Shown here in pieces: positions 1 to 64,000 of a DNA stretch of 64,000 bases. This stretch comes from a virus (taxonomy: Duplodnaviria; Caudoviricetes): IMG/VR virus record IMGVR_UViG_3300017776_000008, positions 731 to 64,730 of that record. The stretch is one strand, 5' to 3'. The first letter of the stretch is position 1. Every line of letters begins with the position of its first letter. Under the pieces are notes generated by a model. The model was not told the origin of the DNA, did not search any database, and saw nothing but the letters and a program-made list of their open reading frames with translations. Made by a program: the position numbers and the translations under genes.

Positions 1-1
1 T

Positions 2-406
2 TCGAGCATAGGAGGAAAGGTTTCTAAGACTAATAGCAACAGTCCTTCCTCGACTCAACAGTGGAATCTTGAAACCGCCTGGTATGATTCTGCAAATGAT
101 AGAACTTATTTTATTACGCCATATAATGGTGCAGCTCAAATGTTTTATAGTGGTAGCGCGGCAGCTACTGTATACTTAGATCCATTTGGATATGCCGCGG
201 TAAATACATGGGTAACTTTTGATGAAAGCAAAGAAGCTTACCGGATGCATACATATAATATGGGAGCGACAATGGTTCAATCATTACCATTGGTATATTC
301 GTCGTATGCAATGCAGTGTAGATTACAGTGGAGAAAATGGGCCTCTGCTGGAGCCACCTATCTTGAAGATGTAACTGGTGAAATTGTTAGTATGCCTATA
401 GCATAG
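2..406 (+). CDS. C-terminal part of a probable virion structural/fibre protein (starts before the window)
   Basis: The frame of ORF 140..406 is open back to base 2. The sequence is Ser/Thr/Tyr/Trp-rich and lies just upstream of the neck genes. Confidence 0.5.
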   Translation, partial: SSIGGKVSKTNSNSPSSTQQWNLETAWYDSANDRTYFITPYNGAAQMFYSGSAAATVYLDPFGYAAVNTWVTFDESKEAYRMHTYNMGATMVQSLPLVYSSYAMQCRLQWRKWASAGATYLEDVTGEIVSMPIA

Positions 407-417
407 AGGATATAAAA

Positions 418-657
418 ATGTTTGTAATAGGAAAAATATTAAGTAACGAAGAAAACGAAATTGTAGATATGGTTAAAGTGGTGACTAGTTCACATGATAC
501 ATTAGAGCAAGCTATTTCGCAAATGACACTATTAATAGAAAATCAAAGCTCTGACGCAAATATAGTAGAATTTTTTCATGGTGTCAAGCGTATAACTGGA
601 CCAAACGATTCAGATTATGAGATTGATATAATATCTACCGTAGATAAAACAGAATAA
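418..657 (+). CDS. hypothetical protein, 79 aa
   Basis: ORF with a GAGGA SD upstream. Confidence 0.6.
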   Translation: MFVIGKILSNEENEIVDMVKVVTSSHDTLEQAISQMTLLIENQSSDANIVEFFHGVKRITGPNDSDYEIDIISTVDKTE

Positions 658-677
658 TAATTACAAAAATTAAACTG

Positions 678-685
678 TATAAATA
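678..685 (+). promoter_or_regulatory. T4-type late promoter TATAAATA for gp13
   Basis: Exact T4 gp55 consensus about 20 nt upstream of the gp13 start. Confidence 0.8.
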
Positions 686-704
686 TAGTAAAGAGGTATT
701 TTAA

Positions 705-1454
705 ATGGCAAAACCAAACAGTAGAGCAACTTTAATTGATTACTGCCTTAGAAATCTAGGTGCACCAGTAATTGAAATTAATGTTGACGACGATCAGCTA
801 GATGATAGAATAGACGAAGCTCTACAATTCTATCAGCACTATCATGCGGATGCCATTGAAAAAGTATTCTTAAAACACGAGGTTACACAGGGCGACATCA
901 ATAATGGCTATATTCCAATTCCGGATTTAGTAACTGACGTCATTAGAGTTTTGCCTATTAGAGATCAAAGCGGAAGCAGTAGCTTATTTGATATTAAATA
1001 TCAAATGCATCTAAACGATATGTTTAGTCTTGGATACATGGGTAATCTATTAGAGTACGCTATGACTAAAGAATATCTTTCCACCTTGGACCTTATTATT
1101 GATTCAGACGAAAAGTTCACTTCATTTGATCGACATAGAGATCGCTTAAGAATTGAAATGGATTGGGAAGAAGAAGTAAATGTAGGCGACTTCCTAGTTG
1201 TAGAAGGATATAGAATTATTGATCCTACTACATTTACTGATGTTTATAACGACTACTACTTAAAAAAATACGCTACAGCACTTATCAAAAAGCAATGGGG
1301 CGCCAATCTACTAAAATTTGAAGGAATGCAAATGCCTGGCGGGGTTACTTTTAACGGGCGCCAATTGTTTGATGATGCCTTACAAGAATTAGAAAAATTA
1401 GAAGAAGAAGTTAGACTAAACTGGGAGCAACCAGTAGACTTCTATATAGGATAA
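705..1454 (+). CDS. gp13: neck protein gp13
   Basis: Motifs LRNLGAPVIEINV..Q..DRIDEALQ and KKQWGANLLKFEGMQMPGGV; T4 gene order. Confidence 0.92.
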   Translation: MAKPNSRATLIDYCLRNLGAPVIEINVDDDQLDDRIDEALQFYQHYHADAIEKVFLKHEVTQGDINNGYIPIPDLVTDVIRVLPIRDQSGSSSLFDIKYQMHLNDMFSLGYMGNLLEYAMTKEYLSTLDLIIDSDEKFTSFDRHRDRLRIEMDWEEEVNVGDFLVVEGYRIIDPTTFTDVYNDYYLKKYATALIKKQWGANLLKFEGMQMPGGVTFNGRQLFDDALQELEKLEEEVRLNWEQPVDFYIG

Positions 1455-1457
1455 TTA

Positions 1458-2399
1458 ATGCCTAGAAACGTATACTTTTCTCAAGCCGTTAGGTCGGAAC
1501 AGCACCTATACGAAGATCTGGTAATTGAATCGCTAAAAATCTTTGGACAAGATGTATACTATGTGCCTCGCAATCTTGTTAATAGGGATAATATATTAGG
1601 CGAAGATGTAGCATCTAACTTTGACGATGCTTATTTATTAGAAGCATATATCGAAAATGTTGATGGCTTTGAAGGAGCTGGTGATTTATATCAAAAGTTT
1701 GGTCTTGAGATAAGAGACGAAGCTTCATTTGTAATATCTCGTAGATCTTGGAATACTATGATTGGCTCATACGAAGCTATTAATAAACCAAGAGAAGGTG
1801 ATCTACTATTCCTACCGATGACTAACTCATTTTTTGAGATTACATTTGTAGAAGCAGATAAACCATTCTATCAATTATCTAACTTACCAGTTTATAAACT
1901 AACATGCGCTCTCTTTGAATATAATGATGAGACATTCGATACTGGACTGCATGAGATTGATGGTACTATGGGTGCCGAAACTTATCAGCTAGGAATGAGA
2001 ATAACCTCAAGCGGTGGATTCCCAGTAAACGAAGAAAGATTAACGCAAACTTTGGTAGATGCTGTCGGTGATACACCAGCTGTACAGATATCTGGTAAGG
2101 TGGAAACAATCACGGAAGAATCTGAACCAAATACTGCAGTAATAAGCTTATCTGATATTGGCGTTACTGGAGCTACTGAATATAGACAATTTGTGGTATC
2201 TAATAGCAAAGGCCTAGTTGGCTCGGTGTCTGGTACAACATCGTATATTACAAAAATATTCGATGTTGGTGATGATGATACTGATAACTTTATGCCGACC
2301 GATGGTAATGCTCAAAACGTAGCATTTGAAACATTTACTGACAATTTCTTAGACTTTACGGAAACCAATCCATTTGGTGATCCCTCGGAGAACTTCTAA
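1458..2399 (+). CDS. gp14: neck protein gp14
   Basis: Motifs ESLKIFGQDVYYVPR, KFGLEIRDE, PREGDL and C-terminal NPFG. Confidence 0.92.
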   Translation: MPRNVYFSQAVRSEQHLYEDLVIESLKIFGQDVYYVPRNLVNRDNILGEDVASNFDDAYLLEAYIENVDGFEGAGDLYQKFGLEIRDEASFVISRRSWNTMIGSYEAINKPREGDLLFLPMTNSFFEITFVEADKPFYQLSNLPVYKLTCALFEYNDETFDTGLHEIDGTMGAETYQLGMRITSSGGFPVNEERLTQTLVDAVGDTPAVQISGKVETITEESEPNTAVISLSDIGVTGATEYRQFVVSNSKGLVGSVSGTTSYITKIFDVGDDDTDNFMPTDGNAQNVAFETFTDNFLDFTETNPFGDPSENF

Positions 2400-3169
2400 T
2401 GTTTGGTGGACATTTTTATCATGCAACCATGCGTAAATCAGTGGCCGTTTTCGGTACACTGTTTAATAACATGAATATTGTACGAAAGTCAAATACTGCG
2501 GTATTGAGCCAAGTAAAGGTTCCACTATCTTATGGACCTAAGCAAAAATTCTTGTCTAGGCTAGATCAAGAACATGGTAGGAATCAACCTGTGGCATTAA
2601 AGCTTCCTCGAATGGCATTTGAGATTACTAGCCTTTCGGTTGATACTGCACAAAAGACTAGTAAGCTGAATAAAATTGTAGAAAATCATGGCAGTGATGT
2701 TACTAAAAAGAAAACTATATCGCATTACACTTCCTATGATATTGGAATGTCATTGTACATATTGGCCAAAAACCAAGACGATGGATTGCAGATAGTAGAA
2801 CAAATACTTCCTTATTTTCAACCAGACTACACAGTATCAATTAAGCCAGTAGAAGGATTTGATTTTAAGCAAGATGTTCCGATCATCTTAAATGGAGTCA
2901 ATATTCAAGATGATTATGAAGGTGATTACCAATCGCGTAGAGTATTAATATACCAATTAGACTTTACGATGAAGATGAAGTTTTATGGGCCGACGAATGA
3001 CAAGTCTATAATTAGATCAGTGGACTTAGACACAGTCGACTTAGATTCATTCTCAGAGAATGCTCCTAATACATCGGCTTTGCAAGAAGTTGACATGGGA
3101 GTAGGAAATACAGACACACCAGATGACTTTACAGTTACTAAGACAATAGATGATGAACCTGGCTTTTAA
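2399..3169 (+). CDS. gp15: tail sheath stabilizer/terminator gp15
   Basis: Motifs FYHATMRKSVAVFGTLFN, VPLSYGPKQKF, LPRMAFE, QIVEQILPYFQP. Confidence 0.92.
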   Translation: MFGGHFYHATMRKSVAVFGTLFNNMNIVRKSNTAVLSQVKVPLSYGPKQKFLSRLDQEHGRNQPVALKLPRMAFEITSLSVDTAQKTSKLNKIVENHGSDVTKKKTISHYTSYDIGMSLYILAKNQDDGLQIVEQILPYFQPDYTVSIKPVEGFDFKQDVPIILNGVNIQDDYEGDYQSRRVLIYQLDFTMKMKFYGPTNDKSIIRSVDLDTVDLDSFSENAPNTSALQEVDMGVGNTDTPDDFTVTKTIDDEPGF

Positions 3170-3171
3170 AT

Positions 3172-3579
3172 ATGGACAAATTAGATAAGATGAGAAGCTC
3201 ACTGGAGAAGAATCTTCCAGTTAAACCAGAAGCTTCTAAAGTGATTGAAGAAAAAGACATAAAAGATGATTATGAATTTTCTCGTGAAACTTACAGAGAC
3301 TTAATAAGAACTGGAACTCACTCTCTCGATTCACTTGCAGAACTTGCGAGAGAATCAGAACACCCCCGCGCATTTGAAGTTTTATCTAAATCCATAAAAG
3401 ATATTGCTGATACTACAGAAAAACTAATGGCCCTACAGAAAGCTAAAAAGGATCTTTCCAAAGACGATAAGCAAGACGAAGCCAAACGTGTGACGAATAA
3501 TAATGTATTTGTAGGTTCTACTACGGACTTGCAAAGAATGTTGATGGATAAAGATAAAATTATAGATGCAGAAGATTAA
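3172..3579 (+). CDS. gp16: terminase small subunit gp16
   Basis: Motifs DYEFSR, HPRAFEV, NNNVFVGSTTDLQ; immediately upstream of gp17. Confidence 0.9.
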   Translation: MDKLDKMRSSLEKNLPVKPEASKVIEEKDIKDDYEFSRETYRDLIRTGTHSLDSLAELARESEHPRAFEVLSKSIKDIADTTEKLMALQKAKKDLSKDDKQDEAKRVTNNNVFVGSTTDLQRMLMDKDKIIDAED

Positions 3580-5173
3580 GAATAATGAGTTTGGTTATCT
3601 AGGAAATCCCTCGGTAAAGAGAGATGGAGTAGAAACTGAATTTACAAAACCTGAAGTTTTAGAATACGCCAAATGCATGCAAGATCCTGCATATTTTGCG
3701 CGGACATATCTTAAGGTGATATCACTTGATAGTGGATTAGTTCCGTTTGATTTATATCCATACCAAGAAAATATGTTTAATCATTTCAATGATAATAGAT
3801 TCTCTATCGTACTAGCATGTCGCCAATCTGGTAAATCTATTTCATCTGTAGCGTATTTACTCTGGTATGCTTGTTTCCACCCTGAAAAGACCATTGCAAT
3901 CTTAGCAAACAAAGGTGCTACAGCAAGAGAAATGCTAGCCCGTGTAACACTCATGTTAGAAAACCTACCATTCTTTTTACAACCTGGCTGTAAGGCATTA
4001 AATAAAGGGTCAATTGAGTTTAGTAACAATTCAAAGATTATTGCAGCAGCTACGTCAGGTAGTTCTATTCGTGGTTTATCAATTAACTTACTATTTCTCG
4101 ATGAGTTTGCATTCATTGAGAATGATGCGCAGTTTTATACATCGACATACCCAGTAGTATCTTCCGGTAAAAAAACAAAAATTATTATTACCTCCACGGC
4201 TAACGGAATTGGTAACGTATACCATAAATTGTGGGAAGGTGCAAGTCAAGGCACAAACGAATTTAAGCCATTCAGAGTAGATTGGTGGGACGTTCCAGGA
4301 CGCGATGATAAATGGAAAGAACAAACCATTGCTAATACTTCTGCCTTACAGTTTGATCAGGAGTTTGGTAATACCTTCCATGGTCGCGGCAATACGCTCA
4401 TTGATGCTAATCATTTATTAGCACAGCAAGCAGTAGATCCAAAATATCATAGGGAAAATATCTCCATCTACAAGGAGCCACAGGAAGGCCACGAATATGT
4501 TATGCTAGTTGATGTTGCTAAGGGTAGAGGCCAAGACTACTCAACCTTTAATATAATCGACTGTTCTACAAAGCCGTTTGAACAAGTTGCAACATTTAGA
4601 GATAATACATTATCGCCTATGTTATTTCCTGATATTATTTACAAATATGCTAAAACATATAATGAAGCATATGTTCTCGTAGAAAGTAATGATCAGGGTG
4701 CTGTAGTTTGTAATGGGCTATATTACGATTTAGAATACGAAAACATTTTTGTAGAATCTTCTATTAAGAGTAATGCTATCGGCGTTACCATGACGCGAAG
4801 AGTAAAGCGTATTGGTTGTTCTACCATTAAAGATTTAATTGAGCAGAAGAAACTGGTTGTATACGACGCAAACACGATTGTTGAAATGTCAACCTTTGTT
4901 TCAAAGGGTAGTTCATATCAAGCAATTGCGCCTAATCACGATGATCTAATGATGAATTTAGTTCTATTTGGTTGGTTTACTTCCACTGATGTATTTGAAA
5001 ATTTAACAAATATAGACGTAAAGAATCTGCTATATAAGGAAAGATTGGCAGAGATTCAAGACGATATGTTGCCTTTTGGCTATATAGATAATGGCCAAAA
5101 CCGTATAAATAGTGGTGAGAAAGGAGACGACGGCAACATCTGGTTTGAACAGGAGTGGAAGGGCTTCAAATGA
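3566..5173 (+). CDS. gp17: terminase large subunit gp17
   Basis: Walker A RQSGKS, Walker B LFLDEFAF, coupling motif STANG, nuclease motifs DVAKGRGQDYS and HDDLMM. Confidence 0.96.
   Translation: MQKIKNNEFGYLGNPSVKRDGVETEFTKPEVLEYAKCMQDPAYFARTYLKVISLDSGLVPFDLYPYQENMFNHFNDNRFSIVLACRQSGKSISSVAYLLWYACFHPEKTIAILANKGATAREMLARVTLMLENLPFFLQPGCKALNKGSIEFSNNSKIIAAATSGSSIRGLSINLLFLDEFAFIENDAQFYTSTYPVVSSGKKTKIIITSTANGIGNVYHKLWEGASQGTNEFKPFRVDWWDVPGRDDKWKEQTIANTSALQFDQEFGNTFHGRGNTLIDANHLLAQQAVDPKYHRENISIYKEPQEGHEYVMLVDVAKGRGQDYSTFNIIDCSTKPFEQVATFRDNTLSPMLFPDIIYKYAKTYNEAYVLVESNDQGAVVCNGLYYDLEYENIFVESSIKSNAIGVTMTRRVKRIGCSTIKDLIEQKKLVVYDANTIVEMSTFVSKGSSYQAIAPNHDDLMMNLVLFGWFTSTDVFENLTNIDVKNLLYKERLAEIQDDMLPFGYIDNGQNRINSGEKGDDGNIWFEQEWKGFK
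5104..5111 (+). promoter_or_regulatory. late promoter TATAAATA inside the gp17 3' end, serving the RimK-like gene
   Basis: Exact consensus about 60 nt upstream of ATG 5170. Confidence 0.65.
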
Positions 5174-6228
5174 AAAGACAACTAGTAAGAAAAATAATAG
5201 AAAAGCGTCATGCTAAAGAGCAGGAGACGTATGTTTTAAAGGAAGAAACTAAAAAATACAAGTTTGTATACCTATGGTATGACGATCCCGAAGATCCTGA
5301 TGACCCAGAAAAGACTGCTAACGACTTTATTGAAGAAGGTAAAAATCTTGGACTTACTGGATTTAAAGTTGATGTGCAAGGTGCCTATTCTGATTTAGAA
5401 AATGGCGTAAGATATATTTACGATGGAATGTCAGAAAAGGAACGTAAATTTAAAATCGATGATAATACTCTCGTATTCGTACGAGCTCCGGTTACAAAAA
5501 GAAAGTCTTGGTCAGACTTCTTGACACAGCTGGAAAGGGCAGGTGTAGTATGTGTCAACACTCGCTCATGTATGGAAATTACATCGGACAAATATAGAAC
5601 AAGCTTGTATCTTGCGGAGGCAGAATTACATCAGCCTAAAACAGTATTGGTCCACCATCAAGAAAAAGCAATTGATGCTATGGAAAGATTAGGCGGTAAA
5701 TATCCAATTATACTTAAGACTCTTACAGGTTCACTCGGCATTGGTGTAATTAAAATAGATTCAGAAAGCTCTTTGCATTCTACGGTTCAGTTACTCCATA
5801 AGCTAGATCCAAATATGGGTATCCTATTGCAAACTATGATTAAAGATTTTACCTTTGATATTAGAGCACACGTTATTGGAGGTAAATTCCATGGAGCAAT
5901 TAAAAGGCCTACAGTAAAGAAAGATTTTAGAACTAACGTATCTTTAGGCTCAAAACCAGCTCCAATAGAATTAACGGATTTAGAAATAGAACATGTAGAA
6001 AAAGCAGCAAAAGCTGTTGATGGATTATGGGTAGGTGTAGACATATTTCCCTCGAAAGATAGAAATAAAATTCCTCCAACATTTATTGAAATTAATTCTA
6101 CGCCTGGAACAAGGGGCTATAGGAAAGCTACTGGAGAAAACCTACCTAAAGACGTATTGGAAAAATTTATGAATAGAGACATATGGCTTAAACCAGCAAC
6201 TTATAAGTCGATGTTCAAAGACGAATAA
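5170..6228 (+). CDS. RimK-family ATP-grasp ligase (alpha-L-glutamate ligase-like)
   Basis: RimK-family motifs DKYRT, PIILKTLTGSLGIGV, DIRAHVIGG, DFRTNVSLG, GVDI, IEINSTPG. The ATG overlaps the gp17 stop (ATGA). Confidence 0.85.
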   Translation: MKRQLVRKIIEKRHAKEQETYVLKEETKKYKFVYLWYDDPEDPDDPEKTANDFIEEGKNLGLTGFKVDVQGAYSDLENGVRYIYDGMSEKERKFKIDDNTLVFVRAPVTKRKSWSDFLTQLERAGVVCVNTRSCMEITSDKYRTSLYLAEAELHQPKTVLVHHQEKAIDAMERLGGKYPIILKTLTGSLGIGVIKIDSESSLHSTVQLLHKLDPNMGILLQTMIKDFTFDIRAHVIGGKFHGAIKRPTVKKDFRTNVSLGSKPAPIELTDLEIEHVEKAAKAVDGLWVGVDIFPSKDRNKIPPTFIEINSTPGTRGYRKATGENLPKDVLEKFMNRDIWLKPATYKSMFKDE

Positions 6229-6246
6229 AGTTAAGATCAGTTTATT

Positions 6247-6254
6247 TATAAATA
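6247..6254 (+). promoter_or_regulatory. late promoter TATAAATA for gp18
   Basis: Exact consensus in the intergenic region upstream of the sheath gene. Confidence 0.8.
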
Positions 6255-6320
6255 AACAGGTGAACAATATTTCTTATTATGTGACATATTAACTAACTCA
6301 AATTTTAAGAGGATAAAGCG

Positions 6321-8012
6321 ATGGCATTTCAAGTATCACCAGGCGTTCAAGTCAAGGAAATTGACGCGACGAGCGTAATACCTGCCGTATCCACTTCTAT
6401 TGGTGGTTTCGCAGGTGCCTTTAATTGGGGCCCAGCTGAAGAAATTAAGCTCGTATCGTCTGAGGACGAGATGGCGGCGATTTTTTCTACCCCCGATGAT
6501 AACACGGCAAAATACTTTTTAACTGCGGCATCATTTTTAAAGTATGGCAACGCATTAAAAGTAGTAAGAGTAGTACCCGCGGACGCGGAAAACGCATGTG
6601 TTGGTTCAACACCAGCACTTGTTAAAAATGACGAAGAGTACGAAAGCGCATCATTATCAAATGCGAATCAGGGCGAGTGGATTGCAAAATTCCCAGGTGC
6701 TCTAGGTAACTCATTAAAAGTAGAAGTTTGTACAGCAGGTGGCGGATTCAGTGGTTGGGCTTACGCTGGCCAGTTTGATGCTGCTCCAGACACTTCTGAC
6801 TTTGCTACAAACAACGGTGCGACAAACGCTGATGACGAAATCCATATCGTCGTAGTTGATGAAGACGGTCACTTTACTGGCGAGCCAGGCAGTGTACTAG
6901 AAACTTTTGCATTCGCATCTCAAGCATCCGATGCTAAGGATTCTTCAGGTACTTCGTTGTACTATAAGAATGTAGTAAATAGCAGATCACAGTACATCGC
7001 ATGGGCATCACACGATGATGAATTAACAGATGCTGGTAATAACGTATCTGGTCCAGGCGCTGATAGTGCATTTACAACTGTAGCTTCAGTAAAATCATAC
7101 TCACTAATTGGTGGTTCAGACGGTGGTACAATTACTCCAGCTGTAGTCGCCCTTGGTTATGATTTATTCGAAGATGCTGAAACTGTAGACGTAAATCTAC
7201 TATTTGCATGTCCAGATGACAATGGCTCTACAACAATTGCAGTTGATCTTCTTGACATCGCAGATGCTCGTAAAGATTGTGTTGCATTTATTTCGCCTCC
7301 GGTGGCAGATTCAACTGGTGGTTCACCATTAACAGACGTATTAGCATTTAATACTGCATTGGGTCGTTCAAGTTCATACGGCTTCTTAGATTCAAGTGCG
7401 GTTTATGTGTACGATAAGTATAACGACGTTTATCGTTATATCGGTGCTTCTGGTATCACTGCTGGTCTATGTGCTAACACTGATCAAGTAGCTGATGCAT
7501 GGTTCTCACCAGCTGGTGTTAATCGTGGTCAATTGCGTGGCGTAACCAAACTAGCATTTAACCCAAATAAAGCTCAAAGGGATTCACTATACAAAGCTGG
7601 CGTTAACCCACTTGTTTCGTTCCCCGGCGAAGGCACTATGCTATTCGGCGATAAAACAATGCTTAAGAGACCATCAGCGTTCGATAGAATTAACGTACGT
7701 CGATTGTTCATTACATTGGAAAAAGCAATTAGTACTGCTGCTAAAGCACAATTGTTTGAATTTAACGACGAATTTACTCGTGCACAATTTAGAAATATGA
7801 TCGAGCCATTCATGCGTGATGTTAAAGGTCGTCGAGGCGTAACCGATTTCTTGGTCGTCTGTGATGACACTAACAATACTGGTCAAGTAATTGATACTAA
7901 CAGTTTTGTTGCTGACATCTACATCAAACCTGCTCGTTCTATTAACTTTATTACACTAAACTTCATTGCAACAAGAACTGGTGTTGACTTCTCTGAAGTC
8001 GCCGGCGGTTAA
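6321..8012 (+). CDS. gp18: tail sheath protein gp18
   Basis: Motifs SPGVQVKEID, FNWGP, WFSPAGVNRG, FDRINVRRLF, IKPARSINFITLNF. Confidence 0.96.
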   Translation: MAFQVSPGVQVKEIDATSVIPAVSTSIGGFAGAFNWGPAEEIKLVSSEDEMAAIFSTPDDNTAKYFLTAASFLKYGNALKVVRVVPADAENACVGSTPALVKNDEEYESASLSNANQGEWIAKFPGALGNSLKVEVCTAGGGFSGWAYAGQFDAAPDTSDFATNNGATNADDEIHIVVVDEDGHFTGEPGSVLETFAFASQASDAKDSSGTSLYYKNVVNSRSQYIAWASHDDELTDAGNNVSGPGADSAFTTVASVKSYSLIGGSDGGTITPAVVALGYDLFEDAETVDVNLLFACPDDNGSTTIAVDLLDIADARKDCVAFISPPVADSTGGSPLTDVLAFNTALGRSSSYGFLDSSAVYVYDKYNDVYRYIGASGITAGLCANTDQVADAWFSPAGVNRGQLRGVTKLAFNPNKAQRDSLYKAGVNPLVSFPGEGTMLFGDKTMLKRPSAFDRINVRRLFITLEKAISTAAKAQLFEFNDEFTRAQFRNMIEPFMRDVKGRRGVTDFLVVCDDTNNTGQVIDTNSFVADIYIKPARSINFITLNFIATRTGVDFSEVAGG

Positions 8013-8024
8013 TAGGAGGAAACA

Positions 8025-8552
8025 ATGGCTATTTTAGGCGTAGACGATTTTAAATCAAAGTTGACTGGCGGTGGCGCTAGATCCAACATGTTTAAAGTCA
8101 CATGTAACTTCCCTGGCTATGCTCAGGGTGATGTTGAATTGACTTCTTTCCTATGTAAAGCTGCTCAATTACCAGCATCGATTATTAATCCTGTAGAAGT
8201 TAACTTCCGTGGTCGTAAACTTCAAATGGCTGGTGACAGAACATTTGAACCATGGACTATTACAGTGATAAACGACGTTGATTTTGTTGTACGTGATTCC
8301 TTCGAACGATGGAGTAACGGTATTAACCAACATGTTGATGGTCGTGGATTAGCTAATCCAACCGAGTACATGGCTGACATGATTGTTGAACAACTCAACA
8401 AGAATGGCGATCCTGTAAAACGATATGATTTCCGTGGCACATTCCCAACCAATATTTCTGAAATTGAGTTGAGCTATGACAACGAAAACCAAATCGAAGA
8501 GTTTACAGTTGAGCTACAAGTTCAGTACTGGGAGTCGAATACTACTTCGTAG
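8025..8552 (+). CDS. gp19: tail tube protein gp19
   Basis: Motifs GGGARSNMF, CKAAQLP, GDRTFEPWTITV, IEEFTV. Confidence 0.95.
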   Translation: MAILGVDDFKSKLTGGGARSNMFKVTCNFPGYAQGDVELTSFLCKAAQLPASIINPVEVNFRGRKLQMAGDRTFEPWTITVINDVDFVVRDSFERWSNGINQHVDGRGLANPTEYMADMIVEQLNKNGDPVKRYDFRGTFPTNISEIELSYDNENQIEEFTVELQVQYWESNTTS

Positions 8553-8558
8553 TAGGCG

Positions 8559-8596
8559 TATAAATACTATTTGACGAGGGGGAATTGTTCCCCCTC
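8559..8596 (+). promoter_or_regulatory. late promoter (8559-8566) followed by hairpin GAGGGGGAA-ttg-TTCCCCCTC in the gp20 leader
   Basis: TATAAATA plus a perfect 9-bp inverted repeat at 8576-8596, with no U-tract. Confidence 0.65.
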
Positions 8597-8619
8597 TGAT
8601 AATATTATAGGAAAAAACT

Positions 8620-10107
8620 ATGGCAGAATTTTTTGGATTCGAGATAAAGCGTAAAAGCGGAGAGGAGCCAATCAGACCATCATTTGTTCCAAATACAGAT
8701 GAAGATGGTGCTGGTGTCATTAGGGCCGGTGGCCACTTCGGAGCTTATATCGATCTTGATGGTGACAAAGCTAAAGATGATGCTGATCTTATTTTAAAAT
8801 ATCGCGATATTGCAACGCAGCCAGAGTGTGATGCAGCAATTGAGGATATTATTAATGATGCTATTGTCGGTGATCATGATGATGCACCTATAAGAATTGT
8901 ATTGGACGAAGTTGAAACATCTGATTCAATTAAAGAGGCTGTAACTGAAGAGTTTGAGAATATACTAAGATTGTTGAACTTTAACTCGTATGCACACGAT
9001 ATATTTAAGCGTTGGTATGTTGATGGACGCTTACCTTATCATATCATTATCGATAAAGATAAATCGAAGGCTGGGATTAGAGAACTAAGATACATTGATC
9101 CTACTAAATTGCGTAAAGTAAAAGAAGTAGAAGAAGAGAAAGATCCTAAAACTGGAGCAACAGTTGTAACTGGTCAAAAGGAGTATTTTTTATTCCAAGA
9201 TGACAGAATGAATACTAATGGTGAAGCACTTAAAATTCACCCCGACTCAGTTGCATATTGTACATCTGGCATGTTAGATCCTTCTCGTAAACGAATTTTA
9301 AGTTATTTGCAAAAGGCGCTGAAGCCAGTTAACCAATTGCGAATGATGGAAGACTCATTGGTTATCTACAGAATTAGTAGAGCACCAGAACGTAGAATCT
9401 TTTATATTGACGTTGGTAACTTACCTAAAGGTAAAGCCGAAGAATATTTGAAAAACATTATGGGCCAGTATAGAAACAAAATGGTTTATGATGCAAATAC
9501 TGGTAATGTAAAAGATACTAAAAAGCATATGTCAATGCTAGAGGATTTCTTCCTACCACGAAGAGAAGGTGGTCGAGGAACAGAAATAACTACGTTGCCA
9601 GGCGGTGAAAATCTTGGACAGATAGATGATATTCTATATTTCCAGAAAAAGCTTTATAAGTCGTTGAATGTTCCAGTACAGCGATTAGAGCAGGAAGCTC
9701 AGTTTAGTTTAGGTAGATCTACTGAGATATCTAGAGACGAGGTTAAATTTAAGAAGTTTATTGATCGTTTGAGAAAACGCTTTAGCGATCTATTCATGCA
9801 ACTACTTAAAACACAGCTTATCCTTAAAGGTATTATCACTAGAGATGATTGGCATAATTGGAAGTCTTCTATTACTTTCGACTTTATTGAAGATAACCAT
9901 TTTGCAGAATTAAAAGAAGCTGAAATCTGGAGAGAAAGGTTTGAAATGTTATCTACTGTCGACGAATATGTTGGTAAGTATGTATCATATGAGTGGATCA
10001 GAAAGCATGTACTCAAGCAGACTGATGAAGATATTAAAGATCTTAAGCAACAAATTGAAGACGAAGTTAAAAGTGGAGAAATAGAAGTCGACGACGAGGA
10101 ATTCTAA
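8620..10107 (+). CDS. gp20: portal vertex protein gp20
   Basis: Motifs NQLRMMEDSLVIYRISRAPERRIFYIDVGNLP and EDFFLPRREGGRGTEITTLPGG. Confidence 0.97.
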   Translation: MAEFFGFEIKRKSGEEPIRPSFVPNTDEDGAGVIRAGGHFGAYIDLDGDKAKDDADLILKYRDIATQPECDAAIEDIINDAIVGDHDDAPIRIVLDEVETSDSIKEAVTEEFENILRLLNFNSYAHDIFKRWYVDGRLPYHIIIDKDKSKAGIRELRYIDPTKLRKVKEVEEEKDPKTGATVVTGQKEYFLFQDDRMNTNGEALKIHPDSVAYCTSGMLDPSRKRILSYLQKALKPVNQLRMMEDSLVIYRISRAPERRIFYIDVGNLPKGKAEEYLKNIMGQYRNKMVYDANTGNVKDTKKHMSMLEDFFLPRREGGRGTEITTLPGGENLGQIDDILYFQKKLYKSLNVPVQRLEQEAQFSLGRSTEISRDEVKFKKFIDRLRKRFSDLFMQLLKTQLILKGIITRDDWHNWKSSITFDFIEDNHFAELKEAEIWRERFEMLSTVDEYVGKYVSYEWIRKHVLKQTDEDIKDLKQQIEDEVKSGEIEVDDEEF

Positions 10108-10125
10108 GCTTGACATCTATTTTTT

Positions 10126-10133
10126 TATAAATA
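10126..10133 (+). promoter_or_regulatory. late promoter TATAAATA for the prohead core genes
   Basis: Exact consensus upstream of a GAGG SD and ATG 10152. Confidence 0.75.
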
Positions 10134-10151
10134 TATAAACGAGGTATAAAA

Positions 10152-10325
10152 ATGTCTATAGAACAAATGATTAGTGATTTGAAAGGTGGCGACAATGTTA
10201 GTGCTACCAAAAATTTTAACAGTGCAATGGCTGATAAGCTAACCGCAGCTCTAGATGCAAAGAAGATTGAAGTAGCTTCTACATTGCAAGATAGAGCTCA
10301 ACCCGAATCACAAGAGGAAGAATAG
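10152..10325 (+). CDS. gp67-like prohead core protein, 57 aa (missed by the ORF track)
   Basis: Translates as MSIEQMISDLKGGDNVSATKNFNSAMADKLTAALDAKKIEVASTLQDRAQPESQEEE, with a GAGG SD, between gp20 and gp21. Confidence 0.75.
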   Translation: MSIEQMISDLKGGDNVSATKNFNSAMADKLTAALDAKKIEVASTLQDRAQPESQEEE

Positions 10326-10552
10326 TGATTACCTTTACGGATCTACAAGAAAAACTAAAACTGCAACGCGGAGAAAAGGTTGTAAAGCAATTTAAATCTC
10401 CGAAGCGTAAAAAAGAAATAGCTATCACCGATTTTGGTGGAAAGGGCTTTATGCTTTACTACGATGGCACAGCAGTAGATGATTCTGTGTATGATTCTGT
10501 AAAGGATGCGGAAGCTTCAGCTAAACAATTAATGAAAATGCTGGAGAGATAA
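10325..10552 (+). CDS. small head-associated protein (gp68 position)
   Basis: Lies between the gp67-like gene and gp21; N-terminus MITFTDLQE resembles a capsid-targeting sequence. Confidence 0.55.
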   Translation: MITFTDLQEKLKLQRGEKVVKQFKSPKRKKEIAITDFGGKGFMLYYDGTAVDDSVYDSVKDAEASAKQLMKMLER

Positions 10553-10553
10553 A

Positions 10554-11210
10554 ATGAAACTAATTGCAGAATATATTGATAGCGATTTACAAGTTATCGA
10601 AGAAAAAGTTGGTGGCAAAAAGTCACTAGCTATTGAAGGTGTTTTCATGCAAGCCGATTCTAAAAATAGAAATGGCCGCATATATGATAAGACTATCTTA
10701 GAAAATGCCGTTAACAAATATATTAAAGAACAAGTAAAGACTGGTAGAGCGGTAGGTGAATTGAATCACCCTGATGGACCGACTATCAATCTTGACAAAG
10801 TTTCACATAAGATTACTGAACTCCGTTGGGACGGAAGTAATGTTATAGGAAAAGCATCAATCTTACAAACTCCAATGGGAAAAATTGTAGAAGGTTTACT
10901 AGAAGGGGGTGTTAAGCTTGGTGTATCAAGTCGTGGTATGGGAAGCCTTGTGCAGAAGAATGGAGCTCAACACGTTGGCAAAGATTTTATGCTAGCAACT
11001 GTTGACATTGTTCAAGATCCTTCTGCTCCTGAAGCCTTTGTAAATGGCATCATGGAAGGAGTAGACTGGGTATGGAATAATGGAGTTCTAGTCGCACAAG
11101 ATATTGAATCAATTGAGACTGAAATTAAAGAAGCTAGAAACATGGCAGCCCCTGAGGTTGAAATGCGAGCATTCAAGAATTTCCTCTCTAAATTAAACTC
11201 TAAAATATAG
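10554..11210 (+). CDS. gp21: prohead protease gp21
   Basis: Motifs NRNGRIY, GELNHP, GVSSRGMGS, DIVQDPSAPEAFV. Confidence 0.96.
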   Translation: MKLIAEYIDSDLQVIEEKVGGKKSLAIEGVFMQADSKNRNGRIYDKTILENAVNKYIKEQVKTGRAVGELNHPDGPTINLDKVSHKITELRWDGSNVIGKASILQTPMGKIVEGLLEGGVKLGVSSRGMGSLVQKNGAQHVGKDFMLATVDIVQDPSAPEAFVNGIMEGVDWVWNNGVLVAQDIESIETEIKEARNMAAPEVEMRAFKNFLSKLNSKI

Positions 11211-11219
11211 GAGACTGTT

Positions 11220-12344
11220 ATGTCAATCGACAACGAAAAACTGGAAGAGGCAGTCGAAGATGTAGCTACTGAAGAGCAAATTCAAGAAGAGACTGAAGAG
11301 CTCGTTGAAAATGAGAATTTAGACGAGGCAGAAGTTGAGCTAGAAGAAGCTAAAAAAGTTGAGGAAGAAGACGAAGACGAAGAAGAAGTCGAGGAAGAAG
11401 ACGAAGACGAAGAAGAAACCGTTGAGTCTGTCCAGATTCCAAAAACTAAGGCTGGTGTAATCCAGGCTGCAGTAGAGATGTTGAAGAAAGCCCGTAAAGA
11501 AGATGCACAGAAATTATTTGCTAAAATGACTAAGATTGATGAAACTTCGGAAGAAGATTCTATCAAATCAGTTGATGACGCAATAAAAGGTAAAAAAGCT
11601 AAGAAGGCTAAAGTTGAATCAGTAGATTTTGAAGAAGATCTCGACGCTTTGGTTGCAGAAGAAGCTACTCTTTCTGAAGATTTCCGAGGAAAGGCTGGAG
11701 CTATCTTTGAAGCTGTATTGACTTCTAAGCTTGCTCACGAAGTAGAGCGCCTTGAAGCTGAGTACGTGCAAAATCTGGAAGAAGAAGTTTCAGAAATTCA
11801 AACTTCACTTGTTGATAAAGTAGATTCTTACATGAACTATGTAGTTGAAACTTGGATGCAAGACAATGAAGTTGCAGTTGAAACAGGTCTACGTACCGAA
11901 ATCGCTGAAGAATTTATGACTTCTCTACAAAAAGTATTTGTAGAACACTACATTGATGTTCCTGAAAGTAAAGTAGACTTGGTAGATGAACTATCTGAGC
12001 AAGTTGCTGAACTCGAAGAGAGCCTCAATAAATCAACAGAAGATAATATTCAATTACATGAGTCTGTACAGGATTTCCAACGTGCAGCAATTGTAACTGA
12101 ACACGCTTCTGACTTAGCTACTACTGAAGCTGAAAAGCTTTCTTCTCTAGTCGAAGATATCGATTTTGATGACGCTGAAACTTTCGAAATGAAAGTAAAA
12201 GTTGTTAAAGAATCATACTTTAAAGGTGAAGCTGCTGACTCAGTCGACGAAGCTGATAGCTTACTTGGTGCTGGTACTCAATCCGTTGATGTAACCGACA
12301 CTATGGCTAGATATACTCAAGCAATTAACAAATTAAATAAGTAA
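11220..12344 (+). CDS. gp22: prohead scaffold protein gp22
   Basis: Acidic coiled coil with IFEAVL, VDSYMNYVVETWM, FVEHYIDVP; between gp21 and gp23. Confidence 0.92.
   Translation: MSIDNEKLEEAVEDVATEEQIQEETEELVENENLDEAEVELEEAKKVEEEDEDEEEVEEEDEDEEETVESVQIPKTKAGVIQAAVEMLKKARKEDAQKLFAKMTKIDETSEEDSIKSVDDAIKGKKAKKAKVESVDFEEDLDALVAEEATLSEDFRGKAGAIFEAVLTSKLAHEVERLEAEYVQNLEEEVSEIQTSLVDKVDSYMNYVVETWMQDNEVAVETGLRTEIAEEFMTSLQKVFVEHYIDVPESKVDLVDELSEQVAELEESLNKSTEDNIQLHESVQDFQRAAIVTEHASDLATTEAEKLSSLVEDIDFDDAETFEMKVKVVKESYFKGEAADSVDEADSLLGAGTQSVDVTDTMARYTQAINKLNK
11361..11420 (+). repeat. in-frame 30-bp tandem duplication (EEEDEDEEEV/T x2) in gp22
   Basis: gaggaagaagacgaagacgaagaagaa is repeated at 11361 and 11391. 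Confidence 0.8.
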
Positions 12345-12371
12345 ACATATTACCTAAAGGGGAATTTAAAA

Positions 12372-13715
12372 ATGTTTCAAGCTGATCAAAATCTAATGGA
12401 GAAGTGGAGCCCAGTACTAAAAGCTGAAGGCGCTACTCCCATCGAAGACAATTATAAAGCGGGCGTAACTGCTCGTCTTTTGGAAAACCAAGAACAAGCA
12501 ATGCGTCAAAGCGCTGCTGCTTACAGAGGCAACTTCATCGCGGAAGACACTACTGATGCTTCTGCCGGCGTTGGTACTGTAGACAGTGCAATCGATCCTG
12601 TACTTATCGGATTGGTACGTCGCGCAATGCCTAACCTTATCGCTTATGATATCGCTGGCGTACAGCCAATGACTGGTCCTACTGGCCTTATCTTCGCGAT
12701 GAAATCACGTTACAATGCTGCTGACGGCGGTGTAATCGCTACTAGTGACACTGAAGCTCTATTCAACGAAGCTGATACTGAGTTCTCAGGCGTAGGCAAT
12801 GGGTCTGAACTTAAGGGTAGCGATCCATTCGCTGGCGATACTGCTACTGTAGGCGGTGCTGCTGCTGATGTAGACGACGATGATGCTGTTGACGACTACA
12901 CTCCAGGCGCTGGTATGGCTACAAGTGCTGCTGAAGCTCTTAGTGGTACTGGATTTGGCGAAATGGGCTTTACCATTGAGCGTACTTCAGTAACTGCTAA
13001 GTCTCGTGCACTAAAAGCTGAATACACTATGGAATTGGCTCAAGACCTTAAAGCTGTACACGGTCTAGACGCTGAGTCTGAGTTGGCTAACATTCTTTCT
13101 TCAGAAATCTTGGCTGAAATCAACCGTGAAGTTGTTCGTACTGTTAACCTAAGTGCTAAAGTACGTGTAAACGAAGCTGGCTCGGCAGCAGCAACCTTTG
13201 ACCTTGATTCTTCAGACGGTCGTTGGTTGACTGAAAAAGCTAAGTCACTTCTTATGGAAATCGAAAAGCAAGCTAACTCAATTGCTATCGCAACTCGTCG
13301 TGGTAAAGGTAACTACGTTATCTGTGCTGCTAACGTTGCATCTCTATTGGCTGCTTCTGGTGATCTTAACTACTCAGGTGCAGGTTCACTGAATGTAGAT
13401 CCTACTGGTAATACTTTCGCTGGTACTCTTGGCTCTGGCATCAAAGTATACATCGATCCATACGCAAGTGTTGACTATGTAACTGTTGGTTACAGAGGTT
13501 CAAACCCGTACGACGCTGGTCTATTCTACTGCCCATACGTACCATTACAAATGGTTAAAGCAGTTGGCGAAGACGACTTCCAGCCACGTATCGGATTTAA
13601 GACTCGTTACGGTCTTGTTTCTAACCCGTTCACTAGCATTGCTGCTGGTCAGAACGTTTACTTCCGCAAGTTCAAAGTAACGAACATTAACGGTGACGTT
13701 AACCCAGGAAGCTAG
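12372..13715 (+). CDS. gp23: major capsid protein gp23
   Basis: Motifs GVQPMTGPTGLIFA, KSRALKAEYTMELAQDLKAVHGLDAESELANILS, FQPRIGFKTRYG. Confidence 0.98.
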   Translation: MFQADQNLMEKWSPVLKAEGATPIEDNYKAGVTARLLENQEQAMRQSAAAYRGNFIAEDTTDASAGVGTVDSAIDPVLIGLVRRAMPNLIAYDIAGVQPMTGPTGLIFAMKSRYNAADGGVIATSDTEALFNEADTEFSGVGNGSELKGSDPFAGDTATVGGAAADVDDDDAVDDYTPGAGMATSAAEALSGTGFGEMGFTIERTSVTAKSRALKAEYTMELAQDLKAVHGLDAESELANILSSEILAEINREVVRTVNLSAKVRVNEAGSAAATFDLDSSDGRWLTEKAKSLLMEIEKQANSIAIATRRGKGNYVICAANVASLLAASGDLNYSGAGSLNVDPTGNTFAGTLGSGIKVYIDPYASVDYVTVGYRGSNPYDAGLFYCPYVPLQMVKAVGEDDFQPRIGFKTRYGLVSNPFTSIAAGQNVYFRKFKVTNINGDVNPGS

Positions 13716-13742
13716 TAGTTAATTAATAACTATTAATATTAA

Positions 13743-13765
13743 GGGATCCTTCGGGGTCCCTTTTT
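13743..13765 (+). terminator. Rho-independent terminator after gp23 with cUUCGg tetraloop
   Basis: GGGATCC-TTCG-GGGTCCC-TTTTT. Confidence 0.9.
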
Positions 13766-13771
13766 ATTGCG

Positions 13772-13807
13772 TATAAATAAGTATTGAATGGACAAAAAGT
13801 ATAAATA
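13772..13807 (+). promoter_or_regulatory. tandem late promoters TATAAATA (13772, 13800) for gp3
   Basis: Two exact consensus copies directly after the gp23 terminator. Confidence 0.7.
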
Positions 13808-13812
13808 GTATT

Positions 13813-14274
13813 ATGGGCGAATTAACTACAAATAAGAATTTTCTATCACCTGTTGGATTTCAGTTTGTTATCAACAGAGAAAAGTATGGAAACGTAGAGT
13901 ACTTCTGTACGGCAGTCACTCTGCCTAATATAGACATAACGGAAGTTGCTCTACCCTATCGTGGTTCTAACCATGGCGTAGCTGGCGATAGACTAAACTT
14001 TTCACCGTTGTCTATAACATTTAATGTTACTGAAGATATGGAAAACTATATCGAAATGTTTAATTGGATGCACGATTCAATTAAGCAAGCGGATACATCT
14101 GAGACTGCAGAACTTCAGATTCTTAATAGCCACAATAATATTGCTAAGACGATAAGATTTAATGGCATTTTCCCTACGTCATTAGATAGCTTAGAGTTCA
14201 ATACGCAGAATGATTCGATAGAATATCTTCAGGTATCAGCTACGTTTAAGTATACCAACTTTGAAATACTATAA
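13813..14274 (+). CDS. gp3: tail tube terminator/completion protein gp3-like
   Basis: Motifs NFLSPVGFQF, YFCTAVTLP, EDMENYIEMFNWM, FPTSL; position after gp23. Confidence 0.8.
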   Translation: MGELTTNKNFLSPVGFQFVINREKYGNVEYFCTAVTLPNIDITEVALPYRGSNHGVAGDRLNFSPLSITFNVTEDMENYIEMFNWMHDSIKQADTSETAELQILNSHNNIAKTIRFNGIFPTSLDSLEFNTQNDSIEYLQVSATFKYTNFEIL

Positions 14275-14279
14275 AACAT

Positions 14280-14308
14280 TGTACATTTGAGTTTACCTGT
14301 GTTATAAT
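14280..14308 (+). promoter_or_regulatory. sigma70-like phage promoter TGTACA-N17-TATAAT (uvsY)
   Basis: Member of a promoter family recurring 12 or more times in this window. Confidence 0.8.
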
Positions 14309-14340
14309 AGGTATACATATAAGTACAACATGAGAATATT

Positions 14341-14787
14341 ATGAACAATTTAGAATCAATTATTGAAATGTGGAAGAAAGACTCTGTTATAGATGAAATG
14401 AATCTTGGTGATGCATCCCGCGAATCTGCTAAACTTCACAGCAAATATCTAGAACTATACTCCATAAACAAACTAAAACTTAAAAAATTAGACCTTGACT
14501 TTAAGGTGCTTTTACGTGATAAGTTTATGCACTATAATGGTAAACTCTCGCAGGAAGAATTATCAAGTAAAGGCTGGAGTCCTGACCCACTAAATGGTCT
14601 TACAGTTCTAAAAGGCGATATGGATAAATGGTACGACTCAGATCCATTGATTCAAGAACATCAAGCTAAAATGCAATACACTCAAGAGCTTGTAGATACT
14701 CTTAAAGAAATAATGGATAACATTAAGTGGCGACATCAGTCTATTAAGAATGCTATTGATTGGCATAAATTTACGAGTGGCGTATGA
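14341..14787 (+). CDS. uvsY: recombination mediator UvsY
   Basis: Motifs WKKDSVID, LHSKYL, IKNAIDWHKF; upstream of uvsW. Confidence 0.88.
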   Translation: MNNLESIIEMWKKDSVIDEMNLGDASRESAKLHSKYLELYSINKLKLKKLDLDFKVLLRDKFMHYNGKLSQEELSSKGWSPDPLNGLTVLKGDMDKWYDSDPLIQEHQAKMQYTQELVDTLKEIMDNIKWRHQSIKNAIDWHKFTSGV

Positions 14788-14960
14788 CCCTTATAGATAA
14801 TATAGAGAAAAAGAATGGACGATGGCATTCTTTAACTCAGCTAAAAAACTTTATCCAAGAGAACTCAAAGGAAACGATAAAGCATTTTGATGGCGTTACT
14901 TTAGTAACTAATAAATATACCTATAGACTATGTGATGGAATCATAACTTGGACCAACTAG
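14784..14960 (+). CDS. hypothetical 58-aa protein (missed by the ORF track)
   Basis: MTLIDNIEKKNGRWHSLTQLKNFIQ...; ATGA overlap with the uvsY stop; fills the gap to uvsW. Confidence 0.55.
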   Translation: MTLIDNIEKKNGRWHSLTQLKNFIQENSKETIKHFDGVTLVTNKYTYRLCDGIITWTN

Positions 14961-16453
14961 TAATCACAAAGAAGAACGAAGTTTTTCTGCACATTCAAAC
15001 TGAACCTAGTATAGAAATGGAGTTATCCGAACATTTCTGCTTCTTTGTTCCTGGCTATAAATTTATGCCAGCATATAAGAATAGAATGTGGGATGGCAAG
15101 ATAAGACTGTTTGACCAGAGAAAGAAAACTTTATACTGTGGTCTATACAAATATCTTAAAGAATTTGCTGATGCTAGACAATATGAGATTGTAGTAGAGA
15201 ACTCAGCGTTTGGTCGGCCAGACGCTATACAGAAGATTGAAACATCTTATATTACAGATGGATTAACCCTTACTGCTGGTGGGCAAAAGATTGAGCCACG
15301 TGATTACCAATTAGCAGCATTAGAGCATGCGCTTTCAAATAAGAAAACCCTATTGCTTTCACCTACAGCATCTGGTAAATCACTGATCATTTATATGGCG
15401 ATGAGAGCCTTCTTAGATTCTAGTGATTTAAATGTACTACTGATCGTACCTACCACATCGCTGGTAGAACAGATGTACTCAGACTTTGCAGATTATTCAC
15501 AGTATGATGAATGGAGTGCTGAAGAGAATTGCCATAAGATCTACTCTGGTCGAGAGAAGTACAACTTACAGCAACGAGTTATTATTACCACTTGGCAATC
15601 AATCTATAAAGAACGAGCTCCATGGTTCCAAAACTATGGAATGGTAATCGGCGATGAGGCACATAACTTTAAAGCGAAGTCGCTCACAGCCATCTTAGAA
15701 AAATGTGTTAATGCAGAATATAGAATGGGAACTACCGGTACACTTGATGGTACACAGACTCACCAGTTAGTACTCGAGGGTTTATTTGGACCAGTGCATA
15801 AAGTAACCACAACTAAGAAACTTATTGATGAAAAAGCGTTAGCAGATTTACAGATAGACGTACTGCTACTAAAATATAAAGATGAGATCTGTAGAGAAGT
15901 CGTAAAGAAAGATTACCAGGCTGAGATGGATTTCATCGTTAAATATGAACCACGGAATAACTTTATATCAAACTTAGCTATGGATCTCGAGGGTAATACT
16001 CTGGTCTTATTCCAATATGTAGATAAACACGGTAAGCCATTACACAATATGCTAAGAGAACGATTTGATGCTTTACCAAGAAACGAGAGGAAACTATTTT
16101 ATGTCTCAGGTGAAACCGATGTGGACACAAGGGAAGAGATTCGAGCGATTACGGAAACCCAAGATAATGCGATCATTGTTGCTAGTATGGGCACTTTTTC
16201 TACTGGTATCAATATTAAGCGTTTACACAATATCATCTTTGCTTCGCCAAGTAAGTCTCAAATTAGGGTTCTTCAAAGTATCGGACGAGGTTTAAGAAAG
16301 TCTGCTGATGGTAGAGCAACTAAAGTATTTGATATAGCCGATGATTTGCATTGGAAGTCTAAGAAGAACTACACGCTTAACCATGCAGCTGAACGAATTA
16401 AGATATACGCGAAAGAGAAATTCAAATATAAACTTTATGATGTAAAAATCTAA
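14948..16453 (+). CDS. uvsW: DNA helicase UvsW
   Basis: Motifs WDGKIRLF, SPTASGKS, GDEAH, QSIGRGLR. Confidence 0.95.
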   Translation: MDQLVITKKNEVFLHIQTEPSIEMELSEHFCFFVPGYKFMPAYKNRMWDGKIRLFDQRKKTLYCGLYKYLKEFADARQYEIVVENSAFGRPDAIQKIETSYITDGLTLTAGGQKIEPRDYQLAALEHALSNKKTLLLSPTASGKSLIIYMAMRAFLDSSDLNVLLIVPTTSLVEQMYSDFADYSQYDEWSAEENCHKIYSGREKYNLQQRVIITTWQSIYKERAPWFQNYGMVIGDEAHNFKAKSLTAILEKCVNAEYRMGTTGTLDGTQTHQLVLEGLFGPVHKVTTTKKLIDEKALADLQIDVLLLKYKDEICREVVKKDYQAEMDFIVKYEPRNNFISNLAMDLEGNTLVLFQYVDKHGKPLHNMLRERFDALPRNERKLFYVSGETDVDTREEIRAITETQDNAIIVASMGTFSTGINIKRLHNIIFASPSKSQIRVLQSIGRGLRKSADGRATKVFDIADDLHWKSKKNYTLNHAAERIKIYAKEKFKYKLYDVKI

Positions 16454-16468
16454 GGCATATATAATATT

Positions 16469-16855
16469 ATGGATACTGGACAAATAAGACAGTTTAAGTT
16501 AATTAATGGGGACGACATTATTGCTATTATGGTAGCGAAGAATGGTGATAACTATATTGTCGAAAGCCCATTAATGCTTGTCCATAATGTAACTGGAAAC
16601 TATCATCTAAGCAAATGGTTCCCACTATCACCACAAAAGAGTTTTAAAATATTCCACAATAGAATACTGCAACATGTACCAGTTCATGAAGACATAGCTG
16701 AAGCATATGTTGAAGAAATAATTAACGATCGGAGCAAGGCTCCTCTCGTACAAACGTACAATGAGTTACTTGAAGATTTAATTGAAATTAATCGTGAAAT
16801 TACTGATAATGAAGAACCTGAACTCAAACCTAAGACTAAGCCAACGTACCACTGA
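16469..16855 (+). CDS. hypothetical protein (Sm/SH3-like, conserved after uvsW in marine T4-likes)
   Basis: N-terminus QFKLINGDDII; synteny. Confidence 0.6.
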   Translation: MDTGQIRQFKLINGDDIIAIMVAKNGDNYIVESPLMLVHNVTGNYHLSKWFPLSPQKSFKIFHNRILQHVPVHEDIAEAYVEEIINDRSKAPLVQTYNELLEDLIEINREITDNEEPELKPKTKPTYH

Positions 16856-16885
16856 TATACCCCTCTCCCCCGGAAGGACATTAAT

Positions 16886-16914
16886 ATTATATCATACTTT
16901 CCCCAATTTGTACA
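16886..16914 (-). promoter_or_regulatory. antisense promoter TGTACA-N17-TATAAT on the minus strand
   Basis: The reverse complement reads TGTACA aattggggaaagtatga TATAAT, a perfect match to the phage promoter family. Confidence 0.75.
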
Positions 16915-16947
16915 GGTATTTCGCAATATTTTTTGCAAAAATAATTG

Positions 16948-16976
16948 TTTACTTTTACGCTTAACTGTGTTATAAT
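16948..16976 (+). promoter_or_regulatory. promoter TTTACT-N17-TATAAT for gp55
   Basis: 17-bp spacer with an extended -10 TG. Confidence 0.75.
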
Positions 16977-16999
16977 AGACATAATTATGGAGAAGACCA

Positions 17000-17572
17000 A
17001 TGACAACAAAAGCTAAGCAACGACCACATTACGTAGACAACAAGAAGTTTTCTCTAGCTGTTGTCGAATACGTAGAAACTGTAAATGAAGCTAGAGACAA
17101 GGGAGCTAATATTCCCAAAGTTACTGATTACATCGCAACCTGTTTTATGAAAATATCCGAAGGCCTGTCTCACAGACCGAACTTCGTTCGGTATACCTAT
17201 CGCGAAGAGATGGTTATGGATGCTGTTGAGAATTGTCTAAGAGCAATTGGAAACTACAATATTGAAACAGCTACTCGCACTGGCCGACCTAACGCATTTA
17301 GTTACTTTACACAAATATGCTACTTTGCGTTTATTCGTAGAATCACAAAGGAAAAGAAACAGCAAGATATCAAGTTCAGATTTATAGAACGCATGGGTAT
17401 CGAAGACTTTGTTGCTATGGGTATGGATTCTGAAGGTGCAGAACAAACTGCGGCCTATGTCGATACACTTAGAGAAAGAATCTCTCAAGTTAAGACTAAA
17501 GATCAAGCCATTAAAGAATTTGCTAAGGAAGAGAAAGCTCAGGCTGAAAAGCTAGAGCTCTTTATGGTGTAA
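17000..17572 (+). CDS. gp55: late sigma factor gp55
   Basis: Motifs HYVDNKKF, LSHRPNFVRYTYREEMVMDAVENC, NAFSYFTQICYFAFIRRI. Confidence 0.95.
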   Translation: MTTKAKQRPHYVDNKKFSLAVVEYVETVNEARDKGANIPKVTDYIATCFMKISEGLSHRPNFVRYTYREEMVMDAVENCLRAIGNYNIETATRTGRPNAFSYFTQICYFAFIRRITKEKKQQDIKFRFIERMGIEDFVAMGMDSEGAEQTAAYVDTLRERISQVKTKDQAIKEFAKEEKAQAEKLELFMV

Positions 17573-17573
17573 T

Positions 17574-18635
17574 ATGAAAGTAGCTATTCTAAATGATACC
17601 CATTGTGGTGTTAGAAACTCATCAGATATATTCTTAAAATACCAGGAAAGATTCTATACAGAAGTATTTTTTCCATATTTAAAAGAACATAATATTAAGA
17701 ATATTCTACACTTAGGAGATTACTATGAGCACAGGAAGTTCGTTAACTTTAAAGCTCTTAATCAAAATCGCAAACATTTTCTTGAGCCTATGCGGGATGC
17801 TGGTATTATTATGGATATCATCCCTGGTAACCATGATGTGTATTTCAAAAATACTAACGAGTTGTGTAGCCTCAAAGAATTGCTCGGCTATTTTACTTCA
17901 AATGTCAACATACATATGGAACCTACAGTAGTCGATTATGATGGCTTCGGCGTTGCAGTAATACCATGGATCAATAATGCTAACTACAAAGAGTATGTCG
18001 ATTTTGCTATGAACTGTGAAGCTTCTATTCTTGGAGCACACTTGGAACTGAAAGGCTTTGATATGATGGCAGGTGTACCTAATCCACACGGTATGAATGC
18101 TGATATATTCAAACGCTTTGAAATGGTTCTATCAGGGCATTTCCATACTAAATCACACCAAGACAACGTTCATTATCTTGGTAGTCAAATGGAATTTACT
18201 TGGGCAGATGTTGACGATCCTAAGTACTTCCACATATTGGATACAGAAACACGAGAGATTACTCCAGTGCGTAATCCAATTACAATGTTTAAGAAAATCA
18301 TCTATGACGATAAGACTACAGATTACAGCACGGTCGATGTCTCTCAATACGAGCAGAAGTTTATCAAACTAATCGTTATAAATAAAAATGATCTATACAT
18401 GTTCGACCAGTTTGTTGACAGATTGCAAAGTATAGAAACATATGAACTCAAGATTGCAGAGTCATTCGAGGAGTATCTGGGGGATAGCGTAGAAGACGAG
18501 AAAGTCTCCTTAGAAGATACAACCACTCTACTTGATTCATACGTTGAAGCTGTTGAAACAGACTTAGACAAAGATCACTTGAAAATTGAATTAAGAAAAC
18601 TATATACTGAAGCACAAAACCTTGAGGTTGTATGA
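17574..18635 (+). CDS. gp47: recombination endonuclease gp47 (Mre11-like)
   Basis: Motifs DTHCG, HLGDY, GNHD, SGHFH. Confidence 0.95.
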   Translation: MKVAILNDTHCGVRNSSDIFLKYQERFYTEVFFPYLKEHNIKNILHLGDYYEHRKFVNFKALNQNRKHFLEPMRDAGIIMDIIPGNHDVYFKNTNELCSLKELLGYFTSNVNIHMEPTVVDYDGFGVAVIPWINNANYKEYVDFAMNCEASILGAHLELKGFDMMAGVPNPHGMNADIFKRFEMVLSGHFHTKSHQDNVHYLGSQMEFTWADVDDPKYFHILDTETREITPVRNPITMFKKIIYDDKTTDYSTVDVSQYEQKFIKLIVINKNDLYMFDQFVDRLQSIETYELKIAESFEEYLGDSVEDEKVSLEDTTTLLDSYVEAVETDLDKDHLKIELRKLYTEAQNLEVV

Positions 18636-20347
18636 TACATTTTAAATCATGTAAGTGGAAGAATTTTCTTTCCACAGGGACAGATCCAATTGAGATCAAG
18701 CTTGACAAATCACCAACAACTCTTATCGTAGGCCAAAACGGAGCTGGTAAATCTACTTTACTAGACGCACTATCGTTTGGTTTATTCGGTAAGCCTCATC
18801 GCGATATTGGCAAAAATCAACTAATCAATAGTATCAATAAAAAGGGCACTGTAGTTGAAGTAGAGTTTGATATTGGTAACTCACAGTTTAAGATTGTACG
18901 TGGTATTAAGCCAAGTAAGTTTGAAATATGGCAGAATGGCAATCAGATTAATCAAGCATCTAACGCGAGAGACTTTCAAAAGTTCTTAGAGACAAACATT
19001 CTAAAACTAAACCATAAGAGTTTCCACCAGGTAGTAGTACTAGGAAGTAGTTCATTCATTCCATTTATGCAATTACCTGCTTGGTCTCGTAGAAGTGTTA
19101 TTGAAGATCTATTGGATATCAATATTTTTAGTAAAATGAATGCTCTACTTAAAGAGCGCAATGTTAAGATACGAGATGAACTCACAGATATCAATCACAA
19201 TATTGATATTCTAAACACTCGTATGGAATCACAGCGTAAGTACATTAAGAGTCTAGAATCTCTCAACCAAGAACAAATCGAGGGTAAAAGAGAATCTATT
19301 GCTACTCACAAACAGGCTATTGACGATACATTCAATGAGTCACAAGAGCTAGGTAAGAATTTATCGACACTCATTGGCCAGGAAGAAAAGAATCACAAGG
19401 CCTTTATGGAACGCATGACAGAAGTTAAGTCTGCAGAAAAAGGATTGAATGATAATATAAAGTCGCTTGTTAAAGAGGCTAGGTTCTATGAAGATAACGA
19501 CCATTGCCCTACATGCGACCAAGCAATTGACGATCAGATAAAGACTGAAAAATTATCTGGTATCAAAACGACTGCGGCCGACGTCCAGCAAACTCTTCAA
19601 ACATTATCACGGGAGGTGACAACCACTGAGAAAGAGGGTCAACAGATTTCTAATAATCTGAACCAGCTGAGACAACGGCAACAGAAGATTAATTCTAATA
19701 ACGAGAAGATCGCTGTGCTACAGAAAGAGATCGACAAAGTACAAAAAGAAATTAATCACCTAACATCTCAAACTGGAGACACAGGAAAGGCTAAAGGTGA
19801 ATTGTCAGAGTACCGACAATCAAAAGAAGCAATTACTGAAAAGAAGCTAGAATATGTAGAGGAACGAACTTACAATGAAGTTATCGGAGAGATGCTCAAA
19901 GATACCGGTATCAAAACCAAAGTCATTAAGCAATACCTTCCGGTAATGAATCGTCTGATCAATCAATATCTGCAAATTCTAGACTTCTTTGTTGCTTTCC
20001 ATTTAGATGAAAGCTTTAATGAAACGATTAGATCGCGCCATAGAGATACATTTAACTATGCTTCATTCTCTGAAGGCGAGAAGCAACGAATAGATCTATC
20101 GTTACTATTTACTTGGCGCCAGATTGCTAAGCTAAAGAATAGCGCAGCAACCAATCTGCTAATTCTTGACGAAACATTTGATAGTAGTTTGGATAACGAT
20201 GGTATTGACAACCTAACTAAAATTCTACAAACGCTGGAAGGTGGAACAAATGTCTTTATCATATCTCATAAAGGCGATATCCTAGAGAATAAATTTAGAT
20301 CTAAAATTGAGTTCTTTAAGTCAAAGAACTTCTCAAAAATTGCTTAA
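18632..20347 (+). CDS. gp46: recombination ATPase gp46 (Rad50-like)
   Basis: GQNGAGKST, zinc hook CPTC, FSEGEKQRID, LDETFDSSLD. Confidence 0.96.
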   Translation: MIHFKSCKWKNFLSTGTDPIEIKLDKSPTTLIVGQNGAGKSTLLDALSFGLFGKPHRDIGKNQLINSINKKGTVVEVEFDIGNSQFKIVRGIKPSKFEIWQNGNQINQASNARDFQKFLETNILKLNHKSFHQVVVLGSSSFIPFMQLPAWSRRSVIEDLLDINIFSKMNALLKERNVKIRDELTDINHNIDILNTRMESQRKYIKSLESLNQEQIEGKRESIATHKQAIDDTFNESQELGKNLSTLIGQEEKNHKAFMERMTEVKSAEKGLNDNIKSLVKEARFYEDNDHCPTCDQAIDDQIKTEKLSGIKTTAADVQQTLQTLSREVTTTEKEGQQISNNLNQLRQRQQKINSNNEKIAVLQKEIDKVQKEINHLTSQTGDTGKAKGELSEYRQSKEAITEKKLEYVEERTYNEVIGEMLKDTGIKTKVIKQYLPVMNRLINQYLQILDFFVAFHLDESFNETIRSRHRDTFNYASFSEGEKQRIDLSLLFTWRQIAKLKNSAATNLLILDETFDSSLDNDGIDNLTKILQTLEGGTNVFIISHKGDILENKFRSKIEFFKSKNFSKIA

Positions 20348-20369
20348 AGCTCATTTAGACACGCTTTTT

Positions 20370-20389
20370 GGTCGGGATAAGCTCCGACC
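20370..20389 (+). terminator. hairpin after gp46
   Basis: GGTCGGG-ataagc-TCCGACC flanked by T-rich sequence. Confidence 0.5.
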
Positions 20390-20390
20390 T

Positions 20391-20476
20391 TATAACTTTT
20401 AGTTATACCTATATTCAAAATTGGTATAAGAAACATATGTACCAGCATGCTTCTTTGTGTTATAATAGTACCATAT
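20391..20476 (+). promoter_or_regulatory. early-type promoter TGTACC-N17-TATAATAGTACCATA with upstream TTATA repeats
   Basis: Near-duplicate of 22680-22756. Confidence 0.75.
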
Positions 20477-20489
20477 TAAAGGAGAAGTT

Positions 20490-22679
20490 ATGATTCAATA
20501 TCAAAATTCAATGTTACCCAAGCTACTGGCCAAAGAGAATATCAGTATTCAGCATGGCAATTATCAGACTGCTTGGTTCGATATCAAGAATAGAACCCTT
20601 GGTCTTCCACTATGGAAGGATATGAGCAAAGACGAATACGATCTTCTTGTTGGCCACGAAGTTGGCCATGCACTTGAAACTCCTTACGAAGGCTGGCACG
20701 ATAGCACCGAAAAACTAGAAGGTTGCCCTCGTTCATACATTAACGTAATCGAAGATGCTCGCATTGAGAGAAAAATCCAGAGTCGTTACCCTGGCTTGGT
20801 TGGTTGTTTTTCACGAGGTTACAAGAAGCTATTTGACAAAGGCTTCTTTGGCGATATCTCACAGTATGATTGGAGCGAAATCAAACTAATTGATAAGATT
20901 AATCTAAAAGCTAAGATTGGTCCATTACTAGATGTTCCATTCACTGATGAGGAAAAAGTATTCTTTGATCGTGCCATTACTACTGATACTTTCGAAGACG
21001 TGGTTGAGCTGGTACGTGATATTTTAGCTTATACCAAAGAGAATGAACCTGAGTTGCTAAATACTCCAGAGCAAGAAGAAGCTCAGGAAGAAGGCACGCA
21101 AGAAGAAACAAACTCAGAAGTAGAAGCTACTGACGAAGAACTAGAAGAGCTATTCGGTGAATCACCTAAGGTATCAGATAAAGATGCAGAAGATGGCGAA
21201 GAGGAAGAAGTTAGTAGCTCTGGCGGTAACGAAGAAGTAACGAGCGAAGACGATACAGAATCTACTGATGAAGCATCACCTACTCCAGAGTACGATGAAG
21301 ATACTTCTATTACAGACGAGATGTTCCGAAGTAAAGAAGGCGAACTTGTTGATACTGATGAAAGTGGTAAACAACCATTAGTTATTGCAAACTTTGATAA
21401 AACTCTTGCAAAACACGCTATAATCGATTTTAACGAGTTGATGGACCAACGTGCAAAAACTGTAAGCGAAAGCAAGTACTATATGGACATGATGGAAAAA
21501 TGGAACAATCCAAAGTGGGGATTCAAAAAGTACATTAAAGATACTAAAAAGTCTGTACAGGTTATGGTACGAGAGTTTGAGATGCGTAAAGCAGCATATC
21601 AGTATTCAAGAGCTACCACAGCTAAGACTGGTGCTATTGACGTAAACAAACTTTGGTCGTACAAAACTAACGATGACATTTTCCTAAAGCAAACTAAATT
21701 GGCTGACGCTAAAGATCACGGAATGGTTATGTTGATCGATTATTCTGGCTCAATGTCATCTTCTATGAAGTACGTTATGGACCAGGTAATTCACACAGTT
21801 CTATTCTGTAAAGCAGTATCTATTCCATTCGAAGTATATGGATTCACTTCAACCAATGAAAAGTTTGATGCGATATGGCACAGAGATAATCCACTACACG
21901 TGCCAGCCGGCCACATAGATTTAGATGGTGTTTGTGTTACTCAGTTGATTCACTCAGGGCAAAAGAAGGCAGACTTCGAAGCTGCACTGCAGTGGTTATA
22001 TGCTAGAACTAAATCACAATACTGGGACGACACTCCAAAGGGCAGAGCAGAAGACTGGGGTTCTACTCCATTGATTCAAGCACTTATGGTATGTGACACT
22101 GTTTTAAAGAGATTTAAATCACGCTATGCTGTACAGAAACTAAACTTTGTAACATTTACTGATGGTGATGCTAATAGAATCCAATGCCATGGACACTTTG
22201 ATGCTAAATCTGAATTGACTCAAACTAACCGTGAGATCAAAATCAATGTTGGTGGCGTATGGGCAGAGTCACAAGATAATCGACCAAAGAATATCACAAA
22301 GGCTGTTCTTGGCGCTTTAAAGAAAAAGCACAATACCACTAATATCGGATTTTTTATGGCAGACGATAATAGCGAATGGAAGTACAGACTAAATGCTGTT
22401 TCGTGGGAGCCTGGCGTAACTGAAATGAACTCAGAAAAAGCTAGAAAAATTTACAACAAAGAATATAGAAAAAACAAATGTGTTAACATTCAAAACATAT
22501 TTGGTTACGATGAGTACTACATGGTGAAAGGTGGCAAAAACCTAGACACATCAGACGATGAGTTTGAAGTTGAAAACGATGCTACGGATAAAGCTATCGG
22601 TAATGCTTTCAAGAAGTACTCACAAAGCAAGAAAACAAACAAAGTGCTGATGACCAAGTTCGGAAAGGCAGTAGCATAA
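20490..22679 (+). CDS. CobT-like protein: N-terminal HExxH metallopeptidase-like domain, acidic linker, C-terminal vWA domain
   Basis: GHEVGHAL, NVIEDARIE, MIDAS motif DYSGSMS...TP...TDGD; upstream of a MoxR ATPase. Confidence 0.8.
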   Translation: MIQYQNSMLPKLLAKENISIQHGNYQTAWFDIKNRTLGLPLWKDMSKDEYDLLVGHEVGHALETPYEGWHDSTEKLEGCPRSYINVIEDARIERKIQSRYPGLVGCFSRGYKKLFDKGFFGDISQYDWSEIKLIDKINLKAKIGPLLDVPFTDEEKVFFDRAITTDTFEDVVELVRDILAYTKENEPELLNTPEQEEAQEEGTQEETNSEVEATDEELEELFGESPKVSDKDAEDGEEEEVSSSGGNEEVTSEDDTESTDEASPTPEYDEDTSITDEMFRSKEGELVDTDESGKQPLVIANFDKTLAKHAIIDFNELMDQRAKTVSESKYYMDMMEKWNNPKWGFKKYIKDTKKSVQVMVREFEMRKAAYQYSRATTAKTGAIDVNKLWSYKTNDDIFLKQTKLADAKDHGMVMLIDYSGSMSSSMKYVMDQVIHTVLFCKAVSIPFEVYGFTSTNEKFDAIWHRDNPLHVPAGHIDLDGVCVTQLIHSGQKKADFEAALQWLYARTKSQYWDDTPKGRAEDWGSTPLIQALMVCDTVLKRFKSRYAVQKLNFVTFTDGDANRIQCHGHFDAKSELTQTNREIKINVGGVWAESQDNRPKNITKAVLGALKKKHNTTNIGFFMADDNSEWKYRLNAVSWEPGVTEMNSEKARKIYNKEYRKNKCVNIQNIFGYDEYYMVKGGKNLDTSDDEFEVENDATDKAIGNAFKKYSQSKKTNKVLMTKFGKAVA

Positions 22680-22756
22680 AAAGTTATAAGCATATAACAA
22701 AATATTATAAGAAACATGTGTACAATATGTGCTTAGCATGTTATAATAGTACCATA
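22680..22756 (+). promoter_or_regulatory. early-type promoter TGTACA-N17-TATAATAGTACCATA with upstream TTATA repeats
   Basis: -35 at 22719-22724, -10 at 22742-22747. Confidence 0.78.
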
Positions 22757-22778
22757 AATTAATCAGGAACCTTTTATT

Positions 22779-23918
22779 ATGAGTCAATTGAATATTTCCA
22801 CACAAAACATTGTCAAAGAGTTGGCAAAGCTTTATCCTGACACTACCAAGTTCAAGAAGAAAGTAATCGTTGAGGTTGGTCAATCATTAGGTTATAAGCG
22901 ATCAGATTGGAGTGCACTGCTGGATTCTGAGAACCGAGTATCAACCGGTACTTACGATCTAAGTGCAATGATTATTCCAATGAGAGAGACTTTTTCAAAA
23001 GAAGAAGCTAAACTATCAATGCAGTCAATTGTAAACGATGAAAAAACCATCGCACAGGTTGATCCAACATTTGTTCCCTGGGGTTCATTCAGTGATATTG
23101 GTAAGATTATCAAATCACAAATGTTCTACCCTGTGTACATTTCTGGTCTATCTGGTAATGGTAAAACATTCATGGTTGAACAAGCTGCTGCAAAAGCAAA
23201 GAGGGAGTTCATACGTGTTCAAATCAATCCAGAAACAGATGAAGACGATTTGCTCGGAGGTTTCCGACTCATCAATGGAGAGACTGTCTTCTCTAAAGGT
23301 CCAGTTCTTAAGGCGATGGAGAACGGTGCAATTCTACTGCTCGACGAAATCGATAGAGCTACAAATAAAATTATGTGCTTGCAAGGTATACTTGAAGGCA
23401 AGCCTGTCCTCGTTAAGAAAACAGGTGAAACGATTTCTCCAGCACCTGGATTCAATGTTATAGCAACCGCTAACACAAAAGGTAAAGGCTCAGAGGATGG
23501 TCGATTCGTAGCTGCTTCGATCATCGATGATGCTTTCCTTGAGCGATTTACTGTAGCAATTGATCAGCAGTTCCCATCAGCTAAGACTGAGAAAAAGATT
23601 GTTCTTAATCACATGGAGAAGTTTGGTTCATCAGACGACACATTTGCAGAAAAGCTAGTTACATGGGCTGATATTATTCGCAAAACATTCTATGATGATG
23701 GTGTTGATGAGGTTATTTCAACCCGTCGTTTGTGCCACATTGTACAAACCTACTCAATCTTCAACGATAAGCTAAAAGCAATTGAGTTGTGTATCGCACG
23801 CTTTGATGATGATACTAAAGCTGCATTCCTAGATCTTTACACTAAGGTTGACGATGGAACTCAAGTATCTTACGAAGACGAGGTTGAAGAGCCAATTCTA
23901 ACGGAGGCGCCATTCTAA
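22779..23918 (+). CDS. MoxR/CobS-like AAA+ ATPase
   Basis: Motifs GLSGNGKT, LLLDEID, ATANTKG, AFLERF, ISTRRL. Confidence 0.9.
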   Translation: MSQLNISTQNIVKELAKLYPDTTKFKKKVIVEVGQSLGYKRSDWSALLDSENRVSTGTYDLSAMIIPMRETFSKEEAKLSMQSIVNDEKTIAQVDPTFVPWGSFSDIGKIIKSQMFYPVYISGLSGNGKTFMVEQAAAKAKREFIRVQINPETDEDDLLGGFRLINGETVFSKGPVLKAMENGAILLLDEIDRATNKIMCLQGILEGKPVLVKKTGETISPAPGFNVIATANTKGKGSEDGRFVAASIIDDAFLERFTVAIDQQFPSAKTEKKIVLNHMEKFGSSDDTFAEKLVTWADIIRKTFYDDGVDEVISTRRLCHIVQTYSIFNDKLKAIELCIARFDDDTKAAFLDLYTKVDDGTQVSYEDEVEEPILTEAPF

Positions 23919-24553
23919 TGTTAGATAAAATTGTAAAGGTAACCGATTGGATTACAGCGGAAGAAGTTCCAACTATGTCCAATCCAATGTACAAGAAGTT
24001 GTTAAAGCAATACGGCAAATTCTCAGGTCCTGCTGAACCTACTGGTAATAGTCTTCATGGCTGTTATCAATGGGCTCATGTAGACGATATTGAAGCTATT
24101 GGAAAGAATGTAATCCATGAAAGTATTGGCTATATTGGAACTGCTAAACGAAATATTGTCGATAGAACTAGAGCAGTCATTGCTCCTAAGGGTGCTCATC
24201 CAATTAAGATGATTTTATCTGCAGGCGATATTGACATGGAAGATTTACGTGTTAGATATTGTGTTACAGCTTCAGATCCAGATAGCGTTGAAGCTAAAAC
24301 TGGTGCTAAGTTAGAAAAATATCTACACAAGGAAATGGATAAACAGTTTGGGTATAGATTCAAATGGGTAAATGCTCAATTAAGTAATGACAACAAGCAT
24401 AACTATGTGCTTAAAAATTGGAGAGATCTAACTTATCTTCAAGCAATTAAGATTCTACCTGAGGTGATTGAAATTACCAAGCAACTTGGAGCAGAACACA
24501 TTGCAGCAGAGGTTGATCAAATAGTTAACGGAGACAGTAGTGAAGAAAATTAA
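23918..24553 (+). CDS. hypothetical protein, possible degenerate GIY-YIG nuclease
   Basis: GCY...GYIGT..RNIVDR...LEKYLH resembles the GIY-YIG/R/E core. Confidence 0.45.
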   Translation: MLDKIVKVTDWITAEEVPTMSNPMYKKLLKQYGKFSGPAEPTGNSLHGCYQWAHVDDIEAIGKNVIHESIGYIGTAKRNIVDRTRAVIAPKGAHPIKMILSAGDIDMEDLRVRYCVTASDPDSVEAKTGAKLEKYLHKEMDKQFGYRFKWVNAQLSNDNKHNYVLKNWRDLTYLQAIKILPEVIEITKQLGAEHIAAEVDQIVNGDSSEEN

Positions 24554-24821
24554 TTATAAGTTTAATGAAGGTCCTCTCATTGAGGAGTTCAAAAAGTACA
24601 TAGACTCTACCTACGAGGGACATTACTGCCAAGGAGGATTCCAATCCTCTGAGGTAATTGTAGATCGTGGCCACGGTCTTGGTTTTTTCCTAGGCAATGT
24701 TGATAAGTACAATGCTCGGTATGGAAAGAAAGGTGGACCTAGCGACCACCGCAAAGACTTAATGAAAGTATTGCACTATGCTTTACTTGCGTTAAATGAA
24801 CATGACAGGTTGTGCAAATAA
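24540..24821 (+). CDS. DUF3310-like conserved phage protein
   Basis: HY...GFFLGNVDKYNARYGKK...DLMKVLHY. Confidence 0.75.
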   Translation: MKKINYKFNEGPLIEEFKKYIDSTYEGHYCQGGFQSSEVIVDRGHGLGFFLGNVDKYNARYGKKGGPSDHRKDLMKVLHYALLALNEHDRLCK

Positions 24822-24824
24822 CTA

Positions 24825-24853
24825 TGTACAAATTGTCTAAAGTATGGTATAAT
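24825..24853 (+). promoter_or_regulatory. promoter TGTACA-N17-TATAAT for gp45
   Basis: Exact family match. Confidence 0.8.
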
Positions 24854-24882
24854 ATACCTGTATTACAAAATGGAGAAATGCA

Positions 24883-25551
24883 ATGCAATTAAGTGAAGAC
24901 ACTCTATCTATTCTTTCTAACTTTGCTTCGATCAATCCGAACATTGTTTTAAAACCTGGACAAGAGTTAAAGACCATATCCGAGGCTAAGAATATTCTTG
25001 CCACAGCTTCGGTTGTAGAAGATTTTCCACAAGATATCGGCATATATGATTTGAACGAGTTCTTATCAGTGCTTGGTCTAGTGGAAAACCCTACGTTAGG
25101 TTTTGATGACAAAGCTGTAGCAGTCAATGGCACTGGTGCTAATGTAAAATACTACTCAGCTGAACCATCAATCCTAACAACCCCTGAACGAGATATCACA
25201 ATGCCAAACGCCGAGGTTACTGTTGAGCTAACCGCAGAGAAGTTACAAAAGGCTAAAAAGGCAGCTGCTGTTCTCGGCCACCTTGATCTTGCTTTTGTTG
25301 GCGACGCTAACGGAGTATCTATCAAGGTATTTGATCCAAAGGATGCCAGTGCTAATACATTCGAATTATCCCTTGGTGCGAATCCTTCAGGGCAAACGTT
25401 TAGTTTTATCATGAACATTTCTAATTTGAAACTTCTTGATGGCGACTATGACGTTAACATTTCATCAAAGCTAATCTCTAAGTGGGTTAATAAGTCAGAA
25501 CCAGTGACCTATTACATCGCTTTAGAGAAAACTTCAACCTTTGGTGTATAA
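24883..25551 (+). CDS. gp45: sliding clamp gp45
   Basis: Motifs LSEDTLSILSNFASINPNI, IYDLNEFLS, YYIALE. Confidence 0.95.
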   Translation: MQLSEDTLSILSNFASINPNIVLKPGQELKTISEAKNILATASVVEDFPQDIGIYDLNEFLSVLGLVENPTLGFDDKAVAVNGTGANVKYYSAEPSILTTPERDITMPNAEVTVELTAEKLQKAKKAAAVLGHLDLAFVGDANGVSIKVFDPKDASANTFELSLGANPSGQTFSFIMNISNLKLLDGDYDVNISSKLISKWVNKSEPVTYYIALEKTSTFGV

Positions 25552-25593
25552 ATACTATTTCAAACAATAAGCTTATTTTAACGGAGAAAAAGC

Positions 25594-25851
25594 ATGACAG
25601 AAGAAGTAACTAACGAACAGGCGACTGATGCAGTGCCAGTTCAACTTGGACTCAATGATATCGCAGCATTTGCTAATATCATTGACATTTGCTCGAAACG
25701 CGGTGCCTTTGAGGGCGGCGAACTAGAGTCAGTTGGAGCTTTGCGTAATCGCGTTGTAGCATTCCTACAATCGGTTGCACCAGCAGAAGAAGCTGCAGAA
25801 GCCCCAGCAGAAGGTGAAGATCCATCAGTTGACGAAGCTGCTGACGCCTAA
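25594..25851 (+). CDS. hypothetical protein, late-expressed
   Basis: IIDICSKRGAF motif common in T4-likes; TATAAATA at 25547 and a GGAG SD. Confidence 0.7.
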   Translation: MTEEVTNEQATDAVPVQLGLNDIAAFANIIDICSKRGAFEGGELESVGALRNRVVAFLQSVAPAEEAAEAPAEGEDPSVDEAADA

Positions 25852-25859
25852 CGAAACAC

Positions 25860-25885
25860 GGGGGTGTAAAAACCCCCACATTTTT
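25860..25885 (+). terminator. Rho-independent terminator
   Basis: GGGGGT-gtaaaa-ACCCCC followed by acaTTTTT. Confidence 0.65.
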
Positions 25886-25902
25886 ATTATGAAGGATATA
25901 TT

Positions 25903-26160
25903 ATGCAAGCAACTGAACTCAAGGCTCTCATCTCAGCCTTACAAAATGGGATAGTAAACGTAACATTCAAAAAGATTGACACCGAAGAAATTCGTGTTAT
26001 GGAATCCACCTTAAAATCAAGCATCCTAGAAGAAAATGGTATTACTGCCACTGTCGACAATGTGTCACCTGAATCAGACCATGTTGCCGTATGGTGTCTA
26101 GACAAAGACGCATGGAGATCATTCCGTGTTAATACTGTAATCAACTGGGAGGTTGTGTAG
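25903..26160 (+). CDS. WYL_2/DUF2693-like SH3-fold protein
   Basis: V.F.K...E.R.M..TL ... VWCLDKDAWRSFR. Confidence 0.7.
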   Translation: MQATELKALISALQNGIVNVTFKKIDTEEIRVMESTLKSSILEENGITATVDNVSPESDHVAVWCLDKDAWRSFRVNTVINWEVV

Positions 26161-27095
26161 TGGAAGAATATTTGTGGGTTGAGAAGTATCGACCAAAAAG
26201 CGTAGATGACGCCATTCTACCTAAGCATCTCAAGAAGACATTTAAAGAGATTCTAAAAACTGGCGAAATACCAAATTTACTTTTTACTGGCACAGCAGGT
26301 GTTGGTAAAACTACTGTTGCTAAAGCATTGTGTAACGAGTTGCAATTAGATTATCTACTCGTGAATGGATCGGAAGAGGGTAACATTGATACTCTTCGCA
26401 ATAAGATCAAGCACTTCGCATCAACAGTATCTTTGCAGGGTGGCTACAAAGTTGTAATCCTAGACGAGGCCGACTATCTAAATCCACAGTCGACTCAACC
26501 TGCATTACGTGGATTCATTGAAGAGTTTAGTAACAACTGTCGATTTATTATGACATGCAACTTCAAGAATCGCATTATTGAACCTCTACATTCTCGATGT
26601 TCTGTGGTAGAGTTCAATATCGCTAAGAAGGATATGCCAGATCTATGTGGCTCGTTTATGAAACGTGTAGGAACAATCCTGGATAGCGAAAACGTAGCAT
26701 ATGATCAGCCTGCTATCGCAGAGTTGATCATGAAGCACATGCCAGATTGGCGACGAGTACTTAATGAATTGCAACGATACTCCGTCTCTGGTAAGATTGA
26801 CACAGGCATCCTAGTATCGCTATCCGAAGTTTCCATTGGTAATCTTATGAGTGCGATGAAGGATAAAAACTTTAAAAAGATGCGACAATGGGTAACCGAT
26901 AATATCGACCAAGAACCTGCTGCACTGTTCAGAAAAGTCTATGACAATATGGCAGAATACGTCGAACCACAATCAATACCTCAGTTGGTTTTGATCCTTG
27001 CGGATTATCAATATAAGAACAGCTTCGTTGCTGATCATGAACTCAATATGGTTGCATGCTGTACTGAAATAATGGCAGGAGTACAATTCAAATGA
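26160..27095 (+). CDS. gp44: clamp loader large subunit gp44
   Basis: Motifs LWVEKYRP, GTAGVGKTT, ILDEAD, PLHSRC. Confidence 0.96.
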   Translation: MEEYLWVEKYRPKSVDDAILPKHLKKTFKEILKTGEIPNLLFTGTAGVGKTTVAKALCNELQLDYLLVNGSEEGNIDTLRNKIKHFASTVSLQGGYKVVILDEADYLNPQSTQPALRGFIEEFSNNCRFIMTCNFKNRIIEPLHSRCSVVEFNIAKKDMPDLCGSFMKRVGTILDSENVAYDQPAIAELIMKHMPDWRRVLNELQRYSVSGKIDTGILVSLSEVSIGNLMSAMKDKNFKKMRQWVTDNIDQEPAALFRKVYDNMAEYVEPQSIPQLVLILADYQYKNSFVADHELNMVACCTEIMAGVQFK

Positions 27096-27262
27096 TGATG
27101 AAAGATTACGAAAAAACTGTAAACGAGATGAATAAGCAACTATACACAGCGTATGGTAAAATCGTAGAGTTGCAAGAACGCATCGATGAACTAAAACAAA
27201 CTAATACTAAACTTTGTCAAGAAGTACGTGATTACCAAAAGCGAGAAGAATCAAATGTTTAA
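27092..27262 (+). CDS. 56-aa coiled-coil hypothetical protein (missed by the ORF track)
   Basis: MMMKDYEKTVNEMNKQLYTAYGKIVELQERIDEL...; ATGA overlap with gp44. Confidence 0.55.
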   Translation: MMMKDYEKTVNEMNKQLYTAYGKIVELQERIDELKQTNTKLCQEVRDYQKREESNV

Positions 27263-27521
27263 GAAAATAGTCGATATGTATAGAATGATAATGGATTTGC
27301 GATATAACCCATTGAGGTTTATTCCAGACACCGTAATGCAAGGATATCTACTAATGGCCTTGTTTGTTATGTGGTCTGCCTTCTTTGGAATAATTGCAAT
27401 CTATTACTTAGGCTGGCTTGGTTATAGCATTCCAGTATCAATCGGTGTTCACCTAGCGTTGGTTGTACCAACTATTATTACTAACGCAGTGTTTGAAATG
27501 GCAGAAGAGGATACACACTAA
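27228..27521 (+). CDS. two-TM membrane hypothetical protein (start probably ATG 27255)
   Basis: MDLRYNPLRFIPD followed by two hydrophobic helices. Confidence 0.65.
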   Translation: MITKSEKNQMFKKIVDMYRMIMDLRYNPLRFIPDTVMQGYLLMALFVMWSAFFGIIAIYYLGWLGYSIPVSIGVHLALVVPTIITNAVFEMAEEDTH

Positions 27522-27676
27522 TGGAAGATTTAACTTGGACATTATGCCCTCACGGCAAAAGCAAAAACGTTGCACAGTGGGTTGTAGATAACTTCTCTGA
27601 TAAGACTGCTACTCGTGCTGTCGATGTTTGGGTAAGGGCATCTCAACAAATCTTAGATGCAGAAGAAAATGCGTAA
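27521..27676 (+). CDS. 51-aa hypothetical protein (missed by the ORF track)
   Basis: MEDLTWTLCPHGKSKNVAQW...; GAGGA SD. Confidence 0.55.
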   Translation: MEDLTWTLCPHGKSKNVAQWVVDNFSDKTATRAVDVWVRASQQILDAEENA

Positions 27677-27830
27677 CAAGTACTGGCGACTATGGGCTAA
27701 ATCACTCGGCGAAAAGGTTGGTGCTACCGACAAAGAAGCTGATATGGTAGCAATCATACGAAGTGTAGTAGTCCTAGTCAACTTTGTTACTTGTTTCTTT
27801 ATTATTGCAGGAGTGATACATCAGTGGTAA
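27669..27830 (+). CDS. 53-aa membrane protein typical of marine T4-likes (missed by the ORF track)
   Basis: MRNKYWRLWAKSLGEKVGATDKEADMVAIIRSVVVLVNFVTCFFIIAGVIHQW. Confidence 0.7.
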   Translation: MRNKYWRLWAKSLGEKVGATDKEADMVAIIRSVVVLVNFVTCFFIIAGVIHQW

Positions 27831-28207
27831 AACCTTTTGATTATGTAAATGATATCAACTACGGCAAAAAGAATATCATGGTAGACGATATTGCTGAAAA
27901 GAACTACAATGCTTTTATTGTAAATCGTGCCTTATCGTACTTCAATGATACTGTACTTTATGCGAATGAGATGAATATCCACCATTCTCTTGATGCAAAG
28001 CTTCAATATGATTTTCTTATAAATATAGTTAGGAAACAGAAACGGTGGTCTAAATGGATCAAACCGAATGAAGTTACTAACCTGGAACTCATCAAAGAAT
28101 ATTATGGCTATAGCAATGAAAAAGCTAAGTCCGTATTATCATTATTAAACGATGAACAAATACAAGAATTGAAGAATAGGATTTACAAAGGTGGAAAACG
28201 AAAATAA
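27824..28207 (+). CDS. gp62: clamp loader small subunit gp62
   Basis: Motifs PFDYVNDIN, YNAFIVNRALS, QYDFLIN, EYYGYSNEKA. GTG start chosen from a GGAG SD. Confidence 0.9.
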   Translation: MVKPFDYVNDINYGKKNIMVDDIAEKNYNAFIVNRALSYFNDTVLYANEMNIHHSLDAKLQYDFLINIVRKQKRWSKWIKPNEVTNLELIKEYYGYSNEKAKSVLSLLNDEQIQELKNRIYKGGKRK

Positions 28208-28613
28208 CATTGAAGTGAAAAACTGGACTCCCAATGACATGTTGGAAGTCTCACTTAACGAACCTGATGATTTTCTCAAGATCAGAGAAACGCTAACCCG
28301 TATTGGCGTTGCATCCAGAAAAGATCAGAAGTTATTCCAATCATGCCACATCTTACACAAACAAGGAAGATACTTTATTGTTCACTTTAAAGAGCTATTC
28401 TTACTTGATGGTAAGCCAAGTAACTTGATTGAGAATGATCTAGAGCGAAGAAACACTATTGCTACTTTACTCTCTGACTGGGGATTGGTAACAATCTTAA
28501 ACGAAGAAGTTGCTCAAGACTGCGCACCTCTCAGACAGATTAAGGTTATTCCATACAAAGAAAAGTCGCAATGGGATCTTTGTCCAAAATATAATATTGG
28601 AAACTCGGAATAA
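28191..28613 (+). CDS. regA: translational repressor RegA
   Basis: DDFLKIRETLTRIGVAS...QSCHILHKQGRYFIVHFKELF.LDG. Confidence 0.96.
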   Translation: MENENNIEVKNWTPNDMLEVSLNEPDDFLKIRETLTRIGVASRKDQKLFQSCHILHKQGRYFIVHFKELFLLDGKPSNLIENDLERRNTIATLLSDWGLVTILNEEVAQDCAPLRQIKVIPYKEKSQWDLCPKYNIGNSE

Positions 28614-28625
28614 GAACATAATCAT

Positions 28626-28633
28626 TATAAATA
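28626..28633 (+). promoter_or_regulatory. late promoter TATAAATA for the 810-aa gene
   Basis: Exact consensus, intergenic. Confidence 0.75.
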
Positions 28634-28664
28634 CTAATAAATGAAACTATTAGGAAAGTAATGT

Positions 28665-31097
28665 ATGGCTAATCCTCCTTATAATTATTTCAATCAATAT
28701 GTTTATAAAAAATACCTGTTCATGTTTGAAATTCATGGCGATGCAAATGCAGAGCACAATGTTAATGAAATGGGTAACGAATATTATCGTTGGGGGTTTG
28801 GAGACCGCACCGGGTGGGTGACTGAGTATAATTTACCGGATGGCTGGGATCAGTCTGATTCATCACATTGGTCTAAAGATTACGATTTATATGAAGGCCA
28901 TTTGGGTCCAAATGATACTATAACATTCATAATGGCCGAAGAAATGCCTAAGATTTTTAGAAGAGGCTACTTTTCCGGAAGCAGTTACACACCAGCAGTA
29001 GTTCATGTTCATAGCATTCAACCAGGATCCTTTGATCCAGACGGCCACGTATTGGTGCAACAACAATCTACAAACTGGCCCTTAACCATAGCTGATACGG
29101 CGTACAATCGCGAATCCTTTCTCTCTCACGACCCTAGAATATACACTGACACTGATGGCGATTTTAATCTAGGTCTTAATGAAGGTGGCACCGGCGCGGC
29201 CTTAGATGACCAGGGAAGAGACGCCAAATTTGGCACTACTTCGCGCAACTATATATCCGGCCCCAGCTATGCTACCGTTTATACCACTGATGCGATTCCA
29301 GTCAAAGGTTTTACCAGTCGTAATTACGATATACCGTACGGCATGTCTCACAAGCAGCCAGGCGCTGGAAGCGGGGAATCTGAGGCATACTTTTCTTTTA
29401 AAGCTTCTGTAAGGGTGGGTGGTACTCTTAGCCTTTACGACGACTTTTCCTTAAGAGATTATGAAGAGCGCGGTTTTATAACCTCGGGATTTACCGATTT
29501 AACTTCATCTGGCTACGGTCCCGGCGGAACTGGCACTGATGGCGCACTATATAAATTTAAAGTAACGCCGTATCCTAGACTTATATACCATGGGGCTGAT
29601 ATGGTTGATGCTCAATCTTTAGCAATTGTTAGTGATGAATATCGCACTTCATTGGGAACTCCTACGCGCTCCTTACCTGTAGAGTTTGATACATATATTA
29701 ATCGTCATGCTGCAAAATCTTTTAGTGGTCAGACACAACCAGAGTTAACTACAAACATATCGCTTAATCATCTCCGCGGACAGCCAGTTACTTCAAGGGA
29801 AGAAACCGACTTTAGCTATTGGGGAGCTGATAATACTGTGGATGGCGTTGGAACTAATTGGTCTCAACAGGTATGCGGCACTTATTGGCTAGTAGATCCA
29901 ACTAATAATACTGGCGTTCCTATAGGAAGTAGTCAGTCTGCTGATAATACTGGGCAAACAAGATATCTTGCAGCACATAAAAGTAGCAATACCAACAACG
30001 CGGCTATTAGGCATGGGCAAGTATATTCTGAAGGGCGCAATAGTAATGTTCGAACATCGACCGGCGGCTCACCAGGTTCTGATCCAATCGGATCTAAAAT
30101 TATAATAAAATTTAATGGCTATGGCGTAGATACGGGTTATTCTGTAGATCGCTCATTAGCTCAAACCTTTACCGATGCTAATGGAAATACTTATAAAAAG
30201 CTCAGTTTACTTACTAATTCACAGAGAAGCGACCAAACGACTTTATATCAGCTTGCATATTCGGTGCATCGTCAAACGTTTCAGCCAAATATTTCCGTTG
30301 GGCCACCGATATCAAGTACTACTGATTTTGGGCTACAGTATTCAACAGGCCTGTCTAGTTATTGGCCGAAAGCTGTATTAACTCAGACACAACCAGATAC
30401 TACTTACTTTAACTTTTTAACGCGTGGTAAAATTTACTTTAGCGTAGCTGATTATTTAAGACCGTATAGTTCAGTTTCCGCAGGCCAAGGTTTTTCACTT
30501 TCTAATTCGCAGTATTTGCAGACTGATGAACAAGCAATCCAGGGGAAAAGAGATGCTTTAAGATCAGTAACATATTATGACGACTCTTCTTCATTAACCT
30601 CAGATCAAACAGATGAATATGATACTGGTCTCTTTGAATTTAATCTCAATACACTGCCTAAAGTTAACATAAGAACTAAACGCGGCCGTAGCTTAAATGT
30701 TAAATTTTCTTTTCGAACTGCTGTTAGAGCGGCACGTCATAGTGGTAAAGTTAATGTATATGTTAGATATTTTCAGTCCACCGGCACCGCGTTAAGTATA
30801 GCTGACTCAGATTTTAACCATTACGGCGATGGTTCGATAACTCTAATACAAAATAGCACATTCAGCACAGGATCTGGATATCAAAAAGTAGCTGAACTAT
30901 CTGCTAGTACTACTGGTACCACCTTAGAAGAGAGACTTTTATTTGGAACAATGAGATTTGATATAGCAGCGGGTCATATGGGTGGACAAATTTGGGTTAA
31001 AGTTGAAGACAGCGAATTTGATGGAACCTCAGATTACGATAGTTTGATTCACCAATTTAAAATAACAATTAATGAATTGGAATTAGAGAGAGATTAA
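28665..31097 (+). CDS. 810-aa unknown protein, probably a virion appendage/adhesin
   Basis: G/S/T/Y-rich, beta-rich composition; late promoter; no recognisable enzyme motif. Confidence 0.5.
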   Translation: MANPPYNYFNQYVYKKYLFMFEIHGDANAEHNVNEMGNEYYRWGFGDRTGWVTEYNLPDGWDQSDSSHWSKDYDLYEGHLGPNDTITFIMAEEMPKIFRRGYFSGSSYTPAVVHVHSIQPGSFDPDGHVLVQQQSTNWPLTIADTAYNRESFLSHDPRIYTDTDGDFNLGLNEGGTGAALDDQGRDAKFGTTSRNYISGPSYATVYTTDAIPVKGFTSRNYDIPYGMSHKQPGAGSGESEAYFSFKASVRVGGTLSLYDDFSLRDYEERGFITSGFTDLTSSGYGPGGTGTDGALYKFKVTPYPRLIYHGADMVDAQSLAIVSDEYRTSLGTPTRSLPVEFDTYINRHAAKSFSGQTQPELTTNISLNHLRGQPVTSREETDFSYWGADNTVDGVGTNWSQQVCGTYWLVDPTNNTGVPIGSSQSADNTGQTRYLAAHKSSNTNNAAIRHGQVYSEGRNSNVRTSTGGSPGSDPIGSKIIIKFNGYGVDTGYSVDRSLAQTFTDANGNTYKKLSLLTNSQRSDQTTLYQLAYSVHRQTFQPNISVGPPISSTTDFGLQYSTGLSSYWPKAVLTQTQPDTTYFNFLTRGKIYFSVADYLRPYSSVSAGQGFSLSNSQYLQTDEQAIQGKRDALRSVTYYDDSSSLTSDQTDEYDTGLFEFNLNTLPKVNIRTKRGRSLNVKFSFRTAVRAARHSGKVNVYVRYFQSTGTALSIADSDFNHYGDGSITLIQNSTFSTGSGYQKVAELSASTTGTTLEERLLFGTMRFDIAAGHMGGQIWVKVEDSEFDGTSDYDSLIHQFKITINELELERD

Positions 31098-31098
31098 A

Positions 31099-31446
31099 TT
31101 GATAGATTATAAAATATATTTAGATGATGTTAGAGCTTTACAATCAGAGAATGTTTTTAGGAATGTAGTTAAAGATGTGACTTGGACAATAGAATTTTTT
31201 GACACAGATTATCCAAACGAAGTTTTTATCCAGCATAGAGTTCACACAATCTTAGATACTGATAATATTCAAAAATCAAATTTTAAGTCGCTAGAGTCGT
31301 TAAGAACAGCCGATATTGAAAGAATGATTGTAGATAAGATGGGCGGAGTTGATTTCATTAATTCTATAATGGATATGTATACGCATCAATTGCAATATGA
31401 TAGAATCCGCGTAGAAATGGTTAAAGTCGATATCTCAAAACTTTAG
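31099..31446 (+). CDS. small protein resembling tail-fibre-associated accessory proteins
   Basis: NVVKDVTWT motif resembles small proteins that accompany marine phage fibres; coupled to the 810-aa gene. Confidence 0.45.
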   Translation: MIDYKIYLDDVRALQSENVFRNVVKDVTWTIEFFDTDYPNEVFIQHRVHTILDTDNIQKSNFKSLESLRTADIERMIVDKMGGVDFINSIMDMYTHQLQYDRIRVEMVKVDISKL

Positions 31447-31480
31447 TCACAAAATATCTCTAAACAACTACTAAAACTTG

Positions 31481-31550
31481 TATAAATAATATCGTGGTGC
31501 CGGATGGTCGGGCCACGAGTTTATAACCTTGCTTAACAATAGGAGGAAAC
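31481..31550 (+). promoter_or_regulatory. late promoter plus ROSE-like RNA thermometer in the hsp20 leader
   Basis: TATAAATA at 31481; hairpin TCGTGG...CCACGA; CCTTGCT (31527-33) pairs with the SD AGGAGG (31541-46) around a bulged G. Confidence 0.7.
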
Positions 31551-32006
31551 ATGGTTAGAAATACTTTAAATGTGCCGCGTTCATTATTCGTTGGCTTCGA
31601 AGGATTGTTCGATGAGCTAGAGAGAATTCACACTTCTGCTAGAACTGGTAACGATAACTACCCACCCCACAATATCGTAAAGATCGATGACGAAAAGTTT
31701 CTCATTGAGCTTGCTGTTGCGGGATTTACTGAAGATGACATCAGCTTAGATGTTAAAGATGGTATTCTGAAAGTAAGGGGTAAGATTGAAGGAGATAAAC
31801 GCGAATATGCTCACAAGGGTATATCATCCCGCAAATTCGAGAAGAGCTTCCGCCTTTCAGAATTTGTTGTAATAGATGGGGCTGATCTTGAGAACGGAAT
31901 ACTAGTGGTGTATGCCAGAGTTGAACTTCCCGAAGAACGGCGTCCTCGGAAGATCGAAATAGGGTCTGCTGGGGCATCAAAGAAGAAACAATTCCTACAG
32001 GAATAG
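31551..32006 (+). CDS. small heat-shock protein Hsp20 (IbpA-like)
   Basis: Motifs YPPHNIVK, IELAVAGF, HKGISSRKF...F.L, ADLENGIL. Confidence 0.95.
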   Translation: MVRNTLNVPRSLFVGFEGLFDELERIHTSARTGNDNYPPHNIVKIDDEKFLIELAVAGFTEDDISLDVKDGILKVRGKIEGDKREYAHKGISSRKFEKSFRLSEFVVIDGADLENGILVVYARVELPEERRPRKIEIGSAGASKKKQFLQE

Positions 32007-32061
32007 TCAATCAGCGAAAACTCAGTAGATAAGTAATAAACTTTTTTACTGGAGAAAAGCA

Positions 32062-32202
32062 ATGAAACATATTAGCAAGAAAAAAGCGAAGTATGGTGAT
32101 TTTGTTGAGGCCCTAGAAGGATTTGTAGTTTTGGTATTATCAGGTGGCTTAGTGCTAGGTGTAGCACCATCTATCATATACCTACAGGCTATGAACTTCT
32201 AG
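32062..32202 (+). CDS. 46-aa single-TM protein (missed by the ORF track)
   Basis: MKHISKKKAKYGDFVEALEGFVVLVLSGGLVLGVAPSIIYLQAMNF; GGAG SD. Confidence 0.6.
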   Translation: MKHISKKKAKYGDFVEALEGFVVLVLSGGLVLGVAPSIIYLQAMNF

Positions 32203-32231
32203 TCTTAACAATCACAAGCAACAACTCATGC

Positions 32232-32251
32232 GGGGGTAGGAAACTGCCCCC
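32232..32251 (+). terminator. GAAA-tetraloop hairpin before the gp43 promoter
   Basis: GGGGGTAG-gaaa-CTGCCCCC. Confidence 0.55.
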
Positions 32252-32268
32252 AACCTTGAAAATAAATG

Positions 32269-32297
32269 TGTACATTGTGCTCAGACTGTGATATAAT
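32269..32297 (+). promoter_or_regulatory. promoter TGTACA-N17-TATAAT for gp43
   Basis: Exact family match. Confidence 0.8.
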
Positions 32298-32308
32298 ATA
32301 CACATTAC

Positions 32309-34831
32309 TTGGTTATGGATACGCAATACAATATGAAATTTTATACTAGTGTCTCTCGTTATGGCAACAACCTACTTTACCGTGGATATGAAAACGGCTT
32401 AAAAGTTCAAAAGAAAATCAAATTTCAACCTACTCTTTTTGTAGCAACTCCTAAAGGCGATTGGAAATCAATCGATGGCATTCCTTGTGCTCCTGTAATG
32501 ATGGATTCTATGCGAGATGCTAAGGAATGGATTCAAACAAACAAAGATACTGCAGGTAGACAAATCTTTGGTAATGACAAATACATACCTGCATTTATCA
32601 ATGATGAGTTCCCTGGCGATATTGAATTTAATAGTAATCAGATTAATGTAAGTACAATCGATATCGAGGTTGCATCTGACGAAGGCTTTCCACAGCCGGA
32701 AGAAGCTAACTATCCAATTATTTCGATATGCCTAAAGAACAATATTGATAACACATACTACGTCTGGGGCCTTAATGACTACGATGTAGATGCTTCCGTT
32801 ATGACTACTCATCGTGTGGTTTATCAAAAGTGCGACTCAGAGTTACAACTAATGCATGCGTTTATCGCACATTGGTCGACTCCATCTCACACACCAGATG
32901 TTATTACTGGCTGGAACGTACGCTTCTTTGATATTCCATATATCGTCAATCGTTGTCTTAAGTTATTCAGCGAAGATGTGGTTAAGCGACTCAGTCCCTG
33001 GGGGTTGGTCGATCAACAAAACATTACTCAGATGGGCCGTACGCAACAAGCATATGATCTCAAAGGCATTGCAACTGCTGATTACCTAGAGCTATTCCAG
33101 AAGTATACTTACACCGCTCAAGAATCTTATCGCCTCGATCATATTGCTAATGTAACACTTGGCGAAAAGAAACTATCCTACGAAGAGCATGGTTCACTCC
33201 ATACTCTCTATCTCCATGATCATCAAAAGTTTATTGACTATAACATCAAAGATGTCGAGTTAGTAGAACGCATGGAAGATAAGCTAGGTTTGATTACGCT
33301 TATGATGACAATGGCTTACAAAGGTGGTGTTAACTACTCGGATACTTTCGGCGTTACTGGAATCTGGGAGTCAATCATTTATCGCCATCTGTGGAAAAAG
33401 AAGGTTGCTATTCCATTCTATTCTGAAAAGATGAAGTCGTCCTATCCTGGTGGTTACGTTAAAGAACCTCATGTTGGATTGCACGACTACGTAGTATCTT
33501 TTGATCTAAACTCACTATATCCATCACTCATTATGCAATACAATATGTCTACAGAAACTATTGCAAGTGGTGAAACAGTCGGCATTGATATTGATAAGAT
33601 ACTTGAAGGTTACACATTTGATAACAAAGGTAAAGCAACTGGTGCCTCTGGTCAATTATTCAACGTCGATAAGAAAGGTGTATTCCCTACTCTCGTTGAT
33701 AGCATGTACAGTGAACGTGTTGTCATTAAGAAACAAATGCTCGACGCAGAAAAAGAATTGCAGAAAGTAGACCCTGCAGAAAAGCAACAAGTGTACAATA
33801 TTGAACGTCGGATTGCAGTAGCTGAAAACCAACAGATGGCTATCAAAATTCTACTCAACTCACTCTATGGTGCTCTTGGTAATCGTTACTTCAGATTCTT
33901 TGATCAGCGTATTGCTGAGGCTATTACATTATCCGGTCAGCTAACTATTCGGTGGGCAGAGGTTGCTATTAATGGTTACCTCAATAAAATCATGAACACT
34001 AACAAAGATTATGTTATTGCAATCGATACCGACTCACTCTATGTTAACCTTGGCGATCTTGTTGAAAAGGTCAATCCTAAAAATCCAATTGACTTTCTTG
34101 ATACTGTTGCGCAAGAAAAGCTCGAACCAGTTCTCAAAGATGCTTACGATGAGCTATACAAGCGCATGGGTGGTATTGAAAACAGAATGGTTATGAAACG
34201 AGAAGCTATCGCAGACCGTGGCATCTGGACGGCTAAGAAACGATACATTCTAAATGTACACGATAACGAAGGTGTGCGATACAAAGAACCTAAACTAAAA
34301 ATCATGGGCATTGAGGCTATCAAATCTTCAACACCAGCACCATGTCGTGATGCACTTAAGGCGTTATTCAAAGTTATTATGAAAGGTAACGAAGGCGATA
34401 CGCAGATGGCAGTACAGCAATTCAAAGAATACTTTTGCTCTCTACCAGCTCACGAAGTTGCATTCCCTCGTGGTGTATCCAAAGTTAATGAATATGCAGA
34501 CAGTGCTACAATCTATCGTAAAGGTACTCCAATCCATGTTCGTGCTGCGTTGATGCATAATCGTCAGCTCAAAGTTCATTCGCTAACCAAACGATACGAA
34601 CCAATCAAAAACGGCGAGAAGATTAAGTTTGTCTATCTCAAAGTTCCTAATCCAATCAAAGAAAATGTGATTGGCTTTAACCAGTATTTACCAAAAGAGT
34701 TTGCATTGGATAAATACATTGACTATGAAACTCAATTCGAAAAAACATTCCTCCAGCCAGTTGAACCAATATTCAAAGCAGTTGGTTGGTCGACGGAAGA
34801 AGTGCAATCTTTGGAAGATTTTTTTGGCTAA
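32309..34831 (+). CDS. gp43: family B DNA polymerase gp43 (true start probably ATG 32315 or 32333)
   Basis: Exo motifs DIEV and GWNVRFFD; Pol motifs [22 protein letters not shown]; C-terminal clamp motif SLEDFFG. No intein or intron seen. Confidence 0.97.
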
Positions 34832-34835
34832 GGGG

Positions 34836-34864
34836 TTTACATTTAACCAAAAGTATGATATAAT
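34836..34864 (+). promoter_or_regulatory. promoter TTTACA-N17-TATAAT
   Basis: Family match after gp43. Confidence 0.75.
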
Positions 34865-34890
34865 AGACCATATTAATAACGGAGAAAACA

Positions 34891-35190
34891 ATGAAAGAAG
34901 TAAAACTAATCAGGCTAGTATCAGGCGAAGAAGTTCTTGGTGATATCAAACAAGAACGCGAAGGATATACAGTAAGAGAAGCGTACGTGCTTATTCCTGG
35001 CGGTGAAGGCAAAATCGCCTTTATGCCATTCCAACCGTATTGCAAAGTTACTGAAAATGGAATTCACGTTAAGGAAGAACACGTACTCTTTATAACCGAA
35101 CCTGTTGATGAATTAGCAGCACAGATTAAAAGTCAAAGCTCTGTGATTGATACGTCAGCAGCACCATCACAACAAGGCATTATAGTATGA
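34891..35190 (+). CDS. Sm-like hypothetical protein
   Basis: VKLIRLVSGEEVLG, similar in pattern to the N-terminus of ORF 16469. Confidence 0.6.
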   Translation: MKEVKLIRLVSGEEVLGDIKQEREGYTVREAYVLIPGGEGKIAFMPFQPYCKVTENGIHVKEEHVLFITEPVDELAAQIKSQSSVIDTSAAPSQQGIIV

Positions 35191-35588
35191 GCAAAGACTG
35201 GGTAAAAGATATTAATGAAATGCATTCCAAATATGGAGTGCATGACTGGGTTAGAAACAATCCTGATAAACTCAAAGAGTTTCTTGACTTTCGTCTAAAG
35301 TTTCTCTATGAAGAAGCTAATGAAACATCAATTGCTGTCAATGGCCGTGATGCGGAAGAAATCGTCGATGGCTTAATTGATGTATGTGTTATTGCAATCG
35401 GTACACTCGACTCATTCGGTGTCGATGCATATGAAGCATGGGATGCTGTACATAAAGCTAACATGGCTAAAGTAATCGGTGTAAAAGAAAGCAGGCCCAA
35501 TCCACTTGGTTTGCCAGATCTAGTAAAGCCTGCAGGTTGGGAAAATCCATCGCATAGTGGCAACCATGGTCTCTTTAACGATATTTAA
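35187..35588 (+). CDS. MazG/PRA-PH-like dNTP pyrophosphohydrolase
   Basis: EEANE...EIVDGLID...VHKANMAK...DLVKPAGW. Confidence 0.8.
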   Translation: MSKDWVKDINEMHSKYGVHDWVRNNPDKLKEFLDFRLKFLYEEANETSIAVNGRDAEEIVDGLIDVCVIAIGTLDSFGVDAYEAWDAVHKANMAKVIGVKESRPNPLGLPDLVKPAGWENPSHSGNHGLFNDI

Positions 35589-36483
35589 TAGCATATACGA
35601 TAATAAAACAGTCAAGAGAATGGACTACCAGTCTTTTGACGAGTTTGAAAAAGTATTGTACCGTTTAGCAAGTAGTGAGAAGTATCAAAAGAAAACTGAT
35701 GCACCCCTTATCTCACCCGCTACATATAAGACCGGAACCACCCGAGCAAACGCTAACGTCACTGCTTGGGGTGGCTTCGGCATTGTTGATGTCGATGACT
35801 TCGAAGGTAAGATCGAAGATATTCATGATAAGTATTCTGACTACAAATATGTTTGCTATTCAACAGCAAGCTCTACCAAAGAGCAACCAAAGTTTCGTTT
35901 GGTATTTCCATTAACAGAGAACGTACCTGCGGATAAGATCAAACATTTTTGGCATGCACTCAATAAAGAAATTGGCGATATTGCTGACGCACAAACTAAA
36001 GATCTGAGCCGTATGTACTATGTGCCATCTAAATACAAGGACGCATACAATTTTATTTTTACCCACGATGGTAAGATTATGGATCCAAAAGTATTGATGG
36101 AAAAGCATCGTTATGCAGTTAAGTCAGAATCATTCTTCGACCGACTACCAGAAGCTATTAAGAAAGGATTGCTTGAGCACAAAAAAAACCAGCTCAATAA
36201 CACAAACTACAGTTGGACTGGCTACGATGATTGTCCATTTGTAAACAAGAAGCAAGTTGAAGAATATAAAGCAATTAGTAACTCAGGTTGGTATTTACAG
36301 ATGTATAAGATCATGGTATCAACAGCTGGTAATGCAATGCAACGAGGGTATCCTATTACTGCAAGAGAGATTGCTTGGATATGCCAAGACCTTGATAACC
36401 AAACTGGTAGCTGGTATGGTAAACGCGATATGGTAAAAGAAGCAGAACGTGCTATTGAGTTTTGCTTTAGAAATACTTTATAA
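35566..36483 (+). CDS. archaeo-eukaryotic-primase (PrimPol)-like protein
   Basis: Motifs DVDD, YSTAS...PKFRLVFPL, D..TKDLSRMYYVP; helical C-terminal domain. Confidence 0.7.
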   Translation: MVSLTIFNSIYDNKTVKRMDYQSFDEFEKVLYRLASSEKYQKKTDAPLISPATYKTGTTRANANVTAWGGFGIVDVDDFEGKIEDIHDKYSDYKYVCYSTASSTKEQPKFRLVFPLTENVPADKIKHFWHALNKEIGDIADAQTKDLSRMYYVPSKYKDAYNFIFTHDGKIMDPKVLMEKHRYAVKSESFFDRLPEAIKKGLLEHKKNQLNNTNYSWTGYDDCPFVNKKQVEEYKAISNSGWYLQMYKIMVSTAGNAMQRGYPITAREIAWICQDLDNQTGSWYGKRDMVKEAERAIEFCFRNTL

Positions 36484-36567
36484 ATAAATTTGGGTGGTCC
36501 ACATTAGAGATCCGCATTGGTTCATGCGTTAAAAGAATCGTATAATCCCGTAATGAGAGGACAATAC
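36479..36567 (+). ncRNA. late promoter plus structured cis-regulatory leader (riboswitch-like candidate)
   Basis: TATAAATA at 36479. Nested pairings GTG/TAC, GTCC/GGAC, CATTA/TAATG and GAT/ATC enclose an H-type pseudoknot (CGCAT/ATGCG plus GGTTC/GAATC). Confidence 0.6.
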
Positions 36568-36568
36568 G

Positions 36569-36655
36569 ATGACTGTAGAACTAACTTACAGAGGCGTATC
36601 ATACACTAAGAAAGTTGCTAAAAAAGCAACAGGTGTAGAAAAAGCTTCTAAATAA
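36569..36655 (+). CDS. 28-aa YRG peptide, DUF4278-like (missed by the ORF track)
   Basis: MTVELTYRGVSYTKKVAKKATGVEKASK; LTYRGV.Y signature; GAGAGGA SD. Confidence 0.75.
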   Translation: MTVELTYRGVSYTKKVAKKATGVEKASK

Positions 36656-36714
36656 CTAAAATAGGTGTGGAAAAATTTTAAGGGCCAAGGATGGCTTTCA
36701 ATATGAGGTAAATT

Positions 36715-36969
36715 ATGAAGCATGAATTGAGAAGTTATCAGCAAGTGCTTTGCGTTACAATGGAAGAATGTGGTGAACTTACTCAGGCGTGTAGTAAAGC
36801 GTTAAGGTTCGGCAATAAGGAAGAAATTGCAAAGGAAGCTGGTGATGTATTAGCGATGATCGATTTGCTGGTTAAATATGGATTTACAACCTACGACGAT
36901 TTAGAAAAAAGAAAGCAAGTAAAATTTAATAAACTAAAAAAGTATAGTAATATAATTTGGGAAGAATAA
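36715..36969 (+). CDS. MazG-like nucleotide pyrophosphohydrolase
   Basis: MEECGELTQACSK...EAGDVLAMI. Confidence 0.75.
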   Translation: MKHELRSYQQVLCVTMEECGELTQACSKALRFGNKEEIAKEAGDVLAMIDLLVKYGFTTYDDLEKRKQVKFNKLKKYSNIIWEE

Positions 36970-36970
36970 A

Positions 36971-37231
36971 ATGATTGAAATGATTGGAAGTAATGTTCTG
37001 GTAACAGAAGCTGGAGAGGAAAAAGTATCATCTGGTGGTATTATTCTCCAAGGGCAAGTAAGTAAAGCAGCTAAACCAGGTTTGATTTTAGCTGCAGGCC
37101 CAGAAGCAACACACTTAAAGTCTGGAGACCGAGTATTTTTAAAATGGTCTGAGGCCATGGCAGTTGATGTGGATGGAAAGCAAGCAGCAATTATCGATAT
37201 GAAAAATATCTTGGCGGTGCATAATGTATAA
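36971..37231 (+). CDS. GroES-like co-chaperonin
   Basis: NVLV...SSGGIIL...AAGP...GDRV...NILAV. Confidence 0.85.
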   Translation: MIEMIGSNVLVTEAGEEKVSSGGIILQGQVSKAAKPGLILAAGPEATHLKSGDRVFLKWSEAMAVDVDGKQAAIIDMKNILAVHNV

Positions 37232-37640
37232 GTATAATGTCAATGTAGTAAGGGTAGTCGATGGCGATACAGTTGATGTAGATATAGACCTAGGGTTTGG
37301 TGTATGGCTACATAAAGAAAGGGTTAGACTAATGGGCATCGATACACCCGAGTCTAGAACTCGCGATCTTGAAGAAAAATTCTATGGCCTGGAAGCTAAA
37401 AAATTCTTGAATACACTATTATTGGAATGTCCAGTGACTCTAGTGTCTCACGAAAAGGGCAAGTTTGGTCGCATTCTTGGTGAATTGTTTATCTATGGAA
37501 ATACGGATAAATCAGTAAACCAAATGATGGTCGACAATTTCCATGCCGTTCCGTACAATGGTGGAAATAAAGTTTTGACTGAACAGCAACATCTGGAAAA
37601 CAGAGAGCATTTAGAAGTAAGCGCAGGCATAAAATTCTAA
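37224..37640 (+). CDS. staphylococcal-nuclease (thermonuclease)-like protein
   Basis: Motifs RVVDGDTVD, RVRLMGIDTPESR, KGKFGRILG. Confidence 0.88.
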   Translation: MYKYNVNVVRVVDGDTVDVDIDLGFGVWLHKERVRLMGIDTPESRTRDLEEKFYGLEAKKFLNTLLLECPVTLVSHEKGKFGRILGELFIYGNTDKSVNQMMVDNFHAVPYNGGNKVLTEQQHLENREHLEVSAGIKF

Positions 37641-37648
37641 AAAAACCC

Positions 37649-37677
37649 TGTACATTTGGTCTTAATTGTTGTATAAT
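37649..37677 (+). promoter_or_regulatory. promoter TGTACA-N17-TATAAT heading the DNA-modification operon
   Basis: Exact family match. Confidence 0.8.
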
Positions 37678-37703
37678 ATACCTTTAAATTATGGAGTATT
37701 CCT

Positions 37704-38033
37704 ATGAAAGAATCACTAAAAGTCTTGCAAGAATGTGCAGAACTTCAAACTAAAAAATCTAACGATTATCAGAATCCAAATTCGCGAATAAAGCAAGCCG
37801 ACTACTATCCACGCGGTGTTGCTTCTATTCTCGACATTATCCAAGCTAAAACTCTACGCCTATACAGCGTAATCGAAGCTATGGAATCAGACCCTGAGTA
37901 TAATCCAAACTTTGAATCCATTGAAGACTCTGGTAAAGATCTTATTAACTATGCATCGTTTTTAGTTGCTTATGCTCGTGGTGGTATTGAAGGCCAAACA
38001 GACGATAAAGATTTTCTTAACCGGAGCAAGTAA
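37704..38033 (+). CDS. nucleotide-modification-associated domain 1 (DUF1599-like) protein
   Basis: KKSNDY...K..RL...ESIEDS..DLINYA; adjacent to the hydroxymethylase. Confidence 0.7.
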   Translation: MKESLKVLQECAELQTKKSNDYQNPNSRIKQADYYPRGVASILDIIQAKTLRLYSVIEAMESDPEYNPNFESIEDSGKDLINYASFLVAYARGGIEGQTDDKDFLNRSK

Positions 38034-38704
38034 TGACTTTAGAAATTGATCAAATCCGCACCTACTTTCGCAATGAACTAGAGAATGAAAACTTTACCAC
38101 TGATCGTAATGGTGGTAAAACTATTGAATTGATTGGTGCATCTTTTTATGCAGACGAACCAGCTATCTTTGGTACTCCCAACGAAGAGTATATTAAAGCA
38201 GAGTTGGGTTGGTACGATAGCCAATCTACTAATATCAATGATATCTACGTAGATCGCGATCCACCGCAGGCTTGGCAGATGACCGGCAATCGACACGGTG
38301 AGATTAATTCTAACTATGGCTATCTAATACATTCAAAAGGTAATGGTAATCAATATCAGAACGTTCTTGATGAGCTATGCAAAAACCCAGACTCTCGTCG
38401 TGCATCGATGGTATATCAGCGTCCGTCTATATGGGCAGATTACAATGAGAATGGCAAGAATGACTTCATTTGTACTAACTCTGTGACTTACTATATAAGA
38501 GATGGTAAACTAGATTGTGTAGTTCAAATGAGATCTAACGATGTAATCTTTGGTTATCGCAATGACTACGCATGGCAACGACACGTGCAGTGTCAATTAG
38601 CAGATGATCTAAACAGATGTACATATGTCAAACCAGGACAGATTATTTGGCAAGTACAAAACTTACACGTCTATGACAGACACTTTGACTTGGTAAAACT
38701 ATGA
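38033..38704 (+). CDS. gp42: dCMP hydroxymethylase (T4 gp42-like, thymidylate synthase fold)
   Basis: Motifs NSNYG, DFICTN, MRSNDVIFGYRNDYAWQ, LHVYDRHF. Asp at the dCMP-specificity position (ND-YAW as in T4 gp42) where thymidylate synthase has Asn. Confidence 0.88.
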   Translation: MTLEIDQIRTYFRNELENENFTTDRNGGKTIELIGASFYADEPAIFGTPNEEYIKAELGWYDSQSTNINDIYVDRDPPQAWQMTGNRHGEINSNYGYLIHSKGNGNQYQNVLDELCKNPDSRRASMVYQRPSIWADYNENGKNDFICTNSVTYYIRDGKLDCVVQMRSNDVIFGYRNDYAWQRHVQCQLADDLNRCTYVKPGQIIWQVQNLHVYDRHFDLVKL

Positions 38705-39177
38705 GCGAATTTTATGATTGGGGCGTAAGTAAACATTACCGATGGGATAAGCGATATCTAAATCTTGCTGGTCATATTGCAGCATGGTCAAAAGATCCAT
38801 CTAAAAAGGTAGGTGCAATTGCTGTAGGTTCAAAGGGGCAAGTATTGGCTCAAGGCTATAATGGTTTTCCTAGAAAGATCAATGATTCTGCAGTACTATA
38901 TAATAATAAGGAAAGCAAATACGAACGTGTAGTTCACGCTGAAATGAACTGTATATATAATGCTACCTACAACGGAACGTCGCTAGACGGTTCTACAATG
39001 TATATCCACGGTTTGCCAGTTTGTTCAGAGTGCGCCAAGGGTATTATCCAGGTAGGCGTTAAGCGAGTAGTTACAACAGCGATAGACGATACGATGCCTG
39101 AGAGATGGATCAAGTCTACAGAATTAACCAAACAATTATTTATGGAGGCCGGAGTCACTTACGACTTTATTGCATAA
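38701..39177 (+). CDS. cd: dCMP deaminase
   Basis: Motifs SKDPSKKVGA, GYNGFP, HAEMN, PVCSECAK. Confidence 0.92.
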   Translation: MSEFYDWGVSKHYRWDKRYLNLAGHIAAWSKDPSKKVGAIAVGSKGQVLAQGYNGFPRKINDSAVLYNNKESKYERVVHAEMNCIYNATYNGTSLDGSTMYIHGLPVCSECAKGIIQVGVKRVVTTAIDDTMPERWIKSTELTKQLFMEAGVTYDFIA

Positions 39178-39179
39178 TT

Positions 39180-40013
39180 ATGGAACATTTAATCATACCA
39201 ACTTTAGGTAGAATCAATAAGCAAAAGACTTATAATAACCTACCAGAAAAATGGCAAAAACGGGTTAGCTTCGTAGTTCAACCACACGAAGCTGCACAAA
39301 TGAAAGCACTTTATGGAAGTAAGGTATTAGTCTTACCAGCAGAAATCAAAGGATTATCTCCAACCAGGCAATGGATATGGGATACATTCTATGGTACACG
39401 ACATATGGTGCTTGATGACGATATGGAATACTTTAAGTACAAAGGTCCAGCACCAGAACATCTTGATACCAAATGGGAAACACGAGATATGTCTGACGCT
39501 GAGTTTGATGATGCATTTGAGACTTTTAATCGTTGGTGTGATGATGAACAAATCTATCACGGTGGCTTTTCTACATCGTGGGTAGTACCAGATCTTAAGT
39601 ATTGGCCTGAACAGAATAACGTACGTATTATGACTAACTCATACTTTGATTCTAAGAATTTACCAAGAAACATTGTATGGGATAAGTTACCAACCTCACA
39701 AGATTTCCATGCTAATCTACAGTTACTTACTCAGGGATTTGCTAATAGAATCACAACGCGTTACAGAGTATCAATATCAGAAACCAACGCAAGTGGTGGG
39801 TGTTCAGAATATAGAACAATTGAGTTGAGCAATCAAGTTCATACTCAACTAGCTGAAATGTATCCAGACTACGTTAAGCTAAAAACAAAGACTCTTGCAA
39901 ATGGTCCGTGGAAAGGCCAAGAGCGAGTAACATGTCATATCCAATGGGCAAAAGCTTATAAGGATGCAATTAAAAAGAAAGAAGAGATATCCTTGGAGGG
40001 TTTTTTCGGATGA
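39180..40013 (+). CDS. GT-A fold glycosyltransferase (putative DNA base glycosyltransferase)
   Basis: IIPTLGR, TRQWI, VLDDD (DxD), QDF, SGGCS; C-terminal SLEGFFG. Confidence 0.78.
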   Translation: MEHLIIPTLGRINKQKTYNNLPEKWQKRVSFVVQPHEAAQMKALYGSKVLVLPAEIKGLSPTRQWIWDTFYGTRHMVLDDDMEYFKYKGPAPEHLDTKWETRDMSDAEFDDAFETFNRWCDDEQIYHGGFSTSWVVPDLKYWPEQNNVRIMTNSYFDSKNLPRNIVWDKLPTSQDFHANLQLLTQGFANRITTRYRVSISETNASGGCSEYRTIELSNQVHTQLAEMYPDYVKLKTKTLANGPWKGQERVTCHIQWAKAYKDAIKKKEEISLEGFFG

Positions 40014-41227
40014 GACACGCAGGAATTGTACCACTAATTGGTGGCGAAATATTAGCTTCAGACGAAGCGTATGGTAAGACTCCAGAATACTTAATGACTT
40101 ATTCTGGATTCATGGACAATGAGCAACACTTAATTAAGCATTATAAGAACAAAGGGCATGACATTCCCTATCACGTTCTTGATGAATTGCCTGATGGCGT
40201 TACGATGGAGAACGTTGATGTTGTTTCTTCAGTTTGCCCTTGTGCTGGCTTAAGCACTTACCACAATTCACATGGTGAAGAAAACCAAAACAATCAATGG
40301 ATGGAAAAATCCTCTGAGTACGTACTAAAAGTAATTAAGCCAAAGGTACTATGGGGTGAGAACGCACCAGGCCTAGCAGGTAAGATTGGTGAATTCATGC
40401 GAGAAAAACTTTACAACCTTGGCCAAGAGCATGGTTATAATTTCTCTATCTTTCTAACCAAAAGCCTGCTCCACGGCAACCCACAATACCGTAAGCGTAC
40501 TTTCTTTTTCTTCTGGAAAAAAGACGAGTTTAACAACAGTGTTCCACTGTTTAACTATATTAAGAAAGAACGTCCAACTATTCAAGAGTTAATTCTTAAT
40601 GCAGATACCTCGTTCCAACATGAGATTTTAAATAAGAAAACTCCAAGCAAAGACGACGCTTATTATCGCTATATGCTAGAGGTTGTCAATAACGGAATGA
40701 CTCATGCTGACTATTCTGCCTCAGTTGCTCACGAACACAAATCAGTAACAGTAGAATCTAGATTACTTAAGATGGGAATTAAGCATAACACCATTGCAGA
40801 GTGGATGGATCAGTTCCCACAGTTTGAGCGAGAAGCAGCAAAGGCTAGACGTAAGCATAAAAAGCTAGAATCAGGCGGTGGCATTATGCTTCGTGGTACA
40901 ATCATTCCAGTAAACTATATTGGCGCATACGTAGTTCATCTTCCTAAAGTTGTGGCACATCCGGTTGAAGATAGATATCTTTCTATTGCTGAAGGTAAAG
41001 CTATTATGGGTCTACCTTCAGATCTTGAAGTCGTGGATCCAATGAAAAACTATAATCATATTTGCCAGAACGTTCCATTCTATACTGCAAAAGATATGGC
41101 ACTAGAGGTTCAAGCTTGTCTAAATAAACAAAGGGATTTGATTGATACTAAATACTTATTCCAAAACAATTTAGCACAAAAATATGACTACGATCGAAAC
41201 GATAATAGTCTGGAGAACTTTTTATGA
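40010..41227 (+). CDS. C5-cytosine DNA methyltransferase-fold protein with degenerate SAM-binding motifs
   Basis: Motif IV PCAGLS, VI ENAPGL, VIII PQYRKR, IX RYLSIAE...MGLP are recognisable. Motif I reads VPLIGG and motif X reads CQNVP. Confidence 0.75.
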   Translation: MRHAGIVPLIGGEILASDEAYGKTPEYLMTYSGFMDNEQHLIKHYKNKGHDIPYHVLDELPDGVTMENVDVVSSVCPCAGLSTYHNSHGEENQNNQWMEKSSEYVLKVIKPKVLWGENAPGLAGKIGEFMREKLYNLGQEHGYNFSIFLTKSLLHGNPQYRKRTFFFFWKKDEFNNSVPLFNYIKKERPTIQELILNADTSFQHEILNKKTPSKDDAYYRYMLEVVNNGMTHADYSASVAHEHKSVTVESRLLKMGIKHNTIAEWMDQFPQFEREAAKARRKHKKLESGGGIMLRGTIIPVNYIGAYVVHLPKVVAHPVEDRYLSIAEGKAIMGLPSDLEVVDPMKNYNHICQNVPFYTAKDMALEVQACLNKQRDLIDTKYLFQNNLAQKYDYDRNDNSLENFL

Positions 41228-41955
41228 GAATACTATTAACAGGAACGCAGGGGTATAGAAAAGGATTTATCGGTAATCGATTCCTAGATCTATACAAAGA
41301 CAAATACGATATCGTTGAGTTTGAAGGCGATATCAGAGATGCTCAATGCATTGATTTACGCGAATACGATATGGTAATTCATCTCGCTGCTTTAGCAGGT
41401 GTCCGTAGATCACATGAAATTCCAGAAGAATACTGGCAAACTAATGTTACAGCATCTAAGTACATTTTTGATTCTTGCAGATATTACAAGGTACCTATTG
41501 TATATGCTTCATCTTCGTCAGTGTACGAATGGTGGCAATCACCTTACGCTGCTTCTAAGTACGCTATGGAGGCTTTAGCCCCTGATGGATCTATTGGACT
41601 AAGATTCCACACAGTCTATGGACCAAACAGTAGAACTGATATGCTATACGATATGCTATTAAAGAAAGATCCAAAGCTTTCGTATATCACAGAGCACACT
41701 AGAGATTGGACTCATGTTGACGACGTTTGCTCAGCTATCGCTTTATGCGTAGATAACTATAGCAAGATAGAAGAAAAAGCTATCGATGTCGGTAATGGTA
41801 AACCCGTTACAGTAAAACAAATGGCTGACAAAGTTTGGCCTGGAAATAATTTGCCAGTCAAAGAAGTAACTGGCGAGAGAGAACACACATGCGCAGATCC
41901 AGAGGTACTATTAAGTTATGGATGGGAACCACAACATCATATATTGGAGAACTAA
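41224..41955 (+). CDS. NAD-dependent nucleotide-sugar epimerase/dehydratase (extended SDR)
   Basis: Motifs TG...GFIG, HLAA, ASSSSVY, YAASK, RFHTVYGP, RDWTHVDD. Confidence 0.9.
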   Translation: MRILLTGTQGYRKGFIGNRFLDLYKDKYDIVEFEGDIRDAQCIDLREYDMVIHLAALAGVRRSHEIPEEYWQTNVTASKYIFDSCRYYKVPIVYASSSSVYEWWQSPYAASKYAMEALAPDGSIGLRFHTVYGPNSRTDMLYDMLLKKDPKLSYITEHTRDWTHVDDVCSAIALCVDNYSKIEEKAIDVGNGKPVTVKQMADKVWPGNNLPVKEVTGEREHTCADPEVLLSYGWEPQHHILEN

Positions 41956-41956
41956 A

Positions 41957-42802
41957 ATGAGAATAGCAGTTATTGGCCACGGTTTCGTTGGTAAAGCAGT
42001 AGATTATGGATTTAGTAATCCAGGAGTAGAAAAACGAATACTCGATCCAAATTATGGAACAACATCAGAAGACGTAAGAAATCTAGCTAAATGGAAGCCA
42101 GATCTTACATTCATCTGTGTTCCTACACCTATGCAAGATGATGGCGATATCAATACCGCTATTCTTGACGAGGTAATGGAAGATCTATCTGGAGTATCCG
42201 GTTTAATTGTAATTAAATCGACTATCACTCCATCTACGATTGATAAGTATTCACAATCAAACGTCGTATACAATCCAGAGTTCTTGACAGAACGATCTGC
42301 GTGCGAACAGTTTGTAAATCCAGAGTTCCACATCTTCGGCGGTGAAGAAGAGCAGTGTGAACAATTGGAAAAGTATTACGAAGTGTATAGTTTATGTACG
42401 CCATGTCCATCATTCAAAGTAAATAAAGCTGAAGCAAGTTTCGTAAAGTATGCTATTAATTCTTTCCTAGCAACTAAAGTAACTTTCTTTAACCAGCTAT
42501 ATGATGCATGCAACGCACATGGTAACGTAAACTTTAACCAAGTAATTAAAGCAGTCGGTGCTGACGATCGTGTTAGTATTTCACATACAAAAGTTCCAGG
42601 GTTTGATGGAAAGCAAGGATATGGTGGAGCATGCTTCCCCAAAGACACTCTCGCCTTTTCTAAGTTCAGCGATAAACTTACCCTATTGGCAAAAGCTATT
42701 GAAATTAATAACGCTTACAGATCACAGTACGAACGCGATGAGAGAGAAAAAGAACAAAATATTTCTTTCGACCATGTACAAAGCACCGTATCTGTGATAT
42801 AA
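41957..42802 (+). CDS. UDP-glucose/GDP-mannose 6-dehydrogenase-family protein (short form lacking the C-terminal domain)
   Basis: Motifs GHGFVG, CVPTP, IKST, NPEFL, KYAINSFLATK, GYGGACFPKD. Confidence 0.88.
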   Translation: MRIAVIGHGFVGKAVDYGFSNPGVEKRILDPNYGTTSEDVRNLAKWKPDLTFICVPTPMQDDGDINTAILDEVMEDLSGVSGLIVIKSTITPSTIDKYSQSNVVYNPEFLTERSACEQFVNPEFHIFGGEEEQCEQLEKYYEVYSLCTPCPSFKVNKAEASFVKYAINSFLATKVTFFNQLYDACNAHGNVNFNQVIKAVGADDRVSISHTKVPGFDGKQGYGGACFPKDTLAFSKFSDKLTLLAKAIEINNAYRSQYERDEREKEQNISFDHVQSTVSVI

Positions 42803-42803
42803 T
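42775..42803 (+). promoter_or_regulatory. promoter TGTACA-N17-TATAAT for bS21-uvsX
   Basis: Family match embedded in the 3' end of the dehydrogenase gene. Confidence 0.75.
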
Positions 42804-42830
42804 AGACGATATCATTAAACAGGAGAAGAT

Positions 42831-43073
42831 ATGCCAAGCGTAGACTTAAGACCGAAAGGTAAGAAAAAAGCAATGCCATTTGAAGTGGCTATGAGAAAAT
42901 TCAAGAAGTCTGTAGAACGAGCTGGTACTTTGCAAAAAGCAAAAGAAAAAGAGTTCTATGAAAAACCAACTTCTAGGAAGAAAAGAAAGAAAGCAGAATC
43001 CATTATCAGATGGCGTAAGAAAGAAAGACAACTAGCACAAACTGGTTGGGAACAACCAAGGAGTAGATCATAA
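42831..43073 (+). CDS. rpsU: phage-encoded 30S ribosomal protein bS21
   Basis: PFEVAMRKFKKSVERAG.L....KEFYEKPTSRKKRKK matches the bS21 signature. Confidence 0.9.
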   Translation: MPSVDLRPKGKKKAMPFEVAMRKFKKSVERAGTLQKAKEKEFYEKPTSRKKRKKAESIIRWRKKERQLAQTGWEQPRSRS

Positions 43074-44137
43074 TGTCCGTAATGGATAGATTAAAAAAGA
43101 ATAGTCGAGTCAAAGATACAGCTGTACTTAAAGACTCAGTATTCTTTACAGAAAAAGATATGGTAAAGACTGAAGTACCTATGGTCAATATCGCGCTATC
43201 AGGCGATGTCGATGGTGGTTTAACCTCAGGCCTTACAGTTCTTGCTGGTCCGAGTAAACATTTTAAGACTTCGTTTGCTTTGTTGATGGCAGGTGCATAT
43301 TTAAAAGAGCACGACGATGCAGTACTAATATTCTATGATTCAGAGTTTGGTTCACCACAATCTTACTTCGAGTCATTCGGTATTGACACATCTCGTGTAT
43401 TACACACACCAATTGTTGATGTTGAGCAACTCAAGTTTGATCTTGTAAACCAACTCGAAGAAATTGAACGTAAAGACAAAGTCATTATCGTAATCGATTC
43501 TATTGGTAACCTTGCATCTAAGAAAGAATTGCAAGATGCTAAAGATGAAAAATCAGTAGCAGATATGTCTCGAGCTAAAGCACTTAAAGGCTTGTTTAGA
43601 ATGGTAACACCATATCTAACTATGCGCAATATTCCAATGCTTGCTGTCAATCATACATATCAAGAGATTGGATTATTCCCTAAGGCTATCGTATCTGGTG
43701 GTACTGGTATTTACTACAGCGCAGACAACATCTGGATTCTTGGCCGTCAGCAAGTTAAGAAAGGCAAGGAAGTCAAAGGCTATAACTTTGTGATCAATGT
43801 AGAAAAATCACGCTTTGTGAAAGAGAAATCTAAAGTACCTATCACAGTATCGTGGGACGGTGGCATCGAGCAATACTCTGGCCTACTAGAAGTTGGATTA
43901 GCAGGTGGCTATGTTACTAAACCAAGTATGGGTTGGTATGCTAAAGTAGATCAATCAACTGGTGAACAAATGGACCAGAAGTATCGTGAGAAAGATACTC
44001 TAACTGCTGAGTTCTGGGAACCAATCTTTGCAAATACTAACTTTAAAGAGTTCTTAAAAGCACACTATTCTATTGGTCATAAGCCTATGTTGGAAATCGA
44101 CCTCGACGAAGTAATTGAAGAAGAGGCCAGTGCGTGA
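43073..44137 (+). CDS. uvsX: RecA-like recombinase UvsX
   Basis: Motifs AGPSKHFKT, YDSEFG, DSIGNLASKKE, SGGTGIYYSAD. Confidence 0.96.
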   Translation: MSVMDRLKKNSRVKDTAVLKDSVFFTEKDMVKTEVPMVNIALSGDVDGGLTSGLTVLAGPSKHFKTSFALLMAGAYLKEHDDAVLIFYDSEFGSPQSYFESFGIDTSRVLHTPIVDVEQLKFDLVNQLEEIERKDKVIIVIDSIGNLASKKELQDAKDEKSVADMSRAKALKGLFRMVTPYLTMRNIPMLAVNHTYQEIGLFPKAIVSGGTGIYYSADNIWILGRQQVKKGKEVKGYNFVINVEKSRFVKEKSKVPITVSWDGGIEQYSGLLEVGLAGGYVTKPSMGWYAKVDQSTGEQMDQKYREKDTLTAEFWEPIFANTNFKEFLKAHYSIGHKPMLEIDLDEVIEEEASA

Positions 44138-44487
44138 GCGAAATAACCAAAGATGATTACGCATTAGTAGAAAATGACGGGTCGTTTTATGCAGAGTTCT
44201 ATGGCGTAAAGTTTACTACTGGTAAATACAAAAACATAGTGGTAGTTTATGGTAAAGTAAAAGTACTTGAAGATGAAATAAACGACCAAGCTAAGCTATC
44301 GTTTACTTACGCTATTCAAGATCCAGCTGATTATGACATTGAAGAACTAGAAAAAGATGAAGATTTTGGCGAACATATGGGCGACATACTTACTCATTTT
44401 ATCGCTGAATCACTAGAAAACCAAGAGGCACAAATTGGAACTATCGAATCACCTATCGACATCGATCCTGAGTCATTTACTCAATAA
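44134..44487 (+). CDS. hypothetical protein (T4 gp40/sp position)
   Basis: Acidic protein between uvsX and gp41. Confidence 0.55.
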   Translation: MSEITKDDYALVENDGSFYAEFYGVKFTTGKYKNIVVVYGKVKVLEDEINDQAKLSFTYAIQDPADYDIEELEKDEDFGEHMGDILTHFIAESLENQEAQIGTIESPIDIDPESFTQ

Positions 44488-45826
44488 TGAAGGTTATTGC
44501 CGTAGGGTAATACCATACATTAAAGCTGAGTATTTTGAAGGTACTCATAGAACAGTATTTGATATGATTGTGAAGTTTGTTCATCAGACGAATAAACTTC
44601 CAACGTCTAAAATATTGCAACTAGAGCTAGCTAAAATTAGCGCACCTGAAGAAATACTCAATAGCGCAAGTCAGCTAATCGAAGAAATACACACTAAGAC
44701 TGATGTTGATACTGAATATCTAATTAAAGAATCTGAGAAATGGTGCCGTGATCGTGCTGTCTATAATGCGATCATGGACTCCATTCAGATTATTAATGGT
44801 GATAACAAAGAAAAGTCCGATGGTGCTATTCCAGAAATTCTATCTGATGCTCTCGGAGTATCGTTCGATCAGGCCATCGGCCACGATTACATCGATAATT
44901 CTGCAGAACGCTTTGAGTTTTACAACACAAAAGAAGATAGAATCCCGTTTGACTTGGATTACTTTAATAAGATAACAAAGGGTGGGTTACCTAATAAAAC
45001 ACTGAATATTGCTTTGGCTGGCACTGGTGTTGGTAAATCTTTGTTTATGTGTCATTGCGCAGCATCCATTCTACAGCAAGGTAAGAATGTTCTCTACATT
45101 ACTATGGAAATGGCTGAAGAGCGTATCGCTGAGCGTATTGATGCTAACCTAATGGATCTACCTATTGAACAACTCGAACGAGTGCCAGAAAAAGTATTCA
45201 AAGACAAGATTGCTGCTATTGCTAAAGCAAGTATTGGTAAGCTAATCGTCAAAGAATATCCAACTGGCTCAGCACATACTGGTCATTTTAGAGCACTTCT
45301 GAACGAACTTAAAATGAAGAAGAACTTTAAACCAGATATGATTTATATTGATTACCTAAACATCTGCGCATCAAGTCGTATGAAGGCTATGGGTGGCAGT
45401 ATAAATAGTTACACCTACATTAAAGCTATCGCGGAAGAATTGCGAGGCCTTGCTGTAGAGTTCAATGTTCCAATCATGTCAGCTACTCAGACAACACGTT
45501 CTGGTTTTGGTAACACTGACGTTGGACTTGAAGATACATCGGAATCTTTTGGTTTACCAGCTACGGCAGACTTAATGTTCGCTCTTATATCTACAGAGGA
45601 ACTTGAAGAACTTGGCCAGATCATGGTAAAACAGCTAAAGAACCGATATAACGATCCTACCAAGTACAAAAGATTCGTAGTCGGTATTGATCGCTCCCGC
45701 ATGAAATTATATGATGCAGAAGAGTCTGCCCAACAGGATCTTGTATCGGATCCTGCGGCAGACAAACCAATAGCAACGTGGGGTAACAATGAAAATAAAG
45801 ACACGTTTGCTGAATTCAAAATCTAG
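44435..45826 (+). CDS. gp41: replicative helicase gp41
   Basis: Motifs LAGTGVGKS, ITMEMAEE, IDYLNI, SATQTTRSG, KQLKNRY. Confidence 0.96.
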   Translation: MELSNHLSTSILSHLLNNEGYCRRVIPYIKAEYFEGTHRTVFDMIVKFVHQTNKLPTSKILQLELAKISAPEEILNSASQLIEEIHTKTDVDTEYLIKESEKWCRDRAVYNAIMDSIQIINGDNKEKSDGAIPEILSDALGVSFDQAIGHDYIDNSAERFEFYNTKEDRIPFDLDYFNKITKGGLPNKTLNIALAGTGVGKSLFMCHCAASILQQGKNVLYITMEMAEERIAERIDANLMDLPIEQLERVPEKVFKDKIAAIAKASIGKLIVKEYPTGSAHTGHFRALLNELKMKKNFKPDMIYIDYLNICASSRMKAMGGSINSYTYIKAIAEELRGLAVEFNVPIMSATQTTRSGFGNTDVGLEDTSESFGLPATADLMFALISTEELEELGQIMVKQLKNRYNDPTKYKRFVVGIDRSRMKLYDAEESAQQDLVSDPAADKPIATWGNNENKDTFAEFKI

Positions 45827-45835
45827 GAGATTATT

Positions 45836-46006
45836 ATGTTAAAATGGTTTAAAGAACGTACTGGTGAGAGAACTACCTTAGATGGTATGACACTCATGTT
45901 AATTTGTGGTTCAGTTATTTTGTTTGGCGGTGTTGCAAACTTACTAGCCTGGGCCGGGTTTGCATACGGCATTTACACTACGGTATCATCTGAAGATCCA
46001 AGTTGA
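45836..46006 (+). CDS. 56-aa two-TM membrane protein, holin-like (missed by the ORF track)
   Basis: MLKWFKERTGERTTLDGMTLMLICGSVILFGGVANLLAWAGFAYGIYTTVSSEDPS; AGGAG SD. Confidence 0.6.
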   Translation: MLKWFKERTGERTTLDGMTLMLICGSVILFGGVANLLAWAGFAYGIYTTVSSEDPS

Positions 46007-46039
46007 GACCAAATTTAAGAGATTAGTCTCTTGTAGCCC

Positions 46040-46085
46040 TGTACAAAATCCTTATATGTTGATATAATAGTACCATAAATTAATC
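46040..46085 (+). promoter_or_regulatory. early-type promoter TGTACA-N17-TATAATAGTACCATAAATTAATCA
   Basis: 24-nt identity with the 22742 promoter from the -10 onward; inverted repeat AAGAGA-ttag-TCTCTT upstream. Confidence 0.8.
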
Positions 46086-46101
46086 AAAGGATATTTACAT
46101 T

Positions 46102-46443
46102 ATGAAAGACTTAATTGAAAAAACCCAAGAGCTCATCTCGATCATGGAGAAACAATTACATGATCGTTTTGAGCACACCAGAGATACCGAAAGGTATACC
46201 TTCCAAGAAGGTCGTAACTATATCAAGATTATCAGAGAATCTGATCGTTACGACAGAGTTTCTCAATCCGTAGCTGGTTTTATCGTTAAGAAAGCTCCTA
46301 AAAAGCTTGATAATAAAACTAAGGCTCCATTTCAAATTGGCGATATGTTGATGGCTGCTGGTTTTAACAAACCTGCTACTAACTTCGCTAGAGGTAATGT
46401 TTTTAATTATGATCCAGCTGATATCCGCTGGACGGGGATTTAA
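46102..46443 (+). CDS. conserved early phage hypothetical protein
   Basis: GRNYIKI...FI...GDMLMAAGFNKPA..ARGN pattern seen in many phage early proteins. Confidence 0.7.
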   Translation: MKDLIEKTQELISIMEKQLHDRFEHTRDTERYTFQEGRNYIKIIRESDRYDRVSQSVAGFIVKKAPKKLDNKTKAPFQIGDMLMAAGFNKPATNFARGNVFNYDPADIRWTGI

Positions 46444-46445
46444 TT

Positions 46446-46634
46446 ATGAGTTTAGATATTCTTGAAAGTGCGTTAAAAAGTCAATCAACTTACGTTTCAT
46501 TTGAAGATGGAACGGAGTGGATTGCTCCCATTGAAGCTTTCTCTGTACTAGATAAGTATTTTTGGGAATTGGTAAACCATAGGCCAGTAAAGGCTATGGA
46601 TATGGGTCATGATTCTAAATTTTTGGGAGCATAA
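46446..46634 (+). CDS. hypothetical protein
   Basis: ORF in an early operon. Confidence 0.55.
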   Translation: MSLDILESALKSQSTYVSFEDGTEWIAPIEAFSVLDKYFWELVNHRPVKAMDMGHDSKFLGA

Positions 46635-46635
46635 T

Positions 46636-46800
46636 ATGAGTAAACTAAAGGACGTTTTATTTGATTCAGTTGAAACTATGAGCCTTGAGGAGTTTATCCT
46701 CGAGTGTTCTAATCTATTCGGCGGTGATGAATACGAAGCCAGATCATTCTGGTATCAAAATAATGTTGGAAGTGATATAGGTATTGATTATGAGAACTAA
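46636..46800 (+). CDS. hypothetical protein
   Basis: GGAG SD before ATG 46636 (MSKLKDVLF). Confidence 0.55.
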   Translation: MSKLKDVLFDSVETMSLEEFILECSNLFGGDEYEARSFWYQNNVGSDIGIDYEN

Positions 46801-47104
46801 TTCTTTTATTTTTACAGCTGATGTAAAGTCGGCTGCTGATATGCAACAGATTGAAATGTTGAGAAATTCAATTAAAGCTGTTAATAAAATGGCTAAGCAA
46901 ACTGATACAATGAATCAATATCGCTGTGAGCATGGTTATGATGATTGGAAAGATGTTACACCTAAGTATCGTGTTTCCTTAATGGCACGCGGTCCACGCA
47001 GAGCAGCTGCTATTGCTGATGGCCGTAGTCCAAGAGCTTATGATTCATGTCTTCCACTAAGACACGCCGAAAGAATTGACGTATATGTCCATAATGCTCG
47101 ATAG
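46784..47104 (+). CDS. hypothetical protein
   Basis: YRVSLMARGPR...AERIDVYVH. Confidence 0.6.
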   Translation: MIMRTNSFIFTADVKSAADMQQIEMLRNSIKAVNKMAKQTDTMNQYRCEHGYDDWKDVTPKYRVSLMARGPRRAAAIADGRSPRAYDSCLPLRHAERIDVYVHNAR

Positions 47105-47240
47105 TTGGATAGTTAAAGTTACCAAGGGCGATACCACAATCGCCCAATGCCTCTATGATTCTAAGAAAACTGCATGGGAATCATATAATCAATTTAAAGA
47201 AAAAGGATATACCGTAGAGTTTAGTTTCAAAAAAGTATAA
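47094..47240 (+). CDS. 48-aa hypothetical protein (missed by the ORF track)
   Basis: MLDSWIVKVTKGDTTIAQCLYDSKKTAWESYNQFKEKGYTVEFSFKKV. Confidence 0.45.
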   Translation: MLDSWIVKVTKGDTTIAQCLYDSKKTAWESYNQFKEKGYTVEFSFKKV

Positions 47241-47243
47241 ATA
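47236..47243 (+). promoter_or_regulatory. late promoter TATAAATA heading the internal-protein cluster (further copies at 49784 and 54505)
   Basis: Exact consensus. Confidence 0.75.
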
Positions 47244-47276
47244 GATTAATAATAACTTATTTGTAAGGGACTTAGA

Positions 47277-48728
47277 ATGCGCGGCTTTAAAACTTTTTTA
47301 CCTGAAGATTTAGACGATTTGCAATACAGTGGTAGTGATACCACATTTGCGTTGTCTGTTCTTTCTAAGATTGACGATGAGATCGGCTCAATCAATACAG
47401 AAATTGAAGTAGATGTACGACCTGGAAAAAACAGTGGAAGAAAACTAGGCGTTAGTCAAAGAGCACTTGATAAAGATCGCGAAAAGTTTGCAGGCCTTGC
47501 AAGAGATATCATTGACGCACATCCAGATTTAGAACTAATGATGGATAAAGTTCCCGCCGCTCGTAAAGAAAAAGACTACGCTTTTGGCCATAAAGATTTA
47601 GAAAAATATGTATATGTTAACCTTAGACCATTAGGTGGCCGAAGTGCATTAGGTGATGATCCACATGAATTAATGACTGCAGCTCTATGTTTATTCCCTA
47701 GAGCACACAACATTACCAATTCAGATGAAATGGATGCATTGATTGAGTTAGTAAAAGGTAATCTGCGAAAGGTTAAAGGCTATAAGCAAGGTCAAGTAGA
47801 TTCATTAGAGGGTAACTATTCTAATCTATGTCAAGCTGTATCCGCAGCAAATGCTATCATTAAAGCTGGTTATGGTAGTGCTGATATGCTTTATCTTACA
47901 GGCCAGGCATGGGACGACGACGTTACAGAATTTCAAAGAACTAAATATGGAATGAAAGACTTTAACTCTTCTGATTTTATTATTAAGAAAGGTTCAAATT
48001 ACTGTGGTATTTCATTGAAGAAAAAGAGAAGATCTACTGAAGGTGATCCAACTCTTATTAATAAAGCATTCACCACTCTTCTAGCTGATAGAAAGTTTGA
48101 TAAATTAAGAACACAAATTGATGCTGATGCCGGAGCATTCTATGTTCATGTCATTAAGGTAGCACAAAGGCTTAAAATTCTGTCACCTGAAATGCAAAAA
48201 GAGCTAAAGAAAAGCAGACCGACTTCTAAAAATTGGAAGCAATATATCCAAAGAATACCGAATGATCTAGTCAATAGAGTACTTAAAGGTAAGAAAACAT
48301 TATTTAAAACTATGGCTAAAACCATTAATGATAATAGTGATCTAATTGCTAATCAGTTAATCCAATTAATTTTTAAATCAGATCTAAAAGAATTAAAGAA
48401 AGTTAACTTTGACTTTGCTCTTGTTACTGGTGTTGGTGATTATGGAGCTCGTAAAGGAGTTGTTGTTGAGGCAGGTGAATATAAAGACATCGAATCTTCT
48501 TCATCTCTAATAGACGATCTATTCAGTAAAGGTGATGCTAAAATGGTTTTAACGCCAGGTGCTACACAGGCATATGATCCTGGTGCAGGTGCTGCAAATC
48601 TTAAGTTTACTTTAATGATTGGCACTGTACAAATAGCACATATTGTGTTAAGATATAAGGGTAATTTCAGGGCAGCTCCAAACTTTACTGCTGAAATGAC
48701 TTCAGAATTTAAAGCATTATTTACATAA
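47277..48728 (+). CDS. 483-aa protein with CTS-like N-terminus and possible PD-(D/E)xK nuclease domain
   Basis: N-terminus MRGFKTFLPE; DPHELMTA...SSDFII...GISLKK. Confidence 0.55.
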   Translation: MRGFKTFLPEDLDDLQYSGSDTTFALSVLSKIDDEIGSINTEIEVDVRPGKNSGRKLGVSQRALDKDREKFAGLARDIIDAHPDLELMMDKVPAARKEKDYAFGHKDLEKYVYVNLRPLGGRSALGDDPHELMTAALCLFPRAHNITNSDEMDALIELVKGNLRKVKGYKQGQVDSLEGNYSNLCQAVSAANAIIKAGYGSADMLYLTGQAWDDDVTEFQRTKYGMKDFNSSDFIIKKGSNYCGISLKKKRRSTEGDPTLINKAFTTLLADRKFDKLRTQIDADAGAFYVHVIKVAQRLKILSPEMQKELKKSRPTSKNWKQYIQRIPNDLVNRVLKGKKTLFKTMAKTINDNSDLIANQLIQLIFKSDLKELKKVNFDFALVTGVGDYGARKGVVVEAGEYKDIESSSSLIDDLFSKGDAKMVLTPGATQAYDPGAGAANLKFTLMIGTVQIAHIVLRYKGNFRAAPNFTAEMTSEFKALFT

Positions 48729-48737
48729 GGAATATTA

Positions 48738-49979
48738 ATGAAATCGTTAAAGAATTATTTATCAGAAGCAGCTAGTAAGAATACACACATGACTCACCTC
48801 GAAGATCTGATCATCGATGGTGGCGTTTCTGGTGCACGGCAAGCTATTATGGCATTACGTTCTTTACGTGATATGCTAAAAGGTAGCGCTGATTCTTCAG
48901 TTGACGTGACTGTTAAGTGGGACGGAGCTCCCGCCGTATTTGCAGGAGAAGATCCAAGTGATGGTTCATTCTTCGTTGCAAAGAAAGGTATCTTTAATGC
49001 TAATCCAAAAATTTATAAATCACATGCTGATATTGATGCTGATACTTCCGGCGATTTATCTAAAAAGTTGAAAATGGCATACGATTATCTTAAGCCCTTA
49101 GGAATTAAAGGTGTTATACAAGGTGACTTCATGTTTGATTCATCTGATCTAAAGAACGAAACAATCGACGGTCAGAGAATGGTGGTTTTTCACCCTAATA
49201 CAATTGCTTATGCTGTACCAAAGGGATCAACAATAGAAAGACAAATATCGAAAGCTAAGATTGGTATCGTATGGCACACTAGTTATTCTGGTGGAACGTT
49301 TGAATCTATGAGAGCTGAGTTTGGTGGTAACATATCAAGTAAGTTAAAGCAATCATCTAATGTATGGATGCAGGACGCTACACTTGACGATCTATCAGGC
49401 ACGGCTACTTTAACTGATGCAGAAACTGAAGCTTTAAATGCCAAGCTGTCGGCTGCAGGTTCTCTCTTTAGAAAAATCTCATCTTCGACCTTAAAGACTA
49501 TTGAAGACAATAAAGAACTTAATCTTATGATTAATGTCTATAATAACACTAAGGTAAGAGCAGGTGAAAAAATTACTAATACTCGAGCTCACGCTGACGG
49601 TATGATAAAATTTATTCAAGCTAGATACCAAAAGCAGATTGACAAAAGGAGTAGTCAGAAAGGTAAGGACACACAAGCTGCTAAACGAGATGAAATATTA
49701 ACGTTTTTTGACAAAAAGAACTTGAAAAACTTACAATTAATCTTTGATTTACAGAATTTAGTGGTAGATAGTAAATTAATCATTATAAATAAACTAAACA
49801 AACTAAACAAAATTGGGACGTTTGTTAAGACTAAATCCGGATTTAAAGTAACCAACCCTGAAGGTTTTGTTGCTATAGATCGAATGGACGGTGGAGCTGT
49901 TAAATTAGTTGATAGAATGGAATTTTCTACTAACAACTTTAGCAAAGATATTATAAAAGGTTGGGATAACCCCAACTAA
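48738..49979 (+). CDS. DUF6267-like protein with ligase/nucleotidyltransferase motifs
   Basis: N-terminus MKSLKNYLSE; THLED, TVKWDGAPA (KxDG), QGDFMF, EGFV, VKLVDR. Confidence 0.65.
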   Translation: MKSLKNYLSEAASKNTHMTHLEDLIIDGGVSGARQAIMALRSLRDMLKGSADSSVDVTVKWDGAPAVFAGEDPSDGSFFVAKKGIFNANPKIYKSHADIDADTSGDLSKKLKMAYDYLKPLGIKGVIQGDFMFDSSDLKNETIDGQRMVVFHPNTIAYAVPKGSTIERQISKAKIGIVWHTSYSGGTFESMRAEFGGNISSKLKQSSNVWMQDATLDDLSGTATLTDAETEALNAKLSAAGSLFRKISSSTLKTIEDNKELNLMINVYNNTKVRAGEKITNTRAHADGMIKFIQARYQKQIDKRSSQKGKDTQAAKRDEILTFFDKKNLKNLQLIFDLQNLVVDSKLIIINKLNKLNKIGTFVKTKSGFKVTNPEGFVAIDRMDGGAVKLVDRMEFSTNNFSKDIIKGWDNPN

Positions 49980-49999
49980 ATGGGATACCGAGGATAAGC

Positions 50000-50362
50000 A
50001 TGTTAAGTTTTAAAGAGCATACTCAGCTGGAAGCTTTGACTAACCAGCAGCGTATGAAGGCTAAAATAAATTTCAAGAAAAACAAAGCTAAAATTATGCT
50101 TGGTCGCAAAAAAGCGGCTAAGAAACTCGCATCCCCAGAAAAACTTAAAGCTCGAGCCGTAAAGCAGGCACGGAATATTTTACTTAAAAAAATTCTGAAG
50201 AAAAGAGATAAAGCTGATTTATCGTTTTCGAGCAAACATAGTATTGAGAAAAAGCTAGCCAAGAAGAAAGGAGCAATTCAAAAGATTGCTAAGAAGCTTC
50301 TTCCTAAAGTAAAGGCAGCTGATCGAGCTAAGAAAAGGGGTGGTGCGGGTAAAAATGATTAA
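50000..50362 (+). CDS. very basic internal-head-like protein
   Basis: MLSFKEHTQLE followed by Lys/Arg-rich helices. Confidence 0.65.
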   Translation: MLSFKEHTQLEALTNQQRMKAKINFKKNKAKIMLGRKKAAKKLASPEKLKARAVKQARNILLKKILKKRDKADLSFSSKHSIEKKLAKKKGAIQKIAKKLLPKVKAADRAKKRGGAGKND

Positions 50363-51671
50363 AAAGTTTAGTGAATTTGTAACAGAACAAAAGGGCGAGG
50401 TTACTATCGTATTTGGTAGATTTAACCCACCTACTTCTGGCCATGAAAAATTATTTGAGACACTAAAGAAAGTTTCCAAAGGTGGCATGTATAGAATATA
50501 TGCTTCTAAATCCGAAGACGCTAGAAAGAACCCCCTCCCATTTAGAGATAAAGTAAAATTCCTACGCAAAATGTTTCCAAAGCATGCCAGAAATATTATG
50601 GCAGATACCGATACGCGTACGGTTATTGACGTAGCTCGTAAACTATACGATCAGGGTTTCACTAAAATGTCTCTGGTCGCAGGCTCTGACAGAGTAAAAG
50701 AATTTGAAATTCTACTTAATAAGTACAATGGCGTAGAAGCGCGCCATGGGTTCTACCAATTTGAAAGTAAGATTAAAGTAATCTCTGCGGGTGAAAGAGA
50801 TCCTGATAGTGATGATGTTTCTGGCATGTCGGCCTCTAAGTTAAGAGCAGCTGCTGCCGACAACGATTTGGAGTTGTTTAGCAAGGGAATGCCAAAATCA
50901 TACAAAGACAGTAAGGATTTATTTAATGCTGTAAGAAAGGGAATGGGATTAAAAGAATCAAAACTATTCCGTAAGCATGTTGAATTGCCAAAGGTTTCTG
51001 ATACAAGAGAAGACTATGTAGAGGGTAACCTATTTGCTGAAGGTGATACTGTACAACTCAAAGAAACTAAAGAAATTGGCGAAATAACTACTTGTGGTGC
51101 TAATTATCTTACAGTTAAGTTTGAAGACAAAACAAAGAAAGTTTGGTTAGATCAAGTCGAATTAGTTGAGAAGCATTGTGGTAGTCGTAAAAAGAAAGTA
51201 AATGAAGATGATCCATGTTGGGATAGTCACAAGCAGGTAGGTATGAAAAAGAAAGGTAAGAAGATGGTGCCTAACTGCGTACCCAAAGAAGCTAAATCGA
51301 AAGACTATGATTCAATGACGGCTAAACAAAAGAAGAAGCACGATAAGCCAAGACCAAATGCACCAGAGAGTAAACACACTAAAAAGTTTAGACAAATGTA
51401 CGGTGAAACACTTTCATTCGAAGAATTTAACATCAAAGAAAAAGTAGATGTAAAAGGTGCACTGAAGAAAAAGGCTGATAAATCTGGCATGCCGTATGCA
51501 ATTCTTAAGCAAGTATTTGACAGAGGATTCGCAGCTTGGAGCTCATCTCATAGACCAGGAACTAATCCTACACAATGGGGATTGGCTCGGGTTAATTCAT
51601 TTGCAACAAAGTCCAAAGGGACATGGGGCAAGGCCGATGCGGATCTTGCTAAAAAGGTAAGGGGAAGTTAA
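50355..51671 (+). CDS. cytidylyltransferase-like (HIGH-superfamily) nucleotidyltransferase fused to C-terminal small domains
   Basis: FGRFNPPTSGHEKL, VAGSDRV, MSASKLR; C-terminal RGFAAW...HRPG...QWGLARVNSF (DUF5824-like). Confidence 0.8.
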   Translation: MIKKFSEFVTEQKGEVTIVFGRFNPPTSGHEKLFETLKKVSKGGMYRIYASKSEDARKNPLPFRDKVKFLRKMFPKHARNIMADTDTRTVIDVARKLYDQGFTKMSLVAGSDRVKEFEILLNKYNGVEARHGFYQFESKIKVISAGERDPDSDDVSGMSASKLRAAAADNDLELFSKGMPKSYKDSKDLFNAVRKGMGLKESKLFRKHVELPKVSDTREDYVEGNLFAEGDTVQLKETKEIGEITTCGANYLTVKFEDKTKKVWLDQVELVEKHCGSRKKKVNEDDPCWDSHKQVGMKKKGKKMVPNCVPKEAKSKDYDSMTAKQKKKHDKPRPNAPESKHTKKFRQMYGETLSFEEFNIKEKVDVKGALKKKADKSGMPYAILKQVFDRGFAAWSSSHRPGTNPTQWGLARVNSFATKSKGTWGKADADLAKKVRGS

Positions 51672-52444
51672 TGATAACTTTTAAGGAACACTCAGACGTA
51701 GAAGAAAAATATAAAGGTAAGTTTCCACCAGATTTGGTAGCAGCTGCTATTAAAGTTGCTATGAGCATGGCTGGCAATATGACCGGTGCTAGCAAAAAGA
51801 TCGAAGCTATGAAGCGCGGCTTATCTAAAGATAAGGTTGTGGCCGATACTTTACGATTGGTTAACGAAGGTCGTGAAATTTACGTTATGAAAAAAGGTAA
51901 ATTTACGCGTACAGTTGACGGCAAAGAAGCTGATAAGATGAAGCGTAAAGGTTGGAAACTAATCGGTAAGAATGAATCAGTAGAGGAAGCTAGAAGAAAA
52001 AAGCCTAAACCGTCGGCCCGAGACCGCTTAATTAAATCGCTAAAAAAGCACGGGTACGACGTACATGCACGATCTAAGGCTGCTGATGCTGAAGTTAAAA
52101 GACTTAAAAAGCTATACAATATGGAATCAATTGAAGAGTCAATAGAACTCGATGAGTTTACTATCCCCGTTTCACTAGCAACAAAGATTCCATTCCTTAA
52201 GGATAAAGTATACCAAAAAGCTCTACGATACTATTTAGATTGGAGAAAGAAAAACCCTAAACAAGGTTCTATGGGTATCTCTAAAGCAGCAAGAGAATTT
52301 GGCGTAGATATTAAAACATTGCAATTGCAATTGCATAAACTTATAGATCTTGGTAAGCTGCCTAAGCATTTGGCAACTAATCCAAATATGCTAGGCGGTG
52401 GAGTACGTAATCCAACTCGTAAGAGCGGGTTTGGTCAACAATAA
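51671..52444 (+). CDS. basic hypothetical protein with CTS-like N-terminus
   Basis: MITFKEHSDVEE; internal acidic xxE linkers. Confidence 0.6.
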   Translation: MITFKEHSDVEEKYKGKFPPDLVAAAIKVAMSMAGNMTGASKKIEAMKRGLSKDKVVADTLRLVNEGREIYVMKKGKFTRTVDGKEADKMKRKGWKLIGKNESVEEARRKKPKPSARDRLIKSLKKHGYDVHARSKAADAEVKRLKKLYNMESIEESIELDEFTIPVSLATKIPFLKDKVYQKALRYYLDWRKKNPKQGSMGISKAAREFGVDIKTLQLQLHKLIDLGKLPKHLATNPNMLGGGVRNPTRKSGFGQQ

Positions 52445-52478
52445 ATAAATTAAAACTTAAAACTAAGGAGTTAATTAA

Positions 52479-53015
52479 GTGAAAACATTAAAAATAATCA
52501 GAGCAGAATTATCTGAAAAGGCCTACCGTCCAACCGGTTCTATGTCTCAGCTAGGTAATTTAGTAGCTCAGGCGTTTAAAAAGCACGTCGAAAAAGCTAA
52601 GATGTCACAGGTCGATGAAAAGAAGCTTACCAAAATGTGGGGTGATTGGACCTCTAAAAAAGGTGCAGCTTTAGTTCTCGATTATATTTCAAAGGCAGAA
52701 AAGAAAGCTAAACTTGAAGCTGGTTCAATTGCTGTTGCGGGTATGAAAGGTAAAAAGTTCGGCCAGTTTAAGAAAGAGGGTAGCTATTCTACCGATAAGC
52801 AAGATTATTATCTGCTAAGTAACGATTTCGTAGTTATGATCCAAGGTCCTACTGATGCTAAAGAACTTAAGCAAATGACTAAAGCTATGAAAGGTTCTTA
52901 TAAGAGCACAGCAGCCGGTACTCTAGATGGTCTGATGGGCGGTGATGCTAAGTTTGGTCCTGGTCCTACAATCGAAATTAGAGATACATTTGGTATTATT
53001 ATAGACGATAAGTAA
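52479..53015 (+). CDS. hypothetical protein with CTS-like N-terminus
   Basis: MKTLKIIRAELSE; AGGAG SD. Confidence 0.6.
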   Translation: MKTLKIIRAELSEKAYRPTGSMSQLGNLVAQAFKKHVEKAKMSQVDEKKLTKMWGDWTSKKGAALVLDYISKAEKKAKLEAGSIAVAGMKGKKFGQFKKEGSYSTDKQDYYLLSNDFVVMIQGPTDAKELKQMTKAMKGSYKSTAAGTLDGLMGGDAKFGPGPTIEIRDTFGIIIDDK

Positions 53016-53016
53016 T

Positions 53017-53232
53017 ATGATACCATTTGCGCAGTACATAACTGAAGCGGTTAAGGAAGGCGATACAGTACGCATTAAAAAGCAATATGCTGATTCGCCT
53101 CAAGAAGCTAAAGAGCTTTATACGGTTAAAGAGTTAAGAGGGCCAAGGGTTCTTATTACCCCTAAGGTTTGGAAAGGCCGTGGCATTAAGCCAACGGAAG
53201 CAGTACAACTAAAAATGATAGAGAAAGCGTAA
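53017..53232 (+). CDS. small SH3/KOW-like protein with CTS-like N-terminus
   Basis: MIPFAQYITE-AVKEGDTVRI. Confidence 0.6.
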   Translation: MIPFAQYITEAVKEGDTVRIKKQYADSPQEAKELYTVKELRGPRVLITPKVWKGRGIKPTEAVQLKMIEKA

Positions 53233-53233
53233 T

Positions 53234-53464
53234 ATGTTAACATTTAAAGAACATATTGAAGAAGGATCAGAATCTTGGGAAGCAGGATTTAAACGTCGTG
53301 TGGTAAAGACGACCAAGCCTGAACATAAAGAAAAAGGATTTGAGTGGAGAATCAAGGGTAAAGATCGACCTGAGATATCTATTAAGTTGTATAAAACAAA
53401 GCCTGATTTTGCAGAGTTTAAGAAACAAATGAAGCGAGTTGCAGGCCATGAGTTTGGTGGATAA
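53234..53464 (+). CDS. small protein with CTS-like N-terminus
   Basis: MLTFKEHIEE. Confidence 0.65.
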   Translation: MLTFKEHIEEGSESWEAGFKRRVVKTTKPEHKEKGFEWRIKGKDRPEISIKLYKTKPDFAEFKKQMKRVAGHEFGG

Positions 53465-53703
53465 TGAAAACGTTTAAAGAGATTCGCGAAGCAAAGGTCA
53501 GATGGAAGAAAGCAGGTCCAAATGGCGAAATAGAAGCCACCATTGGTGGGAGTCGATGGAAAATTGAGAAGGCTCAACATTCTCGTGGAGAATATCACGC
53601 AAAGAGTTATAATAAGAAAACTCGTGAATGGGATTGGGCGTTTACACAATCTAGTAAAAAGAGTGTAAAAGATGCCATCGAAGATAATCCAAATAGAGAC
53701 TAA
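53464..53703 (+). CDS. small protein with CTS-like N-terminus
   Basis: MKTFKEIRE. Confidence 0.65.
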   Translation: MKTFKEIREAKVRWKKAGPNGEIEATIGGSRWKIEKAQHSRGEYHAKSYNKKTREWDWAFTQSSKKSVKDAIEDNPNRD

Positions 53704-53705
53704 GA

Positions 53706-54095
53706 ATGAAAACGTTTAAAGAACATTTAGAAGGATTTGCGTTATACGAAGGTTCAATGGTTCCATTGGAAAGTCCAATGATTGAGCTTGATGAAGCGGA
53801 ATATAAAGGCCGAGAAGTTGAACTTGGCAGCCCATCACGCAATAGCGCTGATGGTAAAAAATACGTGGTATACGTTAAAGACCCGAAAACAGGAAATGTT
53901 AAGAAAATAACCTTTGGTGATCAGAAGGGTGGACTATCATCTAAAATTAATGATAGAGATGCTGCAGCAAACTTTGCATCACGTCACAACTGTGATACTA
54001 AAAGCGATAAAATGAAGCCAGGTTATTGGTCTTGTCGATTACCGAAATACGCAAAGGACTTGGGGCTTAAAGGTGGTGGATCTTACTTTTGGTAA
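53706..54095 (+). CDS. conserved phage protein (F..RH.C...YWSC motif) with CTS-like N-terminus
   Basis: MKTFKEHLE; KYVVYVKDPKTGNVKKITFGD, FASRHNCD, PGYWSC. Confidence 0.7.
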   Translation: MKTFKEHLEGFALYEGSMVPLESPMIELDEAEYKGREVELGSPSRNSADGKKYVVYVKDPKTGNVKKITFGDQKGGLSSKINDRDAAANFASRHNCDTKSDKMKPGYWSCRLPKYAKDLGLKGGGSYFW

Positions 54096-54351
54096 ACCTT
54101 ATTGGGAAGACGCTGACGTAAGAACGTTCTTTCCAGAAATAGACGACGCAGAATATGTTTGGCATAGAGATGCCGAAGATAGAGAGATTGAAGTTTTAGA
54201 GGGAGAAGGATGGCAATTTCAAGTAGACAAATGTCTACCATGGTTGCTTAAAAAGGGAATGGTATTTGATATACCTGAAGGAGAGTACCACAGACTAATC
54301 AGAGGAGTAACTCCTCTCAAATGTAGGGTTATAAAACATGGCAACAGCTAA
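54073..54351 (+). CDS. cupin-like protein
   Basis: WHRDAEDR.IEVL.G.GW.FQ...IP..EYHRLIRG. Confidence 0.6.
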   Translation: MVDLTFGKPYWEDADVRTFFPEIDDAEYVWHRDAEDREIEVLEGEGWQFQVDKCLPWLLKKGMVFDIPEGEYHRLIRGVTPLKCRVIKHGNS

Positions 54352-54637
54352 AGAACAAAGAGACGAACAATCACAACGTCTTGATAGGATTGAACAAAAA
54401 ATCGATCATATGGCTGATGCTATTATTGCCCTAGCTCGCGCCGAAGAAAAGATCATTACATTAACAGATTTTGGTAAACAACAAGGTGAGCAAATATTAA
54501 CTCTTATAAATAGAGTTGATAGATTAGAAAATTTGGTTAGGCAAAATGCCCAGACCGTACAAGTTATTAACAAACTATTCTGGATAATTACAGCTGCAGC
54601 CGCGGCCGCAATATCAGGAATGCTTTTTATTCAATAG
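54338..54637 (+). CDS. coiled-coil protein with C-terminal TM helix (XhlA/holin-like)
   Basis: RLDRIEQKID...LFWIITAAAAAAISGMLFIQ. Confidence 0.6.
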   Translation: MATAKEQRDEQSQRLDRIEQKIDHMADAIIALARAEEKIITLTDFGKQQGEQILTLINRVDRLENLVRQNAQTVQVINKLFWIITAAAAAAISGMLFIQ

Positions 54638-54647
54638 GAGAAATAAA

Positions 54648-55457
54648 ATGTATAACGACGATGTAACACGAAGCATTGCTAAGGCTGCACAAGAAGTATT
54701 AGAAGGCTACGGCAAGAAAAAAATGAAAAAAGAAGAAATGGACCCACGCGATCATGTTAAAGAGAGCGACGGCGTATTTGAAGTAGTTGATAAAGATGGT
54801 AAGACTGTAAAGGCTTATAAGAGTAAAGCAGCTGCTGAAAAGTATGCAGTTAAGAACCATGATAAGCTAATGGGTGAAGTTGCTGAACCAGAAGCCAAGG
54901 GCGAAAAAGATTTTAAAGCTAAACATAAAATCAAAAAATCTGGTGAAGAAGCAGATGGTGACGTTGTTAAAGAAAAATACCACGATGACGACGATGACGA
55001 GGAAGTCGATGAAATGTCTGATAAGCAAAAGAAATATCAGGCTTTCTTTAAAAAGGCTCTAAAAGAATTCGGCGTTTCATCACCAGCTGAGCTTAAAGGC
55101 GATAAGAAAAAAGAGTTCTTCGATTATGTAGATAAGAATTACGAAGGTGTTGATGAAAGTCTTATCGGTTCAATCAAAAAGGCTGCAGGTAAAGCTAAAA
55201 CTGCTGTAAAGAGAGCTGCCATGGGTAAAGCGGGTAGAGCTAAAGCTGACAATGACGCAGCGTTTGATAAAGCTAGAGATCCTAAAGAGCGTATCAATAA
55301 GAAGAAAGAACAAATTAAAGGATACGTTGAAAAACTTAAAGCTGCCGAAAAGAAACACAAAGATGGCGAAATCGATGATGATAAGCTTGATGATCTTGAA
55401 GATTACTACAACGGCCTTATTAATAAAGCTGAAGATTATATCGATGAGCTTAGCTGA
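54648..55457 (+). CDS. highly charged internal-head-like protein
   Basis: Repeated V/L-x-E linkers; KYQAFFKKALKEFGVSSPAEL...KKEFFDYVD module. Confidence 0.6.
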   Translation: MYNDDVTRSIAKAAQEVLEGYGKKKMKKEEMDPRDHVKESDGVFEVVDKDGKTVKAYKSKAAAEKYAVKNHDKLMGEVAEPEAKGEKDFKAKHKIKKSGEEADGDVVKEKYHDDDDDEEVDEMSDKQKKYQAFFKKALKEFGVSSPAELKGDKKKEFFDYVDKNYEGVDESLIGSIKKAAGKAKTAVKRAAMGKAGRAKADNDAAFDKARDPKERINKKKEQIKGYVEKLKAAEKKHKDGEIDDDKLDDLEDYYNGLINKAEDYIDELS

Positions 55458-55494
55458 GGCAAATACGCAATAAACGTAGCATCATATATAATAC

Positions 55495-55866
55495 ATGATG
55501 AAAATATTTGACGAATTGACAAACCGAAACTTTAAACTCTTTGCCATGCAACACTACGATAATCCAGAGTGTACGGATGTCGAAGAGTTTAAAGAGGATT
55601 TAAACAGATTTAGATATCTTAAAAGATTACTAAGTCGATACGAAGCTGACGGCGATCTTCAGGAACGCTTGATACTCAATCACATAATAGTAATATACAA
55701 TGTGTTTGGATTAGAAGCAGCAAATAGAATGGTGTGGTTTAAGTTGCAAAAGGAACATTGGACTTATATTAAACCATTCTTAGTGTTTTTAAATTTTTTA
55801 CCAGTAGATGAAAAGGTTCATATTCCACTTGATCCATTCATTGTAGATAAACTAAGGAAGCTGTAA
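55495..55866 (+). CDS. conserved T4-like hypothetical protein
   Basis: FAMQHYDNPEC...EF.EDL.RF.Y.KRL...RLILNHII..YNVFG. Confidence 0.75.
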   Translation: MMKIFDELTNRNFKLFAMQHYDNPECTDVEEFKEDLNRFRYLKRLLSRYEADGDLQERLILNHIIVIYNVFGLEAANRMVWFKLQKEHWTYIKPFLVFLNFLPVDEKVHIPLDPFIVDKLRKL

Positions 55867-56453
55867 TGGGTTTACTTTCAAGAGCAGGTGACGTAATATA
55901 CGCATTTAAATTTTTGCGTACGCTAACTAAGCCTTGGAACAAGATGGAAGCATATAAGCTTGGTATTATCGACAAAGATGGTAAAGTGCTTAAAAAATCT
56001 AAAGAGCTAGAAACACCAGAAGAAAAATCTGCTTATACCATTTTTCATCGCTTGGTTTTTAATGTTAAGCGTTTGGTAGGTAAAGTACCTGGTGGTAAGT
56101 CTACAATAGGTTCATATGCAGCTGCACTATTTTTGATTAAAGAGCACACTCAATTAAGTGAAGAAGAGCTCGAAGCTGTTGTAAGCGAATTCCTAGAAGT
56201 TGATGAATTGCAAAGTTTAGAGGAAGCTACTTGGTTCCAAGAAAATAATAAACTAAAGCCAGGCGATTATAAACTAACTAAAAACGTAGCACATTTGTCT
56301 ACTGGCGAAGTAATCGCATTCACTAAAGATAAAGTTATAGTAAATGAATTTTTAGAACCAACGGATAGAATCTTTAACCAAAATATTTACAAAGTAAAGC
56401 ATGCTAAAACAGGTTTAGAAATATACATAACAAATGAGGATATCAAACGATGA
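55866..56453 (+). CDS. conserved T4-like hypothetical protein
   Basis: AYKLGIIDKDGKVLKK...AYTIFHRLVFNVKRL...YAAALFLIKE. Confidence 0.75.
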   Translation: MGLLSRAGDVIYAFKFLRTLTKPWNKMEAYKLGIIDKDGKVLKKSKELETPEEKSAYTIFHRLVFNVKRLVGKVPGGKSTIGSYAAALFLIKEHTQLSEEELEAVVSEFLEVDELQSLEEATWFQENNKLKPGDYKLTKNVAHLSTGEVIAFTKDKVIVNEFLEPTDRIFNQNIYKVKHAKTGLEIYITNEDIKR

Positions 56454-56653
56454 AATCGTTTAAGGATATATGGCTACAGGCACTCGAAGATACGACAACA
56501 ATGAGTGTTGATCTTACTCCTAGTAAGCCGTTAAAAAAGAAAAAGGAAAAAGTAGAAAGACGCTATGATGGCCGAACTAAAGAAGGTAAAAAATTCGTTG
56601 AAAGAATTATGGCCAAACGACAAGCGAGAGAATCCAATAAAGTAGAGAAATAA
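56450..56653 (+). CDS. small basic protein with CTS-like N-terminus
   Basis: MKSFKDIWLQALE; YDGRTKEGKKFVERI. Confidence 0.65.
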   Translation: MKSFKDIWLQALEDTTTMSVDLTPSKPLKKKKEKVERRYDGRTKEGKKFVERIMAKRQARESNKVEK

Positions 56654-56657
56654 TATT

Positions 56658-57026
56658 ATGAGTAAAATTTTGATTGGAGTGATTGTTATTATGGGTTTAG
56701 GAGGATGGTTCCTCTATAATAAGAATGTTGAGTTGCAAAGGCTCAATGTAGCTTATGAAGTAAGAGATGCTGAGCAAAAAGAAGCAATAGCTGCTGTTCA
56801 GGAAAATCTACAAAAAACCACGAAAGCACTAACCGGTCTCCAGGTTAAAAACCAACAATACGAAGCAGAAATGGCTGAATATCTTGACATATTCAGACGA
56901 CACAATATTGCCAAATTAGCAAGTGCAAAACCAGGTATGATTGAGCTTCGATTTAATAATGCAACAAAGGAGGTATTCAATGGTATTGAAGAGGATAGCG
57001 CTCGGATTAGTGCTCTTAACGACTAA
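56658..57026 (+). CDS. putative inner-membrane spanin (Rz-like)
   Basis: N-terminal TM helix plus coiled coil; overlapped by a downstream lipoprotein gene. Confidence 0.7.
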   Translation: MSKILIGVIVIMGLGGWFLYNKNVELQRLNVAYEVRDAEQKEAIAAVQENLQKTTKALTGLQVKNQQYEAEMAEYLDIFRRHNIAKLASAKPGMIELRFNNATKEVFNGIEEDSARISALND

Positions 57027-57468
57027 TGCATGTTCGTTATTAGGGCCAAAAGAAGTAGAAGTAATTACCAAACCTATTGAAATAGATATAGTACAACCTG
57101 TTCTTCCCCGTCCACTTGATCTTAAAGAGCCTAAATGGTATGTCGTTTCTGATGCTGTTATTATAGAAAACTGCATTAAGAATCCAGAGACTAAGAAAAG
57201 AGATTGTAAGCTTGGAAAGGAAGATTTGTACCCTGAAGGATATACATATCTAGATAAATTCATTGATGATATAAAGAAAAAACATGGGGGTGATATCGTA
57301 TTCGTAGCCATGAGTGTTGAGGATTATAAGCACATGGCGTATAACACACAAGAACTAAAAAGGTATATTAACCAATTAGGCGAAGTGATAGTATATTACC
57401 GGAACGTAACAATAAACGACGCAGATGCTGCGGCGGTAGAAATACAGGTAAAAGAAAATGAAAATTAA
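56980..57468 (+). CDS. putative outer-membrane spanin lipoprotein (Rz1-like)
   Basis: AGGAGG SD at 56968; signal peptide MVLKRIALGLVLLTTNA-C; Pro-rich segment. Confidence 0.7.
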   Translation: MVLKRIALGLVLLTTNACSLLGPKEVEVITKPIEIDIVQPVLPRPLDLKEPKWYVVSDAVIIENCIKNPETKKRDCKLGKEDLYPEGYTYLDKFIDDIKKKHGGDIVFVAMSVEDYKHMAYNTQELKRYINQLGEVIVYYRNVTINDADAAAVEIQVKENEN

Positions 57469-58216
57469 AAAGAATATGACACGATGGGAAAGAGCTTTGG
57501 TTGCTTCTCATCTTTCAGCAATTGCTTATATGAATGCGACTAAAGGTCAAAAAGCGTGTAAAGCATTAGGATTCACAAAGGCACGATTGATTGCAAAAGA
57601 TGGTGCTGAAGTATTAGTAGCATATAGCCCTAGTTCATTATGGTTTGCATTCAGAGGAACTGAACCAACTAAACTAAACGATGTACTAGCTGATCTTAAA
57701 TTTATTAAACGACGAGCAGAGATTGGTGGTAGAGTACACGGTGGTTTCCAAAGCGAAGTAGATGAATTATGGGATGAGCTAGAAAAAGAAATCAAGAAGA
57801 ACAATAAGCTAGCTAAACCAAAAGAGTTATATGTCACAGGTCATTCCCTTGGCGGAGGTATGGCAACAATTGCAGCGAGTCGTTGTAAAGCTAGAGAAGT
57901 TTATACGTTTGGTTCACCTCGAGTTGGTAATGCACGATTTGTTAATAACCTGGATTGCCCTCACTATCGCTTCGTTAATAATAACGATATCGTTTGTAAA
58001 GTACCACCTTGCTTATTCTTCTTTAAGCATGATGGTGAACTCATTTATTTCAACGCCTATGGTAACATTCGTGATTTAGGCGTATGGCAAAAAGTAAAAG
58101 ATATGTTCCGTGGCATTTGGGCAGGCTGGAAGCAAGGCAAATTCTTCGATATGTTTACCGATCACGGCATAGGTAATTATGTAAATAACCTACAACGCAA
58201 AGTAGAAGGAGAATAA
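57458..58216 (+). CDS. class 3 lipase (alpha/beta hydrolase)
   Basis: Motifs AFRGTE, VHGGF, TGHSLGG, TFGSPRVG, NNNDIVCKVP, DH. Confidence 0.9.
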   Translation: MKIKKNMTRWERALVASHLSAIAYMNATKGQKACKALGFTKARLIAKDGAEVLVAYSPSSLWFAFRGTEPTKLNDVLADLKFIKRRAEIGGRVHGGFQSEVDELWDELEKEIKKNNKLAKPKELYVTGHSLGGGMATIAASRCKAREVYTFGSPRVGNARFVNNLDCPHYRFVNNNDIVCKVPPCLFFFKHDGELIYFNAYGNIRDLGVWQKVKDMFRGIWAGWKQGKFFDMFTDHGIGNYVNNLQRKVEGE

Positions 58217-58217
58217 T

Positions 58218-58583
58218 ATGTCTTGGCTCGTCGCACTCACGTTAAAATCCATTCTTGGTTCAGTCATTGGTAGTTCGTTCTACCAATGGTTCCAAGATAC
58301 CAAAGGTGGCATCTGGTTTCAAAAGAAGGTCGATCAATTTATGGAATACTTCGCTGAGAAGTATGATCTTGAAATGGCCAAAAAGGATGCCAAATTCCGT
58401 AAAAAGTTTCCACTACAAGCAGAACGCTTGGATCAATTAGAAGAAGATCTGGGAATTATCTGGGCACTACCAACAGTTCGCAAAGAACTATCTAAAGAAC
58501 TTACTACTGAGTTGCAGAATATAGCACCTAGTGGTGAAATGCCTATTTGGGTAGAAAAAAGAATCAAAGATAAATCTAAATAA
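58218..58583 (+). CDS. hypothetical protein with N-terminal hydrophobic segment
   Basis: ORF with a GGAG SD. Confidence 0.6.
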   Translation: MSWLVALTLKSILGSVIGSSFYQWFQDTKGGIWFQKKVDQFMEYFAEKYDLEMAKKDAKFRKKFPLQAERLDQLEEDLGIIWALPTVRKELSKELTTELQNIAPSGEMPIWVEKRIKDKSK

Positions 58584-58587
58584 TTGT

Positions 58588-58616
58588 TGTACATTCACAG
58601 TAAGATGTGATATAAT
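58588..58616 (+). promoter_or_regulatory. promoter TGTACA-N17-TATAAT for nrdA
   Basis: Exact family match. Confidence 0.8.
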
Positions 58617-58628
58617 ATACATAATTAA

Positions 58629-60944
58629 ATGATTGGAAATAATACTATGTCTATACAAGTAACGAAGCGTGATGGCACGTCTCAAGACTTTGACTTGGAA
58701 AAAGTACACAAGGTTTTGGAATGGGCTGTCGAAGGGATCGCTGGCGTATCGATGTCAGAGATTGAATTAAAAGCAAACATACAGCTATATGATAAGATAC
58801 CTGCTTATGATATTCATGAGCTACTTATTAAATCGGCTGCAGAGCTTATTTCAGAGCACACACCAAATTACCAGTTTGTAGCTGCTCGACTTATCTCTTA
58901 TAAGTTGCGTAAAGAAGTTTATGGTGATTATACGCCATGGACTCTAAAGCGTTTGATTATTGAGAATGTAAGTCGTGGTGTATACGATGGTTCTATTATG
59001 GAACAATATGAGCATACAGAAATTGATGAGCTAGATGCTTATATCAAACATGATCGTGACGATTCATTTACCTATGCTGGTATGGAACAATTCCGAGGTA
59101 AGTATCTCGTACAAGATCGTAGAACTAAGCAACATTATGAGACTCCTCAGATGCTGTATATGATGGTTGCTGCTACGCTCTTTATTAACTATCCAAAAGA
59201 AACAAGAATAAAGTATGTTAAGGACTACTATGATGCGATATCTCTCTTCTATATTTCGTTACCCACTCCAATTATGGCTGGTGTTCGAACTCCAACACGT
59301 CAATTCTCTAGTTGTGTTCTTATTGAATCCGGCGATAGTCTCGATTCTATTAACGCAACTTCAACAAGCATCGTAAAATACATCTCTAAGAAAGCTGGCA
59401 TTGGCGTAGGTGCTGGTTCGATTAGAGCAGAAGGTGCTAAGGTTGGTGATGGCTCTGTAGTTCATACAGGTTTGATTCCATTCCTGAAGTATTTTCAATC
59501 AGCAGTTAAGTCTTGTTCTCAAGGCGGTGTTCGTGGTGGCGCAGCAACTGTTTACCTACCAATATGGCACTATGAGTTCGAAGATCTAGTTGTATTAAAG
59601 AACAACAAAGGTACTGAAGAAACTCGTGTACGGCACATGGATTATACATTCCAGTTAAACAAACTAATGTATGAGCGTCTAATCAGCGGGGGTGATATTA
59701 CCTTCTTTGATCCAAACGATACTCCAGGTCTATACGAAGCATTCTTTTCAGACCAAGATAAATTCCAAGAGTTATATGAGAAGTACGAACGTGCTCGTTC
59801 TATTCGCAAGAAAACACTACCAGCTTTAGAAGTATTCCAATCATTACTAACGGAGCGTAAGGACACAGGTAGAATTTATGTGATGAATGTAGATCATGCT
59901 AACGACCATGGATCATTTGACGCAGAAGTTGCTCCAATTAAAATGAGTAACCTATGTTGTGAAATCGATCTACCAACCAAGCCATTGAAATCATACGATG
60001 ATCCTGATGGTGAAATTAGCTTGTGCACATTATCAGCAATTAACTGGGGTCTGATTAATCACCCTCATGAGTTTGAAAAGTATTGTGATCTAGCTGTAAG
60101 ATCTCTTGATGAGCTACTAGATTACCAAGACTATCCAATTAAAGCTGCAGAACGTAGTACGATGAATCGTCGTCCACTTGGTATTGGTGTTATTAACCTT
60201 GCATACTTCTTGGCCAAACGAGGAATGAAATACGATGAGTCAGCATTTGAGGAAGTCGACAAATATGCAGAGGCATGGTCATATTATCTCATTAAAGCTT
60301 CTGCAGATATTGCTAAAGAAAAAGGCAAAATTCCTTTAAATAATGAAACAAAATACGGTTCTGGAACGCTCCCAATTGATACATATAAGAGTGCGATAGA
60401 TAATTTAATAGAGCATAGCGAACGTCTACCTTGGGATGCATTACGGTCTCAGTTGAAAGATACAGGTATTCGTAATAGCACTCTCATGGCATTAATGCCA
60501 GCAGAAACATCCGCACAAATTAGTAACAGTACAAATGGAATCGAACCACCACGAGCTTTGGTATCTTATAAGCAAAGCAAAGATGGTGTTCTCGCTCAAG
60601 TTGTACCTGGTTACCACCATCTAAAAAATAAGTACGATCTCTTATGGGATCAGAAATCACCAGATGGTTATCTCAAGATTTGTGCTATTCTACAGAAATA
60701 TGTTGATCAGGGAATATCAGTCAATACGTCTTATAACCCTGAACACTTTGATGATAATAAAATACCAATGTCAGCGATGATCCAAGATTTAGTTACTGCT
60801 TATAAGTTCGGTCTAAAGCAGTTGTACTATTTTAACACCTTTGACGGTGCTGGCGAGATGAAGGAAGATCTACCTTCAGCTGTAGAAGATGCTGCAAATG
60901 TAATGTCTGACTACGACGAAGATTGCGATAGTTGCAAAATATAA
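58629..60944 (+). CDS. nrdA: ribonucleotide reductase class Ia alpha subunit
   Basis: ATP cone VTKRDG, QFSSCVL, SNLCCEI, C-terminal CDSCKI; uninterrupted. Confidence 0.97.
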   Translation: MIGNNTMSIQVTKRDGTSQDFDLEKVHKVLEWAVEGIAGVSMSEIELKANIQLYDKIPAYDIHELLIKSAAELISEHTPNYQFVAARLISYKLRKEVYGDYTPWTLKRLIIENVSRGVYDGSIMEQYEHTEIDELDAYIKHDRDDSFTYAGMEQFRGKYLVQDRRTKQHYETPQMLYMMVAATLFINYPKETRIKYVKDYYDAISLFYISLPTPIMAGVRTPTRQFSSCVLIESGDSLDSINATSTSIVKYISKKAGIGVGAGSIRAEGAKVGDGSVVHTGLIPFLKYFQSAVKSCSQGGVRGGAATVYLPIWHYEFEDLVVLKNNKGTEETRVRHMDYTFQLNKLMYERLISGGDITFFDPNDTPGLYEAFFSDQDKFQELYEKYERARSIRKKTLPALEVFQSLLTERKDTGRIYVMNVDHANDHGSFDAEVAPIKMSNLCCEIDLPTKPLKSYDDPDGEISLCTLSAINWGLINHPHEFEKYCDLAVRSLDELLDYQDYPIKAAERSTMNRRPLGIGVINLAYFLAKRGMKYDESAFEEVDKYAEAWSYYLIKASADIAKEKGKIPLNNETKYGSGTLPIDTYKSAIDNLIEHSERLPWDALRSQLKDTGIRNSTLMALMPAETSAQISNSTNGIEPPRALVSYKQSKDGVLAQVVPGYHHLKNKYDLLWDQKSPDGYLKICAILQKYVDQGISVNTSYNPEHFDDNKIPMSAMIQDLVTAYKFGLKQLYYFNTFDGAGEMKEDLPSAVEDAANVMSDYDEDCDSCKI

Positions 60945-60955
60945 AGGAACCATAA

Positions 60956-62032
60956 ATGACAGTATTGAAAAAGAATAGAAAATCACATTTAGACAAGAAG
61001 ATGTTTCTTGATGAGGCGGTTGATATTCAAAGATTTGATGAGCTAAAGTATCCAGCAATTGATAAGGTAACAGAAAAGCAATTGGGATTCTTTTGGCGAC
61101 CAGAAGAAGTAGATATTTCTAAGGATAAGAAAGACTTCAATGGATTAACTGAGCATGAAAAGCATATCTTTACTTCTAACCTCAAAAGACAAATATTGCT
61201 CGACTCTGTACAAGGTCGTGCACCTAACCTAGCATTTTTACCTATCTGTTCTTTGCCTGAGGTAGAGAACTGGATTGAAACCTGGTCGTTCTTTGAAACT
61301 ATTCATAGTCGATCGTATACACATATTATCCGTAACATTTATCCAGACCCTTCATTCGTATTTGATGGAATGCTAGATGTTAAGGAAATACTAGAGTGCG
61401 GTAAGGACATCGCACAATACTATGATACTCTTATTGAAGCAAATGAGAATAAAGATATTAGTAAGATGGATCATAAGAGAGCGATATGGATGTGCTTAAT
61501 GAGTGCTAACGCTCTCGAAGGTATTAGGTTTTATGTATCCTTTGCATGTTCATGGGCATTTGCTGAGCTCAAGAAGATGGAAGGTAATGCTAAGATTATT
61601 AAGTTTATCGCAAGAGATGAGAACACTCACCTTGCTGGTACTACAATGATGATCAAGAAGCTATTACTAGAAGACAAAGACTTTGTTAAGATTGCAAAGG
61701 AAATGGAATCAGACGTAGTAAAACTATTTCAATCAGTAATCGAGCAAGAAAAAGAGTGGGCACATTACCTCTTTAGAGATGGCTCAATGATTGGCTTAAA
61801 TGAGGCTATTCTAAAAGAATATATAGAATGGATTGGTTGTAAAAGAATGAGAGCATTAAGTCTTCACTGCCCTTATACTGTTCCACAAGCTAATCCTCTA
61901 CCATGGACACAAAAGTGGATTGGTGGAAGCGATGTACAGGTAGCACCACAAGAAACAGAAATCAGCTCTTATGTTGTTGGTGGTGTAAAACAAGATGTTG
62001 ACGATAACGTACTTAAAGGTTTAAGTTTATGA
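60956..62032 (+). CDS. nrdB: ribonucleotide reductase class Ia beta subunit
   Basis: Motifs FFWRPEE, ETIHSRSY, EGIRFY, RDENTH, APQETEISSY. Confidence 0.97.
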   Translation: MTVLKKNRKSHLDKKMFLDEAVDIQRFDELKYPAIDKVTEKQLGFFWRPEEVDISKDKKDFNGLTEHEKHIFTSNLKRQILLDSVQGRAPNLAFLPICSLPEVENWIETWSFFETIHSRSYTHIIRNIYPDPSFVFDGMLDVKEILECGKDIAQYYDTLIEANENKDISKMDHKRAIWMCLMSANALEGIRFYVSFACSWAFAELKKMEGNAKIIKFIARDENTHLAGTTMMIKKLLLEDKDFVKIAKEMESDVVKLFQSVIEQEKEWAHYLFRDGSMIGLNEAILKEYIEWIGCKRMRALSLHCPYTVPQANPLPWTQKWIGGSDVQVAPQETEISSYVVGGVKQDVDDNVLKGLSL

Positions 62033-62259
62033 TTAATATTTACGGAAAAGATCAATGCCCACGATGCGATATGGCTAAGAATATTGCAGAACAAGGTGGT
62101 ATTGAATATGTTTATAAAAAGCTTGGTGTCGATTACACCAAAGATGAATTGTTAGAAAAGTTTCCAGGCGCAATGTCTGTTCCTCAGATTAGCTCAGATG
62201 ATACGCCGATTGGTGGATATCCAGAGTTTAGTCGTTGGCTTCAAAATCAAGATAGTTAA
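62029..62259 (+). CDS. nrdC: glutaredoxin
   Basis: Motifs CPRC, SVPQI, IGGY. Confidence 0.88.
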   Translation: MINIYGKDQCPRCDMAKNIAEQGGIEYVYKKLGVDYTKDELLEKFPGAMSVPQISSDDTPIGGYPEFSRWLQNQDS

Positions 62260-62268
62260 GGAGATTAA

Positions 62269-62424
62269 ATGCAAATACCGGGCCAAGTTTCATTAGAGTG
62301 TATTAACTGTTTTTCATCATGCGATATTACATTCGAAGATGATCCTCCAAAATTAGTACACTGTCCGTATTGCGGAGCTGAACAAGAAGTCGAAAGGGAT
62401 TATGAATTAGACTTCAGCGAATAA
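62269..62424 (+). CDS. 51-aa zinc-ribbon protein (missed by the ORF track)
   Basis: CINC...CPYCG; AGGAG SD. Confidence 0.75.
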   Translation: MQIPGQVSLECINCFSSCDITFEDDPPKLVHCPYCGAEQEVERDYELDFSE

Positions 62425-62425
62425 A

Positions 62426-62851
62426 ATGGATTGGATTTACGAAGGAAAAGAATATAACTTACCAGAAGATTGTGATCACAAACAATTATATGGATTTGTT
62501 TATTTGATAACTAACAAAGAGACAAGTCAGAAGTACGTAGGTAAGAAATTCTTCTGGTTTAAGAAGACTAAACCTAAGACCAAGACAAGAAAACGTCGCC
62601 AACGCTTATTAGTTGAGAGTGATTGGAAAAATTATTATGGATCTAATAAGCATTTAAAAGCAGATGTAGAAAAACATGGTGAGGGTCTCTTTACTCGAGA
62701 GATTCTTCATCTATGTAAAACTCGTGGAGAGTGTGCTTACTTAGAAGCTAAGGAACAATTCGATCGAGGTGTTCTTCTAACCGATGACTATTATAATGGA
62801 ATCATTCAAATAAAACTTGGTGGTAATGCAATAAAAACCCTGTACAAATAG
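62426..62851 (+). CDS. GIY-YIG nuclease-family protein
   Basis: GFVYLITN...KYVGKK...YYGS...REIL...YLE...YYN. Confidence 0.85.
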   Translation: MDWIYEGKEYNLPEDCDHKQLYGFVYLITNKETSQKYVGKKFFWFKKTKPKTKTRKRRQRLLVESDWKNYYGSNKHLKADVEKHGEGLFTREILHLCKTRGECAYLEAKEQFDRGVLLTDDYYNGIIQIKLGGNAIKTLYK

Positions 62852-62869
62852 CAGAGAGTGTGATATAAT
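62841..62869 (+). promoter_or_regulatory. promoter TGTACA-N17-TATAAT
   Basis: Exact family match; ATG 9 nt downstream of the -10. Confidence 0.78.
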
Positions 62870-62878
62870 ATACACATT

Positions 62879-63250
62879 ATGGGAAAGATAATAGAGTTTC
62901 CTTCGGGAAAAGTAATAGAAAAGCCAAGGGATGAGACAGAAATCCTTAACGAATATCTATGCGAAGCTGTAGACGTTGCGCAGCATCTGATTCTTACAAT
63001 GAACGATGAGATAGAAAGGCTTATTGAAGAAGATGGCATTGATTGGTTGCAAGGTTTTAATATGAGAGACGAAGAGTATCCTGAAGCAAGAGATGCGCAT
63101 GTGTTAGTTAATATAATGCACACAATGTTTGTCAGATATTTAGGACTTGACCATAGGTTACAAAAGGATGCTGATAGCTTCTATATTAAGCTAAAAGCAT
63201 TAGAACTAAAAGATAGAATGGGTGAACCAGAAGAAGATGATATTACTTGA
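62879..63250 (+). CDS. hypothetical protein
   Basis: MGKIIEFP start, typical of marine phage hypotheticals. Confidence 0.65.
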   Translation: MGKIIEFPSGKVIEKPRDETEILNEYLCEAVDVAQHLILTMNDEIERLIEEDGIDWLQGFNMRDEEYPEARDAHVLVNIMHTMFVRYLGLDHRLQKDADSFYIKLKALELKDRMGEPEEDDIT

Positions 63251-64000
63251 TTATAGTCAGATAGCGCTAAGCAATATTATAGTGCAGAAATTAAATGATG
63301 AAAACATGATAAGGCATATGATTTTAAACAGTATTCGTATGTACAATAAAAAATACCGAGCTGAATACGGCCAAATGGTTATATGTGTTGATAGTCCAAA
63401 CAATTGGCGAAAGACTGTATATCCAGCATATAAGGCAAACCGTAAAAAGAAACGCGATGGCTCATCTGATATGGATTGGCCAGAAGTATTTAGAATTATT
63501 AATACGATACGAGAAGAGTTACAACAAAACTTTCCGTACAAGGTGATACAAGTTGAAGGTGCAGAAGCTGATGATATCATTGGTTCTCTTACGCTACAAA
63601 CACAAGAGTTCGGCCAGCACGAACCAGTAATGATTGTATCCTCAGATAAAGATTTTATTCAATTACACAGGTTTAGCAATGTTAAACAGTTTTCTCCAAT
63701 TCAAAAGAAAATGGTTGCAGACAAGAACCCTCTCACATATATGTGGAATCATATTATGCGTGGCGATACTGGAGACGGTGTCCCGAATATATTATCCGCA
63801 GACAATACTTTTGTGGACTCACTCAAACAGACACCACTACGTCAAACCAGAATCGACGAGTGGATCGAGTCTTCAGATAGATTAAGAGAGGTCATGCCAG
63901 AAGAGATTTATCGCAATTACCAACGCAATAAAAAACTGATTGATCTAACAGAAACACCTGATGATCTAAATCAAAAAATTATAAATACATTTAACACACA
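63237..64000 (+). CDS. rnh: T4 RNase H / 5'-3' exonuclease (truncated by the window end; missed by the ORF track)
   Basis: Translated by hand: MILLDYSQIALS...WRKTVYPAYKANRK...EADDII...SSDKDFIQL...GDTGDGVPN. Confidence 0.92.
   Translation, partial: MILLDYSQIALSNIIVQKLNDENMIRHMILNSIRMYNKKYRAEYGQMVICVDSPNNWRKTVYPAYKANRKKKRDGSSDMDWPEVFRIINTIREELQQNFPYKVIQVEGAEADDIIGSLTLQTQEFGQHEPVMIVSSDKDFIQLHRFSNVKQFSPIQKKMVADKNPLTYMWNHIMRGDTGDGVPNILSADNTFVDSLKQTPLRQTRIDEWIESSDRLREVMPEEIYRNYQRNKKLIDLTETPDDLNQKIINTFNT

What the first reader, a model, noticed from the sequence alone, without database searches (positions are those of the whole stretch)
36479..36655. Pseudoknotted, RBS-occluding leader RNA upstream of an unannotated YRG (DUF4278-like) peptide
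Seen: right after a late promoter, 36494-36567 can fold into a long outer helix: GUG/UAC, GUCC 36497-500 with GGAC 36559-62, CAUUA 36502-06 with UAAUG 36551-55, and GAU/AUC. This helix overlaps the GAGAGGA SD. It is capped by a compact H-type pseudoknot: CGCAU 36513-17 with AUGCG 36524-28, loop GGUUC with GAAUC 36535-39, and an A-rich linker. It precedes the 28-aa peptide MTVELTYRGVSY... Known: DUF4278/YRG peptides in marine cyanobacteria and phages lie downstream of glutamine riboswitches (glnA and Downstream-peptide motifs). By eye, this RNA lacks their CGUU...AACG P1 core. Inference: a possibly new riboswitch or cis-regulatory RNA class controlling a phage micropeptide.
Basis: partly seen in the sequence, partly recalled or inferred. 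Interest (0 to 1): 0.78.

Follow-up and report, generated by a model that had tools for sequence, protein, structure and literature searches.

The report
New pseudoknot leader before phage YRG peptide
A short, almost invariant RNA leader built from two small pseudoknots precedes a tiny "YRG" peptide gene in many uncultured marine T4-like phages; it matches no catalogued RNA family and looks like a new on-switch for translation, perhaps a new kind of glutamine sensor.

Summary
Its long outer helix is not conserved (53.6% paired, no better than shuffles).

Comparison of 78 distinct leaders gives another anatomy:
- an upstream pseudoknot module whose 4-bp helix covaries at 4 of 4 pairs;
- a near-invariant second pseudoknot;
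- a helix (36537-43 with 36564-70) that shares AUC with the pseudoknot and covers the AUG, plus UCC pairing with the SD.

Rfam 15 gives no hit. The same search scores Glutamine-II at 51.5 bits before a homologous peptide in cyanophage 9515-10a.

The cassette sits in at least 24 genomic contexts. Its one match in 185,579 species' genomes is a phage-like contig.

The phage resembles pelagimyophages: bS21 present, psbA absent in relatives.

Best reading (0.45): a new riboswitch-like translational ON switch, ligand unknown, glutamine the best guess. No ligand, binding or expression control was shown.

This scan noted the same motif earlier on other DNA (e1-5861892, e1-5861890, e1-5711355, e1-5787122).

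The parts
36479..36486 (+). T4-type late-promoter motif TATAAATA; predicted transcript start near G36492 by the T4 spacing rule (recalled rule, an inference)
   Evidence: Sequence. The window holds 19 TATAAATA, 18 on the + strand, against 7.85 +/- 2.52 expected; 0 of 100 shuffles reach 19. The motif lies 25-31 nt before the core in 26 of 97 distinct cassettes; 70 have none.
36491..36503 (+). Module 1, stem S1a (36491-94 with 36500-03; G.A mismatch at 36493/36501 in this copy), enclosing U36495 and the 5' strand of S2a
Evidence: 78 distinct leaders. Pair 8-21: AU 60, UA 7, other 2, gap 9. Pair 9-20: GC 78. Pair 10-19: UA 31, UG 13, CG 8, GC 1, other 25. Pair 11-18: mostly unpaired. 73.9% of cells paired. 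Weak helix of 2-4 bp.
36496..36512 (+). Module 1, stem S2a: GGUC 36496-99 with GAUC 36509-12 (pseudoknot stem if S1a forms, otherwise a plain hairpin)
   Evidence: Compensatory changes at 4 of 4 pairs: AU53/GC19/GU3/other3; GC60/AU16/GU1/other1; UA40/CG34/UG4; CG55/UA6/UG1/other16. 93.6% paired. 16 strand combinations, 13 fully paired, in 60 of 78 rows. Also 3 of 4 pairs on the unfitted MAFFT alignment.
36513..36528 (+). Module 2, stem S1b CGCAU/AUGCG with loop U36518 + GGUUC
   Evidence: Invariant in 78 of 78 distinct leaders. It also never varied in scans that left it free: 118 of 120 pattern matches carry it, and the 2 others lie in coding DNA. The loop's first base is U or A.
36519..36539 (+). 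Module 2, pseudoknot stem S2b: GGUUC 36519-23 with GAAUC 36535-39; linker UUAAAA 36529-34
   Evidence: Complementary in 78 of 78. The only change is A to G at the position of 36537, which keeps U.G (UA 56, UG 22). A scan with both S2b strands free found only that change. Linker is UUAAAA in 58 and UGAAAA in 5 of 63. No compensatory change, so pairing is inferred.
36537..36570 (+). Alternative 'OFF' helix P3: AUCGUAU 36537-43 with AUACGAU 36564-70. It shares AUC 36537-39 with S2b and covers A and U of the start codon. Inner pairing: UCC 36546-48 with GGA 36559-61 of the SD.
   Evidence: Six P3 pairs are 100% paired in 73 distinct leaders, with one-sided changes only (AU51/GU22; UA63/UG10). RNAalifold predicts P3 and UCC/GGA, as does the single-sequence MFE. 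The 3' strand was in no search pattern. One subgroup carries an extra UUCG- or UACG-capped hairpin inside P3 and keeps P3.
36555..36561 (+). Shine-Dalgarno GAGAGGA
   Evidence: Sequence. GGAG or GAGG is conserved in the alignments.
36569..36655 (+). 28-aa YRG micropeptide gene (DUF4278 N-terminal-like)
   Evidence: Pfam DUF4278 17.3 bits, E 0.0061, below the 25.3 cut-off; 12 of 14 relatives hit it at E <= 0.1. 12/14 identical to the 18-aa peptide behind Glutamine-II in cyanophage 9515-10a. Variable sites by codon position 16/13/24 of 26 in 51 distinct 27-codon genes.
36683..36699 (+). Small hairpin GGCCA/UGGCU followed by UUUC, between the peptide and the MazG-like gene: a possible weak terminator or the next gene's leader
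   Evidence: Sequence. Conserved in L001-L005 and L011. The only Rfam 'hit' here is a chance-level flavivirus cHP match (15.9 bits, E 0.92). Other cassettes end in clearer terminator-like hairpins (27 of 90 by a crude rule).

Best explanation
The roughly 80-nt leader (about 36492-36570) is a cis-acting translational switch for the YRG micropeptide gene.

It has three parts:
- Module 1 is a small pseudoknot or hairpin that is free to vary in sequence but keeps its pairing.
- Module 2 is a sequence-invariant H-type pseudoknot: stem CGCAU/AUGCG, one-base loop, stem GGUUC/GAAUC, A-rich linker.
- The expression platform is helix P3. Its 5' strand re-uses AUC of the pseudoknot's 3' strand, and its 3' strand contains the first two bases of the AUG. 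An inner UCC pairs with the SD.

Without a stabilising factor the nested fold wins, and the SD and AUG are hidden (OFF). When pseudoknot stem S2b is stabilised, P3 loses three of its seven pairs and the ribosome site opens (ON).

I take the stabiliser to be a small ligand bound by the invariant module 2. Glutamine or a related nitrogen-status metabolite is the best guess, because the same peptide family is under glutamine riboswitches elsewhere.

Shown: conservation, covariation of module 1, the mutually exclusive overlap, and absence from Rfam.
Inferred: pseudoknot formation in module 2, the direction of switching, any ligand and its identity.
For: 1. The core is nearly invariant while its surroundings diverge.
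- A peptide-based search that does not use the RNA found the core in 35 of 36 confirmed loci; the 36th had too little upstream DNA.
- Scans leaving S1b, S2b or the linker free found only three tolerated changes, each keeping every proposed pair.
- The peptide genes fall to 52% nucleotide identity.

2. Module 1 is selected for RNA pairing.
- 4 of 4 S2a pairs show compensatory changes.
- Covariation score is 0.212 against 0.119 +/- 0.006 in shuffles (0 of 500 reach it); slid controls are at most 0.053.
- The unfitted alignment shows it too.

3. Invariant or tolerated G.U pairs in S2b and P3 fit only the + strand RNA.

4. P3 with UCC/SD is the predicted consensus and MFE fold.
- The UACG/UGCG before the AUG is kept in 73 of 73, though no coding, SD or search pattern demands it.
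- The A-to-G change at the shared position keeps pairing in both alternative helices.

5. Holding the S2b strands out costs 1.9-5.4 kcal/mol in 7 representative leaders. A ligand could plausibly pay that.

6. The gene association points to glutamine sensing.
- The peptide is 12/14 identical to one behind a 51.5-bit Glutamine-II riboswitch in cyanophage 9515-10a.
- Related myophages Melnitz and Mosig and contig L222 carry a late promoter, a Glutamine-I riboswitch and a small ORF in the same layout (PMC9004378 passages).

7. The leader does not code: the overlapping ORFs are broken in other copies.
Against: - Neither stem of module 2 shows a compensatory change, so its pseudoknot rests on the complementarity of invariant letters. 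Five pairs in a short span could arise by chance.
- P3 likewise shows one-sided changes only, and its shuffle control is uninformative (500 of 500).
- Stems that are invariant are unusual for riboswitches. They fit sequence-specific recognition by a protein as well as by a ligand.
- The single-sequence fold is not unusually stable (z = -0.02).
- Most copies came from patterns that fix parts of the core, so the counts of invariance are partly by construction.
- The whole family is one shallow clade.
- In L222 a genuine Glutamine-I riboswitch cassette lies about 35 nt after the YRG ORF's stop (10771 to 10808). A second glutamine sensor there would be partly redundant.
- The probable hosts are not cyanobacteria. 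The IF17/GS logic that explains glutamine control in cyanobacteria may not apply.
- No binding, structure-probing or expression data exist. RNA-library contigs cover the region but cannot show a transcript start, and DNA carry-over is possible.
Confidence: 0.45

Rival explanations
1. Ligand-independent structured leader. The pseudoknot rod at the 5' end protects the late mRNA from 5'-end-dependent decay, or sets a fixed, temperature-dependent or kinetically determined translation rate. P3 merely tunes initiation.
For: The structure starts a few nt after the predicted late-promoter start. No ligand is shown. The fold energies of the two states are close. Stable 5' structures and SD-occluding helices are common without ligands (general knowledge).
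Against: A purely structural role predicts covariation everywhere, as in module 1. Yet module 2 is sequence-invariant in 78 of 78 distinct leaders while module 1 beside it varies freely. The conserved three-base overlap between S2b and P3 has no purpose in a static structure.
Confidence: 0.25
2. Operator for an RNA-binding protein. A phage translational regulator or a host protein recognises the invariant module 2 and sets the S2b/P3 balance, by analogy with the T4 gene 32 leader pseudoknot (recalled).
For: Invariant stems suggest recognition of sequence, not shape alone. T4-like phages use translational operators, and Melnitz-like phages encode a translational regulator (PMC9004378 passages).
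Against: The cassette moves among at least 24 upstream and 25 downstream contexts, with no linked candidate protein gene seen. The same peptide family elsewhere uses metabolite-sensing RNAs. No protein was identified here.
Confidence: 0.15
3. A diverged or rearranged true member of the Glutamine-II or Glutamine-I family.
For: Same downstream peptide family. Both have a xGUUC/GAAyx pseudoknot stem and a CGCAU string after a variable hairpin, seen by eye.
Against: No hit to RF01704 or RF01739 even at E <= 10 on 321 nt, while the same tool scores true members at 50-57 bits. The order of elements differs. In Glutamine-II the 5' pseudoknot strand precedes P1 and the 3' strand lies in the P2 loop (PMC6698751, Results and RNA synthesis sections). 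Here the 5' strand lies in a hairpin loop and the 3' strand follows it.
Confidence: 0.05
4. DNA-level element: a sigma-70-like promoter (TTGGTT, 18 nt, TATAAT at 36517-22 and 36541-46), or a conserved recombination site that moves the cassette.
For: A perfect TATAAT lies in the window copy. The cassette is found in many contexts. Conserved promoter-stem-loop cassettes are said to mediate shuffling in T4-type phages (recalled, not checked).
Against: The '-10' is not kept: TAAAAT, TAAAAG, TAGAGA, TACAAT and TAACGA occur in other copies. The would-be spacer is invariant, which promoters do not require. The covarying helix lies upstream of that putative promoter. G.U pairs make sense only in RNA. 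The promoter scan did not list it.
Confidence: 0.05
5. One reading: a long outer helix (36494-36567) that occludes the SD and is capped by the pseudoknot.
For: All four segments are complementary in this window.
Against: 53.6% of cells paired against 53.4% in shuffles; 177 of 500 shuffles do as well. Its 5' strand is the covarying S2a strand, which pairs locally.
Confidence: 0.03

Closest known systems
Glutamine-II riboswitch (Downstream-peptide motif, type 2; Rfam RF01704)
   Same: - Sits in the 5' leader of the same YRG/DUF4278-like micropeptides; the window's peptide is 12/14 identical to the one behind RF01704 in cyanophage 9515-10a.
- Pseudoknotted, compact, and occurs on phages.
- Type 2 is reported to regulate DUF4278 genes, and the type 1 gifB riboswitch raises translation on glutamine binding by a proposed release of an RBS-pairing strand (PMC6212724 passages).
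   Different: - No covariance-model match.
- Different order of helices.
- Two tandem modules instead of P1-PK-P2.
- The conserved pocket nucleotides cannot be mapped.
- Found in psbA-less, bS21-bearing myophages, not in cyanobacteria or their phages.
- Ligand untested.
Glutamine-I riboswitch (glnA RNA, RF01739) in Melnitz-like phages and pelagimyophages
   Same: - Same phage group and the same cassette layout: late-promoter-like motif, structured leader, small ORF (PMC9004378 passages).
- In L222 the two cassettes are adjacent.
   Different: - Three-stem junction family with a CGUUC...GAACG P1.
- Scores 50-57 bits in those phages but nothing here.
- In Melnitz, Mosig and L222 it precedes non-YRG small ORFs.
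Small H-type pseudoknot translational riboswitches (preQ1-I/II, SAM-II/V, guanidine-III class; recalled)
   Same: A hairpin whose loop pairs with a downstream strand after an A-rich linker. The pseudoknot's 3' strand is coupled to ribosome-site access.
   Different: No Rfam match to any of them at E <= 10. Here pseudoknot formation should free the SD and AUG instead of hiding them. A second covarying module lies upstream.
T4 gene 32 mRNA leader pseudoknot (recalled)
   Same: An H-type pseudoknot near the 5' end of a T4-type phage mRNA that governs translation of the downstream gene.
   Different: That one nucleates cooperative binding of its own product, gp32. Here the product is an 18-28 aa peptide and no protein partner is known.

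Membership tests
Glutamine-II riboswitch (RF01704) | Covariance-model score at or above the gathering score of 33 bits | tested here: not met
   No match even at E <= 10 on 36400-36720, and none at gathering on the whole window. Positive control: 51.5 bits in cyanophage 9515-10a.
Glutamine-II riboswitch (RF01704) | Architecture: 5' CGUUC strand, then the P1 hairpin, then a CGC linker, then P2 with GAACG in its loop (PMC6698751) | tested here: not met
   Read by eye. The xGUUC strand lies in a hairpin loop, the GAAUC strand follows the hairpin, and no P2 encloses it.
Glutamine-II riboswitch (RF01704) | Lies upstream of a YRG/DUF4278-like short ORF | tested here: met
Glutamine-II riboswitch (RF01704) | Selective binding of L-glutamine | not testable with these tools
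   Needs in-line probing or ITC.
Glutamine-I riboswitch (RF01739) | Covariance-model score at or above 35 bits | tested here: not met
   Also no match in the complete related genome G001. Positive controls: Melnitz 52.8, Mosig 50.0, L222 57.2 bits.
DUF4278 (PF14105), for the peptide | Pfam score at or above 25.3 bits | tested here: not met
   17.3 bits, E 0.0061; only profile positions 2-14 of 57 match. 12 of 14 relatives match at E <= 0.1, all below the cut-off. The peptide is N-terminal-motif-like and not a full member.
H-type pseudoknot | Two stems in which the loop of the first pairs with a downstream strand, both supported by covariation | tested here: inconclusive
   Module 1: S2a covaries at 4 of 4 pairs; S1a is weak. 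Module 2: both stems are complementary in 78 of 78, with no compensatory change.
Riboswitch (any class) | Conserved aptamer plus an expression platform with mutually exclusive pairing | tested here: met
   Invariant module 2. AUC 36537-39 is shared by S2b and P3. P3 covers the AUG.
Riboswitch (any class) | Direct ligand binding that changes expression | not testable with these tools
T4-type late transcription unit | TATAAATA shortly upstream of the transcript | tested here: met
   36479-36486. The motif is enriched and strand-biased in the window. It is present in only 26 of 97 distinct cassettes, so other copies must use another promoter or read-through.

The most novel reading that the evidence does not exclude
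This is a third structural class of glutamine (or nitrogen-status) riboswitch. It is built from tandem H-type pseudoknots. So far it is known only from phages, and those phages probably infect streamlined marine heterotrophs (SAR11- or OM43-like), not cyanobacteria. It turns on a YRG micropeptide late in infection. If so, the phages read the host's nitrogen state with an RNA that their hosts do not have.
Probability: 0.25. Interest if true: 0.85.

Novelty: new variant of a known kind. Interest (0 to 1): 0.68.

Why it matters
YRG/DUF4278 micropeptides and the two glutamine riboswitch classes have been treated as cyanobacterial (PMC6212724 passages). Their appearance on myophages of OM43 and SAR11 is unexplained (PMC9004378 passages).

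A structurally different, phage-only leader in front of the same peptide gives a compact RNA of about 50 nt with an obvious first ligand to try and a simple reporter design.

- If it binds glutamine, it is a case of convergent aptamer evolution and a new small pseudoknot fold.
- If it binds something else, or a protein, it shows how late-phase phage micro-genes are gated.

Either way it flags an unannotated, widely distributed micro-gene. At 84-87 nt with its stop codon, the 27-28 aa form is probably below common gene-caller length limits (recalled, not checked). Its function in non-cyanobacterial hosts is open.

Tried and rejected
- **Rfam.** Searched at gathering and at E <= 10; nothing but a chance flavivirus cHP match at 36680-36705.
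- **ARAGORN.** No tRNA-like gene in 36300-36800.
- **blastn against cultured phages.** The locus gave no match.
Rejected.
- **Loop of module 1 pairing with UAUAAU 36541-46.** Considered by eye and dropped as inconsistent between copies.
- **Sigma-70 or MotA-type promoter inside the core.** Rejected because the -10 varies.
- **Overlapping ORFs 36517-36609 (+) and 36522-36602 (-).** Not conserved.
- I miscounted the N run in the pattern; it gave one chance hit in coding DNA (L111) and wasted a scan.
- **Chance pattern matches set aside:**
  - L112 and L113;
  - L120-L124;
  - L126 and L127;
  - L181, L261 and L231.
- **Covariance model R1 against other DNA.** It found no second or diverged copy in 73 sources (594 kb), nor in Melnitz, HTVC008M or C48C1. 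Mosig gave only E 0.34 and 0.82.
- **RNA libraries.** All are assembled contigs.
  - X18 covers 36513-36671 with 3 differences.
  - X15 covers 36410-36843, but whether that library is RNA is only a guess.
  - X16 holds a relative's leader and peptide.
  - X16 and X17 contigs begin at 36656 and 36643.
  - Contigs cannot show starts, strand or level, and DNA carry-over is possible. I draw no conclusion from covered or uncovered parts.
- **Host assignment.** It stays an inference. The one 'cellular' hit, L125, lies in a Rhodobacteraceae MAG. Its leader is identical to that of 3 other loci and matches IMG/VR contig L097 by eye, so it is most likely a mis-binned phage contig.
- **Literature.** I found no paper describing this leader. 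Searches were made, read as listings, plus passages of PMC6212724, PMC9004378, PMC12379486 and PMC7029224, and sections 5 and 10 (part 1) of PMC6698751.
- **Supplements.** They are closed. Tables S1 and S2 of PMC6212724 and Table S1 of PMC9004378 may list phage riboswitch loci that I could not see.
- **Not run.** The search for homologous proteins, the representative search, structure prediction and complex prediction; the peptide is under 30 aa or the question did not need them.
Full report
**What is there**

The window is 64 kb of a 64,730-bp IMG/VR record estimated 36% complete. It belongs to a T4-like marine myovirus.
- It encodes terminase, sheath, portal, a gp23-type capsid protein, gp43 polymerase and RNR.
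- The capsid protein is closest to Pelagibacter phage HTVC008M (55%), phage C48C1, the Methylophilales phage Melnitz (53%) and cyanomyophages (52-54%).

The finding lies between a primase-like ORF (35557-36483; its best phage hit is annotated DNA primase) and a MazG-like ORF (36715-36969).

The sequence shows the following:
- TATAAATA at 36479-86;
- the hairpin CGCAU/AUGCG;
- the loop GGUUC complementary to GAAUC;
- the linker UUAAAA;
- the SD GAGAGGA;
- a 28-codon ORF starting MTVELTYRGVSY.

TATAAATA occurs 19 times in the window, 18 on the coding strand, against 7.85 +/- 2.52 expected. This fits T4-type late promoters.

**Is it more than chance?**

On its own the RNA folds no better than shuffles (z = -0.02). 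The case is therefore comparative.

The primase gene recovered 74 related loci. Only 6 carry the leader and peptide at this place; the rest run straight into Cpn10 or other genes.

A 27-nt core recovered 36 IMG/VR stretches. Several come from contigs that lack the cassette after the primase gene and carry it elsewhere.

I then searched with one segment left free at a time:
- S1b 3' strand free: 38 viral and 111 metagenome stretches, all true ones unchanged.
- Both S2b strands free: one new true variant with an A-to-G change.
- Linker free: UUAAAA 58, UGAAAA 5.

A search by the peptide alone confirmed 36 loci. Of these, 35 carry the core and one is cut too short upstream.

Only three core positions vary: the one-base loop (U or A), the second linker base (U or G), and the base at 36537 (A or G). 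None breaks a proposed pair.

The peptide genes fall to 52% nucleotide identity. They vary most at third codon positions: 16, 13 and 24 of 26 sites. The ORF is therefore coding, and the core's constancy does not reflect recent spread.

Caveat: most copies were found through patterns that fix parts of the core, and the family is a shallow clade.

**Anatomy**

Seventeen distinct leaders aligned by MAFFT (A1) already showed compensatory changes at 3 of 4 pairs of a 4-bp helix just 5' of the core.

A covariance model built from A1 aligned 100 copies, 78 of them distinct.
- In that helix (S2a; GGUC 36496-99 with GAUC 36509-12) all 4 pairs show compensatory changes.
- It has 16 strand combinations; 13 are fully paired, in 60 of 78 rows.
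- For the whole structure, the covariation score is 0.212 against 0.119 +/- 0.006 in shuffles. None of 500 shuffles reaches it, and slid controls are at most 0.053.

- The bases before S2a pair with those after its 5' strand (S1a).
- There is an invariant G-C.
- One flanking pair switches between A-U (60) and U-A (7).
- A third pair is formed in 53 of 78.
- The fourth is mostly unpaired.
- Module 1 is thus a weak H-type pseudoknot at best, or a hairpin.

Module 2 has the same layout but is sequence-invariant: 5-bp stem, one-base loop, 5-bp loop-to-downstream stem, 6-nt A-rich linker.

RNAalifold on the unfitted alignment independently returns four elements:
- S2a;
- S1b;
- a 6-bp helix P3 (7 bp in the window);
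- an inner UCC/GGA pairing with the SD.

Single-sequence MFE folds of seven representatives agree.

P3's 5' strand (36537-43) shares AUC with the pseudoknot strand GAAUC. Its 3' strand (36564-70) ends in the A and U of the start codon.

The UACG or UGCG before the AUG is kept in 73 of 73 distinct leaders, though it stood in no search pattern.

One subgroup has a UUCG- or UACG-capped hairpin inserted inside P3 and keeps P3.

**How it most likely works**

The two conformations exclude each other.
- The nested fold is S1b plus P3 plus UCC/SD.
- It is favoured by 1.9-5.4 kcal/mol over folds in which the S2b strands are held out.
- The default state should therefore hide the SD and AUG.

Anything that stabilises the pseudoknot would open the ribosome site, which makes this an ON switch.

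The A-to-G change at 36537 is the one substitution that keeps pairing with U in both alternative helices. It is seen in 22 of 78.

The invariant G.U in S2b and the U.G variants in P3 make sense only for the + strand RNA.

All of this is inference from sequence. No ligand, protein or expression effect was tested.

**Comparison with what is known**

The peptide matches the N-terminal 13 positions of Pfam DUF4278 below threshold.

It is 12/14 identical to an 18-aa ORF in cyanopodovirus 9515-10a; no annotated feature lies under the match. That ORF lies directly behind a Glutamine-II riboswitch scoring 51.5 bits.

The search method therefore finds glutamine riboswitches where they exist, and it finds none here.

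Glutamine-II has a different order of elements (PMC6698751).

Glutamine-I riboswitches occur in the related myophages Melnitz and Mosig (52.8 and 50.0 bits). Buchholz et al. reported this (PMC9004378 passages). There they precede other small ORFs.

In metagenome contig L222 this leader and its 20-aa YRG ORF are followed within about 35 nt by a 57.2-bit Glutamine-I riboswitch and a 54-aa ORF.

The 20-nt core occurs in no genome of 185,579 species, except one phage-like contig binned into a MAG.

psbA is absent from 5 related records, including a complete 144-kb genome that carries the motif.

The window encodes bS21 (45.4 bits). Zaragoza-Solas et al. give bS21 as a mark of pelagimyophages against cyanomyophages (PMC7029224 passages).

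The host is therefore probably a marine heterotroph and not a cyanobacterium. This is an inference.

**The cassette**

I found 97 distinct cassettes and about 50 distinct peptides. My script took the ATG nearest the YRG motif, so the 27-aa forms that start M[N/D]YTM are listed as 23 aa; true lengths are mostly 18-28 aa, with one 42-aa outlier.
- They lie in at least 24 upstream and 25 downstream flank clusters.
- TATAAATA precedes 26 of 97.
- A terminator-like hairpin follows 27 of 90 by a crude rule.

It behaves as a self-contained, shuffled micro-gene unit.

**Verdict**

This is a real, conserved, structured leader that belongs to no catalogued family. It has the design of a translational ON switch in front of a peptide that elsewhere is under glutamine riboswitches.

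I put 0.45 on a ligand-sensing switch, with glutamine the best single guess at about 0.25. The rest goes mainly to a ligand-free structured leader or a protein operator.

The same motif was noted earlier in this scan on other DNA. I found no paper on it.

Noticed in passing
L222:10628-11626: Micro-gene island in a 144-kb metagenome contig. In order: this leader with a 20-aa YRG ORF (10709-10771); a Glutamine-I riboswitch (RF01739, 57.2 bits, 10808-10858) before a 54-aa ORF (10882-11046); a 135-aa ORF; then a freshwater-2 RNA (RF02980, 69.7 bits, 11541-11626) before a 158-aa ORF. L204 also has freshwater-2 downstream of its cassette.
   Followed up: partly
L275:530-657 (Cyanophage 9515-10a, NC_016657.1): Between psbA and gp222 lie a Glutamine-II riboswitch (51.5 bits) and an 18-aa YRG ORF (MTVKLKYRGVSYTKTLNN). 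No annotated feature lies under the peptide match. P-SSP6 has the same peptide match.
   Followed up: partly
L306:1501-1670 (Melnitz) and L307 (Mosig), minus strand about 1380-1550: The Glutamine-I riboswitches of these two cultured myophages are followed by an SD and small basic ORFs: 32-45 aa in Melnitz and about 51 aa in Mosig. The Melnitz paper reads its riboswitch as controlling the tmRNA; a micropeptide target seems at least as likely.
   Followed up: partly
window 36683-36699: A conserved small hairpin (GGCCA/UGGCU, then UUUC) lies between the peptide gene and the MazG-like gene. It is kept in L001-L005 and L011. The Rfam cHP 'hit' there is chance level.
   Followed up: partly
window 42831-43073: Phage-encoded ribosomal protein bS21 (PF01165, 45.4 bits). 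It is reported as typical of pelagimyophages and not cyanomyophages.
   Followed up: partly
L125 (FZLS01000017.1, 44.6-kb contig of a Rhodobacteraceae MAG): It carries the complete cassette. Its leader is identical to that of 3 other loci and matches IMG/VR contig L097 by eye. Most likely it is a phage contig binned with a bacterial genome, and the label should not be read as a host.
   Followed up: partly
window 35557-36483 and loci L001-L074: The gene after the primase-like ORF differs widely among 74 related phages: Cpn10, an SNase-like gene, a secreted protein with a signal-like N-terminus, a cytidylyltransferase-like gene and others. This junction is a hot spot for cassette exchange.
   Followed up: no
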